Source: a virus. Taken from it: a stretch of DNA of 64,000 bases. Positions within the stretch are counted from its first letter, which is position 1; each line of letters begins with the position of its first letter. Shown piece after piece: positions 1 through 64,000 of the stretch. The DNA is taken from positions 32,001 through 96,000 of IMG/VR virus record IMGVR_UViG_3300031754_000002; one strand, written 5' to 3'. The notes beneath the pieces are model-generated. The model was not told the DNA's origin, searched no databases, and saw only the letters and a list, made by a program, of their open reading frames with translations. The translations under genes and the position numbers were made by a program.

Positions 1-449
1 TCCGTCCCAAGGCCAGCAATAGCCATCGGCCCGAAGCTCACCGGGGCGTTCCATGTCGCTTCGCTGACTTTCGTTATCGCCGCGTTGCTCGATTCGGCGT
101 CCTTAGTGCCGCCTGCGCCGTGATCTTTGACATGGCAATTGCCCGCGATCGGCAGCAACGTCAGCCAGTAGAAGGTTCCTTTCACCACTTCCTGTGGCGT
201 GATACTCACTTCGACTTCGATGCCCGGCAGTGCTTTTTCGCCTTCCGCGAGCACCGTCCCCGGTTTTTCCGCGTTATCGGCGAGCAGCGCAAGGACCAGA
301 TGCGTACCCAAGATCGAGACAAGTTTGACCTTGAGCGTTTCCACCGTCCCGGTCACAGCAGCTTCAAACCGGAACGCTACAGCCTTCCCGGCTTTGATTT
401 CCGCAGAAGTGGACGGCCCTTCGGCTTCGCTGCCTACTAGCAGCGTCAT
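1..449 (-). CDS. Putative virion structural protein, 3' end truncated by window edge
   Basis: ATG at 449; reads MTLLVGSEAEGPSTSAEIKAGKAVAFRFEAAV... open to position 1; co-oriented with structural module. Confidence 0.6.
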   Translation of the reverse strand, partial: MTLLVGSEAEGPSTSAEIKAGKAVAFRFEAAVTGTVETLKVKLVSILGTHLVLALLADNAEKPGTVLAEGEKALPGIEVEVSITPQEVVKGTFYWLTLLPIAGNCHVKDHGAGGTKDAESSNAAITKVSEATWNAPVSFGPMAIAGLGT

Positions 450-451
450 CT

Positions 452-1057
452 CTACGGTGCCGGTGTACCTTCGGCAAGGTTCATGTCAGCCTCAGACGAT
501 TTCACTTCATAGGTGCCTTCCGCGCCGAACGCCTCTGGGGTCGTAAGCACACTGATCCCCAGCAGCTTTTTCCCGACACCCTGCCCGGTTTCCGTTTCCC
601 AGTAACCCTCAGCGCTGATCGTTTTCCCGGCAGGGATTTTCAGCGAGTGCGCGGTTACGTCTTCTGTCTTGCCTTCCGCCGCCGCACCAAAGTTCGTTTC
701 TTTACGCGCATACGCCCCACCGGACATCTCGGTCAGGACAATGTATTCGCTTGACGCTTTGAGTTCTGTGGTGAATTCGACGGCTGTGCCGCCTTCCGTT
801 AGCGACACTTCAAAATGCGCGGCGTTTTCCCCAATCACATAGTAGGGCCGCAAAGCAACCAGACCCGCGCCCCCGGACAGAACGCTGAAATACACCACGT
901 TCCCGTTTTTCAGCGACTGCGCCTTTTTGATCTGTTTCCCCGCCACGCTCGCTTCAACCGCAGTAGCAACCGAAGACGAGTACGCACCGATCCACCGGAC
1001 GCTATTGTGCCACATGGCGTTCAGCCCAACGTTCTTCGCCTCACCAGTACACGGCAT
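452..1057 (-). CDS. Putative virion structural protein
   Basis: Start MPCTGEAKNVGLNAM overlaps upstream stop (TAATG); GGAYARK motif resembles phage tail-associated proteins. Confidence 0.55.
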   Translation of the reverse strand: MPCTGEAKNVGLNAMWHNSVRWIGAYSSSVATAVEASVAGKQIKKAQSLKNGNVVYFSVLSGGAGLVALRPYYVIGENAAHFEVSLTEGGTAVEFTTELKASSEYIVLTEMSGGAYARKETNFGAAAEGKTEDVTAHSLKIPAGKTISAEGYWETETGQGVGKKLLGISVLTTPEAFGAEGTYEVKSSEADMNLAEGTPAP

Positions 1058-1287
1058 TACGCCACCTCCCCGTCCACGGTCGCAACACCCGTGATCACAT
1101 GCGCCGCGAGCTGGCACCAGCCCAAATCAAGCACCACATCCCGTGCTTGCTCCACGCCACCCTCCCTGAACCGCACACTCATCACGCCCTCGACACGCGC
1201 CTGCTGCTGTTCACACGCAGTCTGACCCATCTCCGGAGACTCCAACGTAGGGTTTTCGCCTTCCTTTTGGATCACCAGCTTCGGCAT
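1057..1287 (-). CDS. Hypothetical protein
   Basis: AGGAG RBS before MPKLVIQ; stop coupled to next start. Confidence 0.55.
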   Translation of the reverse strand: MPKLVIQKEGENPTLESPEMGQTACEQQQARVEGVMSVRFREGGVEQARDVVLDLGWCQLAAHVITGVATVDGEVA

Positions 1288-1300
1288 TAGCAGCTCCTTT

Positions 1301-2254
1301 TCAAGCAATTGCGGGGTGAACGCGCTGAGGCGCAAGCATTTTCATGGCATGAGGAGGAATCGCGGTCATCGGCAGCGCCACTTCCGCGTCAGCGGCCGTC
1401 ATAAGGCCTCGCCCGCTTGGCTGGGTGGTCTGCCACCACCAGCGCAACGTCTCGATAGCGGCCATTTGCACATTGCCGGGAATCACGGCCTGTGAGGATT
1501 CGTAGACCACATGCACAGCGTTCCGGCCGGGCATGAACGCGATCACGCCACCGCCCGCTGTCCTGCGTGTTAGCTCACCGAACTGCGGGTTGACTTCCAC
1601 GCTATAGATCGAGCCGAACACAGGGTTAGCCACCAGGGAGAGAGGGTACTCTATGGGGCCACGGAACTCTGATGCACCAAGGATGTTTAGGACCGGACTC
1701 GTGCCATACCCAAACGTGGGTGGGTGTAGCAGGCTAATGATGTTTGAGCCACCGTCGAACTTTTCGTTGTAGATGCGTGGTGTGATCGGCCCAACCACAT
1801 GTTCTATCAACGGACCGATAGCACTGATCCATTCCCGGAGTTTCGCGTCCTGCGTACGATCCTGCGCGGGTATCTGCAGACGATCCAAGACTTCTGGTAG
1901 ACCGACGATCATCCCCGTCGAAGCAGTCGTTAGGTTCGGCTGCACTTCAAGCCACAGGTAACCCTCAGTCGGGAAGGTCTGTTCTTCCCCACCAGCGAAC
2001 GTGACATGCCAGCTTGCCAGATAGTTCCCCGGCGCCGAGGTATCCGCTTTGCTTGGGGCGTAGTACAGCTTGCCTTCTGCCGCGTTGACCGTCACCACTT
2101 CGCCACTCAATGGCGCGGGTTCCCTTGCCGTGAGTGAGCGGAGGATGAACTTGACCGTCGCGCCTTCTAGGTTGACTACTTCCGAATTGGCGTATTCCAA
2201 CTGGTCGTATAGTAGGGGCTCAGTATCTCCAGCGACTACCTTCCAATCGGCCAT
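1301..2254 (-). CDS. Head-tail connector/adaptor-like protein with N-terminal BppU-like Ig domain
   Basis: N-terminus GDT..L...NLEGATVKF..GKLYY..DT..PGNY..WHVTFAGG.EQTFP; C-terminal adaptor-like region (IPGNVQMAAIE). Confidence 0.6.
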   Translation of the reverse strand: MADWKVVAGDTEPLLYDQLEYANSEVVNLEGATVKFILRSLTAREPAPLSGEVVTVNAAEGKLYYAPSKADTSAPGNYLASWHVTFAGGEEQTFPTEGYLWLEVQPNLTTASTGMIVGLPEVLDRLQIPAQDRTQDAKLREWISAIGPLIEHVVGPITPRIYNEKFDGGSNIISLLHPPTFGYGTSPVLNILGASEFRGPIEYPLSLVANPVFGSIYSVEVNPQFGELTRRTAGGGVIAFMPGRNAVHVVYESSQAVIPGNVQMAAIETLRWWWQTTQPSGRGLMTAADAEVALPMTAIPPHAMKMLAPQRVHPAIA

Positions 2255-2262
2255 AGCTCCCC

Positions 2263-2607
2263 CTACACGCTCCGCCAGACGCCGTGCTCAATGAAGCCGT
2301 GGTAGCCCCCACAGCCGTGGACACCGTTGCAAAGCACGCTTGGACTGATCGTGAGCGGTTCCCAGCTCGCGACGGTCCACGTCGGGCCTGCCTTCTCGCT
2401 GTCCGGGTCGAAGTTGACATAGCCGCCGCACGCGCGACCATCCTGCGCGCGGTGCCAGAAGATGATGCCGACGCGCTCGCCGCTCGCGCTCCCGCGACTC
2501 CATTGGAAACAGCAGTCGGTCCCGATCCTCGTCAGCTTGACCTCTCGGTCGCGCAACAGGTCCTCGTATGTGTATGGGTCGTCGGCTGAGCTGATTGGGT
2601 TGCCCAT
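2263..2607 (-). CDS. DUF6527-like small Zn-binding protein
   Basis: W...PLTISPSVLC...CGGYHGFIEHGVW motif. Confidence 0.6.
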   Translation of the reverse strand: MGNPISSADDPYTYEDLLRDREVKLTRIGTDCCFQWSRGSASGERVGIIFWHRAQDGRACGGYVNFDPDSEKAGPTWTVASWEPLTISPSVLCNGVHGCGGYHGFIEHGVWRSV

Positions 2608-2613
2608 CGCTCC

Positions 2614-2976
2614 TCAGATGAAGCGAATGGAGATAGGCGAGCTAGTCGGTGCCGACGAATGCACGATCAGCACCGTCGGCACCGTTTTCGCGAACGACAG
2701 CAACGTCGGGTTCGATTCGCCTATCAATAGACCCCCGTCCGCTTCGTTCACATTCGTACGCAGCTTCAATTCCGCCGACACGTTCACCGGAGGCATAATC
2801 AGGCACGCGGTCGCTTCCCCGTTCCCTGGCACCGTGAAACGGTTATCGCCCATCACAAGATTCGACACAAGGGTCTCGCCGATCACCACCTTGCCGATGA
2901 TGCTCAACGGGCCAGTGTTGGTTTCCCCCAGGGGCTCCGTCTCCGAATGCCCCGTAATGTTCAGGGAGCCCGGCAC
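2614..2976 (-). CDS. Hypothetical virion-associated protein
   Basis: Tightly packed ORF in structural operon. Confidence 0.55.
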   Translation of the reverse strand: MPGSLNITGHSETEPLGETNTGPLSIIGKVVIGETLVSNLVMGDNRFTVPGNGEATACLIMPPVNVSAELKLRTNVNEADGGLLIGESNPTLLSFAKTVPTVLIVHSSAPTSSPISIRFI

Positions 2977-2977
2977 G

Positions 2978-3763
2978 CTACACCAGGATCATCAACGGGG
3001 CTTTAGCGATAGCCGTCAGCGTCGTTTCGAGTTTAGCTTCGGGTTTAACGCCTTCTTCCGCCGCCGGTTTATTCGATGCGGCAATGAACAATGGAGTTTC
3101 CTTGCCCGCCACTTTCTCGCCTTCTTTAGCGATCACCGCGAGCTTTACTTCCGTCGGCGAAATCAGACAAGTACCAATCGTGCCCACAGCCACATAGTTG
3201 ACGTAGATAAAGCCGTTGGGTGCGTTGGTTTCTGTGACCGTCAACGCGGCTTTCAACGTCCAGAAGAAGATTTCGTTGGCTTTCAGTTCCGTTGCCACAC
3301 TCGTTGATTCCGCGAGCAACGCTGGTTTCGCACCTTTGCCTTCATACAACGCCGCCTGCGAAGCGGTCATTGTTGAGAACGCGGTTTCCCCGACAAACAA
3401 CCCGATTTTCGAGATGACATCACCGGCCTTGACCGGGATCGGCACCGACACCCCGAATTTCGTGGCTGCCCCGGTCGCTTCATCTTTGCATCCAGACAAG
3501 CCCAGGTAGTCAAGATTCGACCGTCCCGGCCGTGACGTGTTCCCGACCTGTCGCTGGTTGCCGTACAACGCTGCGGCCTCACCGCCGGGCGATGTTTCCG
3601 CACCAGCGATGGGGGATACCGCCGCGGAAGGACCAGCCGACAGGTTCGCCAGCACCGATTCAACCATTGCCTGGCTGATACCGAGAATATCAGCGATTGT
3701 CGCCGTACCGTACTTTGCACCATACGCTAGATCAAAGATACGTTCGTTCTGCGTGATCGCCAT
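2978..3763 (-). CDS. Putative capsid decoration protein (paralog of 4134-4757)
   Basis: Shares RSNLxY and VPIPVxxGDxISK motifs with 4134-4757; downstream of MCP. Confidence 0.5.
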   Translation of the reverse strand: MAITQNERIFDLAYGAKYGTATIADILGISQAMVESVLANLSAGPSAAVSPIAGAETSPGGEAAALYGNQRQVGNTSRPGRSNLDYLGLSGCKDEATGAATKFGVSVPIPVKAGDVISKIGLFVGETAFSTMTASQAALYEGKGAKPALLAESTSVATELKANEIFFWTLKAALTVTETNAPNGFIYVNYVAVGTIGTCLISPTEVKLAVIAKEGEKVAGKETPLFIAASNKPAAEEGVKPEAKLETTLTAIAKAPLMILV

Positions 3764-3775
3764 TCGTGTCTCCTT

Positions 3776-4075
3776 TTATTCGGTCACAGCCTCGGGCGAC
3801 GTGACGGCCGTAAGGGTCTCCTCCCGATTGCAAATCTCGCAGCGGTCCGCGATGGCTCCATGCTCGCAGCGCGGCATCGGCCTGCGACCCCTCCGGGGAC
3901 GCTCAGCCATCGTGTTCTCCATCGGCTCCGGGGTCACGGTTTCCAACGGGCCAGCTGTCTCACCTACCCCTAGACGGCCAAGTTCGATCTTCATACACCG
4001 GACCATTGACGCATCGCCGCGCGAGCGGGCGCTAGCGAGAGCCTGTCGAAAACTGGCGATACGCGCTGCACTCAT
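3776..4075 (-). CDS. Hypothetical protein with C-terminal CEH..C..C Zn motif
   Basis: AGGAG RBS; ORF track. Confidence 0.55.
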   Translation of the reverse strand: MSAARIASFRQALASARSRGDASMVRCMKIELGRLGVGETAGPLETVTPEPMENTMAERPRRGRRPMPRCEHGAIADRCEICNREETLTAVTSPEAVTE

Positions 4076-4095
4076 TTACTGCTCCTTATCCGGTG

Positions 4096-4121
4096 GAGGG
4101 CCGGCATAAGCACCGGCCCTC
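4096..4121. terminator. Intergenic stem-loop (terminator or processing hairpin)
   Basis: GAGGGCCGG-cataagca-CCGGCCCTC, 9-bp stem without a U-tract. Confidence 0.4.
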
Positions 4122-4133
4122 ACTATCGAGTGG

Positions 4134-4757
4134 TTAGGTCAGGAAGACAAGCGGCACTTTTTCAGTCGCTTTACCTTCGATCGTGATTTCAGTTGCCGCT
4201 TCCCCGGCGCCTTTCTGTTCCAATTCGACAGCGAATGCTTCCGGCGCCCCCGTGAACCATTCATACTGCACGCCGGTTTTGCAGGCGAAACCAACCAGTG
4301 TCTCGATCGTGGTCGCTTCGACCGTCAACCCAGCCCATATGTAGCCGAACGGCGCGTTGGTGGTCGTGACAAGCACCGATTTTTCGAGTTCGACCGTCAG
4401 CGCTTTCGAGGCTACGATTTCCACTTTCGCCACTTTGCTCTGAGCAAGCAGCAAACCTTTGCCTTTGGGTTTCGAGGCGCCCCCGTATAGCGACACGAAC
4501 GATTCGACACCCGTTTTGCCCGCCGTGGCACCAACGAGAACAGACACCTTCGAGATGATGTCGCCATATTCCACCGGGATCGGGACGAACACACCTTTTT
4601 TCGTCGCGGCTGTCGCCTGATCCGTCAACAGGTTCAGCGAGGTGTAGTAGAGGTTGCTCCGTGCCGGAATGTTGCTCTGCGTAGCGTTCGAGACACCCCC
4701 AAGGATGCGGTCCAGCGGGCTGTACTGTGGCCAGCGGCCACCCATAAGATCGGTCAT
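4134..4757 (-). CDS. Putative capsid decoration protein
   Basis: Immediately after MCP; AGGAG RBS before MTDLMGG; paralog of 2978-3763. Confidence 0.5.
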   Translation of the reverse strand: MTDLMGGRWPQYSPLDRILGGVSNATQSNIPARSNLYYTSLNLLTDQATAATKKGVFVPIPVEYGDIISKVSVLVGATAGKTGVESFVSLYGGASKPKGKGLLLAQSKVAKVEIVASKALTVELEKSVLVTTTNAPFGYIWAGLTVEATTIETLVGFACKTGVQYEWFTGAPEAFAVELEQKGAGEAATEITIEGKATEKVPLVFLT

Positions 4758-4890
4758 TCTGCAGCTCCTTTGAGAGGCGACCCCTTGGGATCGCTGTTTC
4801 ACCCTTGCGGTTGAGGGTCGCCTTACTAGTCGTAGGTTTGTTTTTCACGACGGGAGGGAGCCAGCCATTGCCGACCCCCTCCCTGCCTGA

Positions 4891-7433
4891 TTAGATCGTC
4901 GGCGCGTACACCGATGATGTGAATTTGATCGTCGTGCCGATGCCAGCGCCGACAGGCGGGGCGAAGCCCGTCCCCGACGCAATTGCTAGCGACTGGCCGT
5001 AGCGCATCAAAAACGCGTAGTACGAAAAGACCTGGAAGCGAATCTCCAGTGTCCCGGACAGTACCTCGCTGAGTGCCCGCGTACGCAGCAGACCCTCAAA
5101 CAGCCATGCGTCGTCGAACTTCGCGGCCAGCGCAATGTCGGCTGTACCGGCGCCTGGCACTCCTTCTTTGTCTTTCGTCGGGATGTTCGCGTCAACATAA
5201 ACGTTGTGCGGGCCGAACGGCAGTGAAGCGACAAGCCCCTCTGCGGGATCTTCGCCAGCGCCGTACAGCGCGTCGATGTTGAACGGACCGAAGTCCGAAC
5301 GGTTAGCCAGCACACGGCCAGCCTTCCCTTCCAGACCATCCAGCTGTGTCCCGAACCAGTACCAACGGCGCGGGTTCGTGACCACATGCACGTTCTGCAC
5401 GCTGAACCGGGTTGTGGCGATCTGCGACACCATCGCCGCCATCGCCATGTTGAACGCCTGACCAACTGGGGCTGCTTCTTCCCAGTTGACTTCGTTTGCC
5501 TTCCAGTTCGACGCCGGGTACAGACCCTTAATCAAACCAGCGTTCAACGCACCAGTGTTCGTGCCCGGTGCTGTAAGAACTTCCCTGTCGAGCTGACGGT
5601 TGAAGTCAGCGATTAGATCCTCCATGATCGCCTCGTCCAGGTGGTACGGCGACTGCTCCAAAAGCTGGATAGCGATGTCGCTCTGGCCCGCCAACGTCTT
5701 CACGTTCGCGGTCACAGCTTCATCCGTCCAGTCCTTTTCTTCCACGGGCGCCGAGTCCGCTGTCTGCGGGCGAACCGCAGTCAGTTCCTTCAGCTTCGGC
5801 AGGTTGATGCTATCCGTGCCCTCCGGGAGTGCCATCCTACGACACAGGTCCGCAGTGATTCTACCGGCACGGAGACCCTTGACGAACTCTTTCATCCAAA
5901 GCGGCGGAACAAAGACGATGTGTTACCGCGCGAACCTGCTAGACTATTAGGGTGGCTCACCAACCGACTCCACTACAAGCCGCCTGGTTCGCCGGACTCT
6001 TTGAGGGCGAGGGTTGCATCTCTATCGAGAAGAATGGGGCCGTCGGCCTAACGGTCAAAATGACCGACCGGGATGTCATCGAGCGTGTCAACGCTCTCTT
6101 CCCCTGCAACAAGATCGGCGTAATCGATCCGAAGCCAATGCGACCTCACTACAAGCAGCCGAAGCGCGCTTATACTTGGCGCATACGTAAGCCGGATACG
6201 GTTCGGGACATACTCGAACTGATCCTGCCCTATCTCGGGGAGCGGCGCAGCACTAAAGCTATAGCCCTGCTAACTCACCTCGATACTCGGCCTGGTACCG
6301 GCGGCACCCACCGCGCGAGGACCCATTGCGCCAAGGGGCATGAATACAGCCCCGAGAACACCTATGTGAATCCCGCCAATGGCTACCGTAGCTGCCGCAC
6401 TTGCCAACGAGCATCGGCAGCAGCCCACCATCGCGCGCACCGTGACGAGCTGAATGCCCGTCAGCGGATACCAGGTGGTCGCGGTCCCTACAAAAAACGC
6501 TCTGTTTCCTAGTCTGTGTTTTTCCTAGTCTGTGTTTCGCGTGGGCTAGGTCATTTCTGCCTAGCTCTTGCGGTTTACCATCCCGCAAGACCGGACTATA
6601 TCTTCACCCTCAGATGTAGGGTGCAACGGTATCTAGTCTCTACGGCGCCCGCAGTACTTCGCGGTTCCCTCGGTATTAGCCGGTACTTCCCTTTTGGTGG
6701 CCTTCACCGATATCCCGTTGAGTTTGCCTGGCGCTTACGCGGCCAGGAGGGCCCTTGACCCGCCTTGTCCCGGCAACCGGTTAGGGTTGACGCGCTGCTC
6801 TTCCACTGCCTGGCGGACGAACGGATCGCCTTCCAGACCATGCGCACGGATACCCAACGGTCCTGACAGGTCACGGGTGATACCCCGCTCTGCCCGGTCC
6901 ATCTCCTCAAGCGTGCGAACTTCCTGTCGCTTGACGATCTCGGGGATCTCCACCCGCATCTCCGTCGTGTGTTTGTCGATGCGCTCCTCGCACGACGGGT
7001 CATTCAGGGTCGCCCGAACTCCAGGGAGATCCCTTGCTGCGAGATCACGGAAGAACGAGTGCCCGTTACCGCGTTCGTACGTCAGTGGCTCTTTGACCAC
7101 TTCGATACGCTCGCGTGCCTCCGGCCGTGAAGCCTCCTGCGCGTCTGCTTCCCTGCGCGCAAGCAGCTCCTCCTCGTCGATCCGGCGGTCTAGCGTTTTG
7201 ATCTCCGCCATCCGCTGGTCGTGTGCTGCCTCGAACGCGCCTTCGTCAAGCGCGAACTGTGAACGCTCATCCTCCGTAACCTCGTCGGCCTTGCGGCCCT
7301 CGAAGGTCTCGCGCTCTTTACGACGAGCAGTCAACGCTACTGCTGCAGCATCGACTAGATCCTTGCGTTTGTCCTGCAACTGCTCAAGGATCGTACGCTC
7401 CTCGGTCACTACCTCCTCTGTATCAGCGTCCAT
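4891..7433 (-). CDS. Major capsid protein 1 (HK97-fold), spliced: exon 1 7433-6758, exon 2 5915-4891 (566 aa)
   Basis: Joining the exons gives ...RVNPNRLPGQGG-F-FVPPLWMKEF..., collinear with the second MCP; coiled-coil delta-like N-terminus; total 1701 nt in frame. Confidence 0.85.
5916..6757 (-). ncRNA. Group I self-splicing intron in the capsid gene
   Basis: 5' exon ends in U forming a U.G pair in P1 (GGGU/GCCC); core elements AUAUCGGUGAA, AAUACCGAG, GUAGAGACUA, AAGAUAUAGUCC; terminal G at 5916; removal restores frame. Confidence 0.9.
5952..6512 (+). CDS. LAGLIDADG homing endonuclease with C-terminal Zn-finger, antisense within the intron
   Basis: WFAGLFEGEGCIS motif; THCAKGHEY..NTY...RSCRTC; upstream TGcTAGACT extended -10, leaderless. 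Confidence 0.8.
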   Translation: MAHQPTPLQAAWFAGLFEGEGCISIEKNGAVGLTVKMTDRDVIERVNALFPCNKIGVIDPKPMRPHYKQPKRAYTWRIRKPDTVRDILELILPYLGERRSTKAIALLTHLDTRPGTGGTHRARTHCAKGHEYSPENTYVNPANGYRSCRTCQRASAAAHHRAHRDELNARQRIPGGRGPYKKRSVS

Positions 7434-7573
7434 AAGACGCCTCCTTTGTGTGATGCCCACTGAGGGCTTTTACTGGCCCCCAGGCGATGCTCGACCAGCG
7501 CGAAGGCTCACACCCGGCGATCAACGGGGTGTGAGGCAACGCTCGGGCAGAACGTCAACGCGGGTTTACTGCA

Positions 7574-7645
7574 TGGCGGAGCTGTGACTCGAACACAGTC
7601 CCTCGGCTTATGAGGCCGAGATGGTAACCCTTCCACCACTCCGCT
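7574..7645 (-). tRNA. tRNA-Met(CAU), initiator-like
   Basis: Cloverleaf: AGCGGAG/CTCCGCC (1:72 mismatch), anticodon arm TCGGC-CTCATAA-GCCGA, T arm CTGTG-TTCGAGT-CACAG. Confidence 0.85.
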
Positions 7646-7651
7646 ACGACA

Positions 7652-8365
7652 CTACTGTCCTCCGAAAACCTGCGACCATTCCTCCGTACCTTCCGGAGCC
7701 ACGGAGATGTATCCGTTCGGTGCAAGCTCAAACGGTTCGGTGACGCTCGACCGCCAAGACATCTGCGTCGGGTTCACCAACTGTGGGTACCCGAACCATG
7801 CGGGGAGCGCAAAGTCTGCAACCCACACATCACCGATCTGATACCCGCAGCCCTGCACGGGGTCGCCGACCTCCACGATGACCTTCTGTTTCTTCGCCGG
7901 GTTGATGACCGTACGCACCGATCTGGTCACATTGGGATCTACACACATCTCGCATGCCTCGTGGCTCAGCACTTCCCCTGGATGCTCATTGGCTTCCATC
8001 GTGGTCTTCACAAACACCTTCGCCAACGGTGTTTCGGGTGCGTCAGCCCTCAACCCACGCGAGGAGTGCATGGACGCTTTCTTCGGTCCAGCGGACTGCG
8101 CGTCGAATGCCCGGTCTTCGTGATAGCCCAAGGCTCCCTGCTGGTCACTCGTGTCCAGCAGTTCGATATGCCATGTGCCTGCCGGTAGCGGCTCACCCTT
8201 CGGGATGAACTCTGCACTCGCGGGGGCCGATAGGCCCTGCGTCACCCAGCATGACGCACCATATTCCGTGGTCAACTGTGTGTTCAACGCTGCTACCACT
8301 ATGGCTGCGCGCTCATCGGTCATCACGGTTGAGAGGTTCTGCACGGTGATCTTTACGGGTTCCAT
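7652..8365 (-). CDS. Putative zincin-like metallopeptidase-fold protein
   Basis: GALGYH...SHEACEMCVDP...EVGDPVQ motifs. Confidence 0.5.
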   Translation of the reverse strand: MEPVKITVQNLSTVMTDERAAIVVAALNTQLTTEYGASCWVTQGLSAPASAEFIPKGEPLPAGTWHIELLDTSDQQGALGYHEDRAFDAQSAGPKKASMHSSRGLRADAPETPLAKVFVKTTMEANEHPGEVLSHEACEMCVDPNVTRSVRTVINPAKKQKVIVEVGDPVQGCGYQIGDVWVADFALPAWFGYPQLVNPTQMSWRSSVTEPFELAPNGYISVAPEGTEEWSQVFGGQ

Positions 8366-8377
8366 TGAGTCCTCCAG

Positions 8378-9649
8378 TTATGAGACGCGTGGCGCCAGAA
8401 GTTCGAGTGTACGCCATGGCTGTTCCCACAGCACACCCATCGTGCCATTGAGTTCCCCGGTGAACACTGTGAGCGTCGGGTCAGTCCACGCTTCCCGGAG
8501 CACCGTAGCGAGCGCTTTTTCGCCGGGTTCTTCACCGAACACGTACTTTTTGAAGTAGCTGCTGCCATTCAGCGGGTTGATGCCGCCACCCTGACCGCCA
8601 GTAATATCGTAGGGAGTGAACAGTGTGCGGGGGTCGGCCATGTTGAAGTTCACGCCGCCGCCCTGATCGGTCACGACATAGCCGTATTCGCGGCCCGCTT
8701 CATAGATCGCTGCTGCCAACCGGCCAGTGATACCCTGTTCGGACGCAGTTGATGTTTTGGGCCACGCGAACCACGAACCCTCCGGCACACCGTCAAACGA
8801 GCCTTTCCCTTCTGGCCCTTCAGTCGTGTACGCCGGGTTTGGCGTCACTTCATCTTCAAGGGTTTCGTGCGTGTTCTTTTTCGGGCTACTGTCGTTATGT
8901 GTGGCGGGTGCAACATGTTCGTTTAGCGTAACCTCGATGCTGAGGTTCAGCGCGTGTTCGATTTTCCCGCCGCGCGCCACCTTCACAAGGTCCAGCATCG
9001 TGATCGCACCTGAGACGTAAGAGAGATGCGACGCCGACACCTGACCCGTTTCCGCAGGACAGATGCCATTCCATTTCGAGGCTTCGGGGATGTGAACGCC
9101 GTAGCCGAACTTCCATTCGCCTTTGTGGGCACCAGCTAGGAACGTGCCGAGCCGGTGCATTTCCCAAAGCTCATCCGTCGCCGGACACCAGATGACCGCC
9201 ACACCATCGCTGCCGAGCGCCTGTATGCGCCCCTTTGGGACCGCCGACAACGTTGGCAGCGGGACCGCATTGAAGCCTTCCTGGATGTGTTCGTTGAATT
9301 CGCCCGTCCTGAGCGTTTCTTCCGCCCCGCCTTCTTCGACGAGCCATATCTTCACGCGCGGCTGCTGGTAGGGGACGACCCATATCGGGACCGAGAAGTT
9401 CTTCCCGTTGATGAACGGGTAGGCGCCTTCGGCCGCGCCGCCGTAGCCGAGCCCCGCGTAGCCGTAGAACGTGCCAGCCTTGGCCGCGCGGTTGTAATAC
9501 ATCTGGTTGGCGAGCTTCCCCACGCGTTCTTCGGAGACTGCTTTTTCGGCGCGGGCGAGGACTGTCGCGTTCGCCCGGAAGATACTGGACGCACTGACCA
9601 AGCTCTGCCGCCTCGGCAACACAAGGCCGGATGCGGCAATGCCCAGCAT
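8378..9649 (-). CDS. Hypothetical protein, possibly a virion-associated enzyme
   Basis: 423-aa ORF; GKIEHAL and YGYVVTDQGG motifs. Confidence 0.6.
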   Translation of the reverse strand: MLGIAASGLVLPRRQSLVSASSIFRANATVLARAEKAVSEERVGKLANQMYYNRAAKAGTFYGYAGLGYGGAAEGAYPFINGKNFSVPIWVVPYQQPRVKIWLVEEGGAEETLRTGEFNEHIQEGFNAVPLPTLSAVPKGRIQALGSDGVAVIWCPATDELWEMHRLGTFLAGAHKGEWKFGYGVHIPEASKWNGICPAETGQVSASHLSYVSGAITMLDLVKVARGGKIEHALNLSIEVTLNEHVAPATHNDSSPKKNTHETLEDEVTPNPAYTTEGPEGKGSFDGVPEGSWFAWPKTSTASEQGITGRLAAAIYEAGREYGYVVTDQGGGVNFNMADPRTLFTPYDITGGQGGGINPLNGSSYFKKYVFGEEPGEKALATVLREAWTDPTLTVFTGELNGTMGVLWEQPWRTLELLAPRVS

Positions 9650-10645
9650 CTATGTCCACCCAACCGACATCGGAAGTACGATTGTCGTGGTACCTAGAAC
9701 GCCAGCTTCCGCTAGTTCTTTTGGACCCCCCGCTTCTTTGAACGCCGCTTCACTGAACGTTTTCGCGCCATTGAGCGCCAGTTTCGTTAGGCCCGACGCC
9801 CCGTTATAGAGAGCACTCGGCACAGCGCCATATGTTGCTTTCTGGAGCGCGGTCGAGTTGCAGAATTTGATCGTCGCATTATCCGCCCCGATACCAACGA
9901 GGATTAGTTCACCGGGTTCCCATTCTTTGGCATCTTTGCGTTCCAGAGTAGCGACCAGCTCGGGGAATTCTTTTTCTTTTGGTTCATACAATTCGGTGCC
10001 ACTTGACACCGCGAGACATGTGTAAACGGCGGCTTTGGCGACCCCGCAGTCATACGCCCAGGTCCGCACATGGCCGCTCACTGATTCAAAGACCATGTAG
10101 ACCCGCAGTTTTTTCGCTTTCACCGGCACGACAAACAGCTCGTAATACACCTGCCACTGGGTGGGAGCGAACGCGCCTATGACCTTTGCGTTACCCGTGA
10201 TCTCTGGATAACAATGGCGGGTCATCGCCTCGATGCTCGACGGGCCGACTTCTCCCGTGGTCCCTTTCGGCCCTTCCGGGCCAGTAGCGCCCGTTTCGCC
10301 CTTCCCGACAACCGCGAGGAATTTGCCTGCTTCCTTGGCGATGATCGTAACGATATATTCCTTTTCGCTGCCCGTCGCAAACGTCGGTTCCGTGCCGATC
10401 CAGGACAACCCTTCAAACGTCAGCGCATAGCCAGCAGCCCCCGTGTTGACGACCACCTGTGCGATATATGGATAGCCTGGCGCATTTTCCGGGGCTGTGA
10501 ACGTCAGCGCGCCAGTAGCTTTCGCCGTAAAGAAGTTGCCTTCGGCCAGGTTCAACGCGTGCGAACCCGAGACATTCCCCAATGCCTTGAGACTCCGTTT
10601 TTCCACCGACACCGGCAGTTCGATCGGATTGCGGACAGCCACCCT
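9650..10645 (-). CDS. Fibre/appendage protein with a short collagen-like segment
   Basis: GKGETGATGPEGPKGTTGEVGP Gly-X-Y run; N-terminus AVRNPIELP resembles AVRNPAELP of 10883-12451; start uncertain. Confidence 0.55.
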   Translation of the reverse strand, partial: RVAVRNPIELPVSVEKRSLKALGNVSGSHALNLAEGNFFTAKATGALTFTAPENAPGYPYIAQVVVNTGAAGYALTFEGLSWIGTEPTFATGSEKEYIVTIIAKEAGKFLAVVGKGETGATGPEGPKGTTGEVGPSSIEAMTRHCYPEITGNAKVIGAFAPTQWQVYYELFVVPVKAKKLRVYMVFESVSGHVRTWAYDCGVAKAAVYTCLAVSSGTELYEPKEKEFPELVATLERKDAKEWEPGELILVGIGADNATIKFCNSTALQKATYGAVPSALYNGASGLTKLALNGAKTFSEAAFKEAGGPKELAEAGVLGTTTIVLPMSVGWT

Positions 10646-10886
10646 AGCCTCCCGCACGCGCTTCGGCGCACGCCTCATCAACGAGCTGCGCCACCCGGCC
10701 AAAGTTCGCTCGGTAAATCGCCACGTCCCCCATAGGCTCCTCGCTGACTATCTCACCCTCCGGGTTACGGCGCACGCCGATGAGCTGGCCCACGATCTTG
10801 AACGGCTCAAGCGGCATCTCCGCGACCGGGCTCTTAGCCTTGCGGGGCGACCGGGCGTTCGGCCTGCCCGTATGCGGCTGGCTCAT
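10644..10886 (-). CDS. Hypothetical protein
   Basis: Overlapping coupled ORF. Confidence 0.5.
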   Translation of the reverse strand: MSQPHTGRPNARSPRKAKSPVAEMPLEPFKIVGQLIGVRRNPEGEIVSEEPMGDVAIYRANFGRVAQLVDEACAEARAGG

Positions 10887-12451
10887 TCTGTTATTCCGAT
10901 CCCTCTACTGTCGTTTATCAACGAATTGATGAGCTTTTTCAGCTCGTTGACCGCTTTGTTCGTCTTGTTCAGTTCAGTGTCGAGTTCTGTCACGAGGGCG
11001 ACTGTGATCGTCGTCGAAAGTTCCGGTTCGGCATGGGTGCGGGCGGCCGTGGCGTACGTCTGTGTGTATTTCGCCGCACGTTCGACAGGTGCCACGCCAA
11101 ACAGGCCGATGGCTTTTTCGCTAATCCTGAAAATGCTCGTCTTAGTCTGCGCTCCGATGTGGAAGGTCTGGCCGGGCGTGAAGTTGAAGCCCGTGTCGCC
11201 TTTGACGGTGCCTGTGAGGAAGCCGCCCGTGGAGTTCGAGACGAACCACTTGGCGTTACCGGTCACGTTGTGGATCTGCGCACTGAAGGCGCTGCTTTCC
11301 GCTGACCCGACCAGGAGGATCGGGTCGAGGTTGCGGACGCCGCCGAACAGTTCGAGCAGCGGCGTGACGGAGACCGGTGTTGCAGCCCCGATCACGACCT
11401 GTTGTTCCGTAGCTGGCGCTAGCCCCACGGCCTTTTCTGAGAGCCGCACGAGGGAGGTCTTAGTTTGCGCGCCGAAGTGGAACGTCTTCCCGGGCGTGAA
11501 GTTGATGCCCGTATCGCCCTGGACGGTCCCAACCAGGTATTGGTTGGCCGCGTTGCACACAAACAGCTTGAACTGGCCGCTCGCGTTACGCCAACGCGAA
11601 GAGTGCGAGGTCGAGGTGCCCGAGCCAACATCAAGGATCGGATCGATCGTCGAGGTCCCCGAGTAGACGACGAATAGCGGGCCCGCTTCTGGCGCTTCGA
11701 GCGCGCCGATCACGACCTGTCCCGCCCCCTGCGCGACGGCGAGCGACGCCGTCGAGTGCGTCCCGTTGACCTGTATCGAGGTCAGCGCTTCGGAGTCGTC
11801 ACGAAAGCTCTGGCCGGTCACCGCTTCCTTATTGACGCCGATCCCGACCGCCCAGTGCGCAGCGGCGGTAGTATGGCCGATCTGTAGCCCGCAGCCAGAA
11901 TCAGCTGTCCCGACCGGGTGCAGCCAGATACCACGGGTGCTAGACGCACCTTCTTTGTTGTAGATGCCGGCTGTTTCCGTCTCGTTGTCGCAGACCGTCT
12001 CGTTACCCACCGCGACACCTTCCGCAGATTCACGACGGCCGCTTGCGAAGATGCCCTGCCCCGACCGCGTGGATACCGCCGAGGATCGGCCGATGAAATA
12101 GCCACCAATCCCGTCAGCGTGTGACGCCGCCCCAACATACGTGCCATCCGTGGACGCGCCTCCAAACACGCCGATCGCCTGTGCTTGCGAGCCAGCTACC
12201 GCATGAGTGACCCCCGCGAGGGCCGCCAAACCATCGGCACCGTCCCCCGTAAACGCAGATTCTAGGATTTTGGTGGTACGCGACGCCTTTGCCGCCGTCC
12301 CGAAAGCTTCATCAGGAGCCGCCGCTTTACCCAAGCTGATCGACAGATTGCGCTTAGGCGAAGCCTGGAAGATATGCACTTCTTCGCCCGTTTCAAGCTG
12401 ACCACTAGTTATCACCGATGATGGCAGTTCAGCCGGGTTGCGCACCGCCAC
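10883..12451 (-). CDS. Fibre/spike-like protein with an internal duplication and C-terminal coiled coil
   Basis: Two copies of QVVIGA...DPIL.VGS...GDTGxNFTPGxTFHxGAQTKTS..RxSEKAxGL. Confidence 0.55.
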   Translation of the reverse strand: MAVRNPAELPSSVITSGQLETGEEVHIFQASPKRNLSISLGKAAAPDEAFGTAAKASRTTKILESAFTGDGADGLAALAGVTHAVAGSQAQAIGVFGGASTDGTYVGAASHADGIGGYFIGRSSAVSTRSGQGIFASGRRESAEGVAVGNETVCDNETETAGIYNKEGASSTRGIWLHPVGTADSGCGLQIGHTTAAAHWAVGIGVNKEAVTGQSFRDDSEALTSIQVNGTHSTASLAVAQGAGQVVIGALEAPEAGPLFVVYSGTSTIDPILDVGSGTSTSHSSRWRNASGQFKLFVCNAANQYLVGTVQGDTGINFTPGKTFHFGAQTKTSLVRLSEKAVGLAPATEQQVVIGAATPVSVTPLLELFGGVRNLDPILLVGSAESSAFSAQIHNVTGNAKWFVSNSTGGFLTGTVKGDTGFNFTPGQTFHIGAQTKTSIFRISEKAIGLFGVAPVERAAKYTQTYATAARTHAEPELSTTITVALVTELDTELNKTNKAVNELKKLINSLINDSRGIGITE

Positions 12452-12452
12452 C

Positions 12453-12752
12453 CTAAACCTCCCTGACCGTCAACACGCTATTCGCCGCCGTAGCAATCGC
12501 GTTTACTGAGCCCGTCCACACCATCGGCCCCACCATCCCATTCCACGAGCCACCACCCGACGCCAAGAAAATCCCCTGTTTCAACACAGCCGCCCCACCA
12601 AGTTCCAGGTAGATCGACGCTGTAGACGCGTTCACGAGTTCCAGACCCTCACGAGCCAGGTTTTCAGCCACGACCGCCGTCGATGCTCCTTCCACTTCGA
12701 CTTTCGGCCCCGCACTCGTCAGAATGTTGGCTTTGTTACCCGTGTCAGGCAT
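12453..12752 (-). CDS. Small virion-associated protein
   Basis: MPDTGNKAN... directly after MCP 2. Confidence 0.55.
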   Translation of the reverse strand: MPDTGNKANILTSAGPKVEVEGASTAVVAENLAREGLELVNASTASIYLELGGAAVLKQGIFLASGGGSWNGMVGPMVWTGSVNAIATAANSVLTVREV

Positions 12753-12754
12753 GA

Positions 12755-14059
12755 CTAGTATTCCGCACTCACTTCTAGTCCACTGCCTTCCATATAGGCA
12801 AGGCCCGTCGGATAACGATGCAACGCTGCCGCATAGCCATGAAGCTGGAACCGTGCCTGCAACGTCCCGGACAGAACCTCCTTGAACACGCTCGTATGCT
12901 TCGGCGACTCGAACAACACACTGTCGGTCGGACGTGCGCACACAATCACGTCGCGGTTTTTCCCTGCCCCAAGAGTCGCAGGAATCGCATCTGACAAAAA
13001 TGTCGGCCAGCCAAGGATCGGGGGAGCGACAGCAGGCCGCGAGTCATCGAACGTGTACGCCACGGGAGGGAGCGCTTGATGCCCAGGAACCGCGAGAGGG
13101 AGGTTCTGCAAATCCTCAGCACCCCCGAGATAGCACCAGCGAGCGGTCCGCATCAACCACACCTCCGGCGGACAGTTCCGTGCATCCCCCAGCTTTGCCG
13201 CGACCTGCGACAGCGCAGCGAACATTTCATAGCCCTGTTTACCCGTGTACTGCACTACCGACACGCCACCCGCACCGGTAGTGAGATTCAGCACACCCGC
13301 GATTCGCTGGTTCGCTTTCCCCGTGCCAGTAAACAGCGACTCCTCAAGCCTGCGGTCATAGGACTCCAACAGGTCCTTCAACACCACTACATCCAAGGCG
13401 GCAGTAGCCGGTGATTGTTCAAGCTGCTGCATCGAACAATCCGCCTGCCCCGCGAACGTCTCACACCACGATTCAACCGCCGCATCCGTGAAGTCCCGTT
13501 CCGGCGCAGGCGTGACATCAGATACTCCCGGCGCGTGAGTGCCTTCCACGATACGCGGCAGGTTCACTTCAACCACGCCCGTCGGCAAATCGAAAGTAGG
13601 GATCATGCTCGCGTAAACCCGCTTGGCCCTCGCGGCAGTGGCAAAATACTCATTGGCCCACCACGGCACCCCAAAAAACTCGCCACCAGTGACACGGCTA
13701 GGGTTCACACGAAACTCCGCGCCCTCAAGCCTCCGCTGCTGCAACCTTTCACTCTCAACAGCAATCTCTTTGGCGTGACGCTCCAACCGTGCTCTCGCCC
13801 GCTGATCATTGCTGATCTGCGCACGCGCCACGTCCGCGAAGTAGCTTGCCTGCTCCTCGCGTGGAAGATGACCCTGAAAGCGTTCATACACCATCGGCTC
13901 ACGACGTATCTCAACGCGCGGTGAAAGCCGCTGTAGCTCAGCATGGTACGCACGAGCGCTAACAACCGCTTCCGCCTCGATACGTGCCCGGACTTCGGCC
14001 GGGATCGCAGCGCCACGGTCCTCCTCGACAGTCTCGTCAAGCTCTAGCGTGTCGCTCAT
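12755..14059 (-). CDS. Major capsid protein 2 (HK97-fold paralog)
   Basis: Follows prohead protease; shares NLP, AGQ.D...Q.LEQSP and EVLSGTL..RFQ motifs with MCP 1. Confidence 0.8.
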   Translation of the reverse strand: MSDTLELDETVEEDRGAAIPAEVRARIEAEAVVSARAYHAELQRLSPRVEIRREPMVYERFQGHLPREEQASYFADVARAQISNDQRARARLERHAKEIAVESERLQQRRLEGAEFRVNPSRVTGGEFFGVPWWANEYFATAARAKRVYASMIPTFDLPTGVVEVNLPRIVEGTHAPGVSDVTPAPERDFTDAAVESWCETFAGQADCSMQQLEQSPATAALDVVVLKDLLESYDRRLEESLFTGTGKANQRIAGVLNLTTGAGGVSVVQYTGKQGYEMFAALSQVAAKLGDARNCPPEVWLMRTARWCYLGGAEDLQNLPLAVPGHQALPPVAYTFDDSRPAVAPPILGWPTFLSDAIPATLGAGKNRDVIVCARPTDSVLFESPKHTSVFKEVLSGTLQARFQLHGYAAALHRYPTGLAYMEGSGLEVSAEY

Positions 14060-15837
14060 CGCGCCAACCTCAACATGTCCAGTTCCTGCTCAGCACGACG
14101 CGTCAGATCAACCACAACAGCCGAGCGACCGTTCGTCTCCTCACTGTCATCAGCACCCTGAGCCTCATCAGCCTTACCGAGCGCGGTAGCAGCCGCTTCC
14201 AAAGCCTTCGTGACCTTCTCGTCGGACGGACTGTCCATATCACCGGTCTGTTCGGCTAGCGCCTTAGCAACAGCCTCTTTCGCCTCGTCGATCGAGTCAG
14301 ACACACCCTCGTCAGCATCGTCTCTGGCCTCAGCCTCATACTCGGCGCGTAGCTCACGCACGCGCTCCGTGTACTCCTCGCCCTTCGCCGCTGCCTTCGC
14401 TTCCAGGCCCTCCCAGAACGATGCAGGCTCAGACTCCGACGGCAGTAGACCCGAAAGCTCGTCTCCGGCCTCCGCGAGCTTATCCACCAAGCCCTGAATC
14501 AACTGTTCCTTCGCAGACGACAACGCTTTACCCGCACGGAACTCATACTCGCCATCCGTTGAGCGAATACTTGTCGTGCTACCCGTTGACGGTGATGCGC
14601 CGAATGTGACGGCACTCACATCTCCGCCGTGCAAGGTCACACCCTTCACTTTGCGGTCAGTTAGCTCATCATTCCAGTCATCATCGGTGCAGCGAAACGC
14701 GAAACTCATCTGATCCACGAGCCCGCGCTCCATCTTCAGCTTTAGCCTCTGTGCATCCACGTCCCGCGGGTCAAAGGTCGCGTTCACGAGCAGCCCCTTG
14801 GATGTTTCCTCCAGCCTCAACGTGCCCGGAATGTCCGAGTCCTTACGTTCCGTTCGTGCAAGCGGCAAGCCTTCGTGTTCCACTCGAAACACGCAATCCG
14901 GTTCCTCTTTCAATGTGCGGCGAAAACTGCCACGGGAAATAGTCTCCGTGAAGCCACCAACCGAATATGGCACATCAAAAAGTGACGCATATCCTTCAAA
15001 ATGGAACATGCCATCATCGTCTTCGCTGCCGTCCCGGAACTCACATTCACGCACCGAGAACTGCCGGTGCTCCAAGCCCTTCGCGTTACGCAGATTTTCG
15101 ACCCGCCGCTTACGCAGCTCAAACTGTGCGGCGCTACGCGAATCCTTCTCGATTTCGCCCGTGCCATCACAATCCGGGCACTCCTTACCCTTCACCTTGC
15201 CACTACCATCACACGTCGGGCACGTTTCCATGTCCTCAGTGTCGTTTTCCACCGCACGCCGACCATTCGCCTCCGGCGCATATGTGGTGACACGCCGCAC
15301 CTTCTTAGGCGTCCCCAACGTCACATTATCATCGGCGTCCACCATGTACGTCACCTGCCACAACACGTCTTCGCGTTCATACACCGCCCACTCGTCAGTC
15401 ATGTCCGAGATGTAGACGTAGGAATATTCGCCCTTTTTAGGCTTCGGGAGCGATTCGACTATCGCCTGCTGCACCATCTGGCGACGGTCATTGTAGGTTT
15501 CGCGCTCCTCAAGCGTTGACCACACCGACTTTTCTTCTTTCAGCGATCCATCACTAGACCAATTGTCGGGTATGAGCGAACTGAGTTTCAGCGCCTTGGC
15601 ACGCTTAATGATGTGCGCACGGATTGAGTCATGGCTCGCATCTCCACGTCCGACCGCTTTGATCGCTTTTTTTAGGTCGTCTTCGTCCCCGATCGGGTAC
15701 GAGCCATCGGCCATTGCTTCGCCTTTTTTTGCCATTTCGTCACGGTCGGCCTTCTTGTACTTCGCGCGCCACTCCCGCTCAAGTGACCGTTCGACCGTCA
15801 CGATGTCAGTCTCGACCGGCTCAGTCTCAACACCCAT
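14056..15837 (-). CDS. HK97-family prohead protease with extra N-terminal domains
   Basis: FEGYASLFD, ETISRGSF, HEGLPLART, QMSFAF, DVSAVTFGA; N-terminal AMADGSYPI domain and CxxCxGxG Zn finger; acidic scaffold-like C-terminus. Confidence 0.85.
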   Translation of the reverse strand: MGVETEPVETDIVTVERSLEREWRAKYKKADRDEMAKKGEAMADGSYPIGDEDDLKKAIKAVGRGDASHDSIRAHIIKRAKALKLSSLIPDNWSSDGSLKEEKSVWSTLEERETYNDRRQMVQQAIVESLPKPKKGEYSYVYISDMTDEWAVYEREDVLWQVTYMVDADDNVTLGTPKKVRRVTTYAPEANGRRAVENDTEDMETCPTCDGSGKVKGKECPDCDGTGEIEKDSRSAAQFELRKRRVENLRNAKGLEHRQFSVRECEFRDGSEDDDGMFHFEGYASLFDVPYSVGGFTETISRGSFRRTLKEEPDCVFRVEHEGLPLARTERKDSDIPGTLRLEETSKGLLVNATFDPRDVDAQRLKLKMERGLVDQMSFAFRCTDDDWNDELTDRKVKGVTLHGGDVSAVTFGASPSTGSTTSIRSTDGEYEFRAGKALSSAKEQLIQGLVDKLAEAGDELSGLLPSESEPASFWEGLEAKAAAKGEEYTERVRELRAEYEAEARDDADEGVSDSIDEAKEAVAKALAEQTGDMDSPSDEKVTKALEAAATALGKADEAQGADDSEETNGRSAVVVDLTRRAEQELDMLRLAR

Positions 15838-15896
15838 GCGGACCTCCTTCGGAAACGAAAAGCCCGCAATTTGCGGGAAGTGAGCACAACGCACCT

Positions 15897-15912
15897 GTTA
15901 GCGTGTGCTAAC
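15897..15912. promoter_or_regulatory. Palindromic putative operator at divergent promoter
   Basis: GTTAGC-gtgt-GCTAAC between protease start and RHH gene. Confidence 0.35.
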
Positions 15913-15924
15913 GTCTGCGCGAAT

Positions 15925-16086
15925 GTGAAACAAACTGGGCTTCGACTAGAAGATGATCTACTTGCGCGGGTAGAAGCTGCTCGTGGTGACGTGCCACGTG
16001 AAGTGTTCCTTCGTCGCGCAATCGAACTTATGCTCAACACTAAACGAGAGGACTCCGATGGCAGCACGACCCGCACTGGTTCCTGA
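15925..16086 (+). CDS. Small ribbon-helix-helix-like regulator
   Basis: KQTGLRLEDDLLARVEAARGDVPREVFLRRAIE has a CopG/Arc-like pattern. Confidence 0.6.
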   Translation: MKQTGLRLEDDLLARVEAARGDVPREVFLRRAIELMLNTKREDSDGSTTRTGS

Positions 16087-16588
16087 ATCCGGCCCGTATG
16101 AGATTCTGCAAGGACTCATAGCCGAGGTGCTAGCCAACGGTGACTTTGTACCTGCGGAGGAAGCCCTGCGTATCGACAGGCTCATGCGCGAGAAGCATCC
16201 AAGACAACATGCTGCGTTTTTGGAGGCCCAGTCCTATCGCCTTTACTACGAGATACTGCAAGGTGCCTACCAAAGCCAGCGGCAGCGTTCGCGTCACCAC
16301 GCTCCCGCTAGTGAATTCGGCCGACGTGCTACCGGCAAGCACGATGATGTCTCAGTGTTTATAACGTGGCGCTGCAAGGTAGACGATGCCAACACTCAGC
16401 GAACGATCGGCGACATGACCGGAGCCGATCATCTCTATGTCGCCGACAGCTATCGCGGCGATAAGCAACGCGCAGCGATGCTAGAGGCATTTCACCGTGC
16501 AGTCGCAAAGAAGGCTGGTAGGCGCAAAACAAGCGAGGTCTTTTCAGAGGACCAGTTCCTCGCACTCTACGAAAGCATCGCTAAATAG
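16058..16588 (+). CDS. Hypothetical protein, candidate accessory factor of the RAMP cassette
   Basis: GAGAGGA RBS; 176 aa; directly precedes array 1. Confidence 0.7.
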   Translation: MAARPALVPESGPYEILQGLIAEVLANGDFVPAEEALRIDRLMREKHPRQHAAFLEAQSYRLYYEILQGAYQSQRQRSRHHAPASEFGRRATGKHDDVSVFITWRCKVDDANTQRTIGDMTGADHLYVADSYRGDKQRAAMLEAFHRAVAKKAGRRKTSEVFSEDQFLALYESIAK

Positions 16589-16603
16589 CACGACGGCCCT
16601 TGT

Positions 16604-16733
16604 TGACTGGCCCAGCCGTTGCACCTCCCCGCTGCCTTTCCGACTCCGCTGCCCACACTGCTCCTGCCCCGCCCCACGCTCCCGACTCGTCATCACAGCT
16701 CCCAGCCGAACAGGCCTGCCCAATCCTCCCGAC
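16604..16733 (+). repeat. Array 1: three CGAC-anchored units with 5-nt periodicity (putative guide-like ncRNA)
   Basis: (T/C)GAC at 16604, 16641, 16683, 16730 (spacing 37, 42, 47); pentamers end in C (19/21; the rest end in T). Confidence 0.75.
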
Positions 16734-16771
16734 CTCCTGAACTATTACTAACCAAAACACGAAAGGCCAAC

Positions 16772-17485
16772 ATGACCAGCATATTCGAGCCATACCGGCG
16801 CAAGAATTATCCGTATGTATTCGTCGCCTCGATCCACCTGCACACGATCGCGGGCGGCGTGCCCCTAAACGAGACAATTCTTGAGGGACACCTCAAGCGC
16901 AAGACCGCCGCACCCGATGACCTAATTCGCTCCGAGGTCGCCTCAATCATGGTCGAGGAGGGACTAAGTGCCGATGAGGCCATTGAGCGTGCCGCGAAAC
17001 GCAAGGGCCTTGTGGGCTTTGCGAAGGACAGCAACGGCCTTTATGTGCGCGGCTTTCAAGTCAAGGCGATGCTTGTAGAATCGGCGTGCATCGCTGCCGC
17101 CGAGGGACGCATCCCGAAGAAATGGGGCCAAATGTCCGAGCAAGGAAAGGCACTCAAGAGTTGGTTTCCCGAGCATGTGTTTGTTCTCGATGACCGGATT
17201 CACCTCGGCGTGGACGAGCCCACCGAAATTCCACAGTCGTTTATACACAAGGTAGGCCCGAAGGGGCCGATGAGCGCTATCCAGTACACGGAGCTCGTCC
17301 GCGATGCCGACGTATCCTTCGCGGTCGAGACAGACCACGACTTTCCCGAGGATGTTTGGGCCGCGATTTGGCTCACAGCCGAGCGTAACGGCCTTGGCGC
17401 ATCACGCAAGCTCGGCTATGGCACTTTTGAGAGCCGCAAATGGCAGAAAATGTCATCCCGTACCCGTAAACTTAAGGCCGCATAA
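16772..17485 (+). CDS. Stand-alone Cas7/Csm3-like RAMP superfamily protein (237 aa)
   Basis: N-terminal beta strand + GGVP; LYVRGFQVKAMLVESA (cf. IPGSSLKGxLR); C-terminal G-rich loop GLGASRKLGYGTF; GAAAGG RBS. Confidence 0.75.
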   Translation: MTSIFEPYRRKNYPYVFVASIHLHTIAGGVPLNETILEGHLKRKTAAPDDLIRSEVASIMVEEGLSADEAIERAAKRKGLVGFAKDSNGLYVRGFQVKAMLVESACIAAAEGRIPKKWGQMSEQGKALKSWFPEHVFVLDDRIHLGVDEPTEIPQSFIHKVGPKGPMSAIQYTELVRDADVSFAVETDHDFPEDVWAAIWLTAERNGLGASRKLGYGTFESRKWQKMSSRTRKLKAA

Positions 17486-17487
17486 TC

Positions 17488-17723
17488 TCTCGACACCGCC
17501 CGCTCGAAACACCGCACGAACCTGTCAGCCCATCCGACCAGTCAAACCAATCCGTCGCGCCTCGATACTATGCGCCGCACCCGACATTCCTCCTCGTCGA
17601 TACCCCTCGGCCCCGCCTATCTCCCCATCCCTTCCGACAGCCCCCCGTCGCCCTCGCCCTCACAGTACGCCCCCTCTCTCTCGACACCCCTGCCGCGACA
17701 CTCCGCACCCCTCCGCTTCCGAC
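17488..17723 (+). repeat. Array 2: five CGAC-anchored units with 5-nt periodicity (putative guide-like ncRNA)
   Basis: CGAC at 17491, 17535, 17582, 17635, 17682, 17720; e.g. cagtc aaacc aatcc gtcgc gcctc gatac tatgc gccgc. Confidence 0.75.
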
Positions 17724-17741
17724 TAACCGAAAGGACCACCG

Positions 17742-18779
17742 ATGACCGATGAGCCGAGTCGAAGCGACGAGATCAAGCACGTAGAAGGAGAGCTAAAGTC
17801 CCTTGCGAACCAAGTGGGCGTTGCGATAGGGCGTCTCCGTGCATTGCTCGGGGACGAGTTCGTCAAGAAGGTCCATGCCGCCGTGACTGGACGAGTTGCC
17901 TTTGACGAGGCGCAGCCGCTCACAGATGCGGATGCACGGGCATGGAGCGAGGCGAACCCCGGCAAGCAGGTACGTTTTACGGTGGAGTCCGAGGTCAAGC
18001 CCACAGGCGCCCGAAAGTTGGATGACTGGCTGGACGTGAAGGCACCCAAGGGCACCGTCGAGATCCGCAGCAATGAGATCAAGGAACTGGAGAAACAGCT
18101 AAAGGCGATCCCCGGTAAACTCACCGTTGCGGAGCTAGGCTGGATTCACAATCGTCTTGGCGAACTCTATAGGATGCCGGTGAAGGGCAACGCGGCACAG
18201 CAATCCTTTGCGCAAGCCTTCGGTATGGCACCATCGGAAATACATACGATCGAGGACGCGATTGTTGAGCTAGCCGACAAGCTCGGCGAGATGCGCACGG
18301 ACATTACATCGCTCCGTCAGACCGTGGGCGAGCTGCAAACCCCGTTTGAGCCATACGAGCCGCCAGTGCTCGCCAAGATACTTCGTCCGCATCTGCTCGC
18401 GCTAGACGATCACGGTGAGGACGAGTGGGCTGAGGGATCGTTCGGCTGGGGTGAGTGTTTGTGGGTGCCCGGCAAGGTGGGCATTGATGTGACGGAGATC
18501 AAGGTTGAGGCGCTGGCCGCCGGGACGGACAATATACACGGCGCGCAAGTGAAAACCTACGCCACCTATCGTGAAGACCACCACGATACCACACAGCGCG
18601 AACTTGTTGAGTGCATCGCGCGGGAGGCAGCTAAGCGGAACGCAACTGTTGTGTATCTCAGTAAGCCGGCGCATCGCCATATCCACGGCGACTATCCTGG
18701 CGACACGCCGCGTTTCCTACAGCACTGGTGTTATGCGGCGTTTTTGAGTGCGGCCCGCGCCGCCGGAGACGAGCAGTGA
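17742..18779 (+). CDS. Hypothetical protein with coiled-coil segments
   Basis: GAAAGGA RBS at end of array 2; 345 aa. Confidence 0.7.
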   Translation: MTDEPSRSDEIKHVEGELKSLANQVGVAIGRLRALLGDEFVKKVHAAVTGRVAFDEAQPLTDADARAWSEANPGKQVRFTVESEVKPTGARKLDDWLDVKAPKGTVEIRSNEIKELEKQLKAIPGKLTVAELGWIHNRLGELYRMPVKGNAAQQSFAQAFGMAPSEIHTIEDAIVELADKLGEMRTDITSLRQTVGELQTPFEPYEPPVLAKILRPHLLALDDHGEDEWAEGSFGWGECLWVPGKVGIDVTEIKVEALAAGTDNIHGAQVKTYATYREDHHDTTQRELVECIAREAAKRNATVVYLSKPAHRHIHGDYPGDTPRFLQHWCYAAFLSAARAAGDEQ

Positions 18780-19225
18780 GTGACGACTTCGGCAAACTGC
18801 ACCAAGCCGACAACTCCGCCAGCCTCAACGGTGTGACACTCCGCGACCTTACCGAGGCTTTCGACGCCGAGTTTGAGAATCGCCTCATCGCAGGCATCTA
18901 TCATCTACGCGAAGGAGACACCATGACCACAACCCCGAACCCCTTGAAGCTGAAAGGTATGCGCCAAATCGGTCCGCGACGCGGACTATGCCTTATCCCT
19001 CGCCACAACGGCGTAGGCGCCCTGCTCGGCGCAGACATAGAAATCACTACTACCGAACCATGAACCTGAGCATGTTAGCCGTGCCGTCTATGAACTCGTG
19101 TGCGATTCGCTACTCGACAGACGGATAGATAATCCACACGACCCCGCTCAGCGCAAGGTATGGGTGCGCTGCATGACCGAGGAGCACGAGCAGGAAAGCA
19201 ATCGTCTCGCCGGGTTCTGAGGGGC

Positions 19226-21704
19226 CTACTTAGCTGGCGTCAACACCTTCCCGTCACCGTTCGATGACGGCACAGCCGGCTCCGGTGCATACTTCGCTTC
19301 GATGGCCTGTTCCGCTTCCGCCATCACTTTTTCAAGTAGCGTCGTGTTAATCGGCGAGTTCAGTTTATCGCCGTCCGGCAACGCCGGCAGGTCGAACAGT
19401 GCTCGTGCGTCGTTCGGCGTGAAGTAGCCTCCGAGCGTCCCGAGCGAGCCAGCGTTCGCGCGCTCAAGGGTATCCCCGCGCAGACGGTGGCTCATGTCGA
19501 TCGCCACGAACTGCCCTGGCGGGTGGATCGCGGTCATCGCGGCTTCGTAACGGCCCGTATAGTCCTGCAACGTGTTTTTCGTAAAGCCTAGCTCCTGCTG
19601 CTCGATCCCCCGATAATCGACCCCACGAGTTGTGAACAACCACGCCTTCGGCTAGGAAGGAGTGATTACCCGCAACCGCGAGGTCATAGACTGGCACCTC
19701 AACTTTCGAGCGGTCGATTTTGATTACACGCTGCAAGATAACGTCGTCGTACTCCCAACCGTAGCTCGGGCTCTGCCGGCGACCATCCCAGCCGCCAACG
19801 TTGCCGCCCGTCCATCCCTCGTCATAGCGCCCTAGTCGTATTGCTGGTCGAGTGACGAGTCGCGCCCGCTTACGCGCGCTATTGGCACCGATACGACTAT
19901 TGAAGAACACAGTCGAGAGAGCAAGTTGATACTTCTGGCCCGACCGCACACGACGGCCAGCAATCACCGCGTCACACGGCGGTCGTCCCAGGTGGACTCG
20001 TCCAGCCGGAACACCCACTTGGATGCACAAGTGGCGGATATCCTCTAGCAGGAGTCGGTTACACGATGCGAAGCTAATCGCCCCTGCCTTGTTGACACTC
20101 CCGTCTGCGTCGAGATATCCGCGCAGGAATGCTAGCTGTAGCTCCGGCTTGAGTTCGTACACCCAACCCGGCACTCGCTTTGTATGCGCGTCGCCCGTGA
20201 ACCCGCAGTCGTCAAGCAGTTCGCGTGCGTCGGCCGACGAGAAGCGCGTCCTCGTGCCTGTGCGTATCCCCCGATTGGGTGCGTTGTCTGTGTAGGGTTC
20301 TACGCCGAACTCATCGCGTACGACCTGGCAGTAGTGCTCCATGTGATCGGGCTTGCTCTCGTGGGCGAGCTCGAAACGGTTTTTGTCCTGTGAGCCATCG
20401 CCCGTGTAGAGTCCACAAAGCTCCATCGCGCCGACCGTAAGCTGGCGCCCATTGGGCGCATACTCATCACCCTGGTCCCCGAAGCCATGAGGCACGAGCA
20501 GGTAATCCTTGATCGTAACCTCATCGGCGCGAACCCAAACCGTTTCCCAGGCGCAGTCGCCACTCGCACGGCCCTCTGGCCGTCCAAAGTATCGGCGCAC
20601 TGGCAAAACATGGTTTGCCGTCAACTTGACAGTGCGAGCCGATGTCTGGATGCTCAGGAGAGGCTTGTGGCCGGTTAGTTGCCGCGAGACGACCGTTGCA
20701 GGCTCGATCCCGCGCTCACCGAGCGACCAAACCTCCTCGCCAGCCTGAATCTCGCAGATTGGCCGTGGTCCCTGCGTCGTGAACACCTGCGCTTCGGCGG
20801 GCAGACACGAAACTCGTTCAGTCAGTCCGATCATGTGCGGGGGGCACCGAAAGATCGTGGATGCGATCTCTGATGCCGACCATTGAAGCGATTCTAGGAA
20901 TTGGGAGTCCTGCGGGGATATCGTGATCGGCTTGATTTCCGTGTCACCCGTCACGACGGCTGGAAGATGCGAGCTATTCAAGCCCTGGTGCGCCGCCATA
21001 AACGAGCGAACCATTTTCTTTGTCTGGTCCGGCGACAGGTCACCCTTGACCTGGATCACGATCGACGGGTTCGCGCTATTGCGGAAGTACTGTAGCCCAT
21101 AGGTGGACTGCGAAAGCGACTTGCTAAACGCCAAGCGCTGCGCCTCAATTGGGTTAATGCCTTCCAACATTCCCGGAAGCCAGAGGAGCTTGACGTGAAA
21201 TACATCTTGCCTTGGCACAACTTTATTGAAGAACCGATACTGGAGTTCTCCTTTACGCAGCCGTTCGACATGCGCACTGTCGGCCGGTATGGGCTTGATC
21301 TGCGTCGGGTAGAGCTGCTTGTCGCGGCTGATGATCTGGCCGAAGAAGTTGCCACGAATGGCGAGGGACGCGACGAACTGGACGATCCAGTCGAAAAGCC
21401 CAATCTCGCAGTATGGTTCGGTGAGGAGGGGAGAGGGTTTTAGCTCTTTCGCCTTTCGTAGTACCCTGTTGTTGAGCAGCAGAACGGGGGAGTTCGCTAC
21501 CGAGCTAGAAAGAAGGTTAGCGCATGAGTAGACGGTCGCTATCGAGAGCGCCGCCTCTTGGCTTACACCCATGCCTCCAGACCCACCGAATCCCCCGATT
21601 TCTGAGTTCGTAGGCTACGGGGGAACGCTGTTGCCCCATTCGGTGCCCGGCCGCGCCGCGCGTGCGTCCATTGTCTGTGACAGCGCGCGAAGGATCAACG
21701 ACAT
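19226..21704 (-). pseudogene. HK97-family portal protein with intein; interrupted by an in-frame TAG (21615-17) and a frameshift (~19615)
   Basis: AALSIATVYSC, LAIRGN, SPQDSQFLES, IFRCPPHMIG, SWGxGIEQQ, TPNDARALFDLP; disruptions may be real or assembly errors. Confidence 0.8.
19629..20807 (-). mobile_element. Intein with LAGLIDADG endonuclease in portal (393 aa)
   Basis: S|CLPAEAQV...TANH...GLYTGDGS...FLRGYLDADGS...VYDLAV...VVHN|S. Confidence 0.9.
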
Positions 21705-21744
21705 TCCCCTAAACCACCTCCCCCACTAATGCTATAATGGGTTT

Positions 21745-22389
21745 ATGACCAAACCAAAGGATGACCAACGCTGTCCGCGATGCCTTATCCGCCCCAAGAT
21801 ACCTGGGGTCGGCCGCCGTGTTACGGCACTTGCCGCACATGTGGCAAGCCGGCGCCAAAAGAGGGTAAGTACTACCGAACCTACTGCCGTAGCTGCGAGC
21901 CTAAGCGCGAAAACTGCTCGCAATGTGGCAAGCCACGCGATGGCTCACATGCTTCATATTGCGTCGCGTGCTTCAAAGAATATGAGCGAGACTGGGCGAA
22001 GGCGAATCCCGAGAAAGTCCGCCTCAAGGAAAGGGGATGGCGCAGCCGTAACGTAGAAGCACTTCAGCGCAAGGAACGCCGTCGGACTCTAGCCAAACAT
22101 GATCTCACAACCGATGAGTTCGCCACGATGCTCGCCGCTCAAGACAGCCGATGTGCCATCTGTCACCGAACGGCCGCAGAAGCTGGGCGGCCGTGGGACC
22201 CGTCTCCACGTCGATCATTGCCATGCGACGGGCGCGATTCGCGCATTGCTCTGCAATCATTGCAATATCGGGCTCGGGTGTGCTGGCGATAGTCCCGAGC
22301 GTCTGCGTGCCATGGCTGACTACCTCGAACGGCACTCTAAGAAGCCTGTCGAGTCCGTCGCGCCTGACGTTCTACCCGTTTCAGCTTGA
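21745..22389 (+). CDS. Endonuclease VII-like free-standing homing endonuclease (two frameshifts)
   Basis: Q..RCAIC...LHVDHCH.TG.IRALLCNHCN.GLG..D...LR.MADYL; upstream TGcTATAAT extended -10. Confidence 0.7.
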
Positions 22390-22573
22390 TCTTCGCACGC
22401 AGGTCATGCTGCGCGGTCATAGCCAGCTTGATTGGATTCAGTCCCTCAACCGCTATGCCCACGATCACAAGCAGGAAGGCGGCGGCGATAAGCGCCCAGC
22501 CTCGGCCCGCAAGTTCGTAGATGCCGAGCGTAAAGGCGGCGATGGCTATGGCGTCGATGAGATTTGAGAGCAT
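22337..22573 (-). CDS. Small membrane protein upstream of portal
   Basis: Two hydrophobic helices; typical pre-portal position. Confidence 0.6.
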   Translation of the reverse strand: MLSNLIDAIAIAAFTLGIYELAGRGWALIAAAFLLVIVGIAVEGLNPIKLAMTAQHDLRAKIKLKRVERQARRTRQAS

Positions 22574-22874
22574 CAGCACGCGCCTGTGTACTCGTGGCGT
22601 GTTCTTCCCGCGAAGCGGCACTCGATGCTGGGGCCGTCCTTCAAGTGCATACGGACCTTCTTGTGCTGCTTGTTTAGGCCCAACATCATGCACTGACAAC
22701 CTTGAACGGGCCATGCACATAAGGCGTTAGCTCCTCTACCGCACCGAGAGCAGTAAGGAGCTTTGCTTCCGGCGTCTGTTTGGTATCCCGCAACGCATAG
22801 AGCGCGTCCGTTGCTTCCTGCCGAGTCGCCGCCAACGTAGACCTTGCCATCGTGCTCGATGCCCGCAATACAGG

Positions 22875-23123
22875 TCATCGCTGCACCGTCTCTCGAGGCG
22901 CGAAGTCCCATACCGACTTGCCGATGACCGGCCCCATTACCTCATGGTGCCCTGTCTCCTGCGTCTCCGTCAAATACAACATGACGGTTTTCCAGCCCCG
23001 ATCATCGTTCCATGTACGGTAGATGACGTTGCCTGCATCGTCGGTGACTTGTTGCCGAGGTCGCTCATCCGCGCACTTCTTTGGCTTTCGCCGGAGCGAA
23101 TGGCTGATCGGGGGATTGCGCAA
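22875..23123 (-). CDS. Hypothetical protein
   Basis: ORF track; start uncertain. Confidence 0.35.
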   Translation of the reverse strand: MRNPPISHSLRRKPKKCADERPRQQVTDDAGNVIYRTWNDDRGWKTVMLYLTETQETGHHEVMGPVIGKSVWDFAPRETVQR

Positions 23124-23520
23124 GCCGATGTTTGTCAGCCTTCGGCAGACGAGCGAACCATGCTCGCATCACCTTCACTTCGTCGTTGCTCATAGTCCCA
23201 CCAACCAACACGCCAGTCGGCGCCGCGTCAGGACCAAAGAAGCTCGTAGGGTACAACTCCGTGAGTACCTGGAGCTTGTCCACCGCAACGCCGAGGGCGA
23301 CGGCTATGTCCTTGACTTCGCCGCTCTTGTATGGTCGCCCGGTCGATTCGTGGACGACCGCTAGTTGCAGCGAGTGAACCACGGCCTCCTGTGCTGCGAC
23401 TAGTTGCTCACGCCAGTCCTCGTCCCAGCCATAGTCCTTAGCCGCAGTCTTCCGCACGTGCGTTGTTTTACTGCCGCCTTCCAGTGTCACCTTTACAGCG
23501 CTTGTTTCGTGGCTTGCCAT
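23065..23520 (-). CDS. Hypothetical protein
   Basis: AAGGA RBS; ORF track. Confidence 0.5.
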   Translation of the reverse strand: MASHETSAVKVTLEGGSKTTHVRKTAAKDYGWDEDWREQLVAAQEAVVHSLQLAVVHESTGRPYKSGEVKDIAVALGVAVDKLQVLTELYPTSFFGPDAAPTGVLVGGTMSNDEVKVMRAWFARLPKADKHRLAQSPDQPFAPAKAKEVRG

Positions 23521-23681
23521 CTCGTCCTTTCCTGCCCAAACGGGCGATTGTGTAACACCGTCTCGCTATCTAGCGCGTTCACAAGACTGCAACTGAAGTT
23601 TTACCCTATCGGTCATTGTCCGCTAGTCCTCCTCCACTCGCTGTTATTTCTCGGTCAGCGAGAACCGTACTAATGAGTAAA

Positions 23682-23773
23682 TGCGCCAGATGGGACTCGA
23701 ACCCACATCCGCCTCCTTGAAAGAGAGGTGCTGGGGACCGGGTTACGGTCTCTACCAATTCAGCTACTGACGC
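23682..23773 (-). tRNA. tRNA-Glu(UUC)-like gene with a hairpin insertion in the D-loop
   Basis: GCGTCAG/CTGGCGC acceptor; CCTCT-CTTTCAA-GGAGG anticodon arm; GTGGG-TTCGAGT-CCCAT T arm; 27-nt D-loop containing GACCG-TAACC-CGGTC. Confidence 0.75.
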
Positions 23774-24134
23774 AAGATGAGTAGGGCGGCTAAGAGCGAG
23801 TGGCCCTCACCGCGCCCGAAGAGAAGCGTTACTGCGAAGGGATGGCCGGGACTCCCGATTCGCATGCTTACCTATTGATCGTTCGTTGCACCACACCCCC
23901 AATGCTACACCAGTGGCGTATGCTTTACCTTATAGCAGCGACCAAGCCACATCCACCACCTGGAGAACATCGGCGTCCACTCAGTCTCAGGCTCCTCGCG
24001 GGTCTCATAGCCCGTGGCGAACTTAATGGGAATGAGCTGGCGAATACGACGAATGCATTGCATGGTTTCTCCTCCGGTCTAGAATAGTCCGGCTCGACCA
24101 GCCATTATCGAGGTACGCTCTAAGCTGGCCCATT

Positions 24135-24437
24135 TTACAAGCCTGATGCGATCAAGTCACGCTCGATCGCCGCCCGGCGAGTGTTCGCCCGATTCTTCGG
24201 ATAATAATACTTGTCCCAATGACACAGCATGCAACGTGCGTTGCCACAGCTATGAGGGGTGCGCTTGCGCATGAACCCCATACCGAGATAACAGTGACAG
24301 GAATCCTCATCCGCTGTTGGTGGTACTGGCGCGAGTGCGCAGTAAGAGTAGGCGCCGTCGAATGCCTCGTGCTTGGCGATCTCTTCCCGCCATCTACGGA
24401 GCATCAAGTCCCGCTCTGCGTGCCAGCGCTGCATACC
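24135..24437 (-). CDS. Hypothetical Cys/His-rich protein
   Basis: GAGG RBS; CHC...CGNARCMLCH. Confidence 0.55.
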   Translation of the reverse strand, partial: GMQRWHAERDLMLRRWREEIAKHEAFDGAYSYCALAPVPPTADEDSCHCYLGMGFMRKRTPHSCGNARCMLCHWDKYYYPKNRANTRRAAIERDLIASGL

Positions 24438-24585
24438 ATCCTCACCTTAGAAACGCGCCCCGCTGCTTGCCTACCGGCTGCGATCCGGCTTCAGCGACTA
24501 CCGGCTCGTAGGCTGGTCCTCTTTTTGCTCACCGCCTCACGACGGATCAATGCTTGGCGTCTGAGGTAGGGCCGCAACCCCCATG

Positions 24586-24915
24586 CTACCAGACCTGTTC
24601 GTACAGCGCAATCTCGCTTGACCGAACCGTGAACGTCTTCTCATCCAGCCCCGTCAGCTCGACGGCTTCGTCCTTCTCGAAGGCCACAACGACTGGCCTG
24701 ATGTCCCGGACTTCACGGGCGAGCCCGCAGTGGAGCATGATGCGACCCGAGACGGGCTCCAGGGGTTCCGGTGCTGGTTCGGGAGCCGGGCTTGGCGTCG
24801 GTTCGCCTACGGGTTCCGGCGTCGGAGTCGATTCTGGGATAGGAGCAGGGCTCGGTTCCAGGGCTGGTTCCGTGGCCTCAGCGACCGGCTCCGCGAGTGC
24901 GGTTGATGCCTCCAT
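24586..24915 (-). CDS. Hypothetical protein with Pro/Glu-rich N-terminus
   Basis: AAGGAAGG RBS; ORF track. Confidence 0.55.
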   Translation of the reverse strand: MEASTALAEPVAEATEPALEPSPAPIPESTPTPEPVGEPTPSPAPEPAPEPLEPVSGRIMLHCGLAREVRDIRPVVVAFEKDEAVELTGLDEKTFTVRSSEIALYEQVW

Positions 24916-25145
24916 TGACAGCCTTCCTTTCATCGAGTAACGTATGTAAGTACATGGTCGAGCCGACCGTAGGACAACTCATGGGTATTGGTAGACGTGA
25001 CCGGGAAGCCCGAATGGTAGTGTCTCAGTTTGGGATTCGTCCCCACGGGACAGGTTGCGGGGTCTAGTGTCGCTGGCAACCAATCCAGCGGCCCCGGCGC
25101 GGACGGTAATCCAACGCCGGGGCCTTGACACCGGGAGGTCCCCCG

Positions 25146-25412
25146 ATGCCCGACGAGAACCCTACCCCCGACGAGCCTGCGCGCGACTTCGGCAACCTCG
25201 AACGCGACGCGCTGTATCTGTTGACCGATCCCGGCCGTCTGCCGCCGCTCTGGGCGGTCCCGGACATGGGACGGGAGCTGAACTACTTCGACCCGGACTG
25301 CGTGATCGAACCCCTGCTCCGCGCCGGGTTGATCTACCGGACCTCGGATGGGTTCGTGTTCGCCACACCCGCCGCGTACCATCTGGTCGCGTTGACCGGC
25401 CACGTGATCTGA
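25146..25412 (+). CDS. Small winged-helix-like protein (IS cargo)
   Basis: GGAGG RBS; LLRAGLIYRTSDGFVFAT wing motif. Confidence 0.6.
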   Translation: MPDENPTPDEPARDFGNLERDALYLLTDPGRLPPLWAVPDMGRELNYFDPDCVIEPLLRAGLIYRTSDGFVFATPAAYHLVALTGHVI

Positions 25413-25415
25413 CGG

Positions 25416-25646
25416 ATGCCTGCCAAGAAATCGGCGGCGATCCAGGCCGTCGGCGAGGCGATCCGGTCGGCTCGGCGAGAGCGCGGGTACGCACAAGAGG
25501 CGTTCGCGGCTCGCGTGGGGTTGGATCGCAGCTATCTCGGGGCGGTCGAGCGTGGCGAGTTCAACATCACCATCGACACGCTCTTGAAGATCACGGACGG
25601 CCTCGGCGTGTCCGCGAGCATGCTGCTTCGCCGAGCACGGCTCTGA
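25416..25646 (+). CDS. XRE-family HTH regulator (IS cargo)
   Basis: IRSARRERGYAQEAFA..VGLDRSYLGAVERGEFN. Confidence 0.85.
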   Translation: MPAKKSAAIQAVGEAIRSARRERGYAQEAFAARVGLDRSYLGAVERGEFNITIDTLLKITDGLGVSASMLLRRARL

Positions 25647-25773
25647 GCATCCCAGGGGCGCCATGCCGCAGGGCCGGGCGTGGCGCCGTACCGCTGGACA
25701 TCACAGTACCTCGGAGTTCTAACAGATGGGCGTAGGCTGTGCCGCTTGCGATCAGCGAGCAAGGAGAAGCCAA

Positions 25774-26472
25774 ATGGCGCTGCTGTTTGACGAGTTTGGG
25801 ACGAGGCGGATCGAGCTGGATGTCTTGATGTGGCCTGGATTCGACCATGGATTCAAGGAAGGCGAGCTGTCCGGTCTGTACGGAGCGCTCAACACCGATG
25901 ATCTCTTCGAGTCCTGTGAGCTGCGCGCCAACATCGGAGCGGAGTTCGAGAGCGAGCATTGGCGGTACGACATCTCCACGACTCGCATCCACGTGTCGAG
26001 TAAAGCCTTCCAGGACTTCAACCAGCTCGACAAGCGCGTTTTGGTCCTTCTTGAGGAAACGAAGCGCTTTCTAACGCCAGCTCGGCTCCCATTCTTGACG
26101 GCGAATCGCGCTCTTGTGGCGGGTGTCATCCCCGAGGGAGACCCGGAGAAGGACGTGGCGGAGCGTGTCCGGGCGAAGCTCCTTTCACGACGTATCACGC
26201 AGGGAGCCGACGGGGAGCGCGCCATAGATGCCCTTCCTGGCGAGCTGGCCGGAGTTGGCCTAACGCTTGTCGGAGATACTGAGACCTATCACTGGCACGC
26301 CAACATCGGTCCAGTTCATTCTCCGACCTCAGACCTTACGATCAGCGCGGATCTGTATTTTCCACCGCCAGATGAGCGTCCAGAGGAGGCCATGATCTCC
26401 GACAGGCTACGAACTGCCTACGACTTCCTCAGAACAAACCTATTGGAATTTGCCGAGAAGAGCCTAAGCTAG
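25774..26472 (+). CDS. Hypothetical protein (IS cargo)
   Basis: AGGAG RBS; 232 aa. Confidence 0.65.
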   Translation: MALLFDEFGTRRIELDVLMWPGFDHGFKEGELSGLYGALNTDDLFESCELRANIGAEFESEHWRYDISTTRIHVSSKAFQDFNQLDKRVLVLLEETKRFLTPARLPFLTANRALVAGVIPEGDPEKDVAERVRAKLLSRRITQGADGERAIDALPGELAGVGLTLVGDTETYHWHANIGPVHSPTSDLTISADLYFPPPDERPEEAMISDRLRTAYDFLRTNLLEFAEKSLS

Positions 26473-26489
26473 TCATCAGGAGCCGAACA

Positions 26490-26693
26490 ATGCCCGAACA
26501 TCTCCGCAACGACGACCATCCCAGTGGCGAAAGCTCCCGCGTTGCTCGTGCCCGCCGACGTGACGCTCGCAGGCATCATTGCGACGTTGCAGAGCCCGAC
26601 CGAGCGACCGAGTTCGAGCGCTTCAAGACGCTCGCCGGACGCCGCACCGAAGCCCTGGAATCAGAGGAAGACGAGCCAAGCACAGACAGCTAG
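26490..26693 (+). CDS. Hypothetical protein (IS cargo)
   Basis: AGGAG RBS. Confidence 0.45.
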   Translation: MPEHLRNDDHPSGESSRVARARRRDARRHHCDVAEPDRATEFERFKTLAGRRTEALESEEDEPSTDS

Positions 26694-26696
26694 GGA

Positions 26697-26942
26697 TCAG
26701 CGATGAGCTGCCTTGCTCCACCGCGCCTTCGCGGCGCGTTTGGCGGACTCGCTTCGCTCCTCGGCTGTCAAGGTTGCCGCGCGGGCCTTCCCGCCCTTCT
26801 GACCGCCCTTGCGCCCGCGTGCGATGGCTTTGGGGTCCTTCCCGGCATTCGGGTCGGGGTCCTCGACCTGCCCCGTGGCGATGTCCACGATGAGCTTTCC
26901 GAGCTGGTTCGGGTCGCGCGGCCGTCGTGGATGCGTGGTCAT
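26697..26942 (-). CDS. Small basic KGG-motif protein divergent from the IS1-like transposase
   Basis: RPRDPNQLGKLIVD...GRKGGQKGGKARAATLTAEERSE.A..AA.ARW. Confidence 0.75.
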   Translation of the reverse strand: MTTHPRRPRDPNQLGKLIVDIATGQVEDPDPNAGKDPKAIARGRKGGQKGGKARAATLTAEERSESAKRAAKARWSKAAHR

Positions 26943-27009
26943 ACCGAGCATCGTAGCGCTGCTGTTGGAGGGAGTTTTTCCGTCCGACGTATCACGCATA
27001 ATGTTCAGT

Positions 27010-27849
27010 ATGAACAGGTTGTCCACCGAGAAGCGCGCCGCGATCCTCGGAATGATGGTTGAGGGCAACAGCCTTCGCGCGACGACCCGCATGGCAGGCT
27101 GCTCGATCAACACCGTCTCGAAGCTGCTGCTGGACATTGGTGAGGCATGCGCCTCCTACCAGGACGAGCATCTACGGGACCTGCCATGCAAGACGATCGA
27201 GGCAGACGAGATTTGGTCGTTCGTCGCCTACAAGGAGCGAAACAAGCCAGCCGAGATGAAGGGCACGTTCGGCACCGGCGATGTCTGGACATGGACGGCG
27301 CTCGACGCCGACTCCAAGCTCATCGTGTGCTGGTACGTGGGCGACCGGAAATACGAGGACGCCGCCGCGTTCATGCTGGACCTCAAGGACCGTCTACGCG
27401 ACCGCATCCAGCTCACGACGGACGGGCACGCCGCCTACCCGAATGCGGTCGGCCTGGCGTTCCGCCACAACATCGACTTTGCGCAGCTCATCAAGCAGTA
27501 CGCAGCGGACCCACGCACCGGACAGGCTCGCTACAGCCCGCCAGTCTGCACAGGAGCGCGCGTCCGTGTCGATCGCGGCAACCCGGACCCCGCGAAGATC
27601 AGCACGTCCTACGTCGAGCGCCAGAACCTCACGATGCGGATGGGTATGCGCCGCTTCACACGGCTGACCAACGGCTTCTCGAAGAAGCTCGACAACCACA
27701 TGGCCTCCATCGCCCTGCACTTCATGCACTACAACTTCGGCCGTCCGCACACCAGCCTCAAGAACCCCTACCCGCGCACGCCAGCGATGGCCGCAGGCGT
27801 CGCCGACCACATCTGGACCCTGCAAGAGATCGCGGGGCTACTCGATTGA
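27010..27849 (+). CDS. IS1-family DDE transposase
   Basis: N-terminal HTH; EADEIWSFV, QLTTDG, STSYVERQNLTMRMGMRRFTRLTN. Confidence 0.9.
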   Translation: MNRLSTEKRAAILGMMVEGNSLRATTRMAGCSINTVSKLLLDIGEACASYQDEHLRDLPCKTIEADEIWSFVAYKERNKPAEMKGTFGTGDVWTWTALDADSKLIVCWYVGDRKYEDAAAFMLDLKDRLRDRIQLTTDGHAAYPNAVGLAFRHNIDFAQLIKQYAADPRTGQARYSPPVCTGARVRVDRGNPDPAKISTSYVERQNLTMRMGMRRFTRLTNGFSKKLDNHMASIALHFMHYNFGRPHTSLKNPYPRTPAMAAGVADHIWTLQEIAGLLD

Positions 27850-28056
27850 AACTGAGGCACTACCGCCCGAATACGCGGTGATCTTCTGCGCCGGCATGAT
27901 GAGGAGGCCAAAGAGCTTCGGATCGTTGAAGGCTAAGGATCTAAACGAGCGCAAGCTAATCTTCGGATGCGATTGTGGTTGTCGTGGCGACTGGTCACTC
28001 GATGATGCGGGGCTATATGAGCGTCCGGCCCTCGACTCGCTGCTGGGGAAAGCGAC

Positions 28057-28383
28057 GTGAGACGCAACCTAAGCATCAGCTTCGAGGAAGCCTTTATCGA
28101 ACGCCTAGACTTGGAACGTGGCACTATCTCGCGGGGCCGCTGGATCGAAGGCGAGCGAGCAATCGCGCCAAATACTACCGCTGCCGAGATTGGCTCAATG
28201 GCCGCCAATGCCTTCGGTGCCATGGTTGCCGCCGAGAACGATAACCTCCGGGCAGCACGCGCTCAACCATCACCGCTCGCCCATCCCGTCGAGACCCTTG
28301 GCGAGATCGATGAGCACGTCACCGTGGAAACCCGCAAGCCCTCCTCGGTATCCCCTAAGCTGAGCGCAGACATCAAACCCTAA
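28057..28383 (+). CDS. RHH-like N-terminal domain protein
   Basis: RNLSISFEEAFIERLDLERGTISRGRWIE. Confidence 0.5.
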   Translation: MRRNLSISFEEAFIERLDLERGTISRGRWIEGERAIAPNTTAAEIGSMAANAFGAMVAAENDNLRAARAQPSPLAHPVETLGEIDEHVTVETRKPSSVSPKLSADIKP

Positions 28384-28421
28384 CCGAAGCAAACCAAACC
28401 CAAAACACGGAGACAAACACC

Positions 28422-28883
28422 ATGAGGCAGCTACAACGACAGGGCGACGTACTTCTAATCCCTATCGACAGCATCCCCGCGAACGCAACAGCCGTCGCCC
28501 GGGACGCCCGCGGGCGAATTGTGCTCGCTGAGGGTGAGCGCACTGGGCACGCGCACTGTGTTCTCGACGATGCCGCGACACTATTTCGCCAGGATGATCT
28601 CGACGAGATGGCCGACCGTTTCCTACATGTGCAGGCCGAGTGCGGACTTATCGACGCTTGGCGGTGCCGTGACCGGCGGCGAGACATCGTATGCTGGATG
28701 CCCGCATACCAAAACACGGACCGCATCGAAGCGGCCGACTATGCAATTCTCGCCCGCGAAGACATACCTGGCGTCATTGTCGAGCACGAGGAGCACCTAC
28801 ATTTCGTCGTGCTGCCCGGGGACCACATCATCCGGCCGAAGCGTGAATACCAGCCAGAGGCCCCACGTCAGGTGATGGACTGA
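28422..28883 (+). CDS. Conserved phage protein (RQGDVLL family), partner of the DUF6745-like gene
   Basis: RQGDVLL...LAEGE.TGHAH...HEEH....LPG......REY. Confidence 0.75.
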   Translation: MRQLQRQGDVLLIPIDSIPANATAVARDARGRIVLAEGERTGHAHCVLDDAATLFRQDDLDEMADRFLHVQAECGLIDAWRCRDRRRDIVCWMPAYQNTDRIEAADYAILAREDIPGVIVEHEEHLHFVVLPGDHIIRPKREYQPEAPRQVMD

Positions 28884-28917
28884 TGGCGGCTCTAATTGGT
28901 GACAGGATGCTTCGCTG

Positions 28918-30270
28918 ATGGGCAAGCTCACGAAACTAACCCCAAGCCAAACCAAGCATCTCGCGGCGAGTTATGAGGAATGGCTATCCGTCGGCCGCTG
29001 CACCGAACCAGCCGATCGGCCAGCAATGGAGACAGCGGTCCGCGCGATGTACGCCGAGATTGGCCAGCCTCCACCAGCAGTCGTCTGGCTGGACTCTCCG
29101 TTGGCTGGCGTGTGTGGCTCCTGGTTCCTATCAAACCTGTTGAAGACGTTGCGCAACGACGCAAACCAGCTCGGGGACCAGCTCAGGGACCAGCTCAGGG
29201 ACCAGCTCGGGGGCCAGCTCAGGGGCCAGCTTGGGGACCAGCTCAGGGGCCAGCTCGGGGACCAGCTCTGGGACCAGCTCTGGGGCCAGCTTGGGGGCCA
29301 GCTTGGGGACCAGCTCAGGGACCAGCTCAGGGGCCAGCTCAGGGACCAGCTCAGGGACCAGCTCTGGGGCCAGCTCGGGGGCCAGCTCAGGGGCCAGCTT
29401 GGGGACCAGCTCAGGGACCAGCTCTGGGGCCAGCTTGGGGACCAGCTCAGGGGCCAGCTCGGGGGCCAGCTCAGGGGCCAGCTCGGGGGCCAGCTCAGGG
29501 GCCAGCTCGGGGGCCAGCTCAGGGACCAGCTCAGGGGCCAGCTCGGGGACCAGCTCTGGGACCAGCTCTGGGGCCAGCTTGGGGGCCAGCTTGGGGACCA
29601 GCTCAGGGACCAGCTCGCACAATGCTGGTGGGCACAGCATGAAGCCGCGTGGATCGCATTTTACTTGTGGCCCGAGACGAACCTAGCCGTCAACTACAAG
29701 GAACAGGTAAGTCGGCGTCTCGCCCTTTGGGAGACAACCGCGCGGTCTAGCTCATGGTGGTGGCCGATGATCGGCTTGGTTGTCCTTACGGAGCGACCAT
29801 CCAACGTGTCCGTAGATGGTGAGGGCCGGCTACATGACGAGCGAGGTCCAGCGCTCGGCTACCGGGATGGGTGGGGCGTATGGTCGATCCACGGTGTACG
29901 AGTGACACCAAAGATTGTCGAGCACCCAGAGAGCCTAACGGTGCAAGAGATCCGGGACGAGCCGAACGTGGAGGTTCGACGGGTGATGCTCGAACGGTTC
30001 GGTGCGGACCGCTTCATGGCGGAAAGCAACGCTGAGCTTATCGGCGAGGATGATTGGGGGAAGCTGTGGCGGATACCCGACGCGCCAGATGAGCCAGACG
30101 GTAAGCCGCTGGTGCTCGTTGAGATGCTGAACTCAACCCCGGAGCCAGACGGCTCGGTACGCACATACTATGAGCGTGCTCACCCTGACGTGCAGACACC
30201 TTTGGCGGCGTTGGCTTGGCAGGCGAACATGAGCGAGAGCGAGTACATGCAGATGGGGGCGCAAACGTGA
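28918..30270 (+). CDS. DUF6745-like protein with tetrapeptide repeat tract
   Basis: W..SP; QL(R/G/W)(D/G) repeats; WWWP...ERP....D..GRLH...GPA..Y.DGW....HGV; NVEVRRVM; NSTPEPDG. Confidence 0.8.
   Translation: MGKLTKLTPSQTKHLAASYEEWLSVGRCTEPADRPAMETAVRAMYAEIGQPPPAVVWLDSPLAGVCGSWFLSNLLKTLRNDANQLGDQLRDQLRDQLGGQLRGQLGDQLRGQLGDQLWDQLWGQLGGQLGDQLRDQLRGQLRDQLRDQLWGQLGGQLRGQLGDQLRDQLWGQLGDQLRGQLGGQLRGQLGGQLRGQLGGQLRDQLRGQLGDQLWDQLWGQLGGQLGDQLRDQLAQCWWAQHEAAWIAFYLWPETNLAVNYKEQVSRRLALWETTARSSSWWWPMIGLVVLTERPSNVSVDGEGRLHDERGPALGYRDGWGVWSIHGVRVTPKIVEHPESLTVQEIRDEPNVEVRRVMLERFGADRFMAESNAELIGEDDWGKLWRIPDAPDEPDGKPLVLVEMLNSTPEPDGSVRTYYERAHPDVQTPLAALAWQANMSESEYMQMGAQT
29167..29616 (+). repeat. 12-bp coding tandem repeat, about 37.5 copies
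   Basis: Unit CAGCT(C/T)(A/G/T)GGG(A/G)C. Confidence 0.95.
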
Positions 30271-30426
30271 ACCGCATCCTGAATGCGCCGGATGACTCGT
30301 TCGCTGGTGTAAGTGCGATGATACCCGCAGAGCTTGGCCGTGTCGGCTACTCTTTCAACTCCGATATCCCCGTGCCGGCCGGCAGCACAGTCATCGGGGA
30401 TTATCCCCTTGACACAGGGTCGGATA

Positions 30427-30579
30427 TCAGCTAGAGTCCTTCTTAGTGGACTCTTTTGCCTTTGGTTTCCGGGCTTTTTGGGCCTCTGCGCGCACCGCTT
30501 CCCGTGCTTGCTTGGGGAACATTCGCTGCGCGACCTGCTCGTTTGTGAGGTCGTGGGCCTTGGGCTTCGCTCGTGGCAT
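30427..30579 (-). CDS. Small basic protein divergent from the transposase
   Basis: MPRAKPKAHDLTNEQVAQRMFPKQ. Confidence 0.5.
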   Translation of the reverse strand: MPRAKPKAHDLTNEQVAQRMFPKQAREAVRAEAQKARKPKAKESTKKDSS

Positions 30580-30591
30580 GGTGGCTCTCTG

Positions 30592-31563
30592 ATGGAGTCT
30601 ACGACGCTTGTGGGCCTGATCGAGGAGTTCGGCAGCGAGGAGAAGTGCCGCGCCTATCTTGAGGATCTGCGTTGGCCCGCTGGCCCCGAGTGCCCGCGCT
30701 GCGACGAGCCGACCACCGTTTCGCGGATCGCCTCGCGCAACCAGTTCGAGTGCGACAAGTGCCGCTACCAGTTCTCGGTCACGGCTGGGACGCTGTTCCA
30801 CGACTCGCACCTGCCGTTGTGGAAGTGGTTCCTCGCGGTCTACCTGATGTGCGAGAGCAAGAAGGGCATCAGCGCCAAGCAGCTACACCGGATGCTCGGC
30901 GGCTCGTATAAGACGAGTTGGTATCTCTGCCACCGCGTCAGAGCGGCAATGGGCGAGGACGAACAGCCGCTACTGACCGGCACGGTGGAGGTTGACGAGA
31001 CCTACGTCGGCGGCAAACGCAAAGGCTACGGCGCCGGATATCGCGGGAACAAGGTCATCGTGGCCGGTGCGATCGAGCGCGGCGGCGACATACGCCTACG
31101 GCTCGTCCCGAACACCCGCCGCCACAACCTGGAGCAGTTCATCGACTCCACCGTCTCAGACGACACGGAGGCGGTCTACACGGACGAGTTGAAGTCCTAT
31201 GACGGCATCGCGGGCGAGAACCACCAGACCGTCGAGCACAAAGCCGAAGAATGGGTGCGGGGCGAGGTTCACACGAACAGCGTCGAGTCTGCCTGGAGCC
31301 TGCTCAAGCGCTCGATCGTGGGGACCTACCACCATATGAGCGTCAAGCACCTGCCCGCGTATCTGGCGGAGATGGAATGGCGCTTCAACCGCCGCGAGAA
31401 CCCCTACCTATTCAGAGACACGCTGCTGGTGCTCCTCCACGGAGACGCGCTGCCCTACAGCGTTCTGATCGAACGCGACGACCCCGGCGAGCGCCAGCGC
31501 GAGAACGACGCACTCATGCGGCGAGAGGCGAAGCGTCAGGCACGCCAGCAGCGCCCGTGCTAG
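30592..31563 (+). CDS. IS1595-family (ISXO2-like) transposase
   Basis: Zn ribbon CPRC..CDKC; VEVDETYVGG; YTDE; HTNSVESAWSLLKR. Confidence 0.92.
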   Translation: MESTTLVGLIEEFGSEEKCRAYLEDLRWPAGPECPRCDEPTTVSRIASRNQFECDKCRYQFSVTAGTLFHDSHLPLWKWFLAVYLMCESKKGISAKQLHRMLGGSYKTSWYLCHRVRAAMGEDEQPLLTGTVEVDETYVGGKRKGYGAGYRGNKVIVAGAIERGGDIRLRLVPNTRRHNLEQFIDSTVSDDTEAVYTDELKSYDGIAGENHQTVEHKAEEWVRGEVHTNSVESAWSLLKRSIVGTYHHMSVKHLPAYLAEMEWRFNRRENPYLFRDTLLVLLHGDALPYSVLIERDDPGERQRENDALMRREAKRQARQQRPC

Positions 31564-31796
31564 CGGCCTTCGCCGCGCTCGATCTCGGCCGCAAGGTCTG
31601 CGAGGGTCGCTCCGTAGCACCGTAGAAGGGCCATCATGGTCGGGTAGGCGATGCCTGCGCCATGCTCAACCGTGGATATGTGCCGTCCGCTGACGCTCAC
31701 GGCTTCGGCCGCCTGCTCCTGCGTCTTGCCAGCCTTGCGTCTGATCGCCGCGAGCGCCCCGCCGAGAGCGAGGTAATCATCAGCGGCGCCCGTCAT
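31560..31796 (-). CDS. XRE HTH protein (tandem paralog 1)
   Basis: IRRKAGKTQEQAA...HISTVEHG. Confidence 0.8.
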   Translation of the reverse strand: MTGAADDYLALGGALAAIRRKAGKTQEQAAEAVSVSGRHISTVEHGAGIAYPTMMALLRCYGATLADLAAEIERGEGR

Positions 31797-31812
31797 GCGC
31801 AGCGCAGCGTAT

Positions 31813-32043
31813 CTAGCCGCGTTCGACCTCGGCGGCCAGCTCCGCGAGACTCGCCCGGTAGAACCTCAGCAGCGCCATCATCGTCGGGAAGGCGATCCCG
31901 GTCCGGCCCTTCTCGACCGTCGAGATATGACGGGCGCCAACATTGACGGCCGCGCCCGCTTCGGCCTGGGTGCGGCCTGCTCGGCGACGTAGCGCCGCGA
32001 GCGCTCTACCGAGCCGCACATAGTCGTCTGCGGGATCGATCAT
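31813..32043 (-). CDS. XRE HTH protein (tandem paralog 2)
   Basis: LRRRAGRTQAEAG...HISTVEKG. Confidence 0.8.
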   Translation of the reverse strand: MIDPADDYVRLGRALAALRRRAGRTQAEAGAAVNVGARHISTVEKGRTGIAFPTMMALLRFYRASLAELAAEVERG

Positions 32044-32164
32044 CTATCTGGACTCAATGTGAGACATCAAATCTGCTACCGTTTGGCCGCTTGTACAAAC
32101 GGCGGGACCGTTGGGAGGTTACCCCGACGGCCCCGCCTACATCGACAGAGAGCTTGCTCTGCCA

Positions 32165-32416
32165 ATGCCGAAGCAGGATACCGATGGGCTTGATTTTGAC
32201 GCCGAGCGCGCGATAGTCGCGCGGCTCTTGGAGGACACGTCAAAGCTCGTTGCACGCGACCGGCTCTACGCGACCGCTCCGAGCATCACACCCGAGCGAC
32301 TGGACGCCGCCGTTGCGTCGCTGGCACGAGCGCGTGTCCTGTTGATCCAGCGCGACGGGCTGCGCGCTACCGGAACGCTCAAACGCTTGGCTGCTCTGCG
32401 CATGGTCGTCTTCTGA
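32165..32416 (+). CDS. Small winged-helix-like protein (IS cargo)
   Basis: ORF track, start at MPKQD. Confidence 0.5.
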   Translation: MPKQDTDGLDFDAERAIVARLLEDTSKLVARDRLYATAPSITPERLDAAVASLARARVLLIQRDGLRATGTLKRLAALRMVVF

Positions 32417-32634
32417 TGCACCGTCTCGAACTCAACGTGACCGCTGACGAGTTCCGCGAGCGCCTGGCCGCCGCCAAGCGCCAGAACCTCAGCATCAGCG
32501 ACCACCTCCGCATCGCACTCGGGATGCAACCGTTCGGCGACCAGCCGCTATACGAGGTGGACCGCGAACCTCGCGGACGCCTGCAGCTCGTGCATAGCGA
32601 GCGGCAGGCACAGCGGCAGGCACAGCGGCGATAA
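32416..32634 (+). CDS. RHH-like small protein (IS cargo)
   Basis: RLELNVT...RERLAAAKRQNLSISDHLRIAL. Confidence 0.5.
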   Translation: MHRLELNVTADEFRERLAAAKRQNLSISDHLRIALGMQPFGDQPLYEVDREPRGRLQLVHSERQAQRQAQRR

Positions 32635-32667
32635 CATCGGCGATCGATTCACGCCACGGAGACGATC

Positions 32668-33411
32668 TTACGATTCGCCGAGGATCGCCTTCAGCACCTC
32701 CACGCGCTGCTCGATGTAACCCGCGAGTCGGTCAAAGTCGCCCTGCGTGGGGTCGGGATGTGCGGGCGGAGGCTTGCCGTCGAACGCGTCCGACTTCAAT
32801 GGCAATTCAGCGATCAGTCGGTGTTGCACCTTCACGGACCATGCCGCCGCCCGTTCGGTGAGGCGCCTGAGCATCGCAGTCGGATCGGGGGTAAACATCG
32901 ACAACGAGTCGAGGATAAACGAGGATTCGCCTGCGAGCCGCCGCTTCTGCTTATTGATTGAGATCCCGAACTCCGTCCCCCGCTCGCGCTCATGGGAAAG
33001 CCACGCCCGAAGCTCGGGGCTAAGCTGCTCGGCGCGTAGCTCGCCCGTCGCCTCATGCTTGCTCTGCTCGCGCTGCGCACCGGGAATGACCCGCGCGGGT
33101 ATTTCGCGCGCAGGTCGATGCGACGGTGCGGAGACGGGGCGCTTGGGCGCCGCAGAAGGCGCGGGCGGTTGGCCGCGAGCAATAGCAGACCAGTGTTTGA
33201 CGCGCTCCGGCCCAAGCGCCACCAAGCCCACGATGATCGTGGCGGTAGCCGCCAACACCACCCCAAGCGTATGGGACTGTGTGATCCCAGCGTCCCTCAG
33301 CCATTTGACCGCACCCGGAGCGCCCTGAGCCGTCTCGATCAACCCAAGAACGAAGGTCAACGCCAACAGTCCTCGGAACGAGAGCCAGGAGATACGCAGG
33401 GCACGTGCCAC
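32668..33411 (-). CDS. Hypothetical membrane protein (IS cargo)
   Basis: Two N-terminal hydrophobic segments. Confidence 0.55.
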   Translation of the reverse strand: MARALRISWLSFRGLLALTFVLGLIETAQGAPGAVKWLRDAGITQSHTLGVVLAATATIIVGLVALGPERVKHWSAIARGQPPAPSAAPKRPVSAPSHRPAREIPARVIPGAQREQSKHEATGELRAEQLSPELRAWLSHERERGTEFGISINKQKRRLAGESSFILDSLSMFTPDPTAMLRRLTERAAAWSVKVQHRLIAELPLKSDAFDGKPPPAHPDPTQGDFDRLAGYIEQRVEVLKAILGES

Positions 33412-33544
33412 GATCGGCCCGACTCTAGCATGTGACCCTGCATCAACGGGATAGTCCCCCAGTCATCTACATTGAATGTGCTAACTGCGTCCTTGGCAAG
33501 CACGGACTTGCAAGTCACGTTTCGCCTCAGTGCGACTGCAACTG

Positions 33545-36298
33545 TCACTCGTAAGGCGAGGATACGTCTTCACCATTATCCAGCATTTCCTGATAGATCG
33601 CGTTTAGGTCGTATACTTCCGGGCTACTCGGCCGATAGGCCGCTGCGCGCTCAAAGGCCATAACAGACGCGACGGCAAGGTCGATCCGGCGCGGACTGTA
33701 TTTCGCATCCTTAGAAAGCTGCGAGCCGGCCGATGTAACCTTCAAGACCGCGTTCTCGACATGCCTAGCTAGGTCAGGGTTAGCCGAGTGCGTCAGACCA
33801 CCGTTCGTGATTGCCTCGCCGAATCGTGTGGTAGCAGGGATCATGCGCGCTGGCCGCTGGGGAAAGTCGAGGACCGGCAGACCCTCCTTCTCAAGGATTT
33901 CGAGGCTCCGCGCCCATCGGTAAGAATCCGCGACGATCTCACGCACCTGCCAGCGTTTACATGCCTCCCTGATTTCGTCCTCTACATCCTCGATCGGCAC
34001 CTGCCAATCCGGCGGACTCATCGGTGTAGGCTCCCATGATTTCACTACGTCGAGATGCGCGGTCTCACCGAGCGCGACAACTACTAGGGCGGTCGCATCA
34101 AAGTTAAACGACCCGTCGAAGCCGAGAACCACCTCCGCGTGATCCTCGATCAGCCGGTCACTCTCGGACGCTTTCCATCGTTCCGCAGATATCCACCGCT
34201 CTGCACCGGCGGCAACGACTTCGTTTAGATAGTAGCGACGAGATTCCCACTCAGGAGTCGTTGGATCGGCGATCTCGTCAAGCAGCCGCTCAACATCAAG
34301 CCACGTCGAATCGCCGCGCACAATCAGCAACGCCTCGCGGATCGCAGACCTGTCGGTGATGTCCTTGACTGCCGTCGCCTCGCGGCTATCGTAGTAAATG
34401 TCCTTGAGTTTGCCGGTACGCCACGCCTCAAAGGTTTCCTCAGCCGCCGACCCCTCACCGGGAAGGTGTGCGTTGGTAATTTCCATCGCCCGCGCTTCGC
34501 CATCACGCGCCTTCGCAAGGTTGCGTTTGATGACTTTCGACATCTCGATACCGTCATTGTTTGTCAGCCACAGATGCGAATTGTGGGTGACATGGCCGCC
34601 CTCGCCTACGAGAAACAGATGATCCGACGCGTCCACCGCTACACAGCGGACTGGTACGGATTCAACTGCTTCAATCGCGCTGACAGTCACCCAGTCAGGC
34701 CCTCGACGATGTTGGTTGACGCGAGCGACCTTCCGGGGAAGGCTAAACGGCACGAGCCCTCCGCGCGGAGTAAAGGAAACACGATGAGAGCCACCCGTAC
34801 GGCTCCGCGAGTCGGGCGCAAAGCTATGGCTAGCCACCTGCCCGAGAGTGCGGAGCAGGTATAGCACATCGCTAGCCAACTGATTAGTGCCGACAAAGAT
34901 GCAGCCGCCATCTTTCGTTACGCACCCATCACTGTCCATCAGTCCACGTAGAAGCTCGCTCCGCTGCTCGATCGAACCTTCGAAGTAGCAGGTTGGCACA
35001 TGCTTGTCGTAGAAACACGGCAGCGCGCGGAGTGCTTCCCCGAACTCTGTTCCCTTATGAAAACCCGCGCGTCCTGACAGTGCTATCCGACAGGCGCGCC
35101 GTCGTTGAGGCACGCTCCGCGCCGCGACATCACGAGCAGCAAGTTGGGCCACGATCTCAGGGGCGTCATCATCGCTCGCCGTGAGATACGGCTGCCCCCT
35201 GTTACCGTCGCCGAGCCACAGTCCTAGCGCATACGGATCAACGAGGAACGTGGAAGGCGGGCGGTCCCAAGCACTAGGAGCCGGGATACGAAACTTACGG
35301 CCGTCAGCGACCATCTCGGCTGCGGATCGGACCCGAGGCTTAGCGCCCGATCCCGCCAACCTTGTCGCCCATAGATGACCGTCGCTGGCTACAACGCTCG
35401 TCCCATCCTCAAAGCAAACCCGGAAGCAGGCGCGATCATACTGGACCGGCGTTGCCTTCAAGACCACAGTCGCTCGACCATTCCTACCGAGCAACTGGTC
35501 GCCCGGCTGAACATCGCCCATCGTCGTCCAGCCGCCGGGAGTCGGTAGCGGTGTATCGAGTGCCAGCGCCTCATTGGCGATCACGAATGTGGCCCTGTTG
35601 CCCTCCAGGGCCGTCGGACTCGATGTTACAGCCTGTATCTGCCCGACGCCGCGAGCGTAAATCTTCTCCTTGCCGACATCGATCGAGAACTCTTTGATCG
35701 CGTCTTTGCTGAACATGCCCGGAAACAGCAGCATCGTGTTCCGAGTCTGCTCAAGCGTCACGGCCGCGACCTGAATCCACGGCGCAGGGTGCTGAATCGC
35801 AATCGGCGAACCGTCCGATGCCCATCCACCGAACCTGCAAGGTCCGCATAGCTCAACAGCAGCGAGGGAGGCGAGGAATGGATCCTTCCCCCATCCCTTC
35901 ATCCGCCGGAGAACACCACGACGATGAATGAGACGGCCCCTAGCGTCGATCTCATACCAGCGCAGGACCACCCGCGCCTGTTCATCGGTGTAAGCCCACA
36001 GTTGGCCCGCATCGGGACCGTCCGGTTGCTGGAGATATTCAGCAGTCCATTGCAAGACGGCCCAGCCGAGAGTGCGGTTATCGGCTGGTGTCTTGTCGGG
36101 TAGCGACTGGATCGCCACAAGGGAGTGTGCCGGATGCGCTCGCCGCCAGTTCGTGTCTCCACAGCGCTTGGGCTTGGCACAGTAGCGCGCCCGAGCGGGA
36201 CGGCCCTCGATCGACTCATTACAATGCAAACAGCGACGATCAGGCAACCCTAGCGCCCTTCCCCGAGTTGCAGCCCCGATGCGCCGCCGCAAGCTCAT
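33545..36298 (-). CDS. Terminase large subunit with intein
   Basis: RRMKGWGKDP Walker A, FVIANE|SHLW Walker B, LGFDGS...DAT nuclease, RIDLAVA. Confidence 0.92.
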   Translation of the reverse strand: MSLRRRIGAATRGRALGLPDRRCLHCNESIEGRPARARYCAKPKRCGDTNWRRAHPAHSLVAIQSLPDKTPADNRTLGWAVLQWTAEYLQQPDGPDAGQLWAYTDEQARVVLRWYEIDARGRLIHRRGVLRRMKGWGKDPFLASLAAVELCGPCRFGGWASDGSPIAIQHPAPWIQVAAVTLEQTRNTMLLFPGMFSKDAIKEFSIDVGKEKIYARGVGQIQAVTSSPTALEGNRATFVIANEALALDTPLPTPGGWTTMGDVQPGDQLLGRNGRATVVLKATPVQYDRACFRVCFEDGTSVVASDGHLWATRLAGSGAKPRVRSAAEMVADGRKFRIPAPSAWDRPPSTFLVDPYALGLWLGDGNRGQPYLTASDDDAPEIVAQLAARDVAARSVPQRRRACRIALSGRAGFHKGTEFGEALRALPCFYDKHVPTCYFEGSIEQRSELLRGLMDSDGCVTKDGGCIFVGTNQLASDVLYLLRTLGQVASHSFAPDSRSRTGGSHRVSFTPRGGLVPFSLPRKVARVNQHRRGPDWVTVSAIEAVESVPVRCVAVDASDHLFLVGEGGHVTHNSHLWLTNNDGIEMSKVIKRNLAKARDGEARAMEITNAHLPGEGSAAEETFEAWRTGKLKDIYYDSREATAVKDITDRSAIREALLIVRGDSTWLDVERLLDEIADPTTPEWESRRYYLNEVVAAGAERWISAERWKASESDRLIEDHAEVVLGFDGSFNFDATALVVVALGETAHLDVVKSWEPTPMSPPDWQVPIEDVEDEIREACKRWQVREIVADSYRWARSLEILEKEGLPVLDFPQRPARMIPATTRFGEAITNGGLTHSANPDLARHVENAVLKVTSAGSQLSKDAKYSPRRIDLAVASVMAFERAAAYRPSSPEVYDLNAIYQEMLDNGEDVSSPYE
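34580..35569 (-). mobile_element. Class 3 (Ala-start, W-C-T) intein with LAGLIDADG endonuclease (330 aa)
   Basis: E|ALALDTPL...GHLW...GLWLGDG...LRGLMDSDG...VRCVAV...VTHN|S. Confidence 0.88.
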
Positions 36299-36551
36299 TC
36301 TTGTTCGCTTCGCGCATCTGGTGCTGACCGAAGCGCGGGATTAGGTGATCTGCGGTATCGGCACCCGGTAGACCGCAGATATGGCAGATCCCGTGGTCGC
36401 GTTCGATCACTTCACGGCTGATCCGGCCCCAGTTCGGCCCAAACCGCTGCTTAGTGGTCCCCCGCTGGTTCTGTGGGTCACACCGCGAGCAGTAAGACCC
36501 CGAGCGAATCGGACCGCCGCAACCCAAACAAGGCCGGCGCAGACGGCTCAC
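36240..36551 (-). CDS. Packaging-associated HNH endonuclease
   Basis: RDHGICHICG...ADHLIP...LAAAHRGCNSGKG. Confidence 0.85.
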   Translation of the reverse strand: MSRLRRPCLGCGGPIRSGSYCSRCDPQNQRGTTKQRFGPNWGRISREVIERDHGICHICGLPGADTADHLIPRFGQHQMREANKNELAAAHRGCNSGKGARVA

Positions 36552-36973
36552 CGCTTAGCGGCCTTCCTGTACTTCGCCATTAGCGCAACCGCTGGCGGCT
36601 CCTCCGCTGCGTCGCTGTGCTCCAAGATCAACCGGGCACGCCGACGATCACCCTCCGTCGCCAGCAGACAGCTCATCATGTTCATAACGACCGCAATAGC
36701 GTTCGCGTTGAGCTTATCGCCATTCAACTGACGCGACAGCAACTCGCACGCCACGCCAGCCATCTCACGGTCCGAAGGCTCGTAGAACACCGCCTGGCCC
36801 GACATCATTAGCGAGTCATACAGCGCTTTCGCGCGCGGATGCCAGCTATCGTCGGCCGGTGGAGCTAGCTCCGCGTCGGGCGCACGAGGGATCTCAACCA
36901 CCTGCGGAATCGACTCTTTGTTGCGTCTACGTCGTTCAGACGGCCGCTTGGGAATTGGTCCATCGCCCGGCAT
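36548..36973 (-). CDS. Terminase small subunit
   Basis: GPIPK...RRRRNK; WHP.AK..YDSL..SGQ..FYEPSD; LLATEGDRRR. Confidence 0.8.
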   Translation of the reverse strand: MPGDGPIPKRPSERRRRNKESIPQVVEIPRAPDAELAPPADDSWHPRAKALYDSLMMSGQAVFYEPSDREMAGVACELLSRQLNGDKLNANAIAVVMNMMSCLLATEGDRRRARLILEHSDAAEEPPAVALMAKYRKAAKR

Positions 36974-37183
36974 TTTACCTCCAAAGCCGGGACCCGTACC
37001 GACCCCCGCGCGACTGCGGGCGGGTCAGGTAGGACACGCCACACCTTTCCGACCCGGCGTGTGAGGAATAGGCAGAGGACCACGACTCCGACTCTCAGCC
37101 TCCAGCGCGGCCGGGATCGCATAGCTTCGCCGCTCAATCAGGACCGGACGGTCTGCTTCCATCGCTGCTGCTCCCTTCGCCTC

Positions 37184-37459
37184 TCAGGCTGCTGCTCGTT
37201 TCGCTGGCCGAACCTGCCACGGCTGAGCCATCCTAGAAGCACGTTTAGGCTCAGCGGAGTTCGGACCACAACCACAGACGCAGCCGTTCTGATACCCGTG
37301 ACAGACGATCGCTCGGCGTAGTTCGCCGTCGATAGCCACTAGGCGAGCAGGCTGGAAACCTGCATGCGCTAGGCCGCGAGCGATCAACGCCTCATCCGCG
37401 GGTCCGTGGGGTTGGCCTTCGCTACATCGCTTGCATGAGCAGCCGAGACTCGGTGACAT
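37184..37459 (-). CDS. Hypothetical Cys-rich protein
   Basis: AGGAGG RBS. Confidence 0.5.
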   Translation of the reverse strand: MSPSLGCSCKRCSEGQPHGPADEALIARGLAHAGFQPARLVAIDGELRRAIVCHGYQNGCVCGCGPNSAEPKRASRMAQPWQVRPAKRAAA

Positions 37460-37594
37460 TGGCCTCCTACCATAGGAGCAGTAGATTGACGACCGCGAGC
37501 GAGTAGCAGGCTAGCTATTCCTTGCCGCGACGGGGCCCGTCAAGGATGGCTATACCGAGCAAAGCAACCGTGAGGCAGCCGAGAAACGCGTACT

Positions 37595-37834
37595 TCAACG
37601 GCTCTTTGCGTCGCCCAAGACGCGGGCAGCCTCATTGACCGGCTTGAATGCCCCCAAACCCGTCGAGAACACGTCCTCGCCCACGATCCACAATGGCCCG
37701 TCGTTGACCGGATACTCGATTGCGGCCTGCCTGAGCAGCTTCTCGTCTTCGAGCATCGCCGTCAATTCCTCGACCTTGCCGTGAAGCTGCTGTGCTCGTT
37801 TAGCCCACACTGCGGCTATAGCTATTGCGCTCAT
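37595..37834 (-). CDS. Hypothetical protein
   Basis: Coupled small ORF. Confidence 0.5.
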   Translation of the reverse strand: MSAIAIAAVWAKRAQQLHGKVEELTAMLEDEKLLRQAAIEYPVNDGPLWIVGEDVFSTGLGAFKPVNEAARVLGDAKSR

Positions 37835-38046
37835 CGCCGCTCCAGCAAGTCCAGAATCCAGTCCACATCCTCAGACGCAAAGCCGCACAACCGGCGTACA
37901 TCGCTCCTTGAGAGCTTGCCTTCGTTGAGGGCAGCGAGAACGCGATCCTGCCGAGAAACGAAGGTCGCTAGCATCTCCTGGGCCTCGTCTTCGACCTCGC
38001 GCCCGTATTCGGGGTCGGTCGGGCGCCGTTTCTGAACCGGCATCAT
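37831..38046 (-). CDS. Hypothetical protein
   Basis: Coupled small ORF. Confidence 0.5.
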   Translation of the reverse strand: MMPVQKRRPTDPEYGREVEDEAQEMLATFVSRQDRVLAALNEGKLSRSDVRRLCGFASEDVDWILDLLERR

Positions 38047-38561
38047 AGCAAAGCCTCTCGGACAGATCGCCGGCGATACTGATTGCCGTCACCGCCACCC
38101 GCGAATCGGGAGTTGAAGCCAGCCGCCTCAATCCCCGCGTTCCAGGTGCCAAACTCCGCCACGACAGTGGTCGCGTAGGGCCATCGGTCATCGTTTTCCC
38201 AGCGGATAGCCCGCTCATCGTCATTGTTTGCCCGAGCGCGCGCTGGAGCCCAATCGGGGAAGGCTGGCGGCTCATCATGAAGCGCAGCCCATCGACGAAT
38301 CGCATCAACCAGTGCTTCGCGAGTCCATACCTTGCGTTCCGCGCCATTGTGTCTCGCTGAACAAACCACGCAGCGAATCGGCGCGTTTGGACCACGGCCA
38401 TCGGAGCCATTCAGCGAAGCGCCACAGTCAACGCAAGGGATCGAATAGAGAGTCCGCTTCCGACAGCGGTCTGAGCACCACTTCGGAGCCCTGCCACGCC
38501 TTTGTACTCGCTCGAAAGACGCGCCGCAGCCAGCGCAACGAAACAAACGCACGCCAGTCAT
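38043..38561 (-). CDS. Zn-finger protein with homing-endonuclease-associated repeat
   Basis: CAGCG..WCSDRCR; WTREALVDAIRRW...FGTWNAGIEAAG. Confidence 0.6.
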   Translation of the reverse strand: MTGVRLFRCAGCGASFERVQRRGRAPKWCSDRCRKRTLYSIPCVDCGASLNGSDGRGPNAPIRCVVCSARHNGAERKVWTREALVDAIRRWAALHDEPPAFPDWAPARARANNDDERAIRWENDDRWPYATTVVAEFGTWNAGIEAAGFNSRFAGGGDGNQYRRRSVREALL

Positions 38562-39223
38562 CGCCCGCGCACCCCATAGGTGTTTCGGCCGAGAAGACGC
38601 CTAACAACACCCTGGCTCAAGCCCGTCGAGAAGCAGATTTGGCGCTCAGTCAAGTGTTTCCCGGCCAACTCCGAGACCCGTGCTCGCTGCTCGTCAGTGC
38701 CCTCGTCGTCCGATCCGTTTACACGCTCCTTGGCAGCAGCAACGATCGCGTTCGTCTCGACTTTCCGGCAGAACCGCGGTGTTGTCCGGAGCGCCTTAGC
38801 GACCTCATCAACCGTCCAGCCCTTCTTCAACTCGGCTACAACGCGTTTTTCAAGCTGCTCGGCGGTCTCTTCGGTGATCTCGACCATCGGGCGCTTGCGC
38901 CAATGTTCTAGATCCGCCTCAGCCGCGTCCTTCACGGCCTTCCTGCCACCGAGCCCCACTTTGCGGTTCCCCCGAGCACACAAAACACACGACTCAGGCT
39001 CCCGTGGGATATGGAACGTGTGATTCCATCGTTCCTGCCAAAACTCGTGGGGAAGCTGCTCTGAAGCACCATCCAGGCGCACTCCTGGGGGCATCTTCGA
39101 GTCTGGTGGAGCAGCACCGCCGGACGAGTTGAACTGCGATGTGGTGCCCCACGGCAGGAGATACTTCATCTCGAAGAGGATGCGCTGCATCTCGCTCGCT
39201 AGCTTCTCGGGATCGTCGGTCAT
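38558..39223 (-). CDS. Putative HTH transcriptional regulator (possible late activator)
   Basis: Two HTH-like segments (GWTVDEVAKAL; LTERQICFSTGLSQGVVRR); lies upstream of packaging genes. Confidence 0.5.
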   Translation of the reverse strand: MTDDPEKLASEMQRILFEMKYLLPWGTTSQFNSSGGAAPPDSKMPPGVRLDGASEQLPHEFWQERWNHTFHIPREPESCVLCARGNRKVGLGGRKAVKDAAEADLEHWRKRPMVEITEETAEQLEKRVVAELKKGWTVDEVAKALRTTPRFCRKVETNAIVAAAKERVNGSDDEGTDEQRARVSELAGKHLTERQICFSTGLSQGVVRRLLGRNTYGVRGR

Positions 39224-40137
39224 GCCCTCGGCTCACAGACATAGACCTTGACCGCGGCGGGATGCTCGCGCTCGCAGAACTTCCAGGCGGGGTCATCCTC
39301 ATCGGCTTCCCAATCAGCGGGCGGCCGCTTTGGTGGCTCAAATTCATCTAGCTTTGCTTTAGGATGCGCCTCGATCTGCTCACCGGTCCACGCATCTGCC
39401 CCCCAGTCTTCCCATTGCTCCTGCCGACGTACTTGCAGTCGCAGGTGGTAGACCAGTCGAACACCGAGTAGGAGCAGAGTTTGATGCCGATCCGCTGGAC
39501 CGCCTGCATCATCTGTTCGCGCTCGCTCATGCGGTTGCCTGCGTAGGTTCAACGCCAATCCGTATACGCTCCGCGCGCAAAGAGCCGTAGTGCTTGGACG
39601 CGCACTCAAAGCAGCGATCTGCATGGCGAAGCCGGTCATCATGCCCGCAACCTCCGCTGCTCGCAATGCTCAGCCGCTTCCTCCGATGTCTCCTCATGCT
39701 CAAAGGATACATCCGGCCTGCCATCGCCGTCAATCGTGATCTCCACACGGTAGTTCCCAACACGCATCCACCAGTGCCGCTCGCTCATCTGCTCGATATG
39801 CAGCCAGTGATCGACTACAAGCTCATCGAACTCAACCGGCGCAACATACTGCTCTGACGATATGGCGATAGGGTGCGGCACATCCTGCCGGTGTGCGAGG
39901 AACCGCCACTGGTAGCCGGGCTTGAACCGTCCTTTGCGCCAACGCGCACTCATCGGACGAGCCCGCGACCATAACATGCCTTGCACGTTTCAGTGCCGCC
40001 AGACGAGCTAAAGACTTTAACCTGCGTGCTGAGATAGAAGCCCTGCATAACAAGCCCACGGCCGACACAGACGGGACAGGTCTGGAGTACGCCGTGGATC
40101 AACTCGACTTCGGGCTTGCCGCTTTCCTCCTTGAAGC

Positions 40138-40428
40138 TCATGCTGCAAACCTATCCAGTTCGGCGTTCAAGTCCTCGCAGATAACCCCTGCAACCAAGCC
40201 CAGCGATGACGCATGTTCGACAAGCTGCCGTGCGATATCAACGAAGGCCCATTTGTCCCCTCGCCAAGCGACCACACGCCCATACTCATAGCCTATCGGC
40301 TGGTCGGGTTCTCTAAACTCCTCCAGTATGTCGGCTCGCTTCTCGTAGAACTCCAGACGGTCGCAGGTGATCTTACCGTCCTTGCGGGCTTTGGCGAGTG
40401 CGATACGGAGATCCACAGCTCGACTCAC
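40138..40428 (-). CDS. Hypothetical protein
   Basis: Coupled ORF in early region. Confidence 0.45.
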   Translation of the reverse strand: MSRAVDLRIALAKARKDGKITCDRLEFYEKRADILEEFREPDQPIGYEYGRVVAWRGDKWAFVDIARQLVEHASSLGLVAGVICEDLNAELDRFAA

Positions 40429-40694
40429 GGGCCGACCAGCCGCGCAATCCAGTACGACTCGATGGTATGCGCCTTCGTCGGGTTGCCGTCAAGTGCTGCT
40501 TGTGAGGCTTCGTCCTGCCAGTCCTCGATCAAGCGCACATGATCTTCGAGCGCCATCGCCATATGCGCTGGGGGTTCGACCGTAAGATCGGGACGTAGAC
40601 GGCTTGCCGCGCCACGTGTCCGGTGCAGCAGATGCCAGCTAGCGGTCGGCACGCGGCCGCTCCACGGGAGAGTTAGCGCCTGCTGCTTGCTCAA
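40425..40694 (-). CDS. Hypothetical protein
   Basis: Coupled ORF. Confidence 0.45.
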   Translation of the reverse strand: MSKQQALTLPWSGRVPTASWHLLHRTRGAASRLRPDLTVEPPAHMAMALEDHVRLIEDWQDEASQAALDGNPTKAHTIESYWIARLVGP

Positions 40695-40966
40695 GCCTCC
40701 GCCCCCACCGCGCGAGTGACCTCAGCCTCAGCCTGCACACCCTCGCCTACATGCTCCCCGTCACACAACACCCTGAGTGTGGCTGACTGGCCTCCATCCG
40801 CATGCACCGTGATACCGGGCCAAAGCGTCTCGCCCTCATCGAAGCCCAAGCGTTGCATGTCGAAGTGCGATAGGCCAATGCCGTACGCTTTGTGGGTCGG
40901 GTTCAGTTCGTCATGGCGGTAGACGGCCTCACGAAAGCGTCGCAGGTTCTTTCCGATGGCACTCAT
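40691..40966 (-). CDS. Hypothetical protein
   Basis: Coupled ORF. Confidence 0.5.
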   Translation of the reverse strand: MSAIGKNLRRFREAVYRHDELNPTHKAYGIGLSHFDMQRLGFDEGETLWPGITVHADGGQSATLRVLCDGEHVGEGVQAEAEVTRAVGAEA

Positions 40967-41526
40967 TAGAACACCGTCTAATCACGGCAGCGATGGGCAG
41001 AGTCAGGACAGTTGCCGAGCGGGTCCGAGCCTTTATCGCATATGCCGTCGCCGCCGCAGTGCGTGCAGTCGCGCTCGGGGTCCCATTCCTCCTCGTGCTC
41101 GGCAAAGTCCCCGAAGACAGCGTTGCTCACTTCGCCGCCGCCTTTTCAAGGCGCTTACGCCGCTTACGCAACGCCAACAACGTACGTTCAATCTGCCGAT
41201 GCTTCGGTGAGTGCGCGTCCACTTCGCCCAGCATATCTTCCGCTCGCGTCTCCTGTGAACGCAAACGCTCAACCTCGCGGTTGCCCGAGCGGCGTTTCGC
41301 TGAGGCTACAACATCGCCCTTGCGACGACCTGCTGTGCCGGCAATTGGTTTGGGCGTCCAGCCAGTCACGACGGCCTGTCTCCACGGGACTCTTCAAGCA
41401 GATAGTCGTGGACTTCCACCTGCCAATCCGGCGGTGCACCCGGCAGATTGCGCATCTTCTGCTCTTGATCCGGCTGACGAGCCAACGTAACGCCGGCCAC
41501 CGCCGTCTTTGGTTCATCTCGGATGA

Positions 41527-41919
41527 TCACGCCATCGCCTCAGCCAACTCGACATACTCCTCAACGGACCGTGCCAACTCCACCAACGGAGCTATCCTCG
41601 CCTGCCTACGATCCTCCAACCGATCCATGATGTTGACCTGGTCCTTCCCCAACCGACACAAACGCGACAAGCGTTCTGCTGGATTCATCTGCGGGATAGG
41701 ACACGACAAGCAATCCTGACCCCCATCCTTCAACTCGCACACAAGGCCGCGGTCGAACAGTTGACTCTCGACCCTCAAAGTCGCTTTCAACGCGGCTTCC
41801 AGCTCATGCTCATCGCCCGTCAAGTCAATCACCAAGCCAGAACTATAGACCACCGTGTCGAACGGGTCGTCTTGTGCATCCATGAAGTCCTGAAGATGCC
41901 ACACGGCGCGGACGGTCAT
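41527..41919 (-). CDS. Hypothetical protein
   Basis: ATGA overlap with upstream ORF. Confidence 0.5.
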   Translation of the reverse strand: MTVRAVWHLQDFMDAQDDPFDTVVYSSGLVIDLTGDEHELEAALKATLRVESQLFDRGLVCELKDGGQDCLSCPIPQMNPAERLSRLCRLGKDQVNIMDRLEDRRQARIAPLVELARSVEEYVELAEAMA

Positions 41920-42599
41920 TGCGCCCCCGTTTGTATCGCGTCGGGAGAAGTGGCGAGCGCAACACGGGCGAGCTTCCATGCCTCCGTTTTCAAGCGTGCC
42001 AGCGTCTCGGGTGGCGGCCCAAGATGTGGTGCGACACGCCCGTCGCTCATCTCGTCCTTTAGCTTCTTAGCGTGCACCAACGCTTCCAGTGCGTCACGTA
42101 GAACCTGCTCGCGCTGATGGCGATGCGTGATCTCCTCCTGATACATGCGTCTTTCGCGGTCCGACTGCTCGCGCAGTCGCTCGACTTCCCCATCGCTTGG
42201 CGTGTCGGGACGGTAGAACACGCGGGCCGCAAACCAGCCGTCAAAATAGTCTGGGCGAGCGCCAGAGTGATTCTCGGGCAGCTCATCGAGTCCTCGCTGC
42301 ATCGCCTCTCGCTCCTCTTCGCTCCAGCATCTTCCAGCAACGCTCGCAACAACCACCGCGTCGCCTTCTCCGGTAGATCGGTCACCGCAGCGCCTCATCC
42401 GGGATCTCTGCTCGACGCACTTCCTCCGCTCTGCGCTCAAGCTCGGCTCGGATGACTGCTCCGGCTCATACACGGCCGCGACTGCTACGCCTAGGCCCGG
42501 GAGCTGCTTGTCAAGCGCCGCCTGGACACACATTGCATGAGCATCGAGTGCCTGGCGTGATGGAGCGCCCGTCTCCACGGTGAGATAGCCAGCGCTCAT
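41916..42599 (-). CDS. Hypothetical protein
   Basis: ORF track, coupled. Confidence 0.5.
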   Translation of the reverse strand: MSAGYLTVETGAPSRQALDAHAMCVQAALDKQLPGLGVAVAAVYEPEQSSEPSLSAERRKCVEQRSRMRRCGDRSTGEGDAVVVASVAGRCWSEEEREAMQRGLDELPENHSGARPDYFDGWFAARVFYRPDTPSDGEVERLREQSDRERRMYQEEITHRHQREQVLRDALEALVHAKKLKDEMSDGRVAPHLGPPPETLARLKTEAWKLARVALATSPDAIQTGAQ

Positions 42600-42797
42600 G
42601 CCATTGCCCGATCTATAAGCTCAAGCGCCCCTACCGTCGAATGCCCCACATAGCCACAGCCGAGACAGCGATGCACGCCGACACTTTGGAAGTGACCTCG
42701 GCCATGCTCCCTACCGCAGTCGCAACGCCAGCGGCGCGGTGGATAGCCAGCGGCCAGGTCTGCTGCCTCGGACTCTTGTTCCTCGGCTCGGACCTCG

Positions 42798-43115
42798 CTA
42801 TCGACGGTCCCGGTTGGTTGTGTATGCAACGACCTCATCGTCTCCTCCGGCCAGCATGGACACCTCATATCGCGCTTCGAGGACCAGAGATTCTAGGCGT
42901 TCCCGGTCCTTAACCCCGCACCAAAGGGTATCACGAACCCGGCCTCGAAGGCAAGCATCCAGACGCAATCTTTGCGCTAGATCCGAGGATACGACGAGCG
43001 TCCAGCCCCCGGCTAGCTCGAAGCGGAAACGCCCCTCAAAGCAGTACATCGTCTCTGGGGTGTTAAGCAGCGAGCCGACGAACCGCAGCGTCTCCGCCAG
43101 CTCGCGGATGCTCAT
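42798..43115 (-). CDS. Hypothetical protein
   Basis: ORF track, start MSIRELAE. Confidence 0.5.
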   Translation of the reverse strand: MSIRELAETLRFVGSLLNTPETMYCFEGRFRFELAGGWTLVVSSDLAQRLRLDACLRGRVRDTLWCGVKDRERLESLVLEARYEVSMLAGGDDEVVAYTTNRDRR

Positions 43116-43219
43116 TGCCCGACCGGGCGCGGCGAGCGTTTGATTGCGCATACAACGTCATCTTACACATACGCATGACGGAAGTTACGCGCGCTCCGTC
43201 GCCTTGGCGTAATCGATGC

Positions 43220-43477
43220 TCAGTGACGACTCGGCATCGAGGGCTTTGACGAGTTTGTCGAAGCGCATGGGGACCGGAGCCACCAGCAGATCGCGAGCCA
43301 TGCCGGGCGCACATCGAGGCCAGCGGCGATTCGCTCCACAATGGCGATGCTCAGATTCGTGTCGTCATGCTCCGCGCGCACCAAATATGCCTTGGTCACG
43401 CCACACCGCTTAGACAATGCAGCGAGGCTAAGTTCTTTGGCCTCGCGCGCCAATAGTAGGCGTGCCCTGAGGCTCAT
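43220..43477 (-). CDS. XRE-family HTH regulator
   Basis: AREAKELSLAALSKRCGVTKAYLVRAE...IAAGLDV.PAWL. Confidence 0.75.
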   Translation of the reverse strand: MSLRARLLLAREAKELSLAALSKRCGVTKAYLVRAEHDDTNLSIAIVERIAAGLDVRPAWLAICWWLRSPCASTNSSKPSMPSRH

Positions 43478-43637
43478 CGCGCGGCCTTTTCGACGCCCAT
43501 GATTGCCACGACATCTGTGTTCCACACATCCCGCCCGTCATGGTCCTCGGCTTCGGCCTTGCGCTTAGCCTGCGCCTCCGAGCGAGCCTCGACTTCATAT
43601 GTCGCCTGGGTGCTCTCCATCACATGCACCAAGTATC

Positions 43638-44084
43638 TCATTGACTCTCCCTCCTAAGCATGAGCCTTCTCGTCTCATAGAACACGAACACATTAGCCCC
43701 CTCAAAGAAGAACCACCGCCCACACTCGCAGCGCACCATCGCCAACGCCTCACACACCACATCTCCACGACACTGGCAAGCTACTTCAGCGCACGGAAAC
43801 CCATCCCCGATGACGCTCAAGCTCCAGAAGTTTGACGGCACCTCCTTATAGCCTACGCCCCATTCGCTCGCGCTCACCGCGTAACGCAATGCGCCCATCC
43901 GACGGAGTTCCGGTCTACCCAAACGATCTAGCGCCGGAAGCGTGTCCGCATATTCGGGTCTAAGGTCCGCTGTCCTTACTAGCCGTCTTGACTCGACGCG
44001 GTTGATATACGCCAGCACGGCTTGTGGATTGTCGTGGCCTTCCAGGCGTTCGCGCCAGCCCTCGCGGTCTGGGTCGTCGGTCAT
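43638..44084 (-). CDS. Hypothetical protein with Zn-ribbon
   Basis: CQC...CECGRWF. Confidence 0.5.
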   Translation of the reverse strand: MTDDPDREGWRERLEGHDNPQAVLAYINRVESRRLVRTADLRPEYADTLPALDRLGRPELRRMGALRYAVSASEWGVGYKEVPSNFWSLSVIGDGFPCAEVACQCRGDVVCEALAMVRCECGRWFFFEGANVFVFYETRRLMLRRESQ

Positions 44085-44692
44085 GCGGGCATCTCGGCGG
44101 TTCCAAGGCTCTCGTCGCCCCACGAATCCCATCCAAGCCGCGCGGTACGCGCGAACAACTCGACACGCGGAGCTGGCGAGACGCGCTGAACAAGGTCCAT
44201 GAACGCTCCGGGCTTCTCGGAATGTTTACCGCGGGGCGCCGTTATCACGTTGGACTGGCGCAGCGTGGCGGGGATGCCCAGCCCGCCACGCGTGCCAAAC
44301 AACACGTGCTCGGTCATCCCCCGGAAGTAGAAGCCGAGCCCAGGTGCGCCCGTCTTGACCCAGGTGAGCATCGTCTTGTATTCAAACCCCCAGCTGCGCA
44401 TAATGTCAAAGGCGCTTACCGGCTCAGCTTTGTAGCCCTGGAACAGGCGTGGGTTCGTCACCCAGAGATAGAGATGCGCCTCCTCTGCTGCCATCTTGCC
44501 CACGGGAAGCTCCCGAATCGCAGCGCTCGTCATCGTGTCATAGCGGGCCTCTGCCGGTGCGCCACGCCGATCATCCTGCTCAGCCTCGGCATTGTGAGCG
44601 AGCCGGGAGCCGGTATACTTCCATGGCGGGTCGCAAACAATCGTACGGTATTTCTTTGGGCTACTCGACGGCGAAGGGGGACTCGTAGTCAT
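44081..44692 (-). CDS. MT-A70-family adenine methyltransferase
   Basis: YRTIVCDPPW; HLYLWVT; WGFEYKT..TWVK; GFYFRG.TEH; HSEKP; ELFAR. Confidence 0.9.
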   Translation of the reverse strand: MTTSPPSPSSSPKKYRTIVCDPPWKYTGSRLAHNAEAEQDDRRGAPAEARYDTMTSAAIRELPVGKMAAEEAHLYLWVTNPRLFQGYKAEPVSAFDIMRSWGFEYKTMLTWVKTGAPGLGFYFRGMTEHVLFGTRGGLGIPATLRQSNVITAPRGKHSEKPGAFMDLVQRVSPAPRVELFARTARLGWDSWGDESLGTAEMPA

Positions 44693-44884
44693 CGAGATGC
44701 CTCCCCGTGAGCGCTCGACGACTGCCCGTGTTCACGTAGGCTCGTCCACGGCTGTCGTGTGCCGACATCACACCGGGATAGAAGTCCGCTCACCCGGCTT
44801 CACCGCGCACCCAGACAGCATGGCCTTTACATGACCCCGCGCATCTATGGCAGCCAGCAATGCGAGCGATGATCCACCAGCCGC

Positions 44885-45169
44885 TCATGGCTTCTTCCTC
44901 GTCCGGTCACGAGCCGCGTTCCGGCGTCGTGCTTCCTGCTCACGCGCAAGAAAGCCCTTCGCTGTCGTGATACGTGCCCCGAGCTCCCGGTGTAGCTCCA
45001 CCGCATGCTTCACGTCCATTCTCACGAAAACCTCGCCACCACCTCCCGACGGCCACGGATACACGGACACACGCATGTCGATAAAGCCGTCCTCGTCGCC
45101 GACGCTCGTCCGTTTCGTTACTTCCTGCGTCCGCGATGTGGTGCTCGATTGCACAGCGCGGCCCTTCAT
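44885..45169 (-). CDS. Hypothetical protein
   Basis: Coupled ORF. Confidence 0.45.
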   Translation of the reverse strand: MKGRAVQSSTTSRTQEVTKRTSVGDEDGFIDMRVSVYPWPSGGGGEVFVRMDVKHAVELHRELGARITTAKGFLAREQEARRRNAARDRTRKKP

Positions 45170-45507
45170 GGGAGTACCCTAAACTCGACGCGCCACACGA
45201 GCTTGCCCAGCGGCAGGGAGCCATTGATCGCCTGGAACGCGATGGCGAACTGCTCCACGCTCGGGAAGCCCTCCTTGCGGGCCTCGGCCTTGCTCATGTC
45301 GAGCATCTGTTCCTGCGTGCAGGACACCACGCGCGCGCGTCCGATCGACGGCTTGCCGCGTCCCGGCTGCACGGCGAACTCCTTACCCTTGATGTAAATG
45401 CAGCGCTCGCACCACCATGGCGAGCGCTCATTAGCGGAGCACAGACGACGCGTGACAGTCTTTTCACCCGCGACCACCTTCGCTGCTAGCTCCGGCCGGA
45501 AGATCAC
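45166..45507 (-). CDS. ASCH/PUA-like domain protein
   Basis: GEKTVTRR...EARKEGF...VWRVEF. Confidence 0.8.
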   Translation of the reverse strand: MIFRPELAAKVVAGEKTVTRRLCSANERSPWWCERCIYIKGKEFAVQPGRGKPSIGRARVVSCTQEQMLDMSKAEARKEGFPSVEQFAIAFQAINGSLPLGKLVWRVEFRVLP

Positions 45508-46208
45508 GCCAGCCGCTCCAGCGCAAGCAGCCGGTCAAGGTCACGTTCGGCTTCCTCGCGCGTGATCTCGCGGCCTTCATACTTCCACGCGTACCATCCT
45601 GCTGCGTAGGGCTTCATCCACTCGCTGTGCTCAAAGATAAACGCGCGCTCCATCTGCACCTTCCCCTGAATGGCGAGATGACATACCTGACAAAGCGCTG
45701 CCAAGTTCCACCATCGCATATCACGCTTAGCCTCGGTTGTGTTTCCCCAGCAGCCCGTTAGATGGTGAACTGTGAGCATGCGCCAGCGAGCTTCGACCTT
45801 GACACCGCGATCCAGCCGGTAGTCTTGCGGACCTACCTCACCTTCCTCGATCTCTGTCGAATCGCCCGCTACCTCGATTCGGATTGGCGTAAAGTGAACG
45901 CACCGCGCATCACATGGACTCCACTCGCCCCTCGCGCTGATCCGCTTGTCCCCAGCCCGATAGGGATGCAGACAGCGTACGCAACGATAGTCCGCCATTG
46001 CTCGCACCACATCCTTGACACCCCGCTCGCCCTTCCCGCCGCACGCTGGACATCGTAGCTCTCGAACCTCAGTGCTCCCCTTCTCGACGGCATCCGCTGC
46101 GCCGAGTCCGTGGCAAAGATCGCAGGGGAAGCGATGCCAGACGATCGGATAGCCGTCCTTGCCGCACTCGTCAGGCTCATATAGACGAAACAGCGTTAGG
46201 TCCGTCAC
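45504..46208 (-). CDS. HNH endonuclease-like protein
   Basis: RCVRC...LTVHHL...NLAALCQVCHL. Confidence 0.65.
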   Translation of the reverse strand: MTDLTLFRLYEPDECGKDGYPIVWHRFPCDLCHGLGAADAVEKGSTEVRELRCPACGGKGERGVKDVVRAMADYRCVRCLHPYRAGDKRISARGEWSPCDARCVHFTPIRIEVAGDSTEIEEGEVGPQDYRLDRGVKVEARWRMLTVHHLTGCWGNTTEAKRDMRWWNLAALCQVCHLAIQGKVQMERAFIFEHSEWMKPYAAGWYAWKYEGREITREEAERDLDRLLALERLA

Positions 46209-46495
46209 CGCAAACTCCCCACGAACAGCGCGGCGGCGACCAAGTCACCTGCAACCCGCGCCCACCGTGGCTGCCGAGAACGCAACAAACGTGCGGCCCA
46301 CCGCTCATCGCACCCTTGCGGGAAGGGTAGCTCTCGGCCCTTGCACCAGACAGTGCCGGTGATCGATTTGCCGAGCTGACGGTACGCCTCAAAATCCGCG
46401 TTGAACGCTATCCACGCCAGATGCACGGATGTTAGACGACGCGGCGAACGCTCCAGAACATAGTCGCAGAGCGCTTCGAGCTTTGGGGGGAGCAC
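46205..46495 (-). CDS. Panacea/DUF4065-like fragment
   Basis: F.ADFEAYRQLGKSITG motif. Confidence 0.45.
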   Translation of the reverse strand: MLPPKLEALCDYVLERSPRRLTSVHLAWIAFNADFEAYRQLGKSITGTVWCKGRELPFPQGCDERWAARLLRSRQPRWARVAGDLVAAALFVGSLR

Positions 46496-46610
46496 CCGCC
46501 CATTATACGCCCCTCAGCCCATCGAGGCAAGCCTGCTAGCCCGCTGTTTGCGAAGGTTTGCGCCCGACCCGAAGCACATCGAGAAGCATCCGCCGGGCGC
46601 CACTGGAGCC

Positions 46611-46904
46611 TTACACGTCGAGCGGACGGCTAGCGCCCAACGCTTCATAGTACGCTCGATGAAGGAATGGCAGCGCGAAAGGGTCACGCCCAAGCTGCAG
46701 CATATGCCAAGCCCACAGGACTCGGCCCGAACGGCCATTGCCATCTCGGAATGGATGCAGTCGCTCATAGCGATAGTGGATATCCCACGGTGTGGCATTC
46801 AGGTTCCCGTCCACTGCTTCGTCCAGCGCAGTAAGAAGCTCCCGTAGCTCCGAGACGATCGCTCGGCCACCAAGCACCTTGGCGTCTGTCAAGCACCTTC
46901 GCAA
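46611..46904 (-). CDS. Minimal Fic-domain protein
   Basis: H..YERLHPFRDGNGRSGR canonical Fic motif. Confidence 0.75.
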   Translation of the reverse strand: MRRCLTDAKVLGGRAIVSELRELLTALDEAVDGNLNATPWDIHYRYERLHPFRDGNGRSGRVLWAWHMLQLGRDPFALPFLHRAYYEALGASRPLDV

Positions 46905-47218
46905 TTTTTATGTTGCTCTAGCTCGACCCGTCGCAGCAACCCAGCAACCAAACCCTCCAATCCAGACACGCGCTCAAGCAATCCATCCTTGGCGTAGAGC
47001 ATGAACGAGCGGCCATGCTCCCGGCTCACATGCTCGCGTACGGTCACGTCAACCATTTGGCCGACGGGCAATGAGGAGAAACAGCGCAGCTTCTCGTTGA
47101 CTCGCTCGCCGGTCTCCTTCTCCGCTTGTATATCGTAAATCGTATAGCGCCGGTCCTTGTCCTGGTATGCAGGGACGCAGGCGAGGATACGCAGGCGGGT
47201 ATCCCAAGCGTCGGCCAC
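46889..47218 (-). CDS. Hypothetical protein
   Basis: ORF track. Confidence 0.5.
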   Translation of the reverse strand: MADAWDTRLRILACVPAYQDKDRRYTIYDIQAEKETGERVNEKLRCFSSLPVGQMVDVTVREHVSREHGRSFMLYAKDGLLERVSGLEGLVAGLLRRVELEQHKNCEGA

Positions 47219-47233
47219 CGAACGCGTGAACGC

Positions 47234-47776
47234 TTAGGACTCTGCGGGCGCGGGACCAGGCGGCTTAACGAAGGTAGTCGGCTCAATGTCGAGTCCTAGC
47301 TTCAGGTCACTGGCGAGTACGGCGTCCGCACCAACATTCTCCGCTTCCATCTCCAAGCCGTTCGGCTGGACAGTACCGAACATGCGAGCACGCGCAAGAT
47401 AGTGACGCCGACGCTCGGCTTGGACTGCCTCGACTTTCGCTACTGCGTCTGCCTGCCAGTCGCCAAAATAGATGGCCTCCGGGTCATGGCGATAATCCCA
47501 GCAGCCCGAGAATCGCACGGAGCCGGGTGGTGCAAGCTCGTTTGTTACCGCCTCCGCAAGGATCGTAAATACGGCGTCTGCGTCTGCGCCGATTCCGGCC
47601 GCGCCTGCCTTCGCAAGTGCCGCGTAAATCCGTTTACGAAGCGGCGTGTCACCACCCTCATCGACGCTTGTTAGCTCCAGCGCCAAGCCGTGAGGATGGA
47701 AGAACTGGCGATTACACTCCTGCAAATAGCCTAGCTCTTTGAACTCCTTCGCGTCCATATACTTTATATCTGCCAT
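47234..47776 (-). CDS. Conserved phage hypothetical protein
   Basis: GGAGG RBS; GYLQECNRQFFHPHGLAL. Confidence 0.65.
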   Translation of the reverse strand: MADIKYMDAKEFKELGYLQECNRQFFHPHGLALELTSVDEGGDTPLRKRIYAALAKAGAAGIGADADAVFTILAEAVTNELAPPGSVRFSGCWDYRHDPEAIYFGDWQADAVAKVEAVQAERRRHYLARARMFGTVQPNGLEMEAENVGADAVLASDLKLGLDIEPTTFVKPPGPAPAES

Positions 47777-47793
47777 GTTCCCTCCATAGTGAG

Positions 47794-50621
<2,828 letters not shown>

Positions 50622-50993
50622 TCACCGCAACGTCGCTTCAACGCTCGACCAATCGCTCGGCCTCCAGACGAACACTTCGACGTGCTCATTGCCCAGTGCG
50701 ACCCGTAGCAATGCTTCCTGCCATGCTTGCTGCGCCTCGGTGAGCTTTCTGCGCCCAGTCTTCAACTCCGCAAAGATGAGTCGGTCGCCTCTCGCCATTG
50801 TCAAATCCGGGAAGCCAGCCGAATCCTTGTCCCCAATAATGAGACGGTGGCCGCTTTTCCGCACCACTTCTCGGCGACTATCGTGGAAATGGGCAACCTT
50901 CCAACCCCTGTGATGAGCGTACTCAACCACCGCCATCTGGAATTGTTTCTCTGACTGCTCTAGCTTGTGTGGGAAGGCTGGCGCACCAGTCAT
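50622..50993 (-). CDS. VRR-NUC (PD-D/ExK) nuclease, possible resolvase
   Basis: SEKQFQ...GFPDL...FAELKT...Q..W. Confidence 0.85.
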   Translation of the reverse strand: MTGAPAFPHKLEQSEKQFQMAVVEYAHHRGWKVAHFHDSRREVVRKSGHRLIIGDKDSAGFPDLTMARGDRLIFAELKTGRRKLTEAQQAWQEALLRVALGNEHVEVFVWRPSDWSSVEATLR

Positions 50994-51351
50994 GCCGGAA
51001 ACTCCGTGTGATCCTCGCCACAACCTGAGCACATTACGCCCGGTCCGGATGTACGCGCGCCAACCGGCGACGTAGAGCTGGCGTGGTGCTTCAAGTGCCG
51101 TAAGCGCCTATTACATGAGTGGACGATCCTTCGGGATGGTGAACTGGGCTGGGACGTGTAGCGCACCTTGCCGCAGAACACCCGCTCAGGGCTCTCGCGT
51201 CTCGCACGCTTGCGCTCGCGTGCCTCAGCGATACGCACTGCTTTGCGCTCCTGCTTACGCTGCTCCGAGGCAATGAGTTGGTCATGGGCTCTCGCAAGCC
51301 TTGGTGCTACCTCGGCGAACGTGGACGGACGATGCCTGGGGCACCAGCAAG

Positions 51352-51858
51352 TCACGACGGCCACAGTTGCGGTTGTGTGTCAGCAGGAATATACAGCGGG
51401 TGGCGAGGGGCACCGTCTTTTGTCTCACCAAGGCAATAGAGCGTCTGCGGATGAACCACCCCGGCAATTATTGACGGCCGCAACTCATATGGCTTGACCT
51501 TCGTCCCCCAGCTACCCCATGCGGCGATGATGATGACGGCATCGCTTGAACACCTCAGCAGCCAGTCATTGTTGGCTGGGCCGATTGGATCGGCCGCCGT
51601 CAGCAAGCCCTTTGGGTCTGTCGAGCGAAACGCGTACAGGTTCGTCATCAACAGGCCACCGCAACCCCAATCCCGTGCGAAACGAATGCAGCGCCTAATG
51701 GTCGGGTCGTCCTGCGTCTCATCCGCTGTTGAGGGATTGAGCCCAATGAACATCGCCGGGGGTCGGTCGTCCCATATCCGGCGCAGGACATAGCGCCAAG
51801 TGCGGCACGGCGAGAACTCGGCCGAACGGTCCATGTCGAGCTGTAGTTGGCCCGTCAT
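51352..51858 (-). CDS. DUF1643 family protein
   Basis: FIGLNPSTAD...DDPTIRRC...NLYAFRSTDP...PRHPLY. Confidence 0.85.
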   Translation of the reverse strand: MTGQLQLDMDRSAEFSPCRTWRYVLRRIWDDRPPAMFIGLNPSTADETQDDPTIRRCIRFARDWGCGGLLMTNLYAFRSTDPKGLLTAADPIGPANNDWLLRCSSDAVIIIAAWGSWGTKVKPYELRPSIIAGVVHPQTLYCLGETKDGAPRHPLYIPADTQPQLWPS

Positions 51859-52128
51859 CGACGCTCCCGCAACACAACTCGCAGAAGGCGTTCTAGCGGC
51901 GGTCCCACGGCCGCCCAGAATGCGGCGCGTAGGTCCGCTAGCGCATAAGGCATGCCCACCGTGAACGCGATATATCGCCCAGTACGGTAGGAGCCGCGTT
52001 TCAGGACCACGCCACAAGCCCTTCGTCCTGACACCTTAGCGCTACTGGAAGCTCTCCAAGTCTAAAGCAGCGGTAACGGCTCCGTATCGAGCCCTGCGTC
52101 CCTCCGAGGGCCTTGGACATGCCTGGGC

Positions 52129-52908
52129 TCACGTTGAGCCCTCAATTCGTCTTAGCGCGTCTCCCTGGCCCTCCAGGAGCTCAACCTTGAACCGCGCCCT
52201 CAACTCCAGCACGCTCTGTTCTCCTGTGGACCGTAGGGTTGGGTGCTCGGGCTTCTCGCGCATGCGGTTGATGGCGTTCACGTGGTTCCAGACGGTTTCT
52301 CGGGTCAACGGGGTCATGTTGGCTACGAAGTCCTGCACCGACATTGAGCCCGACGGAGAGCCTTGGCGTGGCGCTTTCTCGGCCATTTTGTCAATTCGCT
52401 CATCGTCGCCTTCCTTACCGATACCCGACAATGCGTATCGGATATCCAAGTACTTTTTGCGACGATCGTTCTGGCCGTTGTGATGCGGCGATGACGCGAG
52501 TCCGTCAATAGCTTCGCAGCACTGCTGCTCTGAGCGAGCGGCCAGCGCTTTGCTGATGATCCGCCTGCGCTTCGCTTCAAGCGTCCTGGCATGAGCACCA
52601 GGGATTACGCGCTGGTAGTGGTCCCAGACTCGTGATACCTCGGGCATAATCGCGCGCGTACGCGCATGTGCGCGCGGTGTTGTCCCTGATCGCTTTTCTA
52701 GTGGAGACTCTATGCCTTGCTCTGAGTTAAGCGCATCAGCTACAAGCGATTGCTGTCTCTCGCTCATACTCCCTTCCGCCCGCCCCCACGCTATCACGTG
52801 GAGAGCAAAAGTCAAGGACTTAATTCTGCCGACTACGTTTCCCCTGCTATCGAGCAGATTTCCGTGGTCGTCTAGCGTGAGCGTCACTAGCTCGCTCGTA
52901 TGGATCAT
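52129..52908 (-). CDS. Putative replication initiator-like protein
   Basis: VWDHY...RRRIISKAL...AIDG...HNGQND resembles the C-terminus of phage replisome organisers; near dnaB. Confidence 0.5.
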   Translation of the reverse strand: MIHTSELVTLTLDDHGNLLDSRGNVVGRIKSLTFALHVIAWGRAEGSMSERQQSLVADALNSEQGIESPLEKRSGTTPRAHARTRAIMPEVSRVWDHYQRVIPGAHARTLEAKRRRIISKALAARSEQQCCEAIDGLASSPHHNGQNDRRKKYLDIRYALSGIGKEGDDERIDKMAEKAPRQGSPSGSMSVQDFVANMTPLTRETVWNHVNAINRMREKPEHPTLRSTGEQSVLELRARFKVELLEGQGDALRRIEGST

Positions 52909-53351
52909 GCCCCCATCCTACTCGCTCAGCCACCCTGAATCTACCCCCCGCAACCCGCAAACTCCGGGTGTTTTCAGCCCACCGTCCACTTCTCGCAGCA
53001 CTCCACGACGGTCGATAACGAACATGGCATCTCCGAAGTCCACGACTGGGCCTCTCCGGTGCTCGTCCCAAGCTACGATTCGGGCGTCATGGTGCTCGTC
53101 GGCGAGCTTGTCGAGCTTTGAGTGCTGTCGCGCGGTAAGGGCATTGTGCGGGTCAGGATGCCATGAGGACCGGATATCCCCAGTGCTCCACCCCGGAATC
53201 TGCGGTCTTTTCGTAGCCGGGCACTAGACGCCAGTACTGGGAGTTGGGTAGACTGAAGTGATGGCTCGACCCAAAGTCAAACACGCCGCGAGGACCCTAC
53301 ACGCTGATTCAAGCATCGGAGAGAGAACTCACGCCAACGACAGGAGACTAG

Positions 53352-53672
53352 ATGGCCGCTAAAAAAGCAGACGACTTCGACGACCGCTTCCAAGTGCGCT
53401 CGGGCTTCGACGGGACCGTGATGCTTCACCACTGGTTCCGGGCAAAGGACGGGCAGCAGTATGACGTTCTCGCCGGCAACATACGAGTCCTCGCAGCTAA
53501 CGTGGTCGTCGGGTTTGATCTTCTTACCGACAAAAACGCGAACTGGGTCGCACTGATCGTGGGGGAGACTGATCAAATCACTATAGCGGGTTGTCAGGTG
53601 ATGGGGGTCACAGCGTGCGACCTATCCAGCATCACATATGAAGCTAGCCGTACGATCTATCGGGTGCCGTGA
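53352..53672 (+). CDS. Hypothetical protein
   Basis: AGGAG RBS; coupled to groES. Confidence 0.6.
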   Translation: MAAKKADDFDDRFQVRSGFDGTVMLHHWFRAKDGQQYDVLAGNIRVLAANVVVGFDLLTDKNANWVALIVGETDQITIAGCQVMGVTACDLSSITYEASRTIYRVP

Positions 53673-53959
53673 TGCAGCTCAAACCCTTGGGTGACCGGCT
53701 GATCGTGCAAGCCATTCACGAGTCCGCTGTGCGCGCGAGTGGGCTCATTGTGCCCGCTACGGCACAGGAGAGACCGCAGAACGGACGCATGCTCGCTATC
53801 GGTGATGGAAGGATCAGCGACAAGGGCCTCCGTGTCCCACCGGATGTGAAAGAGGGTGACGAAGTGCTGTACAGCAAGTACGGTGCGACAGAGATCAAAC
53901 TCAACGGTGAGGACTTGCTGATACTGCGGGAGTCAGACGTGCTCGCTATCGTCACCTAA
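53669..53959 (+). CDS. groES: Co-chaperonin GroES
   Basis: LKPLGDRLIV...SGLIVP.TAQERPQ.G...DVKEGDEVLYSKYG.TEIK..GEDLLILRESDVLAIV. Confidence 0.95.
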   Translation: MMQLKPLGDRLIVQAIHESAVRASGLIVPATAQERPQNGRMLAIGDGRISDKGLRVPPDVKEGDEVLYSKYGATEIKLNGEDLLILRESDVLAIVT

Positions 53960-54177
53960 GCTTCACGCACAAGCCGAGACCGTCGGCGCAGCCGGCAATC
54001 ATCACACGGGCTTAAGCACTGCGGCTTGCCGCGTCCAGCGGTCACGTTTGCACACTTCAACCCTGGATCAACCCACCACTCGAAAGCGCCCTCAACGCCA
54101 TCTAGCGTTCGGTGCTCGCTGTAGTAGCGGTTACAAAACGCCTGCCACACGTGCTCTTTAGCGGGCGTGTTCACGTG

Positions 54178-54543
54178 TCAACACCGAACATCGCGCAAGT
54201 CCACTGGTGGCGTCCAACCTATCGGCATAACCCACACGTGCCGTAGATTGCAGTTGTCCACAACTGCAACGAGGGGCGGGAACACCTCGATAGCCCAGCG
54301 CTGCGCACCATCCGGCGCGATCCGGTCCTTGATGCGCAGGAGATCATGCCACGGGATTTCTGTTCCCTCGTCGTGCCGGCGCACGCAAAGATGGTCAATG
54401 CCGGGATGCGTGGGGTGCTGAAATAGCTGCACGCTGTAGGTCTCGTTGAGCCATCCGCCGACTGCTGCCGGGTTCGGGTGCCTCGCTTGGACTAGCATGG
54501 AGCGATTCTCCCACGGGCCTTCCGCTCCCGTCCCGAGCTTCAC
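54178..54543 (-). CDS. Conserved phage hypothetical protein
   Basis: W.DL.RIKD...AIEVFPP...VVD..NLRHVW. Confidence 0.65.
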   Translation of the reverse strand: MKLGTGAEGPWENRSMLVQARHPNPAAVGGWLNETYSVQLFQHPTHPGIDHLCVRRHDEGTEIPWHDLLRIKDRIAPDGAQRWAIEVFPPLVAVVDNCNLRHVWVMPIGWTPPVDLRDVRC

Positions 54544-55160
54544 TCGCGCTCCTTCACCACAACCTTGACCCGTCGGCTCGGTGTCGCTGTCACCTTAGCG
54601 CGATCCAACGCCGCAGTAGTTCCGCTCACCTTGCGGAGCGCCACTATCCCCGCCTTCACCGCGCTAGCCGTATAATTCACCTTCACCACCGGCAACACGT
54701 TCTCCCCCAACGATAGCACTATCCGCTTCAACCCCTCGGCCGTCTCTTTCAATGACAGGTTCAACGGAACATCCAACACGAGTGTTATCTGCCGCTTCAA
54801 TGCTTTACCAGCAGCATCGGGGGTGATAGTGCCACGCTCGATTAGTGCGCGTAGCTCGGTTTCCAGTGCATCGGGTGGGTAGCTGTCGGTGCCTGCTGTT
54901 GGGGATGGCGCGGAAAGCTCGTACTGGAGTGTCTGCGGGTCGCCCACACGGACCGTCCAAACGGCGCCCCGGTCCAATCTCTCAAGCAGGGCGCTATTTA
55001 CGATGGCTTCGGCGTCTGCGAGTTCGCCGCGCAACTGCTGCTGGTGAACCATGAACGCTGCGAGTGTTTCCGTGTCGGCGTCACGGACTGCCAGCCGCTC
55101 GCCGGTCACACGGTCGAGAACGCTCAGCGTAATTGGTTGAAGGTCTATATGCTCAGCCAT
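54540..55160 (-). CDS. Hypothetical protein
   Basis: Start MAEHIDLQ, coupled. Confidence 0.55.
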   Translation of the reverse strand: MAEHIDLQPITLSVLDRVTGERLAVRDADTETLAAFMVHQQQLRGELADAEAIVNSALLERLDRGAVWTVRVGDPQTLQYELSAPSPTAGTDSYPPDALETELRALIERGTITPDAAGKALKRQITLVLDVPLNLSLKETAEGLKRIVLSLGENVLPVVKVNYTASAVKAGIVALRKVSGTTAALDRAKVTATPSRRVKVVVKERE

Positions 55161-55566
55161 GTCTCGCTCCGAATGTTGTGGGTCGCTCCTGCGGCGGCAA
55201 GGCATCCAAGAACGCCGCCCGCTTACTCCAATCGAGCAGCACATCCAATCCACGCCGATCCGCCGTGTGCCTCCAGATTGATTGTGCCGCGGCATCCCGC
55301 AACCCTTCGGCGACATCCCGCTCATACCGTAGAGTCGCCACATGCTTGTCGCCTCGCGCGAGATCCTGAGCGACACTGATCGCGACCCCCTCAGCCTTCA
55401 AGCGAGTGATTGCCTGCGCGAGCGCTTCCCTATAGGCTCTCTCCGCGTCAGCGTAATGACGCCCCTTTTGTGCGTACCACCGCTCAGCGTTCTGTTGTGC
55501 TTCGGAGGCCGCGCGATTCGCAGCAACGGCGGCAGCAAAATCAAACGGCTCGCTCTGCGTTACCAT
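55153..55566 (-). CDS. Hypothetical coiled-coil protein
   Basis: Coupled ORF. Confidence 0.55.
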   Translation of the reverse strand: MVTQSEPFDFAAAVAANRAASEAQQNAERWYAQKGRHYADAERAYREALAQAITRLKAEGVAISVAQDLARGDKHVATLRYERDVAEGLRDAAAQSIWRHTADRRGLDVLLDWSKRAAFLDALPPQERPTTFGARHG

Positions 55567-56579
55567 CAGAAAGGCACATCATCGACCGGACTCTCGGCAT
55601 CCACAAGCGACGATCGGTCGGGCTCCTGCACCGTTGCTGCAGGGTCTCCATCGGCCGACGGTTCGCTCGCCGCTGTTTTCGCCTGTGCCTCGGCTGCCTG
55701 CTCACGTTCCCGTGCCTGCTCATCACGCATTTCTTTGAGCGTCTTAGCGAACAAGCCGATACACCGCGTCAACACGTAGGGATAGTAGTCGGGTTTCACT
55801 TGGCAGCAAACATCGACCGCCTTGCGTGCGCGCTCATCACCGGCCGGTAGGTTGAGCATGAACGCCATCGCGCGGTAGGCTTGCCCCAACTGCTCGGCGG
55901 ACGCGGCAACACCATACTCCAACGCGGGCTGGGCGGGCATCTCTTCGGCTGGTGTAGGGTTGTATCCTGCAATAGCGACTATCCAACCCAACGCCGCACG
56001 GAAGGCGCGAGAGGCAGCTCGCGTTTCGGCCTGACTTCTGAGCATCGGGTCGGGCTTTGGCATCCACTGGTGCTCCGCCCGAGAACACATCCCCGAGGCT
56101 CGTCCGATAACCACGCCGCCAGCAGTCTTGACCTCCACGGTTGCTTCCCAATCCTGGCCCTCAACGTCATACTCGATTTCCTTCTCAAGCACCCGGCTGC
56201 CCTTCGGCCCCGAGTACTTCTTCTCAAGCACATGGTAGGTGGTCTTCTCGCCTACGGGTTTGACGCTGCCGGGGATTGTCTCCGCATGCAACGCCTCGCC
56301 ACCCAATGCTCCTGTCAAAGCGCCAAGAGCCTGCCATGCGCCGATTTCAAGGTGTGGCTTGCGGCCACCCATCGCCACCGCGAAGCCTTGGGCTTTCACG
56401 AGTCGGTCGAGCGAGTTCGCTATTTCCGTCGCGTGTGCGATCACCTCATCGGCAGTAGCGCCAGTCACAACACGACCACTCACTAGTGCGCCGTGTGAGT
56501 GGACCTCTAGCTCGGTGCTTGGCTCGTCGGGATCGGGCACGACCTCGGCGTCCTGAATCGGCGGCTCGGTGTCGGTCAT
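55566..56579 (-). CDS. Putative single-strand annealing/recombination protein
   Basis: SQAETRA.SRA...GYNPTPAEEM motif; SSB-like DDVPF tail. Confidence 0.55.
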   Translation of the reverse strand: MTDTEPPIQDAEVVPDPDEPSTELEVHSHGALVSGRVVTGATADEVIAHATEIANSLDRLVKAQGFAVAMGGRKPHLEIGAWQALGALTGALGGEALHAETIPGSVKPVGEKTTYHVLEKKYSGPKGSRVLEKEIEYDVEGQDWEATVEVKTAGGVVIGRASGMCSRAEHQWMPKPDPMLRSQAETRAASRAFRAALGWIVAIAGYNPTPAEEMPAQPALEYGVAASAEQLGQAYRAMAFMLNLPAGDERARKAVDVCCQVKPDYYPYVLTRCIGLFAKTLKEMRDEQAREREQAAEAQAKTAASEPSADGDPAATVQEPDRSSLVDAESPVDDVPF

Positions 56580-56848
56580 GCGAACAGCACTTGCTCGCCG
56601 CAGTCAGGACACTCGCGCACCTGCACGATAAGCGGAAGCCCCGTCTCCTGGTGCGCCCGGTACGCTGGAGCGCCTTCTGGCGGGTACATAACGTAGTGCG
56701 CCTCATGTGCGTCTATCGCCGCGATAACGTCGGCTGCTGTTTCTCGCACATCGTCAGCGAGTTTGACCTGCGTGTGGTGCAGTAGCTCGGGGTTAGCTGA
56801 GCATGGCTCCCGGTGCGTTGCGTAGATGCGCTTCTCCGGTACCCTCAT
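56576..56848 (-). CDS. Hypothetical protein
   Basis: Coupled ORF. Confidence 0.45.
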   Translation of the reverse strand: MRVPEKRIYATHREPCSANPELLHHTQVKLADDVRETAADVIAAIDAHEAHYVMYPPEGAPAYRAHQETGLPLIVQVRECPDCGEQVLFA

Positions 56849-57057
56849 GCGCTGGCGCCCTGCGCAGCCCTATGCAGTCGCCTTAGCGCTTCTACATAGC
56901 TCGCTTGCCGTGCTGGATTCCAATGCTCCGGTGGCCTGTTCCCGTACTCCTCGCCGAGTGCGTCAAGCAGCGCCAAGGCGTGCTCGGGGTCCAGGGGCAC
57001 GTAATGGATGCCAGCTATACGTACGGGATCGCCGTACTCGACAATCTCGACGCTCAC
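56845..57057 (-). CDS. Hypothetical protein
   Basis: Coupled ORF. Confidence 0.45.
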   Translation of the reverse strand: MSVEIVEYGDPVRIAGIHYVPLDPEHALALLDALGEEYGNRPPEHWNPARQASYVEALRRLHRAAQGASA

Positions 57058-57682
57058 GCCGCCGCCCTGTCTACATGCGGCCCGGCGTTATGCCGCTCAA
57101 TGATCGCAGCCTTGAGTGCTTCGCCCGGAGGGATAACGATGTGTGTCGGTGGCTCGTGCTCCCGTGATATACACCGGATGTTACCGGAACCACCCGTGTC
57201 TGTCAAGAGCCCCGGAACAAAAGAACGGGACGCCCCGAAGGACGCCCCGTGACCACAAGCGATTGCAAACCACAACGCCCCAGGATGGGACGCGCCGCGA
57301 AGCCTACCACAAAAAAGCTCGCCGTGAGATTGGTGGTAGTGGGTCAGTTTCAATCGAGTAGCCCCGCGATCTCGCACTTCACGATCTTTTATGCCCGACC
57401 GCTTCTAACGAAAACCCCCTGCAATTCTAAGGGTTAAAATCCGTCATCCGGCGGGTAGGCTAGCTTTCCACGTAGATAGGGCCTGGTCCGACGGAGGCAG
57501 GAATCCTGACTTCTGCGCCAAGCGTTCGGTCCACACCAAAGCTAGACCCTTCGGTGTGGTGGGACTTTCTTCCCGCTGGGACCTACCGCCACTTCTGCAC
57601 GCCTACCGGGCTGAGCCTATAGGCTAGAGGCCCGACAGGCGGAAGTTTCGTCTTTAGCACAATTTCCCCTGCAAAGCCCCGA

Positions 57683-58525
57683 CTAACCGTCCAGCAATGC
57701 GGCGATCTCGCGCAGGCTCCAAATGTGATCTGCGACGCCAGCAGCCATCGCGGGCGTCCGAGGATAGGGGTTGGCGAGCGTCGAGTGGACCCGCGCGAAG
57801 TTGTAGTGCATGTAGTGGAGGCTGACGGCGTGCGCGAAGTTCTCGGCCTTCTTTGAGAACGCGTTGGTCAGGCGTGTGCAGCGCCTCATCCCCATTCGCA
57901 TCGTCAAGTTCTGCCGCTCGACGTAGCTTGTGCTGATCTTCGCCGGGTCCGGGTCGCCGCGCTTCACGTCGATGTCGATGCCCGTGCAGACTGCAGGGCT
58001 ATAGCGGCGTTCCCCGGACGGGTCACGGCCGTAGAGCTTCTGTAGGACGGCCCAGTCCACTTCGGTTCCGAATGAGAACCCGATCGCCGCCGCGTACGCC
58101 TTCAACCCATCCGTCGTGAGCTGCACATGGCTATCCCGCAGCCGGTGCTTCAAGTCCATCATGAACAGGAAGCCGTCTTCCGCGTTGCGCTGGCCCACGT
58201 ACCAGCTCGGCACGAGCTTCGTGTCCGCGTCTATGGCGATCCACGTCCACACGTTGCCGTAGCCGTACTTGCCCTTGTGCTGCTCCGGCACGTTCTTCTG
58301 CTTGCTGTAGACGAAGTTCCATATCTCATCGCATTGGAGCGTCTTGCACGGCAGGTTGACGAGCGTTCGGTCTTGGTAGCTCTCGCAAGCCTCTCCGAGG
58401 TCTACGACCAGTTTCGTGATCGTGTTCTTCGCGGCCCCCGTGATCCTCACGGTGCTTCGGATACTCATGCCCTCGACCAAGCAGCCGATGACCTGCGCGC
58501 GCTTCTCTGTGCTCAAGCGATTCAT
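57683..58525 (-). CDS. IS1-family DDE transposase
   Basis: Paralog of 27010-27849 (MNRLSTEKRA..., STSYVERQNLTMRMGMRR). Confidence 0.9.
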   Translation of the reverse strand: MNRLSTEKRAQVIGCLVEGMSIRSTVRITGAAKNTITKLVVDLGEACESYQDRTLVNLPCKTLQCDEIWNFVYSKQKNVPEQHKGKYGYGNVWTWIAIDADTKLVPSWYVGQRNAEDGFLFMMDLKHRLRDSHVQLTTDGLKAYAAAIGFSFGTEVDWAVLQKLYGRDPSGERRYSPAVCTGIDIDVKRGDPDPAKISTSYVERQNLTMRMGMRRCTRLTNAFSKKAENFAHAVSLHYMHYNFARVHSTLANPYPRTPAMAAGVADHIWSLREIAALLDG

Positions 58526-58665
58526 CCTGACCTATTATGCTTGAGCTATCGGACGGAACCGTCGGAGGGCGGAGGACGCACCTTCGCGGCACCACAAAGG
58601 CGAAATAGGAGCACCTTCGGCATCCTTCGGGGTCTTCCGTTTGGCGATGCGCTATCCTAACCCGC

Positions 58666-59274
58666 ATGGCCGATTTGCATATGACGGTGGACCTTGCGAA
58701 CCCGCAGGATGTTCGGTCGAAGATGCCCGAGATCGAGAGCCTGCTCGCCACCGCGCGGCAGCAACTTGCCGACGTGGAGGCGCAAGTTGATCTGCTGGAG
58801 CGCCTTGTGGGGCAGCCCCCCGCATCGCAGGCTACGTCTACAACGGGTTCCGGCAAGCGCGCCCGAAGCAAGACGGCGCGGAAAGCGCGGCCCACTCGCA
58901 AAGCGGCGCCCGCCCAGGAACGGGCCGTCGAGGCGATCGAAGTGGCTGGCCGTGCTATGGGTCCGGCTGAGCTGTTCCGCTTCATGAACGAACACGCACT
59001 ACCCGGCGCGAACACCGTCGAGCGTCTAGGCTCGATCTTGTGGGCCGCAGCGGGGTCCGGCCGTCTTGTGAGGACGGACGGCAAGTACGCCCCCACGGGC
59101 GGATTCCGTGCCCATCGCGCGCCCGCCGCCGCCGCGTCAAACGGGCAGATGTCCGTGTCCGCGCAACTGCCTGGACCCAATGGTTCTGGGTCGCCTACGG
59201 CAGTTCTACAGACTTCCCCCCAATCCCTATCCCAAGGAGGCGGTGGAGGGCCGAGAGAGTCGGAGGAAGATTAG
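58666..59274 (+). CDS. Hypothetical protein with coiled coil and possible wHTH (IS cargo)
   Basis: ORF track. Confidence 0.55.
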   Translation: MADLHMTVDLANPQDVRSKMPEIESLLATARQQLADVEAQVDLLERLVGQPPASQATSTTGSGKRARSKTARKARPTRKAAPAQERAVEAIEVAGRAMGPAELFRFMNEHALPGANTVERLGSILWAAAGSGRLVRTDGKYAPTGGFRAHRAPAAAASNGQMSVSAQLPGPNGSGSPTAVLQTSPQSLSQGGGGGPRESEED

Positions 59275-59412
59275 GCCGCTGCCTGGGTGCCTTCCTCTGG
59301 GAATGGGTCGGGCCCGACCCATTCCCCTCTCGTGCAGCTATGTTCGACATCTAGTCTATCGGTTCCTGCGGCGCTTGACTACGCCTGCGCGGACTGTGAG
59401 TCAGCAGGCGCG

Positions 59413-59619
59413 CTAGCCCTGTGTCTGCCAGCGCGCCTGCGCGGCCTTCCGGGCGATCTCCGAACGCCGCTCGGCCGTGAGCTTCGCTGCACGCGCCGGA
59501 CCACCCTTCTTACCGCCGTTGCGGCCGTTGACCTGCGCGGGCGTCTCCTGCGGCACCGGCTGATCGCGCTCGATGGTCGCCTGGACGACCTTGTACGCGA
59601 GCTGGTTGAAGTCAGCCAC
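59413..59619 (-). CDS. Small basic KGG-motif protein
   Basis: GRNGGKKGGPARAAKLTAERRSEIARKAAQARW; paralog of 26697-26942. Confidence 0.75.
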   Translation of the reverse strand: MADFNQLAYKVVQATIERDQPVPQETPAQVNGRNGGKKGGPARAAKLTAERRSEIARKAAQARWQTQG

Positions 59620-59638
59620 GTCCTCAATGCTACTCCGG

Positions 59639-59851
59639 TCAGGGGATGCCGTCCCACAAGCGTCCAGCGGGCACCTTGAACGCCTTGGCGAGGATCACAA
59701 CCGTCGGGAAGCGTGGTGCCCGTGCGCCGCGCTCCATCTTCGATATCGCCGTGTAATGCAGCCCGCTGACCCTGGATAGCTCCTCTTGGGACCAGCCACG
59801 CTCGGCGCGCAGCTCCTTCATGTTCGCGGCGAAACGCTCGATCGGGCTCAC
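59639..59851 (-). CDS. XRE HTH regulator (IS cargo)
   Basis: LRAERGWSQEELS..SGLHYTAISKMERG.R.P. Confidence 0.85.
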   Translation of the reverse strand: MSPIERFAANMKELRAERGWSQEELSRVSGLHYTAISKMERGARAPRFPTVVILAKAFKVPAGRLWDGIP

Positions 59852-59961
59852 GATCCCGTGAGCTTCAACCGCCCGACCTAGAAAGCCAAGAGACAGACCG
59901 TCAAGATTCGTGTAGGCTGACCCTCGACAGCGCCCCCGCACGAGCACAAATCGCCGGGGGC

Positions 59962-60459
59962 ATGGCCGAACCTAACCGGAGGTCCGACATGCGGAATAAT
60001 AGCCCGTGGGTTCTGTTCCTGCGTCTTCTTGCTAGCGGCGCCGTCCTGCTCACTATAGGCGGCTGTGCCAACAGCTCCGCGCAGGTGTCATCAACCCCCA
60101 CAGCGTCTACAGAACCCACGTATGTCCAGGAGGAACATGCCGAGACAGCCTTCGAGACACGTTTCCGCTCCGAATTCATGGAGGGCAAGAACCAGGGCTA
60201 TCTACGCTCTAACACGGTACGCTTCAGGACACCATGCCACAGTGACGGGAACGACAAATGGACCTGCGAAGGCTGGGGCATGGAAGCCATCGCAGGCAGC
60301 GAAAACTGCGTTCTCGTGACCGCCTCCGTGACTGCGAGCGGCGTTGAAGGCGAACTCCATGCCGAAACCGAGTCGCCACAGCAAGAAGGATTCAACGTCT
60401 GCCGAGAAGGAGCCAAAGAAGGCCAGCCACTCGGCAACCTAAACGCCGAAAGCGGCTAG
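59962..60459 (+). CDS. Putative lipoprotein (IS cargo)
   Basis: Hydrophobic signal followed by IGGC lipobox-like motif. Confidence 0.55.
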   Translation: MAEPNRRSDMRNNSPWVLFLRLLASGAVLLTIGGCANSSAQVSSTPTASTEPTYVQEEHAETAFETRFRSEFMEGKNQGYLRSNTVRFRTPCHSDGNDKWTCEGWGMEAIAGSENCVLVTASVTASGVEGELHAETESPQQEGFNVCREGAKEGQPLGNLNAESG

Positions 60460-60632
60460 CCCCGAATCAAACTGACCCACTACCAGATTGGTGGTCCCAC
60501 GGCGAGCTAGCAGTGACAAACGAACGAAGGGCCAGCTACTTCACTTGGCGAGCGAAGCATATCACGCCGGGCTCACCCCGGCGTGGCTACATGCCCTGGG
60601 TTCCATATTGCCGCTGTTTGCGGGCGATTTCC

Positions 60633-61065
60633 TCAAGGCTCATTGCGCATCACCCCCCCACACGCAGGCACCGACAACGGCCACGAAGTCCGGTGGCTCG
60701 GCTCATAGCTGTTGAAGATGATCGTCTGCTGTTCGGGGGTCGCCGAGGACGCCGAGCCGTAACGGCCACCACCGGCAGCTTCCCAAGTTGCGGGCATCCA
60801 TTGGTATGCCCCTTCATAAGGTAAGTCCACGATGTGCCAGTTTACTGTGGACGCTGACTCGGAGCCCGGTTCCCCGCTCTCTCGATTCGCTACACACAAG
60901 TCGAAGGCGCTCATCTTACCTTCAACTTGAGGCTTATGGTGATGCTTCCACCAGAGTCGTCCACAACGGACGGTCCGGCAAACATGATGATGATGATGTG
61001 TCCTATGCTCCGGCTGGCTGAATCCCAGCGTCACGATCAGTAGGGCAGAAAGAAGAATGTCTCAT
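60633..61065 (-). CDS. Rpf-like lytic transglycosylase (signal peptide frameshifted near start)
   Basis: CVANRESG...GAYQW...TW...GG...AS.ATPEQQ; His-rich linker. Confidence 0.75.
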
Positions 61066-61325
61066 GGGCCTCCCGCTAGTTTGCATGGTGCCCACCAGTG
61101 CGGCACGGGCCTTCTCGGCATCATCCGCCGAGGCGAAGTCGCGAAGCCTAGCAATACCTTCAGATAGCAGTCGGGTCGAGCCGGTCCCCGAAGGGATAAC
61201 CCTACCCGACCCTAACTCGACGGCGCGCTAGCGAGGCGCCCCCTAGGGCAGCCCACACCGTCGAACCTAGATGTAGCCTACCGGCGTCCCGCGTGTGCCG
61301 AAGTCTCGCAGCCATGTGTGCGTGC

Positions 61326-62612
61326 CTAATCCCTGAACGGGTCCATGGTATCCGGCCCAGCCATCGCTACCCCCAGCGGTCTAAGAGTATGGACGACTCG
61401 TATGCTATCCGCGTGAGCCGCAAGCACCTGATCCAACCGCTTGTAGGCTCCGGGTGCCTCATCTGCCGCCGCGCCGCGTAGCTCGATATGGCGCGCGGCA
61501 AGATCGGCCTTCGCCGCAGCCCAGTCAATCTTGCCGCCGCCTTCCGACACTGGACGCTTCACCATCTTCACCTGACCGCATTTAGGGCAGCATTCGGGTT
61601 TTTGTGTGCCCTTCGGCGCTATCCAGTCACAGTCACGGTTGCAGCACTGTAGACGCCAGCGCATTTTGCCTGCCGCCTCGTTGCGGGACATCACCCTTCC
61701 CGCGCCGTGGACGGTCGAATGCAGGAGTTCTTTCGCTGCCGGCGTGTCCAAACCTTCAAGGATCACTGAATCCTCCCCCATCGTGCTACCAACGAACCCG
61801 CGCTGTCCGGGCCATGCCGGCGTGGCGCCCTTGCGGACCACCCACACCACATTGCCGTCGTGAACCTCGCGGTAGCAGTGATTGTGGTGGTTGTGGACCG
61901 TCGCCACGGTCCAAGTTTCGAGGATGTCGTGACACACCTTCTCGACCACTACATCACGGCCCGCATAGGCGTACTCGCCTGCGAGCGTTATTGCGGACAG
62001 ATACGCTTGTCCAAGCTCGGAGTCCTCGCGCAGCAGAACGGGCTCACCATCCTGCTTTTCCGGTGGCGCCTTGTCTGTGAACTTGCCGCCTTTAGCCATC
62101 GCCAGAAACCCGCTCGCGGTCTTATGGCCGAAGCCACGCGAGCCGAAATGAACGCCAACCCACAGCCAGCCGTCCTCGTCAGAGAACAAGTCAACGTAAT
62201 GATTACCGCCCCCGATAGTGCCGAGTTGACTACGGGCAAGTGGCGCGAGTGCGCGTTGCGGCTCAAAGTCAGCGTTAGCGATCTTGTCGAGTACCGGATG
62301 ATCTACGGGTTCGGCGTTGGGGCGCCCCATTCCAAAGCTGATCCGCGCGGCGATCTCATCCATGATGCGCGGCACGTCGATATCGTCGGCCCTGAGGTTC
62401 GTGCGCGATGCTCGGTTTCCACAACTCAAGTCGAACCCGGCGCCGGATACTGACAGGTGTTCACGATAAGCGACAACGCCGCCCACGGGCTGACTATACC
62501 CAAGGTGCCCGTCCGCCATTAGTGCCGCGCCGTACACGTCTTCTCCTTCGGCGCAGCGTTGTAGCTGCTCGATCGCGTTGGGGTCCACATCACCCCGGAC
62601 GGGGAAGCCCAC
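61326..62612 (-). CDS. rtcB: RtcB RNA 3'-P/5'-OH ligase
   Basis: MADGHLG, GFDLSCG, GTIGGGNHY, VHFGSRG.G, HNHHN, VRKGATPA, HGAGR, DEAPGAYK. Confidence 0.93.
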   Translation of the reverse strand: MGFPVRGDVDPNAIEQLQRCAEGEDVYGAALMADGHLGYSQPVGGVVAYREHLSVSGAGFDLSCGNRASRTNLRADDIDVPRIMDEIAARISFGMGRPNAEPVDHPVLDKIANADFEPQRALAPLARSQLGTIGGGNHYVDLFSDEDGWLWVGVHFGSRGFGHKTASGFLAMAKGGKFTDKAPPEKQDGEPVLLREDSELGQAYLSAITLAGEYAYAGRDVVVEKVCHDILETWTVATVHNHHNHCYREVHDGNVVWVVRKGATPAWPGQRGFVGSTMGEDSVILEGLDTPAAKELLHSTVHGAGRVMSRNEAAGKMRWRLQCCNRDCDWIAPKGTQKPECCPKCGQVKMVKRPVSEGGGKIDWAAAKADLAARHIELRGAAADEAPGAYKRLDQVLAAHADSIRVVHTLRPLGVAMAGPDTMDPFRD

Positions 62613-62616
62613 GGCC

Positions 62617-64000
62617 TTACCAGCGTGCGGCCGAGAAGTCCGCGATCAGGTTCGGGGTAGCGCTGTCGAAGCCCACCACGTCCAACATTCCGGGATCGTC
62701 CGGACTGGCGATAGTGAACCCATTAGACACCATCCCCACTACGACAAGCCGTGCATTGATGCCACTCTGACGACGATACTCCATTAGAGCCTGCGCGGGA
62801 TGAACACGGCCCGCGAAAGTCTCGCTGTCGGTATATACAAGGAACGTGTCTACTTCTAGTCCCGCATGCAGTGCGTAGACCATCGGTAGCGCACAGTCCG
62901 TGCGGCCAAAGGGCATACCGTTCGTACGGCGAAGCACATCGTCTAGCCGCTCACGCGGAGAGAAGTCCAGCGGCGTGAACGTGTCTGAGAACGCCATGAT
63001 CTGATGACGCGGCTCAACCGCTGCCGTAACAAGCGCCATCGCGGTAGCTCCCACTCGCGGGGTAATGCCGGGCATCGCCGCGATCGGTGGCCCAGCCATC
63101 GAGCCGGACACGTCCAACCCAAGAAGCGTCCGCTTGCCGGTAGACTCAACGTTTCCGAAGGCAGTGTAAAACGTGGCATCGAGTGCATCCACGATCTCGC
63201 GCAGTGGCTCCCACGAGTTCGTTCCCCGCGCAGAATGACCGGACGCATAGGTCACGAGCGCGCCGAGCACTGAGAGCGGGTGTACGCGAGCCTTGCGAAT
63301 AGTCTCCACGTCTGCCAACTGGTCGGTCACGAGCTTCGTGTTGTCGCCCATTGGCTTGAGCACGCCGATACGTGTCATCGTCGCAAGGTTGCGGATCATG
63401 GCCGTCATCGGCATACCCGCGTTCAACAGTGCGGCCCAGACCTCCACGGAGTTCAAGTGCTCCGTGTGCAACGCCTCACGCGGGAGCGTCGAGCCATACT
63501 GTTCGATGAGCTTCGCGGTGTCGCGGGGCTTCTCCGCAGCCTGCGCAGCGTTGAACGCCTCGACGGCCTTCGGCGTCTCCTTGGTGCGAGCGCGAAGCCA
63601 GTCGAACGCGCCCGAGTCCGAGCGGGCGTGAGCGAACGTCAGCCCCGCTGGATGGCAGAGACGGAGAAGATCCAAGTGGGTCCAGTTGTCTCGCTGCCTG
63701 TACTTGACCATTTGGTATGCAAGCTGGTTCGGCTCCTTGTCCGTGTACCAGCGAGCGACACCCTTCGCCAACGCTGGCCCCCAGCCGCGCTGTGTCTCCA
63801 CGAACTCGGCGAAGTGGAACAGGTGCGTTCCGGTGCGCGCAACCTCGGGGATCGCTTCGCACGCGGCCCTACGGACCTGCTCGTCCTTGTGCGCACATGC
63901 GATAGCCAGCGCGTAAAGACAGGGGTCATTCTTCGGTGCCCGACCGTCCTTGGAGATAGCGACGATCTCCGCTACGGCATCGGTCTTGTGCTCATCCAGT
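62617..64000 (-). CDS. Ro60/TROVE domain RNA-binding protein (5' end beyond window)
   Basis: GRAPKND, VARTGTHLFHF, YQMVKYRQR, DLLRL.H, vWA MIDAS DVSGSM, TDSET, GMLDVVGFD. Confidence 0.92.
   Translation of the reverse strand, partial: LDEHKTDAVAEIVAISKDGRAPKNDPCLYALAIACAHKDEQVRRAACEAIPEVARTGTHLFHFAEFVETQRGWGPALAKGVARWYTDKEPNQLAYQMVKYRQRDNWTHLDLLRLCHPAGLTFAHARSDSGAFDWLRARTKETPKAVEAFNAAQAAEKPRDTAKLIEQYGSTLPREALHTEHLNSVEVWAALLNAGMPMTAMIRNLATMTRIGVLKPMGDNTKLVTDQLADVETIRKARVHPLSVLGALVTYASGHSARGTNSWEPLREIVDALDATFYTAFGNVESTGKRTLLGLDVSGSMAGPPIAAMPGITPRVGATAMALVTAAVEPRHQIMAFSDTFTPLDFSPRERLDDVLRRTNGMPFGRTDCALPMVYALHAGLEVDTFLVYTDSETFAGRVHPAQALMEYRRQSGINARLVVVGMVSNGFTIASPDDPGMLDVVGFDSATPNLIADFSAARW

Follow-up and report, generated by a model that had tools for sequence, protein, structure and literature searches.

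A probable VIPR-family cassette with C-phased, CGAC-punctuated pentamer arrays in the head-gene block of an uncultured phage

VIPR (Viral Interference Programmable Repeat) systems, in which a Vipr protein works with GGY/NN pentamer guide RNAs, have been in print since April 2026 (bioRxiv 10.64898/2026.04.26.720920 and 10.64898/2026.04.26.720927), and their characterisation by experiment concerns mainly one type. The tested example is the type II system of the Escherichia phage SUSP1 (NC_028808.2, 27.6-29.3 kb), which comprises Vipr, vap1 and four vrRNAs of about 100 nt with a structured 3' tail, and which carries its YNNGG repeats on the gene's own strand. Within SUSP1 Vipr, residues D177, W178 and R138 contact guanines, and R179 lies in a pyrimidine pocket (10.64898/2026.04.26.720927). 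Seven VIPR types have been published (10.64898/2026.04.26.720920), and the vrRNA motifs given in the text and legends of that preprint are all G-based (YNNGG, NNNGG, YNNNG and NNNNG); its methods and the legend to fig. S18 also describe 'staggered' arrays with the alternative repeats NNNGG, YNNNG and NNNNG. The text and legends of a further preprint (10.64898/2026.10.21.760802) add 21 non-canonical clusters, with motifs such as CAC/NN, GAC/NN, WGT/NN and TGH/NN beside Vipr-like folds.

The cassette analysed here can be compared with these systems point by point. We put the probability that it is a VIPR-family system, whichever strand supplies the guide, at roughly 85%, and regard its clade as a divergent branch of VIPR, a form of CRISPR-related DNA silencing; with VIPR already in print, it is not a new kind of system. 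It agrees with the SUSP1 locus in several respects. Both are phage-borne and without cas genes; the only RAMP of each is a small protein with one RRM and a G-loop, and the two proteins are profile-homologous; each locus has two genes, the other one being small (accessory in SUSP1, probably so here); and non-coding pentamer-repeat arrays lie on both sides of the RAMP gene. It departs from the tested type II system in that the fixed base on the gene's strand is C, the units are compact (38-53 nt), lack structured tails and are punctuated by CGAC, the guanine-holding residues of the protein are replaced, and no fold relative could be found for the partner, p176. The protein is also about 40 aa longer than SUSP1 Vipr, with extra helices after strand 1. 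The staggered and non-canonical VIPR systems, as described in the text and legends of the two preprints, likewise have a Vipr-like fold adjoining dense arrays in which the end of one unit is the start of the next, with fixed positions reduced or altered. As far as text and legends go, CGAC punctuation, a sense-strand YCC or CNC and a p176-like partner are absent from 10.64898/2026.04.26.720920 and 10.64898/2026.10.21.760802. The sequence-only reading had pointed to a resemblance to phage VIPR systems and suggested that the differing motif might mark a distinct clade or code. Such systems do exist in print and the protein family is homologous by profile to the tested Vipr, while the sense-strand C and the replaced guanine contacts agree with the suggested difference.

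Layout of the cassette

The window, a stretch of 64,000 nucleotides, comes from an IMG/VR record of 105,858 bp that is viral and rated complete by CheckV. The capsid protein of the record resembles those of Mycobacterium phages, and the host phage is an uncultured actinobacterial siphovirus of about 106 kb. Along the + strand, the ORFs and the gaps between them give the same order as the sequence-only reading had proposed: an RHH-like ORF, a 176-aa ORF, a non-coding stretch (16589-16771), a 237-aa ORF and a second non-coding stretch (17486-17741). A 345-aa ORF follows. The features are as follows.

15863..15877, - strand: terminator-like hairpin with a T-run, found by consensus scan just upstream of the prohead protease gene
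15925..16086, + strand: RHH-like ORF (Pfam RHH_1, E 0.007; PHROG 876)
16058..16588, + strand: p176 ORF, 176 aa, found by tblastn in 13 related loci and co-directional there
16589..16733, + strand: array 1, a leading CGAC and 3 guide-like units in CGAC-anchored pentamer phase
16734..16771, + strand: short untranslated leader holding the RAMP gene's ribosome-binding site, GAAAGG, read from the sequence
16772..17485, + strand: vipr-like gene for a predicted 237-aa single-RRM RAMP (AF2 fold, structure matches, hhalign)
17486..17723, + strand: array 2, a leading TCTCGAC and 5 units in CGAC-anchored pentamer phase

The neighbours of the cassette, an intein-bearing portal gene on one side and the prohead protease gene on the other, are - strand genes, and the cassette runs against the grain of the head operon, as had been noticed from the sequence; with capsid, portal and protease genes around it, its location is the viral one of a VIPR-type cassette. 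It can be seen as an accessory module inserted within the phage's head-gene block. The absence of cas genes and of conventional CRISPR repeats was also upheld: no cas domain was found in the ORFs neighbouring the RAMP gene with Pfam, PHROGs or NCBIfam, and the cassette itself contains neither CRISPR-like direct repeats nor an Rfam family.

In the related loci, p176 was found by tblastn in 13 cases, co-directional in all of them, usually in the layout p176-array-vipr, where no more than some tens of bases separate one part from the next; a sequence search gave 16 homologues. Its AF2 model (pLDDT 85) is all-helical and has no fold match in the PDB (best Z 4.4; Foldseek E > 5) or in the Atlas, and no Pfam or NCBIfam family matches it. 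Judged from these comparisons, p176 appears to be a conserved, clade-specific accessory gene of the vap-like kind. The RHH-like ORF probably encodes a transcription regulator heading the cassette, given its matches to Pfam RHH_1 (E 0.007, which falls short of the curated cut-off) and to PHROG 876, 'transcriptional repressor' (E 0.014). Of the related loci, L023 alone has it again, with the p176 homologue following it, which places it, by sequence comparison, outside the conserved set of system parts. The 345-aa ORF and a 111-aa ORF were considered as parts of the system as well and were rejected, as neither is conserved with it in the related loci.

The Vipr-like protein, its arrays and their relatives

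The AF2 model of the 237-aa protein (pLDDT 89.3, pTM 0.81) has a predicted Cas7/Csm3-type RAMP fold, in line with the RAMP assignment first made from motifs. Its best match by VIA-align is Csm3 (9g9a_D; Z 11.5, rmsd 4.5, 154 residues aligned), with 6ae2_B at Z 11.1 and all of ranks 1-48 occupied by CRISPR RAMPs, and its best Foldseek match is a type VII Cas7 (E 3.9e-7). The motifs quoted in support of that assignment are present, including the G-rich loop GLGASRKLGYG, which aligns weakly to the G-loop of Csm4 (E 0.11). Searches of the gene against Pfam, PHROGs and NCBIfam gave no family match. The best structural matches are the Cas7 subunits of class 1 CRISPR systems (Csm3, Cmr4, type VII Cas7 and type IV Csf2; Z 9-11.5), which likewise have an RRM core, a thumb and a G-rich loop; these subunits form polymers on a guide, each covering a set number of nucleotides. 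A class 1 CRISPR-Cas effector was nevertheless rejected as an identity for the cassette: the likeness is confined to the Cas7-like fold, there is no CRISPR array, Cas5, Cas6, Cas10, Cas11 or adaptation gene, the step is 5 nt here and 6 nt in class 1 Cas7, and the units are not repeat-spacer units.

The link to Vipr comes from profile comparison. With hhalign, a family profile of 62 sequences matches a profile of 35 SUSP1-type Vipr sequences at 94.7% (E 6.2e-8, 132 columns), over a span from helix 1 through the G-loop; against the SUSP1 Vipr sequence alone the match has an E of 0.05. In the profile alignment the three guanine-contacting residues of SUSP1 Vipr, D177, W178 and R138, fall on A210, S211 and E174, and R179 of the pyrimidine pocket falls on R212, the only one of the four to be kept.

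For the arrays, both gaps were cut at CGAC and pentamers were counted backwards from every CGAC. Array 1 opens with CGAC directly after the p176 stop codon and continues with units of 50, 42 and 47 nt, which are runs of pentamers with one fixed C each, terminating in YCCGAC. Array 2 opens with TCTCGAC directly after the stop codon of the vipr-like gene and follows the same grammar through units of 44, 47, 53, 47 and 38 nt. The two arrays together hold eight units, which measure 38-53 nt and close with CGAC; they abut, with only CGAC and a phase break of 2-4 nt as punctuation. C occupies a single phase in 51/62 pentamers, compared with a C frequency of 0.51 (binomial P 2.7e-7 before the x5 correction for phase), and none of 20,000 within-unit shuffles attained this count. 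CGAC itself occurs 4 times in array 1 and 7 times in array 2, where composition predicts 1.3 and 1.8. The first and last units of array 2 are diverged duplicates (17486-17517 and 17677-17708, 78% identical). Period-5 power does not reach significance in whole-array Fourier and autocorrelation analyses, because the phase restarts at each unit; a phase test registered on the anchors was used in their place. The pentamer-phased arrays that the sequence-only reading had placed on both sides of the gene are thus present in both gaps. Few arrays of the family are as degenerate: a pentamer has a single fixed C, the phase slips several times, and some of the units may have decayed. Two other C-rich, G-poor stretches of the window (1017-1235 and 12441-12607) were examined as candidate arrays and rejected, as they show no CGAC-anchored phase and overlap long ORFs.

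The clade comprises about 1,865 cluster representatives. The related loci studied number 25. They come from Actinomycetes and Chloroflexi, from a betaproteobacterial MAG, from soil metagenomes and from a cultured Microcystis phage, Mae-JY09 (PP395641), whose array follows the gene at 37713-38459. In 20 of the 25, a CGAC-punctuated pentamer array adjoins the gene, and the C-phased strand is always the gene's strand. The 5-nt phase and the CGAC anchors, for which the sequence-only reading had proposed to test homologues, are retained in these 20. These loci hold 3 to about 40 units each, 281 of which were measured, and some arrays are positioned 3' of the operon's last gene. Neither GGY/NN (YNNGG) nor a G-based variant was found on the vipr strand, and no related locus has a G-phased array adjoining the gene on the gene's own strand; every array is C-phased there. 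Most relatives read CCNNY on the gene's strand. The closest relatives examined, L022 and L023 (55% protein identity), have the register C-N-C-N-N, as in the window, and this is the same register as the NNCNC motif first read from the window. The junction from array end through AACC..GAAAGGA.. to ATG is common to L001, L006, L022, L023 and the window.

Proposed mechanism and target searches

By homology to the tested SUSP1 system, a mechanism can be proposed in which the arrays are transcribed, the transcript is processed, one protomer is bound per pentamer, and a gapped read-out leads to silencing. Cleavage of the array transcript at CGAC, or next to it, would release units of about 40-50 nt, along each of which Vipr protomers would polymerise. 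The protein would hold the fixed base of each pentamer and display two variable bases, and these could then read double-stranded DNA through a gapped code. If the sense strand is the guide, the conserved C would occupy the pocket that in SUSP1 Vipr holds the pyrimidine of GGY. The cassette encodes no nuclease, and binding to DNA would be expected to silence a competitor, whether phage, prophage or satellite, at the level of transcription. The cassette's most likely role is in competition with other mobile elements.

Natural targets were sought with exact NNx patterns under a 1-nt skip rule. In IMG/VR, the patterns of three window units (the second and fourth of array 2 and the third of array 1, a2u2, a2u4 and a1u3; 16 fixed bases each) had 23, 5 and 6 matches, respectively, and two 18-base patterns from L022 had 1 match each. 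For all five scans these counts are at or below a rough chance estimate, with no match extending to neighbouring pentamers, and exact matching has low power. The matches were rejected as natural targets, being mostly in unrelated contigs, often of low GC, and in mixed frames or shadow ORFs. A search for self-targets in the phage's own genome, in all 5 registers and with skips of 0-3, gave nothing above shuffled guides; the text of 10.64898/2026.04.26.720920 likewise reports VIPR without a self-target in the phage's own genome.

Strand of the guide and other explanations

With C as the fixed base on the sense strand, G is fixed only on the antisense strand. As the guide we slightly favour the C-phased sense strand, transcribed together with p176 and vipr. 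The arrays must be part of the operon mRNA, because between co-directional genes they take up all the space from one gene's stop codon to the ribosome-binding site of the next, and the retention of R179 as R212, while D177, W178 and R138 have changed, was also counted for the sense strand. Stated in full, the reading is that the clade uses sense C-phased guides (YCC/NN, relaxed here to C-N-C/NN or a single C), borne by the operon and cut at CGAC, with the guanine pockets lost and C placed in the retained pyrimidine pocket; for this whole we would give even odds. A serious competitor, to which we would give rather less than an even chance, is that the same VIPR system draws its guides from the antisense, G-phased strand, transcribed against the operon. 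Units would then begin with GTCG and their pentamers would be of kinds that are a minority among those in print, NNNGG or NNNNG-like (G-N-G-N-N in the window). Several facts speak for it: in the distant relative L009 the antisense strand is an exact array of canonical YNNGG repeats behind the constant GTCGCTTCGG, which contains the UUCG loop motif; the G-phased strand is the gene's strand in SUSP1; and every vrRNA motif in the text and legends of 10.64898/2026.04.26.720920 is G-based. In this phage the source could perhaps be read-through of the - strand late head operon, as the cassette lies opposite the portal-protease-capsid genes, with a - strand terminator-like hairpin at its left edge. 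However, antisense guides would require promoters within coding sequence in nearly every locus, since the gaps between array and gene, a few tens of bases at most, are too short for one, and a weak test of synonymous sites at the 5' end of vipr, a site for such a promoter, found no constraint. They would moreover be complementary over their full length to the mRNA of the system itself, the SUSP1 residues that bind two guanines are not retained here, and the text of 10.64898/2026.10.21.760802 already gives non-G motifs, CAC/NN among them, for Vipr-like folds. When the window, L008, L021 and L030 were scanned for promoters and terminators, nothing emerged that decides the strand. Dinucleotide usage was tried as strand evidence and rejected: in window-type arrays the variable positions correlate with antisense codon positions 1-2 at r 0.64 and with sense ones at r -0.02, and this was set aside because most of it comes from a 'second base C' effect.

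Two explanations dispense with guides. C-rich, G-poor, unstructured RNA is a classic Rho substrate, and the arrays, which have that composition and lie within the transcription unit, could be cis-acting parts of the operon mRNA, for example leaders that load Rho or bind Vipr and so control how strongly vipr and the downstream gene are expressed; the IMG/VR scans, having yielded no target, are also compatible with this. We consider it improbable, as it leaves unexplained why hypervariable units keep their phase and punctuation through 3 to about 40 copies per locus, why units duplicate and diverge and why arrays lie 3' of an operon's last gene, and the protein is homologous to one shown to use such repeats as guides. 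Less probable still, and scarcely credible in our view, is that the periodicity merely arises from intergenic DNA being C-rich or from coding sequence that has decayed, with the RAMP-like gene in some other RNA-binding role. The lack of significant whole-array period-5 Fourier power and the two further C-rich, G-poor stretches in the genome would fit such an origin, but the unit-anchored phase was reached in 0/20,000 shuffles, those stretches overlap long ORFs without any CGAC-anchored phase, and the comparative data contradict it, with the same grammar found beside the gene in 20 loci across phyla.

A VIPR-family system with sense guides, the reading towards which we lean, would mean that the part of the VIPR guide held by the protein has been re-coded in nature, and would show that nothing beyond the 5-nt step and the two read-out bases is essential. 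For a widespread clade that is C-phased on the gene's strand, there are two alternatives: the guides run antisense to the operon that carries them, or C can take the place of G among the bases that the protein holds. Swappable bases would widen the engineering rules for minimal RNA-guided DNA binders. Antisense guides would mean a new layout and, being complementary to the system's own mRNA, a regulation problem. The compact units, of about 40 nt with a punctuation mark of 4-7 nt, would be the family's shortest multi-guide format. A cultured host-phage pair carrying the clade exists in the case of Microcystis phage Mae-JY09, which makes the strand question practical to settle. Also relevant to whether - strand transcripts traverse the cassette, though weak as evidence, is the hairpin at 15863..15877 (-), which lies at its left edge and is one of 3 such sites in the consensus scan, compared with 1.9 expected in shuffles.

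The cassette and its setting

The window runs from base 32001 to base 96000 of an IMG/VR virus record, 105,858 bp long and complete by the CheckV rating; the sequence is 60.5% GC. Its major capsid protein is ~31% identical to counterparts in Mycobacterium phages, a resemblance that makes an actinobacterium the probable host. The portal and prohead protease genes, usually neighbours, are here separated by a + strand gene block of ~3.3 kb (about 15.9-19.1 kb), so that the cassette lies between two - strand head genes. The block (15897-19225) opposes the direction of these genes, and late head transcription must therefore either stop or traverse it antisense. It looks like a moron-type insertion.

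Features of the + strand block (window coordinates)
15925-16086, +: RHH-like ORF, first in block order
16058-16588, +: p176, a 176-aa ORF, second in block order
183 nt between p176 and the 237-aa ORF, + side: array 1 gap
16772-17485, +: 237-aa ORF (vipr-like)
256 nt between the 237-aa and 345-aa ORFs, + side: array 2 gap
3' of array 2, +: 345-aa ORF, coiled-coil-like
Within 15897-19225: 111-aa ORF

Both flanking head genes have features of their own. The portal gene (19226-21572, - strand) is interrupted by a LAGLIDADG-type intein (Pfam matches to Intein_splicing and LAGLIDADG_3), and the last ~80 positions of the portal profile fall in a separate, overlapping ORF in a different frame (19226-19639), which points to a frameshift, or else to an indel in the assembly, where the intein meets the C-extein. 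In the prohead protease (Peptidase_S78; 14056-15894, - strand), a long N-terminal extension containing a CxxCxGxG zinc-ribbon motif is fused to the peptidase, and the C-terminal tail is likewise long, acidic and scaffold-like.

The 237-aa protein and its neighbours

Searches of Pfam, PHROGs and NCBIfam gave no match to the 237-aa protein, which had been read as a RAMP from sequence alone. That claim stands on structural and profile matches. An AlphaFold2 model built from a 62-sequence alignment (pLDDT 89.3, pTM 0.81) was compared exhaustively with 48,161 PDB representatives, and CRISPR RAMPs took ranks 1-48. The top matches were two Csm3 chains, 9g9a_D (Z 11.5, rmsd 4.5 Å, 154 aligned) and 6ae2_B (Z 11.1), with type VII Cas7 also among the leaders (Z 11.0). 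Foldseek concurs, with 157 chains at or below E 1e-3 and a best E of 3.9e-7. The best match among viral models carries the annotation RAMP-superfamily protein and comes from an uncultured siphovirus (E 5e-11), and the family profile makes a weak sequence match to the G-rich loop of Csm4 (E 0.11). A word-indexed search found 95 relatives, and an exhaustive profile search found 1,865 representatives of 50%-identity clusters at E <= 1e-3, 1,064 of them at <= 1e-10.

Among the neighbouring genes, p176 is present and co-directional in 13 loci, typically in the order p176-array-vipr and separated by at most some tens of bases. The model of p176 consists of helices (pLDDT 85), and neither structure nor family searches matched it. 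The RHH ORF was found again at one locus only, and the 345-aa ORF recurs in none of the related loci.

Arrays in the window and in related loci

A global period-5 test over the window arrays fails because the phase resets in every unit. When the arrays were split at CGAC and pentamers counted backwards from each CGAC, array 1 resolved into units of 50, 42 and 47 nt and array 2 into units of 44, 47, 53, 47 and 38 nt. C occupies one pentamer position in 51/62 pentamers against a C frequency of 0.51 (binomial P 2.7e-7 before a fivefold phase correction; 0/20,000 within-unit shuffles reach as many), and CGAC is over-represented about three- to fourfold. The first CGAC of either array lies 1-3 nt past the preceding stop codon, and either array ends just ahead of the next gene's ribosome-binding site. 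No CRISPR-like repeat or Rfam match was found in these arrays, nor any further array elsewhere in the phage genome. Phased arrays beside a RAMP gene are thus a confirmed observation.

DNA was compared for 25 related loci from Nocardiopsis, Streptomyces, Streptacidiphilus, Nanopelagicales, Jatrophihabitantaceae, Caldilineaceae, a betaproteobacterial MAG, soil metagenomes, IMG/VR contigs and the cultured Microcystis phage Mae-JY09. In 20 of them a CGAC-punctuated pentamer array directly adjoins the gene, so the 5-nt periodicity and anchors that the sequence-only reading described recur beside homologues. The C-phased strand is the gene's strand in all cases; no G-phased array lies beside the gene on its own strand in these loci. 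Phase and punctuation are kept while unit sequences differ wholly between loci (median unit length 34 nt, 281 units). The majority grammar is "short leader, (CCNNY)n, CCGAC". C-N-C-N-N, one base off the anchor register, is seen in the window and in the relatives nearest to it (L022, L023 and L027; 55-58% identity); it is the same motif as the NNCNC noted earlier.

Units can also be seen to duplicate. Two adjoining 34-nt units in the Nocardiopsis locus L001 (2788-2855) differ at three bases, all in one pentamer, and are a recent duplication diverging within that pentamer; a window array also holds duplicated, diverging units. The junction of array 2 with the unrelated 345-aa gene (window 17724-17744, CCGAAAGGACCACCGATGAC) is near-identical to the array-to-vipr junction of L001 (2976-3003), and this likeness suggests that array-plus-RBS modules may spread by recombination. 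Very large arrays of 23-39 units, about 1 kb or more, occur in some relatives (L004 1400-2380, L034 1100-2373, L036 560-2990), sometimes in two blocks around a gene. The betaproteobacterial locus L009 has a very regular array (2300-2673), its units of 28, 33 or 38 nt each made up of 3 nt, (CCNNR) x3-5 and the constant CCGAAGCGAC.

Kinship to VIPR and the proposed guide strand

The VIPR systems named in the sequence-only reading do exist (bioRxiv 10.64898/2026.04.26.720920; structures in 10.64898/2026.04.26.720927). By these accounts, Vipr is a lone ancestral RAMP that polymerises with one protomer per YNNGG repeat, hides GGY, displays NN, binds dsDNA by a 1-nt-skip code and acts to silence rival mobile elements. 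The former also describes seven types, vap accessory genes, "staggered" arrays and alternative repeats (NNNGG, YNNNG, NNNNG), and a later preprint (10.64898/2026.10.21.760802) reports 21 clusters with non-canonical motifs, e.g., CAC/NN, beside Vipr-like folds. In the reference phage SUSP1 (NC_028808.2), Vipr (28474-29061, -) and vap1 (28031-28471, -) share their strand with the YNNGG tracts. A SUSP1-type Vipr profile (35 sequences) matches the present family profile with 94.7% probability (E 6.2e-8, 132 columns) from helix 1 to the G-loop, so sequence, and not fold alone, supports placing it in the Vipr superfamily. Together with the conserved arrays, this supports the proposal of a VIPR-like, RNA-guided RAMP. 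The system is a member of the published class, and hence not categorically new, and is part of a large divergent clade. The clade combines a C phase on the sense strand (or guides encoded antisense) with compact units that are punctuated by CGAC and lack structured tails, substitutions at the guanine-contacting residues and a partner protein without a recognised fold, none of them described in the available text of the VIPR preprints. In the profile alignment, the residues of SUSP1 Vipr that hold the two guanines, D177 and W178 (G-loop) and R138 (thumb), are replaced by A210, S211 and E174 here, whereas R179 of the pyrimidine pocket is kept as R212.

Candidate targets were sought by scanning exact NNx patterns, NN being the two most variable positions following the fixed C, against IMG/VR. 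Three window units gave 23, 6 and 5 matches and two long L022 units gave 1 each, numbers no higher than a rough estimate of chance. The matches fall in unrelated genes, frames or shadow ORFs, and none extends to adjacent pentamers. No self-targets exceeded shuffled controls in the phage's own genome in any register or skip, in agreement with 10.64898/2026.04.26.720920. Exact matching is a weak test, and a guide function for the units would thus rest on homology and on the arrays' evolutionary behaviour.

Which strand supplies the guide is close to balanced, with odds of about 55:45 in favour of the sense (C-phased) one. The arrays occupy intergenic gaps of a co-directional operon, whose mRNA therefore necessarily contains them, and the kept and lost pocket residues would suit a guide in which a pyrimidine, at the third of the fixed positions, is the best-conserved base (5'-Y-C-C-N-N). 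An antisense (G-phased) guide would need promoters inside coding sequence at almost every locus, yet the first 20 vipr codons lack, at their synonymous sites, the constraint expected of a promoter there, and such a guide would pair perfectly with the mRNA of its own system. However, the motifs given in the founding paper (10.64898/2026.04.26.720920) are all G-based, and in the distant relative L009 (28% identity) the antisense strand reads as canonical YNNGG, an exact array preceded by a constant GTCGCTTCGG that contains UUCG. The cassette of this phage also opposes the head genes, whose late read-through could therefore yield antisense RNA, and the cassette's left edge has a terminator-like hairpin on the - strand.

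A cultured cyanophage, Mae-JY09 (L021; PP395641.1 37713-38880), carries a member of the same clade. Its homologue of 248 aa has the annotation hypothetical; after the gene come ~12 C-phased units punctuated by CCGAC, with a strong hairpin beyond them near the genome end.

What the first reader, a model, noticed from the sequence alone, without database searches (positions are those of the whole stretch)
16604..16733. Array 1: unit lengths step in exact multiples of 5
Anchors at 16604 (TGAC), 16641, 16683 and 16730 are spaced 37, 42 and 47 nt, i.e. 7 + 5n with n = 6, 7, 8. The pentamers are: tggcc cagcc gttgc acctc cccgc tgcct | tccgc tgccc acact gctcc tgccc cgccc cacgc | tcgtc atcac agctc ccagc cgaac aggcc tgccc aatcc. 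Position 5 is C in 19/21 and a pyrimidine in 21/21, while positions 1-2 vary freely. The units are not copies of one another, so CRISPR and tandem-repeat finders would miss them. The 5-nt phase is incompatible with codon structure.
Basis: seen in the sequence. Interest (0 to 1): 0.85.

Follow-up and report, generated by a model that had tools for sequence, protein, structure and literature searches.

The report
Phage VIPR guide-RNA array, C-type
The odd 5-base stepping is real and marks a head-to-tail array of short guide RNAs for a phage-encoded Cas7-like protein (a VIPR system, a CRISPR relative first described in 2026), here in an unusual form written with C instead of G.

Summary
Anchors, spacings (37/42/47) and 19/21 phased C are as stated. 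The three-unit run is unique in the 105.9-kb phage genome and never appears in 200 composition-preserving shuffles. The tract is non-coding and lies between a conserved 176-aa partner gene and a 237-aa gene whose model is a Cas7/Csm3-like RAMP. In 80 related phage loci the same arrays flank the homologous gene. Over 467 CGAC sites, C peaks every 5 nt, and CGAC spacing is 5n+3 (chi-square p about 5e-118). Array content turns over completely between phages whose flanking genes are about 90% identical. This matches VIPR systems (bioRxiv 2026): one Vipr protomer per pentamer, three fixed and two variable bases. The copy is non-canonical. The fixed bases are ccC (not GGY) on the gene's strand, units abut through a bare GAC with no 3' tail, the G-reading G-loop residues of SUSP1 Vipr are replaced, and the partner gene is unrelated to vap1. 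No RNA data or targets were found, so the transcribed strand (C-rich sense favoured, about 75%) and the targets remain inferred. Earlier follow-ups of this scan reached the same reading for this clade on other DNA. Verdict: new variant of a known kind.

The parts
15919..16086 (+). Small ORF with a weak ribbon-helix-helix match; possible regulator at the head of the + strand cassette
   Evidence: Pfam RHH_1 E 0.008, below the cut-off. Membership in the system is uncertain.
16058..16588 (+). Partner (vap-like) gene; P0002 is the ORF from 15983, and the likely start is the ATG at 16058
   Evidence: Homologues occur in 48 of 80 related loci, always on the vipr strand and usually just upstream (alignment A2). 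The model has pLDDT 91, is all-alpha, and has no PDB fold match. No Pfam hit. Not similar to SUSP1 vap1 (hhalign E 0.4).
16591..16733 (+). Array 1 (the finding). A mini-unit runs 16592-16604. Three guide-like units run 16605-16641 (37 nt), 16642-16683 (42 nt) and 16684-16730 (47 nt). The closing CGAC lies at 16730-16733. Each unit reads GAC + n x (NNccC) + NNCC.
   Evidence: The array starts 3 nt after the stop codon of the partner gene.
16731..16771 (+). Leader of the vipr gene: the last GAC, a possibly degenerate AT-richer unit, and the Shine-Dalgarno GAAAGG at 16761-16766
   Evidence: In 18 of the 28 related loci with an SD-like match, the last CGAC lies 5-19 nt before the SD.
16772..17485 (+). 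vipr-like gene (P0003, 237 aa): a solitary Cas7-like RAMP with the G-rich loop GLGASRKLGYG
   Evidence: AlphaFold model pLDDT 88.9. Foldseek E 2.6e-7 to type VII Cas7 and Csm3. VIA-align Z 10.8. Weak PADLOC Csm4/Cmr6 hits. 95 homologues. hhalign to SUSP1 Vipr E 0.006 over 120 columns.
17489..17723 (+). Array 2, with GAC at 17492, 17536, 17583, 17636, 17683, 17697 and 17721. The units at 17536 and 17636 (47 nt each) are cleanly phased (8/8 and 7/8 C). The others are partly degenerate.
17742..18779 (+). Downstream gene P0001 (345 aa, unknown); its SD follows the last CGAC of array 2 by 5 nt. Not a conserved part of the system.

Best explanation
Array 1, and its twin at 17489-17723, are arrays of VIPR-type guide RNAs (vrRNAs). 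They serve the Cas7-like protein encoded between them (16772-17485).

Inferred mechanism, by analogy with the solved SUSP1 system. The cassette partner gene / array 1 / vipr / array 2 is transcribed on the + strand. Vipr protomers polymerise on the unstructured C-rich RNA, one per pentamer. Each protomer grips the fixed bases (ccC, with the last C nearly invariant) and presents the two variable bases (NN). A unit with n NN pairs and n+1 fixed triplets is 5n+3 nt long. In this phage the last triplet is one base short or shares its G with the next GAC, giving 5n+2. That is why unit length moves only in steps of 5.

GAC is the first fixed triplet of each unit. It shifts the register by 3 and so marks where one filament ends and the next begins. 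It is probably also where the transcript is cut, releasing the vipr mRNA with a short leader.

The NN series would then read double-stranded DNA of a competitor (another phage, a satellite or a host gene) in a gapped code and silence it.

Shown here: the array anatomy, its conservation and hypervariability, the RAMP fold, and the gene linkage. Inferred: transcription of the C-rich strand, binding by the protein, processing at GAC, and DNA targeting.
For: - **Real signal.** The phasing and 5-nt steps are real and unique in the genome.
- **Family-wide phasing.** In 31 related loci, 467 CGAC sites show C at 0.84-0.86 at +8 and +13 and at -5, against 0.30-0.36 at the NN positions. Over the deduplicated loci, 1311 spacings between phased CGAC sites give 574 with spacing = 3 mod 5 (chi-square p 4.9e-118).
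- **Gene linkage.** 82 of 89 arrays lie on the strand of the Cas7-like gene and flank it. The partner gene is present in 48 of 80 loci.
- **RAMP fold.** P0003 folds as a minimal Cas7-like RAMP.
- **Array turnover.** L018 and L021 have 90% identical vipr DNA but share none of 18 and 15 upstream units. L030 and L038 also share none.
- **Codon-like NN sets.** Within a guide, the NN set behaves like codon positions 1-2 read from one strand. It is over-dispersed relative to within-locus permutation (z 5.2, 0 of 2000 permutations).
- **Unstructured sense RNA.** The sense RNA of array 1 folds less stably than 197 of 200 shuffles.
- **Literature.** VIPR consists of Vipr + vap + pentamer vrRNAs, with one protomer per repeat and a 1-nt-skip DNA code. 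Variant repeats (NNNGG, YNNNG, NNNNG, GAC/NN, CAC/NN) and tail-less 'staggered' arrays are reported (bioRxiv 10.64898/2026.04.26.720920.720927 and 2026.10.21.760802). I confirmed the SUSP1 locus anatomy in KT454805.2.
- **Strand.**
  - The cassette is tightly packed: array 1 starts 3 nt after a stop codon, and SDs follow the last CGAC.
  - Strong hairpin terminators follow the C-strand 3' end in L059 and L050.
  - The G-reading residues D177 and W178 of SUSP1 Vipr align to an invariant Ala and a Ser here.
Against: - No RNA evidence exists for this phage. Expression, strand, ends and protein binding are untested.
- No target was found for any guide.
- Sequence similarity to a bona fide Vipr is weak: hhalign probability 6% against SUSP1, and only the G-loop aligns against the Gordonia phage Pipp homologue.
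- The canonical GGY motif and the structured 3' tail are absent.
- Seven arrays in relatives lie on the opposite strand, so co-transcription with vipr is not universal.
- The terminator evidence rests on two loci, and the L050 hairpin is bidirectional.
- Array 2 is partly degenerate.
Confidence: 0.8

Rival explanations
1. It is the same VIPR-type system, but the functional guide is the complementary G-rich strand: units (GgN/NN)n ending in GUC. This would be transcribed antisense to vipr in most loci and would match the published NNNGG / NNNNG repeat variants.
For: All VIPR repeats characterised experimentally are G-based. The reverse complement reads G(0.85) g(0.74) n NN, compatible with 'NNNGG/NNNNG'. 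In L050, L010 and L012 the G-rich strand is co-directional with vipr, giving a canonical-looking layout. The pattern itself is strand-symmetric.
Against: - 82 of 89 arrays would then be antisense inserts wedged between co-directional genes. They would have no room for promoters: array 1 starts 3 nt after a stop codon and SDs follow the last CGAC.
- In L050 a strong terminator on the vipr strand sits before the array.
- In L059 a unidirectional terminator follows the C strand.
- The Asp and Trp that read the two guanines in SUSP1 Vipr are not conserved.
- Non-G fixed triplets ending in C (GAC/NN, CAC/NN) are already reported.
Confidence: 0.15
2. It is not a guide array but a cis-regulatory leader. 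Candidates are a C-rich, G-poor Rho-loading (rut-like) or unstructured translational leader, or a G-quadruplex / i-motif element, controlling the downstream gene.
For: The tract is C 46%, G 17%, predicted unstructured, and sits in a 5' leader. Such composition is typical of rut sites (established knowledge).
Against: Leaders of this kind need neither a strict 5-nt register, nor GAC punctuation at 5n+3, nor lengths up to 1.3 kb. Nor would they turn over completely between phages with 90% identical flanks. Arrays also occur downstream of the gene and, in a few loci, on the other strand. The tight linkage is to a Cas7-like RNA-binding fold.
Confidence: 0.04
3. It is chance low-complexity sequence, or a translated N-terminal extension from the TTG at 16619.
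For: An ORF 16619-17485 is open through most of the array. The + strand is generally C-rich in this genome.
Against: Shuffle tests reject chance. All 33 aligned homologues begin at the Met equivalent to 16772, behind an SD. The array sequence is not conserved as protein, and the register is 5, not 3.
Confidence: 0.01

Closest known systems
VIPR systems (Vipr + vap + vrRNA); reference type II of Escherichia phage SUSP1 (KT454805.2; PDB 36pp; bioRxiv 10.64898/2026.04.26.720920 and .720927)
   Same: Both are phage-encoded and have a solitary minimal Cas7-like RAMP with a G-rich loop and one conserved partner gene. Non-coding arrays flank the gene. The arrays are built of pentamers with three constrained and two free bases. 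Guide content is hypervariable. There are no CRISPR repeats or other cas genes. Length quantisation in steps of 5 nt follows from one protomer per repeat.
   Different: - The fixed bases are ccC on the gene's strand, not GGY.
- Units are about 28-53 nt and abut head to tail through a bare GAC. SUSP1 has roughly 100-nt vrRNAs, each with its own structured 3' tail.
- Arrays reach about 50 units.
- The G-loop reads G-L-G-A-S-R here. It reads G-V-G-[DE]-W-R-P in SUSP1 and in Gordonia phage Pipp.
- The partner gene is unrelated to vap1.
- Expression and targeting are untested.
Non-canonical VIPR-like arrays found by entropy periodicity (bioRxiv 10.64898/2026.10.21.760802): 21 clusters with motifs such as GAC/NN, CAC/NN, WGT/NN, TGH/NN; and 'staggered' tail-less arrays of the discovery paper (fig. 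S18)
   Same: Both have a period of 5 with a non-GGY fixed triplet, some ending in C, next to a Vipr-like fold. In both, the arrays are tail-less and one guide ends where the next begins.
   Different: I could not see their figures or cluster lists. I therefore cannot say whether the ccC/NN motif with GAC punctuation and the 5n+3 rule is among them. Those clusters are described as repeating about 10 times, whereas units here hold 5-10 pentamers and are chained.
CRISPR arrays with type III / type VII Cas7 backbones
   Same: The protein fold is closest to Csm3 and type VII Cas7. The RNA is bound in a fixed register by a protein filament. Mature type III crRNAs differ in 6-nt steps for the same reason (established knowledge).
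   Different: There are no identical repeats of 20 nt or more, no spacers of free sequence, and no other cas genes. The register is 5, not 6. The periodic constraint is written into the guide itself.

Membership tests
VIPR | Solitary minimal RAMP (single RRM core, G-rich loop, thumb) outside any CRISPR-Cas locus | tested here: met
   Model pLDDT 88.9. Foldseek E 2.6e-7 and VIA Z 10.8 to type VII Cas7 and Csm3. G-loop GLGASRKLGYG. No CRISPR-like repeats in 15800-18900. No other cas-like hit among the neighbours.
VIPR | Protein is a sequence homologue of described Vipr proteins (SUSP1 Vipr, X1U2U4 lineage) | tested here: inconclusive
   hhalign of the family profile against SUSP1 Vipr gives E 0.006 and probability 6%, over 120 columns including helix-1 and the G-loop. 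Against the Gordonia phage Pipp homologue only the G-loop aligns. The solved Vipr (36pp) is present in the sequence copy but did not appear in either fold search. No accession lists were held for the paper.
VIPR | Long intergenic tracts flanking the gene made of at least 4 tandem pentamers with fixed and variable positions | tested here: met
   Window arrays at 16591-16733 and 17489-17723. Family profile and spacing statistics.
VIPR | Repeat consensus GGY/NN (YNNGG) on the transcribed strand | tested here: not met
   The sense strand reads NN-c-c-C and the antisense reads G-g-n-NN. Published variants (NNNGG, NNNNG, GAC/NN, CAC/NN) show this feature is not universal.
VIPR | Residues that read the two guanines (SUSP1 D177, W178 in the G-loop) | tested here: not met
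   They align to the invariant A210 and to S211. R179 aligns to the near-invariant R212. The alignment has low confidence outside the G-x-G...G-x-F frame.
VIPR | Conserved structured 3' tail after each repeat tract (type II) | tested here: not met
   Units abut through GAC only. No significant structure and no Rfam match. Tail-less staggered arrays are reported for other types.
VIPR | Adjacent accessory gene (vap) | tested here: met
   The P0002 family is present in 48 of 80 loci on the same strand. It is unrelated to vap1, and its fold and function are unknown.
VIPR | Variable NN positions hypervariable between close relatives | tested here: met
   No units are shared between loci with 88-90% identical vipr DNA.
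VIPR | vrRNAs expressed and co-purifying with the protein | not testable with these tools
   No RNA run was listed for this stretch.
VIPR | DNA targets matching the NN series under the 1-nt-skip rule | tested here: inconclusive
   - No signal in 0.98 Mb of related DNA or in the own genome.
- Three 18-base window guides gave 0, 1 and 0 exact hits in IMG/VR. The single hit lies in an AT-rich phage, about what chance predicts.
- Long family guides gave none.
- Indirect support comes from codon-like strand consistency of NN sets (z 5.2).
CRISPR array | Near-identical direct repeats of about 23-50 nt separating unique spacers | tested here: not met
   The only shared element is [CT]CGAC. Repeat finders report nothing of that kind.

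The most novel reading that the evidence does not exclude
This clade of Cas7-like proteins reads a different fixed triplet (ccC, started by GAC) on a C-rich sense RNA. It packs up to about 50 tail-less guides head to tail, delimited only by a 3-nt register shift. That would amount to a second, independent solution of the VIPR RNA-protein code, with its own processing logic and an unknown partner protein. If true, the protein-RNA recognition part of this guide system is evolvable, and C-based guides that avoid G-quadruplex-prone sequence exist.
Probability: 0.6. Interest if true: 0.65.

Novelty: new variant of a known kind. Interest (0 to 1): 0.55.

Why it matters
VIPR was described only in 2026, and its experiments cover G-based (GGY/NN) guides from enterobacterial and Pseudomonas elements.

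This window belongs to a large, mostly soil-metagenome clade that also includes the isolated Microcystis phage Mae-JY09. In it the same 5-nt logic is written differently. The triplets are C-anchored, GAC acts as unit delimiter, there is no tail, the G-loop residues differ, and the partner gene is different.

If the C-rich strand is the guide, three things follow. The fixed-triplet code can be changed. There is a natural design for dense multiplexed arrays. A new accessory protein awaits study.

For annotation, such tracts should be called guide arrays rather than 'C-rich leaders'. CRISPR and tandem-repeat finders will not find them.

Tried and rejected
- **Period-5 Fourier scan.** A scan of the genome in 40-nt windows did not single out the region, because the phase resets at each GAC. 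An anchor-aware scan did.
- **Contigs of closest homologues.** Metagenome scans returned nothing closer than 58%.
- **RNA evidence.** No RNA holder was listed.
- **Rfam and promoters.** No Rfam match. No sigma-70-like promoter on either strand.
- **Partner gene.** No Pfam, PHROG or PADLOC family and no PDB fold match.
- **Targets.**
  - A local search under skip rules 0-3 showed only chance-level matches. The excess at skip 3 reflects array-to-array similarity.
  - Exact pattern scans of IMG/VR and of species genomes found nothing convincing.
  - The first and last NN of the window units are constant (TC) and may belong to the boundary, which would make my 16-18-base patterns too strict.
- **Terminator census.** The census at array ends was too sparse to decide the strand.
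- **Cellular genomes.** The family was found in 1 of the 301 actinobacterial-class genomes searched. That one was the Kineosporiaceae MAG used as the search centre.
- **Rho/rut and G4 readings.** These were considered first and dropped once the family-wide register and the RAMP fold appeared.
- **Not run.** Complex prediction was not used.

Full report
**1. What is there**

The window is bases 32001-96000 of a 105,858-bp IMG/VR phage record. A short + strand cassette lies between the minus-strand capsid-protease gene (14056-15894) and the portal gene (19464-21572). It has five parts:
- a small ORF with a weak RHH match;
- a 176-aa gene (16058-16588, within P0002);
- a 183-nt non-coding tract (the finding);
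- a 237-aa gene (16772-17485, P0003);
- a second 256-nt non-coding tract, followed by a 345-aa gene (P0001).

Both tracts are about 46% C and 17% G on the + strand.

**2. The observation**

Position 5 is C in 19 of 21 pentamers and T in the other two.
- Shuffling each spacer and taking the best of five phases reaches 19/21 with P = 2.5e-4 (mononucleotide) or 4e-4 (dinucleotide).
- An anchor-aware scan of the whole genome, both strands, finds only one run of consecutive GAC-anchored phased units. That run is this one. The next best long units lie in the second tract, at 17536 and 17636. None of 200 shuffles preserving local composition gave a run of three.
- A plain Fourier scan does not flag the region, because every GAC shifts the phase.
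- The tract is not translated. All aligned homologues begin at the Met of 16772, which follows GAAAGG.

**3. Evidence from relatives**

P0003 has 95 homologues in public protein sets, none annotated. A pattern scan of IMG/VR returned 80 loci.

*Composition and phasing.*
- In most loci the 200 nt upstream of the homologue are 45-57% C and 13-21% G, and hold 5-9 CGAC.
- Aligning 467 CGAC sites from 31 loci gives a sharp profile. C frequency is 0.77-0.86 at -10, -5, +8 and +13. It is 0.30-0.36 at the two positions after each peak.
- The repeat is therefore NN-c-c-C, with the last C nearly fixed.
- CGAC is a 3-nt insertion (GAC) between two pentamers.

*Spacing.* Among 1311 spacings between phased CGAC sites, 574 equal 3 mod 5 (chi-square p 4.9e-118). 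A unit is thus GAC-NN-(ccC-NN)x-ccC. With n variable pairs between n+1 fixed triplets it is 5n+3 nt long.

*This window.* Here the last triplet is one base short, or shares its G with the next GAC.

*Lower-GC relatives.* In L054 only the fifth C (with a T before it) is kept, so composition alone does not explain the pattern.

*Size, strand and partner.*
- Arrays run up to about 1.3 kb, and up to about 55 phased CGAC sites lie upstream of one gene.
- 82 of 89 arrays lie on the strand of the gene.
- A partner gene (the P0002 family) is present in 48 of 80 loci, always on the same strand.

*An isolated phage.* Microcystis phage Mae-JY09 (PP395641.1) carries a homologue followed by a clean array.

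**4. The protein**

The AlphaFold model of P0003 (pLDDT 88.9) matches Cas7-family RAMPs. These include type VII Cas7, Csm3, Cmr4 and Cas7-11 domains. Foldseek gives E down to 2.6e-7 and VIA-align gives Z 10.8. It ends in a G-rich loop, GLGASRKLGYG. No other cas gene and no CRISPR-like repeat lie nearby.

**5. What it is**

I read the papers and checked the reference locus myself.

*What the papers report.*
- VIPR is a phage-borne pair of a minimal RAMP (Vipr) and an accessory gene (vap), flanked by non-coding RNAs made of GGY/NN pentamers (bioRxiv 10.64898/2026.04.26.720920).
- One Vipr protomer binds one repeat. It sequesters the fixed triplet and exposes NN (bioRxiv 10.64898/2026.04.26.720927).
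- The NN series reads double-stranded DNA while skipping every third base.
- Variant repeats (NNNGG, YNNNG, NNNNG), tail-less 'staggered' arrays and, later, non-G triplets such as GAC/NN and CAC/NN are reported.

*The reference locus.* In SUSP1 (KT454805.2) I found the vrRNAs, vipr and vap1 as described. The G-rich repeats lie on the coding strand of vipr.

*The fit.* The window's cassette has the same architecture, and the 5-nt step follows directly from one protomer per pentamer.

*Three further tests agree with guide arrays.*
- **Turnover.** L018 and L021 share 90% vipr DNA identity and near-identical flanks, but none of 18 and 15 units. The same holds for L030 and L038.
- **Codon-like NN sets.** The NN sets of single guides are consistently 'coding-strand-like' or 'template-strand-like' for codon positions 1-2. 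They are over-dispersed relative to permutation within loci (z 5.2, 0 of 2000). This is expected if guides copy genes with the wobble base skipped.
- **Structure.** The sense RNA of array 1 is less structured than 197 of 200 shuffles.

**6. How it differs**
- The fixed bases are ccC on the gene's strand, not GGY.
- Units are short (about 28-53 nt), have no structured tail, and abut through GAC.
- The profile of this family aligns to SUSP1 Vipr only weakly: E 0.006, 120 columns, including helix-1 and the G-loop.
- In that alignment, D177 and W178 fall on an invariant Ala and a Ser. These are the residues that read the two guanines. A Gordonia phage homologue of SUSP1 Vipr keeps E-W there.
- The partner gene has no similarity to vap1 and no fold match.

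**7. Which strand is the guide**

The pattern is strand-symmetric, so this must be inferred.

*For the C-rich sense strand.*
- 82 of 89 arrays are co-directional with vipr.
- Packing is tight. Array 1 starts 3 nt after a stop codon. In 18 of the 28 loci with an SD-like match, the last CGAC sits 5-19 nt before the SD. That leaves no room for antisense promoters.
- A strong unidirectional terminator lies right after the C-strand end in L059.
- In L050 a terminator on the vipr strand precedes an opposite-strand array.
- The G-reading residues are lost.

*For the G-rich antisense strand.*
- All VIPR guides tested experimentally are G-based.
- Three loci look canonical if read that way.

I put the sense reading at about 75% within the VIPR explanation.

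**8. What is not known**
- No RNA data could be found.
- No target was found. There is nothing above chance in the own genome or in related loci.
- Exact scans with three window guides gave 0, 1 and 0 hits. The one hit was in an AT-rich phage and is consistent with chance. Long guides from relatives gave none.
- The host is unknown. One distant homologue lies in a Kineosporiaceae MAG, and no other of the 301 genomes of that class searched had one.

**9. Verdict**

This is a guide-RNA array of a VIPR-type system, a kind known since 2026, in a non-canonical C-anchored, tail-less form. Other agents of this scan reached the same reading for this clade on other DNA. I tested the claims independently here.

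Noticed in passing
genome 1-390 and 105480-105858 (outside the window; window coordinates -31999..-31610 and 73480..73858): Both ends of the phage record are long tandem runs of the hexamer CGACCN and share an identical 22-nt interruption. This is probably one repetitive stretch split by the assembly of a circularly permuted or terminally redundant genome. The hexamer contains the same CGAC as the array delimiter, perhaps by coincidence.
   Followed up: no
window 19464-21572 (-): The portal-like ORF (702 aa) carries an intein-like insert, with a Cys at the start and HNS at the end of an inserted block containing a homing-endonuclease-like region.
   Followed up: no
window 15919-16086 (+): A small ORF at the head of the cassette has a weak ribbon-helix-helix (RHH_1) match (E 0.008, below the Pfam cut-off). 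It may regulate the cassette.
   Followed up: partly
window 17742-18779 (+): The 345-aa gene after array 2 has no family match and is not conserved next to vipr in relatives. Its SD follows the last CGAC by 5 nt, as for vipr itself, which suggests GAC-linked processing also frees this mRNA.
   Followed up: partly
L010 4851-5900, L012 2130-2530, L050 34-196 and 2119-2937: In these relatives, arrays lie on the strand opposite to vipr (divergent or convergent). Arrays can therefore have their own promoters. These loci are the best natural test of which strand is the guide.
   Followed up: partly
L001 5660-6183 (Microcystis phage Mae-JY09, PP395641.1, record end): An isolated, sequenced cyanophage carries a homologue of P0003 (31% identity). 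A clean CGAC/NNccC array with 33-nt spacing follows it. All genes there are annotated as hypothetical.
   Followed up: partly
L094 2222-2845 (Gordonia phage Pipp, MN234179.1, gene 42): This actinophage protein is a distant homologue of SUSP1 Vipr (tblastn E 3e-4) and keeps the canonical G-loop G-V-G-E-W-R-P. Canonical-type Vipr proteins therefore also occur in actinophages, next to an HTH gene and the integrase.
   Followed up: no

What the first reader, a model, noticed from the sequence alone, without database searches (positions are those of the whole stretch)
17488..17723. Array 2: five more units with the same grammar, possibly encoding gapped target sequences
Anchors are tctcgac, atccgac, acccgac, ttccgac, tctcgac and ttccgac, spaced 44, 47, 53, 47 and 38 nt. 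The two 47-nt units are perfectly phased: cagtc aaacc aatcc gtcgc gcctc gatac tatgc gccgc (8/8 end in C) and agccc cccgt cgccc tcgcc ctcac agtac gcccc ctctc (7/8). The other three fit with one or two single-base slips, which could be biology or the indel errors seen elsewhere in this assembly. Inference: the variable positions (for example CA-AA-AA-GT-GC-GA-TA-GC) spell a non-contiguous target.
Basis: partly seen in the sequence, partly recalled or inferred. Interest (0 to 1): 0.8.

Follow-up and report, generated by a model that had tools for sequence, protein, structure and literature searches.

The report
Phage VIPR guide-RNA array, C-type
This C-rich stretch is one of two guide arrays of a phage VIPR system, a CRISPR-like RNA-guided DNA-silencing system first described in 2026 preprints. 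It is a divergent version whose five-base repeats carry cytosines on the gene's strand where the published ones carry guanines.

Summary
In detail: anchors, spacings and pentamer phasing are exactly as described. In the window alone the signal is modest (lag-5 cytosine autocorrelation z 2.1-2.5). In about 100 related loci it is overwhelming.

The gene between the two arrays (16772-17485) is a Cas7-like RAMP. Its family profile matches the validated Vipr of Escherichia phage SUSP1 (hhalign 95.7%, E 8.6e-9). The arrays are therefore vrRNA arrays of a VIPR system (bioRxiv 10.64898/2026.04.26.720920).

- Arrays are hypervariable between close relatives.
- The published 1-nt-skip code is the only gap length that gives multi-locus, codon-phased hits in this family.
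- One guide of Array 1 spells the E-W-R-Q-A-V-Q-D motif of the gene that follows type II vipr genes.
- No target was found for Array 2 itself.

Differences from the published systems: the fixed triplet is S-C-C on the vipr sense strand (G-G-S only on the antisense strand), units are separated by GAC alone with no 3' tail, the G-reading residues are replaced, and the partner gene is new. Which strand is the RNA remains open; I favour sense.

This scan has already noted VIPR-like arrays in at least 322 other genomes, so I file this as a new variant of a known kind.

The parts
15925..16086 (+). Small ribbon-helix-helix-like gene that heads the cassette
   Evidence: Weak Pfam RHH_1 match (E 0.007, below the cut-off). 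ORF read.
16058..16588 (+). p176, the conserved partner (vap-like accessory) gene
   Evidence: Found on the same strand next to the vipr homologue in 54 of 104 loci. The AF2 model (pLDDT 90.9) is helical with no convincing PDB match. It is not homologous to SUSP1 vap1.
16589..16771 (+). Array 1: C-rich pentamer array with CCGAC anchors at 16641, 16683 and 16730. It ends in a Shine-Dalgarno-like AAAGG before the vipr start codon.
   Evidence: lag-5 z 3.6.
16645..16683 (+). Array 1 unit 2: a guide whose NN dinucleotides (TC TG AC GC TG CG CA TC), read with a 1-nt skip, are the antisense of codons for E-W-R-Q-A-V-Q-D
   Evidence: It matches the N-terminal motif of the gene after type II vipr at 15/16 in three loci and 14/16 in five, with the skip on the wobble base. 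There is one exact IMG/VR hit, at that site in L224.
16772..17485 (+). vipr homologue (237 aa), a single-RRM Cas7-like RAMP with G-loop GLGASRKLGYG
   Evidence: AF2 pLDDT 85.7. Foldseek hits Cas7/Csm3/Cmr4/gRAMP at E 4e-6. hhalign against the SUSP1-type Vipr profile gives 95.7%, E 8.6e-9. There are 95 homologues and no Pfam family.
17486..17741 (+). Array 2 (the finding): intergenic pentamer array with C 0.50 and G 0.16
   Evidence: No Rfam family. No more structure than shuffles on either strand.
17492..17535 (+). Array 2 unit 1 (44 nt; one phase slip)
   Evidence: the backward phasing is my own reading of the sequence.
17536..17582 (+). Array 2 unit 2 (47 nt; 8/8 pentamers end in C; NN = CA AA AA GT GC GA TA GC, then AC)
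   Evidence: No convincing target.
17583..17635 (+). Array 2 unit 3 (53 nt; internal degenerate anchor tcgat)
   Evidence: and the sequence.
17636..17682 (+). Array 2 unit 4 (47 nt; 7/8 pentamers end in C)
   Evidence: The exact 9-NN scan of IMG/VR gave 0 hits.
17683..17720 (+). Array 2 units 5 and 6 (14 and 24 nt; short)
17721..17741 (+). Last handle (GAC TAACC) followed by GAAAGG and the start codon of the next gene. The same ending is found in Array 1.
   Evidence: The same array-to-Shine-Dalgarno junction is seen in relatives.
17742..18779 (+). p345, the downstream gene of unknown function. It is not conserved in related loci.
15863..15877 (-). Intrinsic-terminator-like hairpin with a T run on the minus strand, between the cassette and the prohead protease gene
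   Evidence: It would end any antisense transcript that crosses the cassette.

Best explanation
Array 2 (17486-17741) and Array 1 (16589-16771) are the guide-RNA (vrRNA) arrays of a divergent VIPR system. The system sits as a + strand cassette between the portal and prohead-protease genes of a 106-kb phage. Its order is RHH gene, p176 accessory gene, Array 1, vipr homologue, Array 2.

By homology with the SUSP1 system (inferred, not shown here), copies of the 237-aa Vipr protein line up along the transcript, one per pentamer. They bury the constant triplet and expose the two variable bases. The string of exposed dinucleotides pairs with double-stranded DNA while skipping every third base, usually the codon wobble base. 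This silences genes of rival mobile elements, other VIPR systems among them.

Each stretch between GAC punctuation marks (5-10 pentamers) is one guide.

Sub-claim, odds about 0.6-0.65: the RNA is the C-rich sense strand, co-transcribed with the genes, so the constant triplet is S-C-C rather than the published G-G-Y. If that is wrong, the guides are G-G-S/NN RNAs made antisense to the operon.
For: Shown here:
- RAMP fold of the 237-aa protein.
- Profile homology to the validated Vipr family: 95.7%, E 8.6e-9, G-loop aligned.
- Five-base periodicity with two near-uniform positions, one semi-conserved position (C .47, G .28) and two C positions (.74.99).
- Anchor spacing quantised at 5n+3.
- The same array type flanks the homologue in 68 of 95 loci, including the cultured Microcystis phage Mae-JY09.
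- Arrays fail to align between loci whose flanking genes are 84-88% identical.
- Perfect gapped matches of 194 family guides at skip 0/1/2/3 number 0/19/1/1, against 0-2 in two order-shuffles. The hits fall on vipr codons with the wobble base skipped. One guide reaches 27 loci, against at most 5 for shuffles and 3 for other skips.
- Window guide A1u2 against the vap1-like E-W-R-Q-A-V-Q-D motif.
- No self-target in the phage's own genome.

From the literature: the mechanism, the skip rule and VIPR-versus-VIPR targeting.

For the sense strand:
- 76 arrays carry C on the sense strand and 5 carry G. All 28 arrays that lie between p176 and vipr carry C on the sense strand.
- Type II tracts are co-oriented with vipr 143 to 2.
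- Arrays abut the Shine-Dalgarno sequence of the next gene.
- In the inverted-array loci L095 and L047 a strong terminator separates vipr from the array.
- In Mae-JY09 the order is vipr, array, hairpin, at the end of an operon in a genome with 63 of 66 genes on that strand.
- The SUSP1 G-reading residues D177, W178 and R138 pair with A210, S211 and T173 here.
Against: - No RNA data, so neither expression, nor processing at GAC, nor the strand is shown.
- No target was found for any Array 2 unit.
- The window's arrays are looser than those of relatives: position 4 is C in only 17 of 35 pentamers. Array 2 could therefore be partly decayed.
- The family target signal rests on few distinct guides. 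The number of guides with at least one hit equals that of shuffles.
- The A1u2 hit is one meaningful exact match among 38, with a rough chance estimate of about 0.01.
- Against the sense strand: the reverse complement reproduces the published order exactly (GG, semi-conserved base, NN). Long untranslated C-rich, G-poor RNA is an ideal Rho substrate (my own knowledge). Terminator-like hairpins near array ends point both ways.
Confidence: 0.8

Rival explanations
1. It is the same VIPR system, but the functional guides are canonical-like G-G-S/NN RNAs transcribed from the minus strand. They would be antisense to vipr and p176. In this phage they could be made by read-through from the minus-strand portal operon, ending at the minus-strand terminator at 15863-15877.
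For: The reverse complement of the family consensus is GG, then a semi-conserved base, then NN. That is the order of validated vrRNAs, and all seven published types are described with G-type repeats. The cassette lies against the grain of the head genes, with a minus-strand terminator at its far end. G-rich RNA would escape Rho (my own knowledge). Some strong hairpins with T runs face this way, in L077 and L027.
Against: - 94% of arrays would then be antisense to the genes they are wedged between, with no room for promoters.
- In L095 and L047 the G strand starts within 10 nt after a strong terminator.
- Mae-JY09 has almost no minus-strand transcription units.
- The residues that read G1 and G2 in SUSP1 Vipr are not kept.
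- Non-GGY triplets are already reported for other Vipr-like clades.
Confidence: 0.3
2. Array 2 is a decayed or non-functional remnant. It would be a former guide array that now serves only as an intercistronic spacer and 5' leader for the downstream gene, while Array 1 still works.
For: Array 2 has weaker periodicity than Array 1 (z 2.1 against 3.6). It also has slips, two very short units and a degenerate anchor, and no target was found. The downstream gene p345 is not part of the conserved module.
Against: Two units are almost perfectly phased. The array keeps the family's terminal handle and the junction with the next gene's Shine-Dalgarno sequence. Many relatives also carry arrays downstream of vipr. 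The exact-match searches used here are insensitive, so a missing target says little.
Confidence: 0.12
3. The C-rich, G-poor spacers are ordinary regulatory RNA, either Rho-utilisation sites or unstructured leaders that tune polarity and translation in the operon, with no guide function.
For: C at or above 0.46 and G at or below 0.18 over 180-256 nt, with no more structure than shuffles on the sense strand (z +1.36). That is the classic composition of rut sites (rut properties from my own knowledge).
Against: This does not explain the 5-nt phasing, the 5n+3 quantised anchors, arrays of up to 3 kb, or the hypervariability next to conserved genes. Nor does it explain the strict association with a Vipr homologue or the codon-phased gapped matches.
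Confidence: 0.04
4. The stretch is protein-coding: a proline-rich extension reached by frameshift or an alternative start. ORF 17304-17726 is open across it.
For: One + frame is open through 17486-17726.
Against: Open frames are expected in G- and T-poor sequence. The periodicity is 5, not 3. Arrays do not align between close relatives and vary from 0.2 to 3 kb.
Confidence: 0.01

Closest known systems
Type II VIPR of Escherichia phage SUSP1 (vipr, vap1, four vrRNAs; bioRxiv 10.64898/2026.04.26.720920, .720927 and 10.64898/2026.10.15.759431)
   Same: Both are phage-encoded. Both have a small single-RRM RAMP with profile-level homology and a two-gene core with a partner gene. Intergenic arrays of pentamers (constant triplet, variable dinucleotide) lie on both sides of vipr, and arrays are co-oriented with vipr. 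The 1-nt-skip, wobble-phased code applies, and some guides are aimed at rival VIPR genes.
   Different: The constant triplet on the vipr strand is S-C-C, not G-G-Y. There is no structured 3' tail or pseudoknot; units are separated by GAC plus a short handle (CCGAC-TACCC in relatives). Units have 5-10 pentamers rather than 9-16. Arrays sit between genes of one operon and reach 3 kb in relatives. The G-loop reads G-A-S-R instead of G-D-W-R. The protein is 237 aa with an extra helical insert. The partner p176 is unrelated to vap1.
Non-canonical VIPR-like arrays found by entropy periodicity (bioRxiv 10.64898/2026.10.21.760802: GAC/NN, CAC/NN, WGT/NN, TGH/NN)
   Same: Five-base arrays with a constant triplet other than GGY, next to Vipr-like folds. 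One triplet position can be degenerate.
   Different: An S-C-C triplet is not among the examples named in the text. I could not see their figure S10 or tables, so overlap with this clade can be neither shown nor excluded.
'Staggered' vrRNA arrays (legend of fig. S18, bioRxiv 10.64898/2026.04.26.720920)
   Same: Guides are contiguous: the end of one marks the start of the next, with no long tail between them.
   Different: Only the legend is available. The type, motif and orientation of those arrays are unknown to me, and they were not validated by small-RNA sequencing in that paper.
Class 1 CRISPR-Cas backbone (Cas7/Csm3/Cmr4 on crRNA)
   Same: RRM fold with G-loop and thumb. The best structural matches are type III and type VII Cas7 proteins. 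A protein filament forms on a guide RNA with periodic base flipping.
   Different: There are no CRISPR repeats, no spacers of foreign composition and no other cas genes. The period is 5 nt with three buried bases, rather than 6 nt with one flipped base.

Membership tests
VIPR system | Vipr protein: a minimal RAMP (one RRM, G-loop, thumb) | tested here: met
   AF2 pLDDT 85.7 and pTM 0.77. Foldseek hits Cas7/Csm3/Cmr4/gRAMP and type VII Cas7 at E 4e-6 to 3e-4, TM about 0.4-0.5. The G-loop NGLGASRxxGYG is conserved.
VIPR system | Sequence homology to an experimentally validated Vipr | tested here: met
   hhalign of the family profile A1 against the SUSP1-type profile A4 gives probability 95.7%, E 8.6e-9 over 132 columns. 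A single-sequence comparison is weak.
VIPR system | Tandem pentanucleotide repeats (constant triplet, hypervariable dinucleotide) in intergenic DNA that flanks vipr | tested here: met
   Family. Window: lag-5 z 3.6 (Array 1) and 2.1-2.5 (Array 2).
VIPR system | Constant motif G-G-Y (or NNNGG, YNNNG, NNNNG) on the vrRNA strand | tested here: inconclusive
   The vipr sense strand carries N-N-S-C-C. G-G-S-N-N appears only on the antisense strand. The transcribed strand is unknown.
VIPR system | G-reading residues of SUSP1 Vipr (D177, W178, R138; paper .720927) | tested here: not met
   In the hhalign pairing they face A210 (invariant), S211 and T173. R179 is kept as R212.
VIPR system | Guides specify targets by NN pairing with a 1-nt skip, mostly on the wobble base | tested here: met
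   Family guides. Window Array 1 unit 2. For Array 2 units no target was found, so that part is inconclusive.
VIPR system | Adjacent accessory (vap) gene | tested here: met
   p176 is a conserved same-strand neighbour in 54 of 104 loci. It is not vap1 and its fold is unassigned.
VIPR system | vrRNAs are expressed, processed and bound by Vipr | not testable with these tools
   No RNA run could be listed. Complex prediction does not take RNA.
Type II VIPR (SUSP1 clade) | 9-16 GGY/NN repeats followed by a conserved structured 3' tail, with vap1 as partner | tested here: not met
   There is no tail, only GAC punctuation. 62 type II loci show GGC/GGT-NN tracts that end in a hairpin tail. vap1 is not homologous to p176.
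CRISPR-Cas (class 1) | CRISPR repeat-spacer array and a multi-gene cas operon | tested here: not met
   No direct repeats of 20 nt or more around the gene. No cas families in the neighbouring genes.
Rho-utilisation site | At least about 80 nt of C-rich, G-poor, unstructured untranslated RNA | tested here: inconclusive
   Composition and lack of structure fit, but this explains none of the periodic, hypervariable or target features. Rho dependence is not testable here.

The most novel reading that the evidence does not exclude
The guides are the C-rich sense transcripts themselves: an S-C-C/NN code that mirrors G-G-Y/NN, read by a Vipr clade whose guanine-reading residues (D-W in the G-loop, R in the thumb) have been replaced by A-S and T. 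The arrays would double as the intercistronic spacers of the vipr operon and be cut at GAC marks into tail-less guides of 5-10 pentamers. At least one guide would be aimed across VIPR types, at the vap1-like gene of type II systems.
Probability: 0.55. Interest if true: 0.6.

Novelty: new variant of a known kind. Interest (0 to 1): 0.45.

Why it matters
VIPR is a months-old class of RNA-guided DNA recognition with a gapped code. This clade has about 100 loci in soil and freshwater phage contigs, including the cultured Microcystis phage Mae-JY09.

It would show how far the protein-RNA grip can drift while the 1-nt-skip code stays. If the sense-strand reading holds, the drift is cytosines instead of guanines, no 3' tail, kilobase-long arrays embedded in an operon, and a new partner protein.

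That bears on how the constant triplet is read, on how to design orthogonal Vipr/guide pairs, and on how VIPR systems of different types fight each other.

For annotation, it explains long C-rich 'non-coding' tracts in high-GC phage genomes, which gene callers turn into proline-rich ORFs.

Tried and rejected
- Plain Fourier periodicity on Array 2 as a whole was not significant, because the phase resets at the anchors.
- The CGAC count in Array 2 is not above dinucleotide shuffles.
- No DNA match in GenBank phages.
- No close relative above 60% identity in IMG/VR or JGI metagenomes, so no base-by-base comparison of Array 2 with a sister phage was possible.
- No RNA holder was listed for the region.
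- No Rfam family, including hammerhead ribozymes, in the window cassette or in 14 related loci.
- The promoter scan found nothing. Terminator scans gave mixed directions and could not settle the strand. A crude ORF-orientation count was uninformative.
- p176 has no Foldseek or VIA-align match worth naming (best Z 5.0).
- Target searches for Array 2:
  - own genome: nothing above shuffles;
  - local 2.5-Mb set: nothing above shuffles;
  - unit 2, 16-base pattern in IMG/VR: 16 scattered hits (GC 27-64%), whose shared Q-K/N-N-V-A-E peptide is forced by the pattern itself;
  - unit 2, 18-base pattern in 185,579 genomes: 10 unrelated hits, about the number expected by chance;
  - unit 4, 18-base pattern in IMG/VR: 0 hits.
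- An all-offset scan of the arrays was swamped by C-rich off-phase words that match GC-rich codon periodicity, so I did not use it.
- The resemblance between the family handle (reverse complement GGGTAGTC) and the start of the SUSP1 tail was dropped as evidence, because other type II tails differ.
- A frameshifted proline-rich coding reading was rejected.

Full report
**What is there.**
The finding covers the whole intergenic space 17486-17741 between two + strand genes, 16772-17485 and 17742-18779. The two 47-nt units parse into pentamers that end in C in 8/8 and 7/8 cases. Composition is C 0.50 and G 0.16.

A second spacer of the same kind lies at 16589-16771, with CCGAC at 16641, 16683 and 16730. 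Both spacers end with ...CGAC-TAACC-like, then GAAAGG, then the start codon of the next gene.

The window is part of a 105,858-bp IMG/VR virus record. The + strand cassette lies against the grain, between the prohead protease gene (14056-15894, minus strand) and an intein-bearing portal gene (19464-21572, minus strand).

**Is it more than chance?**
Within the window alone the case is modest.
- Lag-5 autocorrelation of C is the largest lag in both spacers. It gives z 3.6 for Array 1 and z 2.1-2.5 (p 0.006-0.016) for Array 2 against dinucleotide shuffles.
- The CGAC count in Array 2 (7) is not above shuffles (4.9).
- A global Fourier test fails because the phase resets at each anchor.

The decisive evidence is comparative. 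The 237-aa protein has 95 homologues and no Pfam family. I fetched 80 viral and 25 metagenomic loci that encode relatives.
- Most of these loci carry C-rich, G-poor tracts of 0.2-3 kb next to the gene.
- Over 1961 CGAC sites the C frequency peaks at -10, -5, 0, +3, +8 and +13.
- Anchor spacings pile up at 8, 13, 18 ... 53, that is 5n+3: 709 of 1902, where 380 would be expected.
- Eleven long arrays all show lag-5/10/15 autocorrelation and none at lag 3, which excludes coding.
- In 194 cleanly phased units, positions 1-2 are near uniform. Position 3 is C .47 and G .28, position 4 is C .74, and position 5 is C .99 (the last partly by selection of the units).

**The protein.**
An AlphaFold model (pLDDT 85.7) matches type III, type VII and type III-E Cas7 proteins by Foldseek (E 4e-6). 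A literature search then found the VIPR preprints. They describe:
- Vipr, a minimal RAMP of phages;
- a partner gene, vap;
- vrRNAs made of YNNGG pentamers, whose NN bases pair with double-stranded DNA while skipping every third base.

I located the SUSP1 locus: vipr at 28474-29061 and vap1 at 28031-28471 of KT454805, with GGT-NN tracts on the gene strand. From it I built a type II profile. The p237 family profile matches that profile with hhalign probability 95.7% and E 8.6e-9 over 132 columns, including the G-loop. The gene is therefore a Vipr homologue, and the spacers are its arrays.

The upstream 176-aa gene is the conserved partner, present in 54 of 104 loci. It is unrelated to vap1 and has no assignable fold.

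**Do the arrays behave as guides?**
- *Hypervariability.* In pairs of loci whose p176 and vipr genes are 80-88% identical in DNA, the array between them does not align at all.
- *The published code applied to this family.* I took the NN of 194 clean units and searched 2.56 Mb of local sequence with the arrays masked. Perfect matches at skip 0/1/2/3 were 0/19/1/1. Guides with shuffled NN order gave 0-2 in two rounds.
- *Where the 19 hits fall.* They come from two guides that land on conserved vipr codons. One lands on Q-G-F-G-R-Y-E of the G-loop. The other lands on the antisense of K-V-A-E-G-W-L-K. In both, every skipped base is the wobble position. Counted per guide, the excess lies only in these multi-locus hits: 27 and 11 loci, against at most 5 for shuffles and 3 for other skips.
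- *A guide from this window.* Array 1 unit 2 (NN TC TG AC GC TG CG CA TC), read with one skipped base, is the antisense of codons for E-W-R-Q-A-V-Q-D. That is the conserved N-terminal motif of the gene immediately after type II vipr genes. It matches 15/16 in three loci and 14/16 in five, always in codon phase. An exact-pattern scan of IMG/VR gave 38 hits. Of these, 37 look random, and one lies 36 nt after a type II vipr and encodes ...HPEWRQAVQDML.... My rough estimate for such a coincidence is about 0.01.
- *Fit with the literature.* Guides aimed at rival vipr and vap1 genes are reported in the October 2026 preprint.
- *Self-targeting.* There is none in this phage.
- *Array 2 itself.* I found no target. 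The local search is no better than shuffles. Unit 2 gives scattered, chance-level exact hits in IMG/VR and in 185,579 genomes. Unit 4 gives none. These exact-match scans are insensitive.

**How it differs from the published systems, and the open point.**
In 62 type II loci the GG tracts are on the vipr sense strand 143 to 2, and each ends in a hairpin tail. In this family the sense strand carries N-N-S-C-C. Of the arrays adjacent to the gene block, 76 carry C on the sense strand and 5 carry G. All 28 arrays that sit between p176 and vipr carry C on the sense strand. There is no tail, only GAC plus a short handle.

Either the RNA is the sense C-rich strand with a new constant triplet, or it is a G-G-S/NN RNA made antisense to the operon.

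For the sense strand:
- Arrays abut the Shine-Dalgarno sequence of the next gene and leave no room for promoters.
- In the inverted-array loci L095 and L047 a strong terminator lies directly between vipr and the array. In L095 promoter-like -10 boxes lie at the far end of the array.
- In Mae-JY09 the order is vipr, array, hairpin, at the end of a long operon in a genome with 63 of 66 genes on that strand.
- The residues that read G1 and G2 in the SUSP1 structure (D177, W178, R138) are A, S and T here.
- Non-GGY triplets are already reported for other Vipr-like clades.

For the antisense strand:
- The reverse complement reproduces the published order exactly.
- Untranslated C-rich RNA invites Rho.
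- In this phage the minus strand is the direction of the flanking head genes, with a minus-strand terminator at 15863-15877.
- Some hairpins point that way.

I put the sense reading at about 0.6-0.65. The predicted DNA target is the same under either reading, so target searches cannot settle it.

**Other readings.**
- A rut site or plain leader fits the composition and the lack of structure, but nothing else.
- A coding reading is excluded by the period of 5 and by the hypervariability.
- Array 2 could be partly decayed. Its phasing is looser than that of Array 1, it has two very short units, and the gene after it is not part of the conserved module.

**Verdict.**
The class is already described in 2026 preprints, and this scan has noted it in at least 322 other genomes. 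I therefore file this as a new variant of a known kind: a divergent Vipr clade with C-on-sense, tail-less, GAC-punctuated arrays and a new partner gene. The transcribed strand and the targets of Array 2 remain to be shown.

Noticed in passing
L010:1646-4480 and L017:4516-6605: Two related loci carry a G-on-sense array upstream and a C-on-sense array downstream of vipr-p176. Between the two loci the gene cassette is inverted relative to the same flanking genes. This looks like recombination between the two oppositely oriented arrays flipping the cassette.
   Followed up: partly
L058:5713 (guide) and L058:5661 (target): The first unit after the vipr stop codon matches its own vipr G-loop codons 14/14 under the 1-nt-skip rule, as well as those of at least 11 other loci. 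This could be autoregulation, or an unavoidable self-match of an anti-vipr guide.
   Followed up: no
window 19464-21572 (- strand): The portal gene carries an intein with a LAGLIDADG homing-endonuclease domain (Pfam Phage_portal, Intein_splicing, LAGLIDADG_3).
   Followed up: no
window 14056-15894 (- strand): The prohead protease ORF (Peptidase_S78) has a long N-terminal part with a weak DnaJ-type CXXCXGXG zinc-finger match (E 1e-4, below Pfam's cut-off). A minus-strand terminator-like hairpin (15863-15877) lies inside its first codons, so the annotated GTG start is probably too far upstream.
   Followed up: no
window 29165-29616: There is a 12-nt tandem repeat of 37.7 copies (unit ACCAGCTCAGGG, 87% matches) inside ORF 28918-30270, which would give a 4-residue protein repeat.
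   Followed up: no
L127 (PP395641.1) 37174-38976: The cultured Microcystis phage Mae-JY09 carries the same module at its right end: a 179-aa gene at 37174-37713 in the position p176 holds in this window (homology not tested), a vipr homologue (31% identity), a 400-nt C-rich CGAC-punctuated array, then a strong hairpin. All parts are annotated as hypothetical or left unannotated. It would be a tractable system for experiments.
   Followed up: partly
L095:2440-2500 and L047:2030-2080: Strong intrinsic terminators sit between vipr (or a small gene after it) and an inverted array. In L095 the far end of the array has back-to-back -10-like boxes (TATAGT and TATACT) next to a divergent gene.
   Followed up: partly
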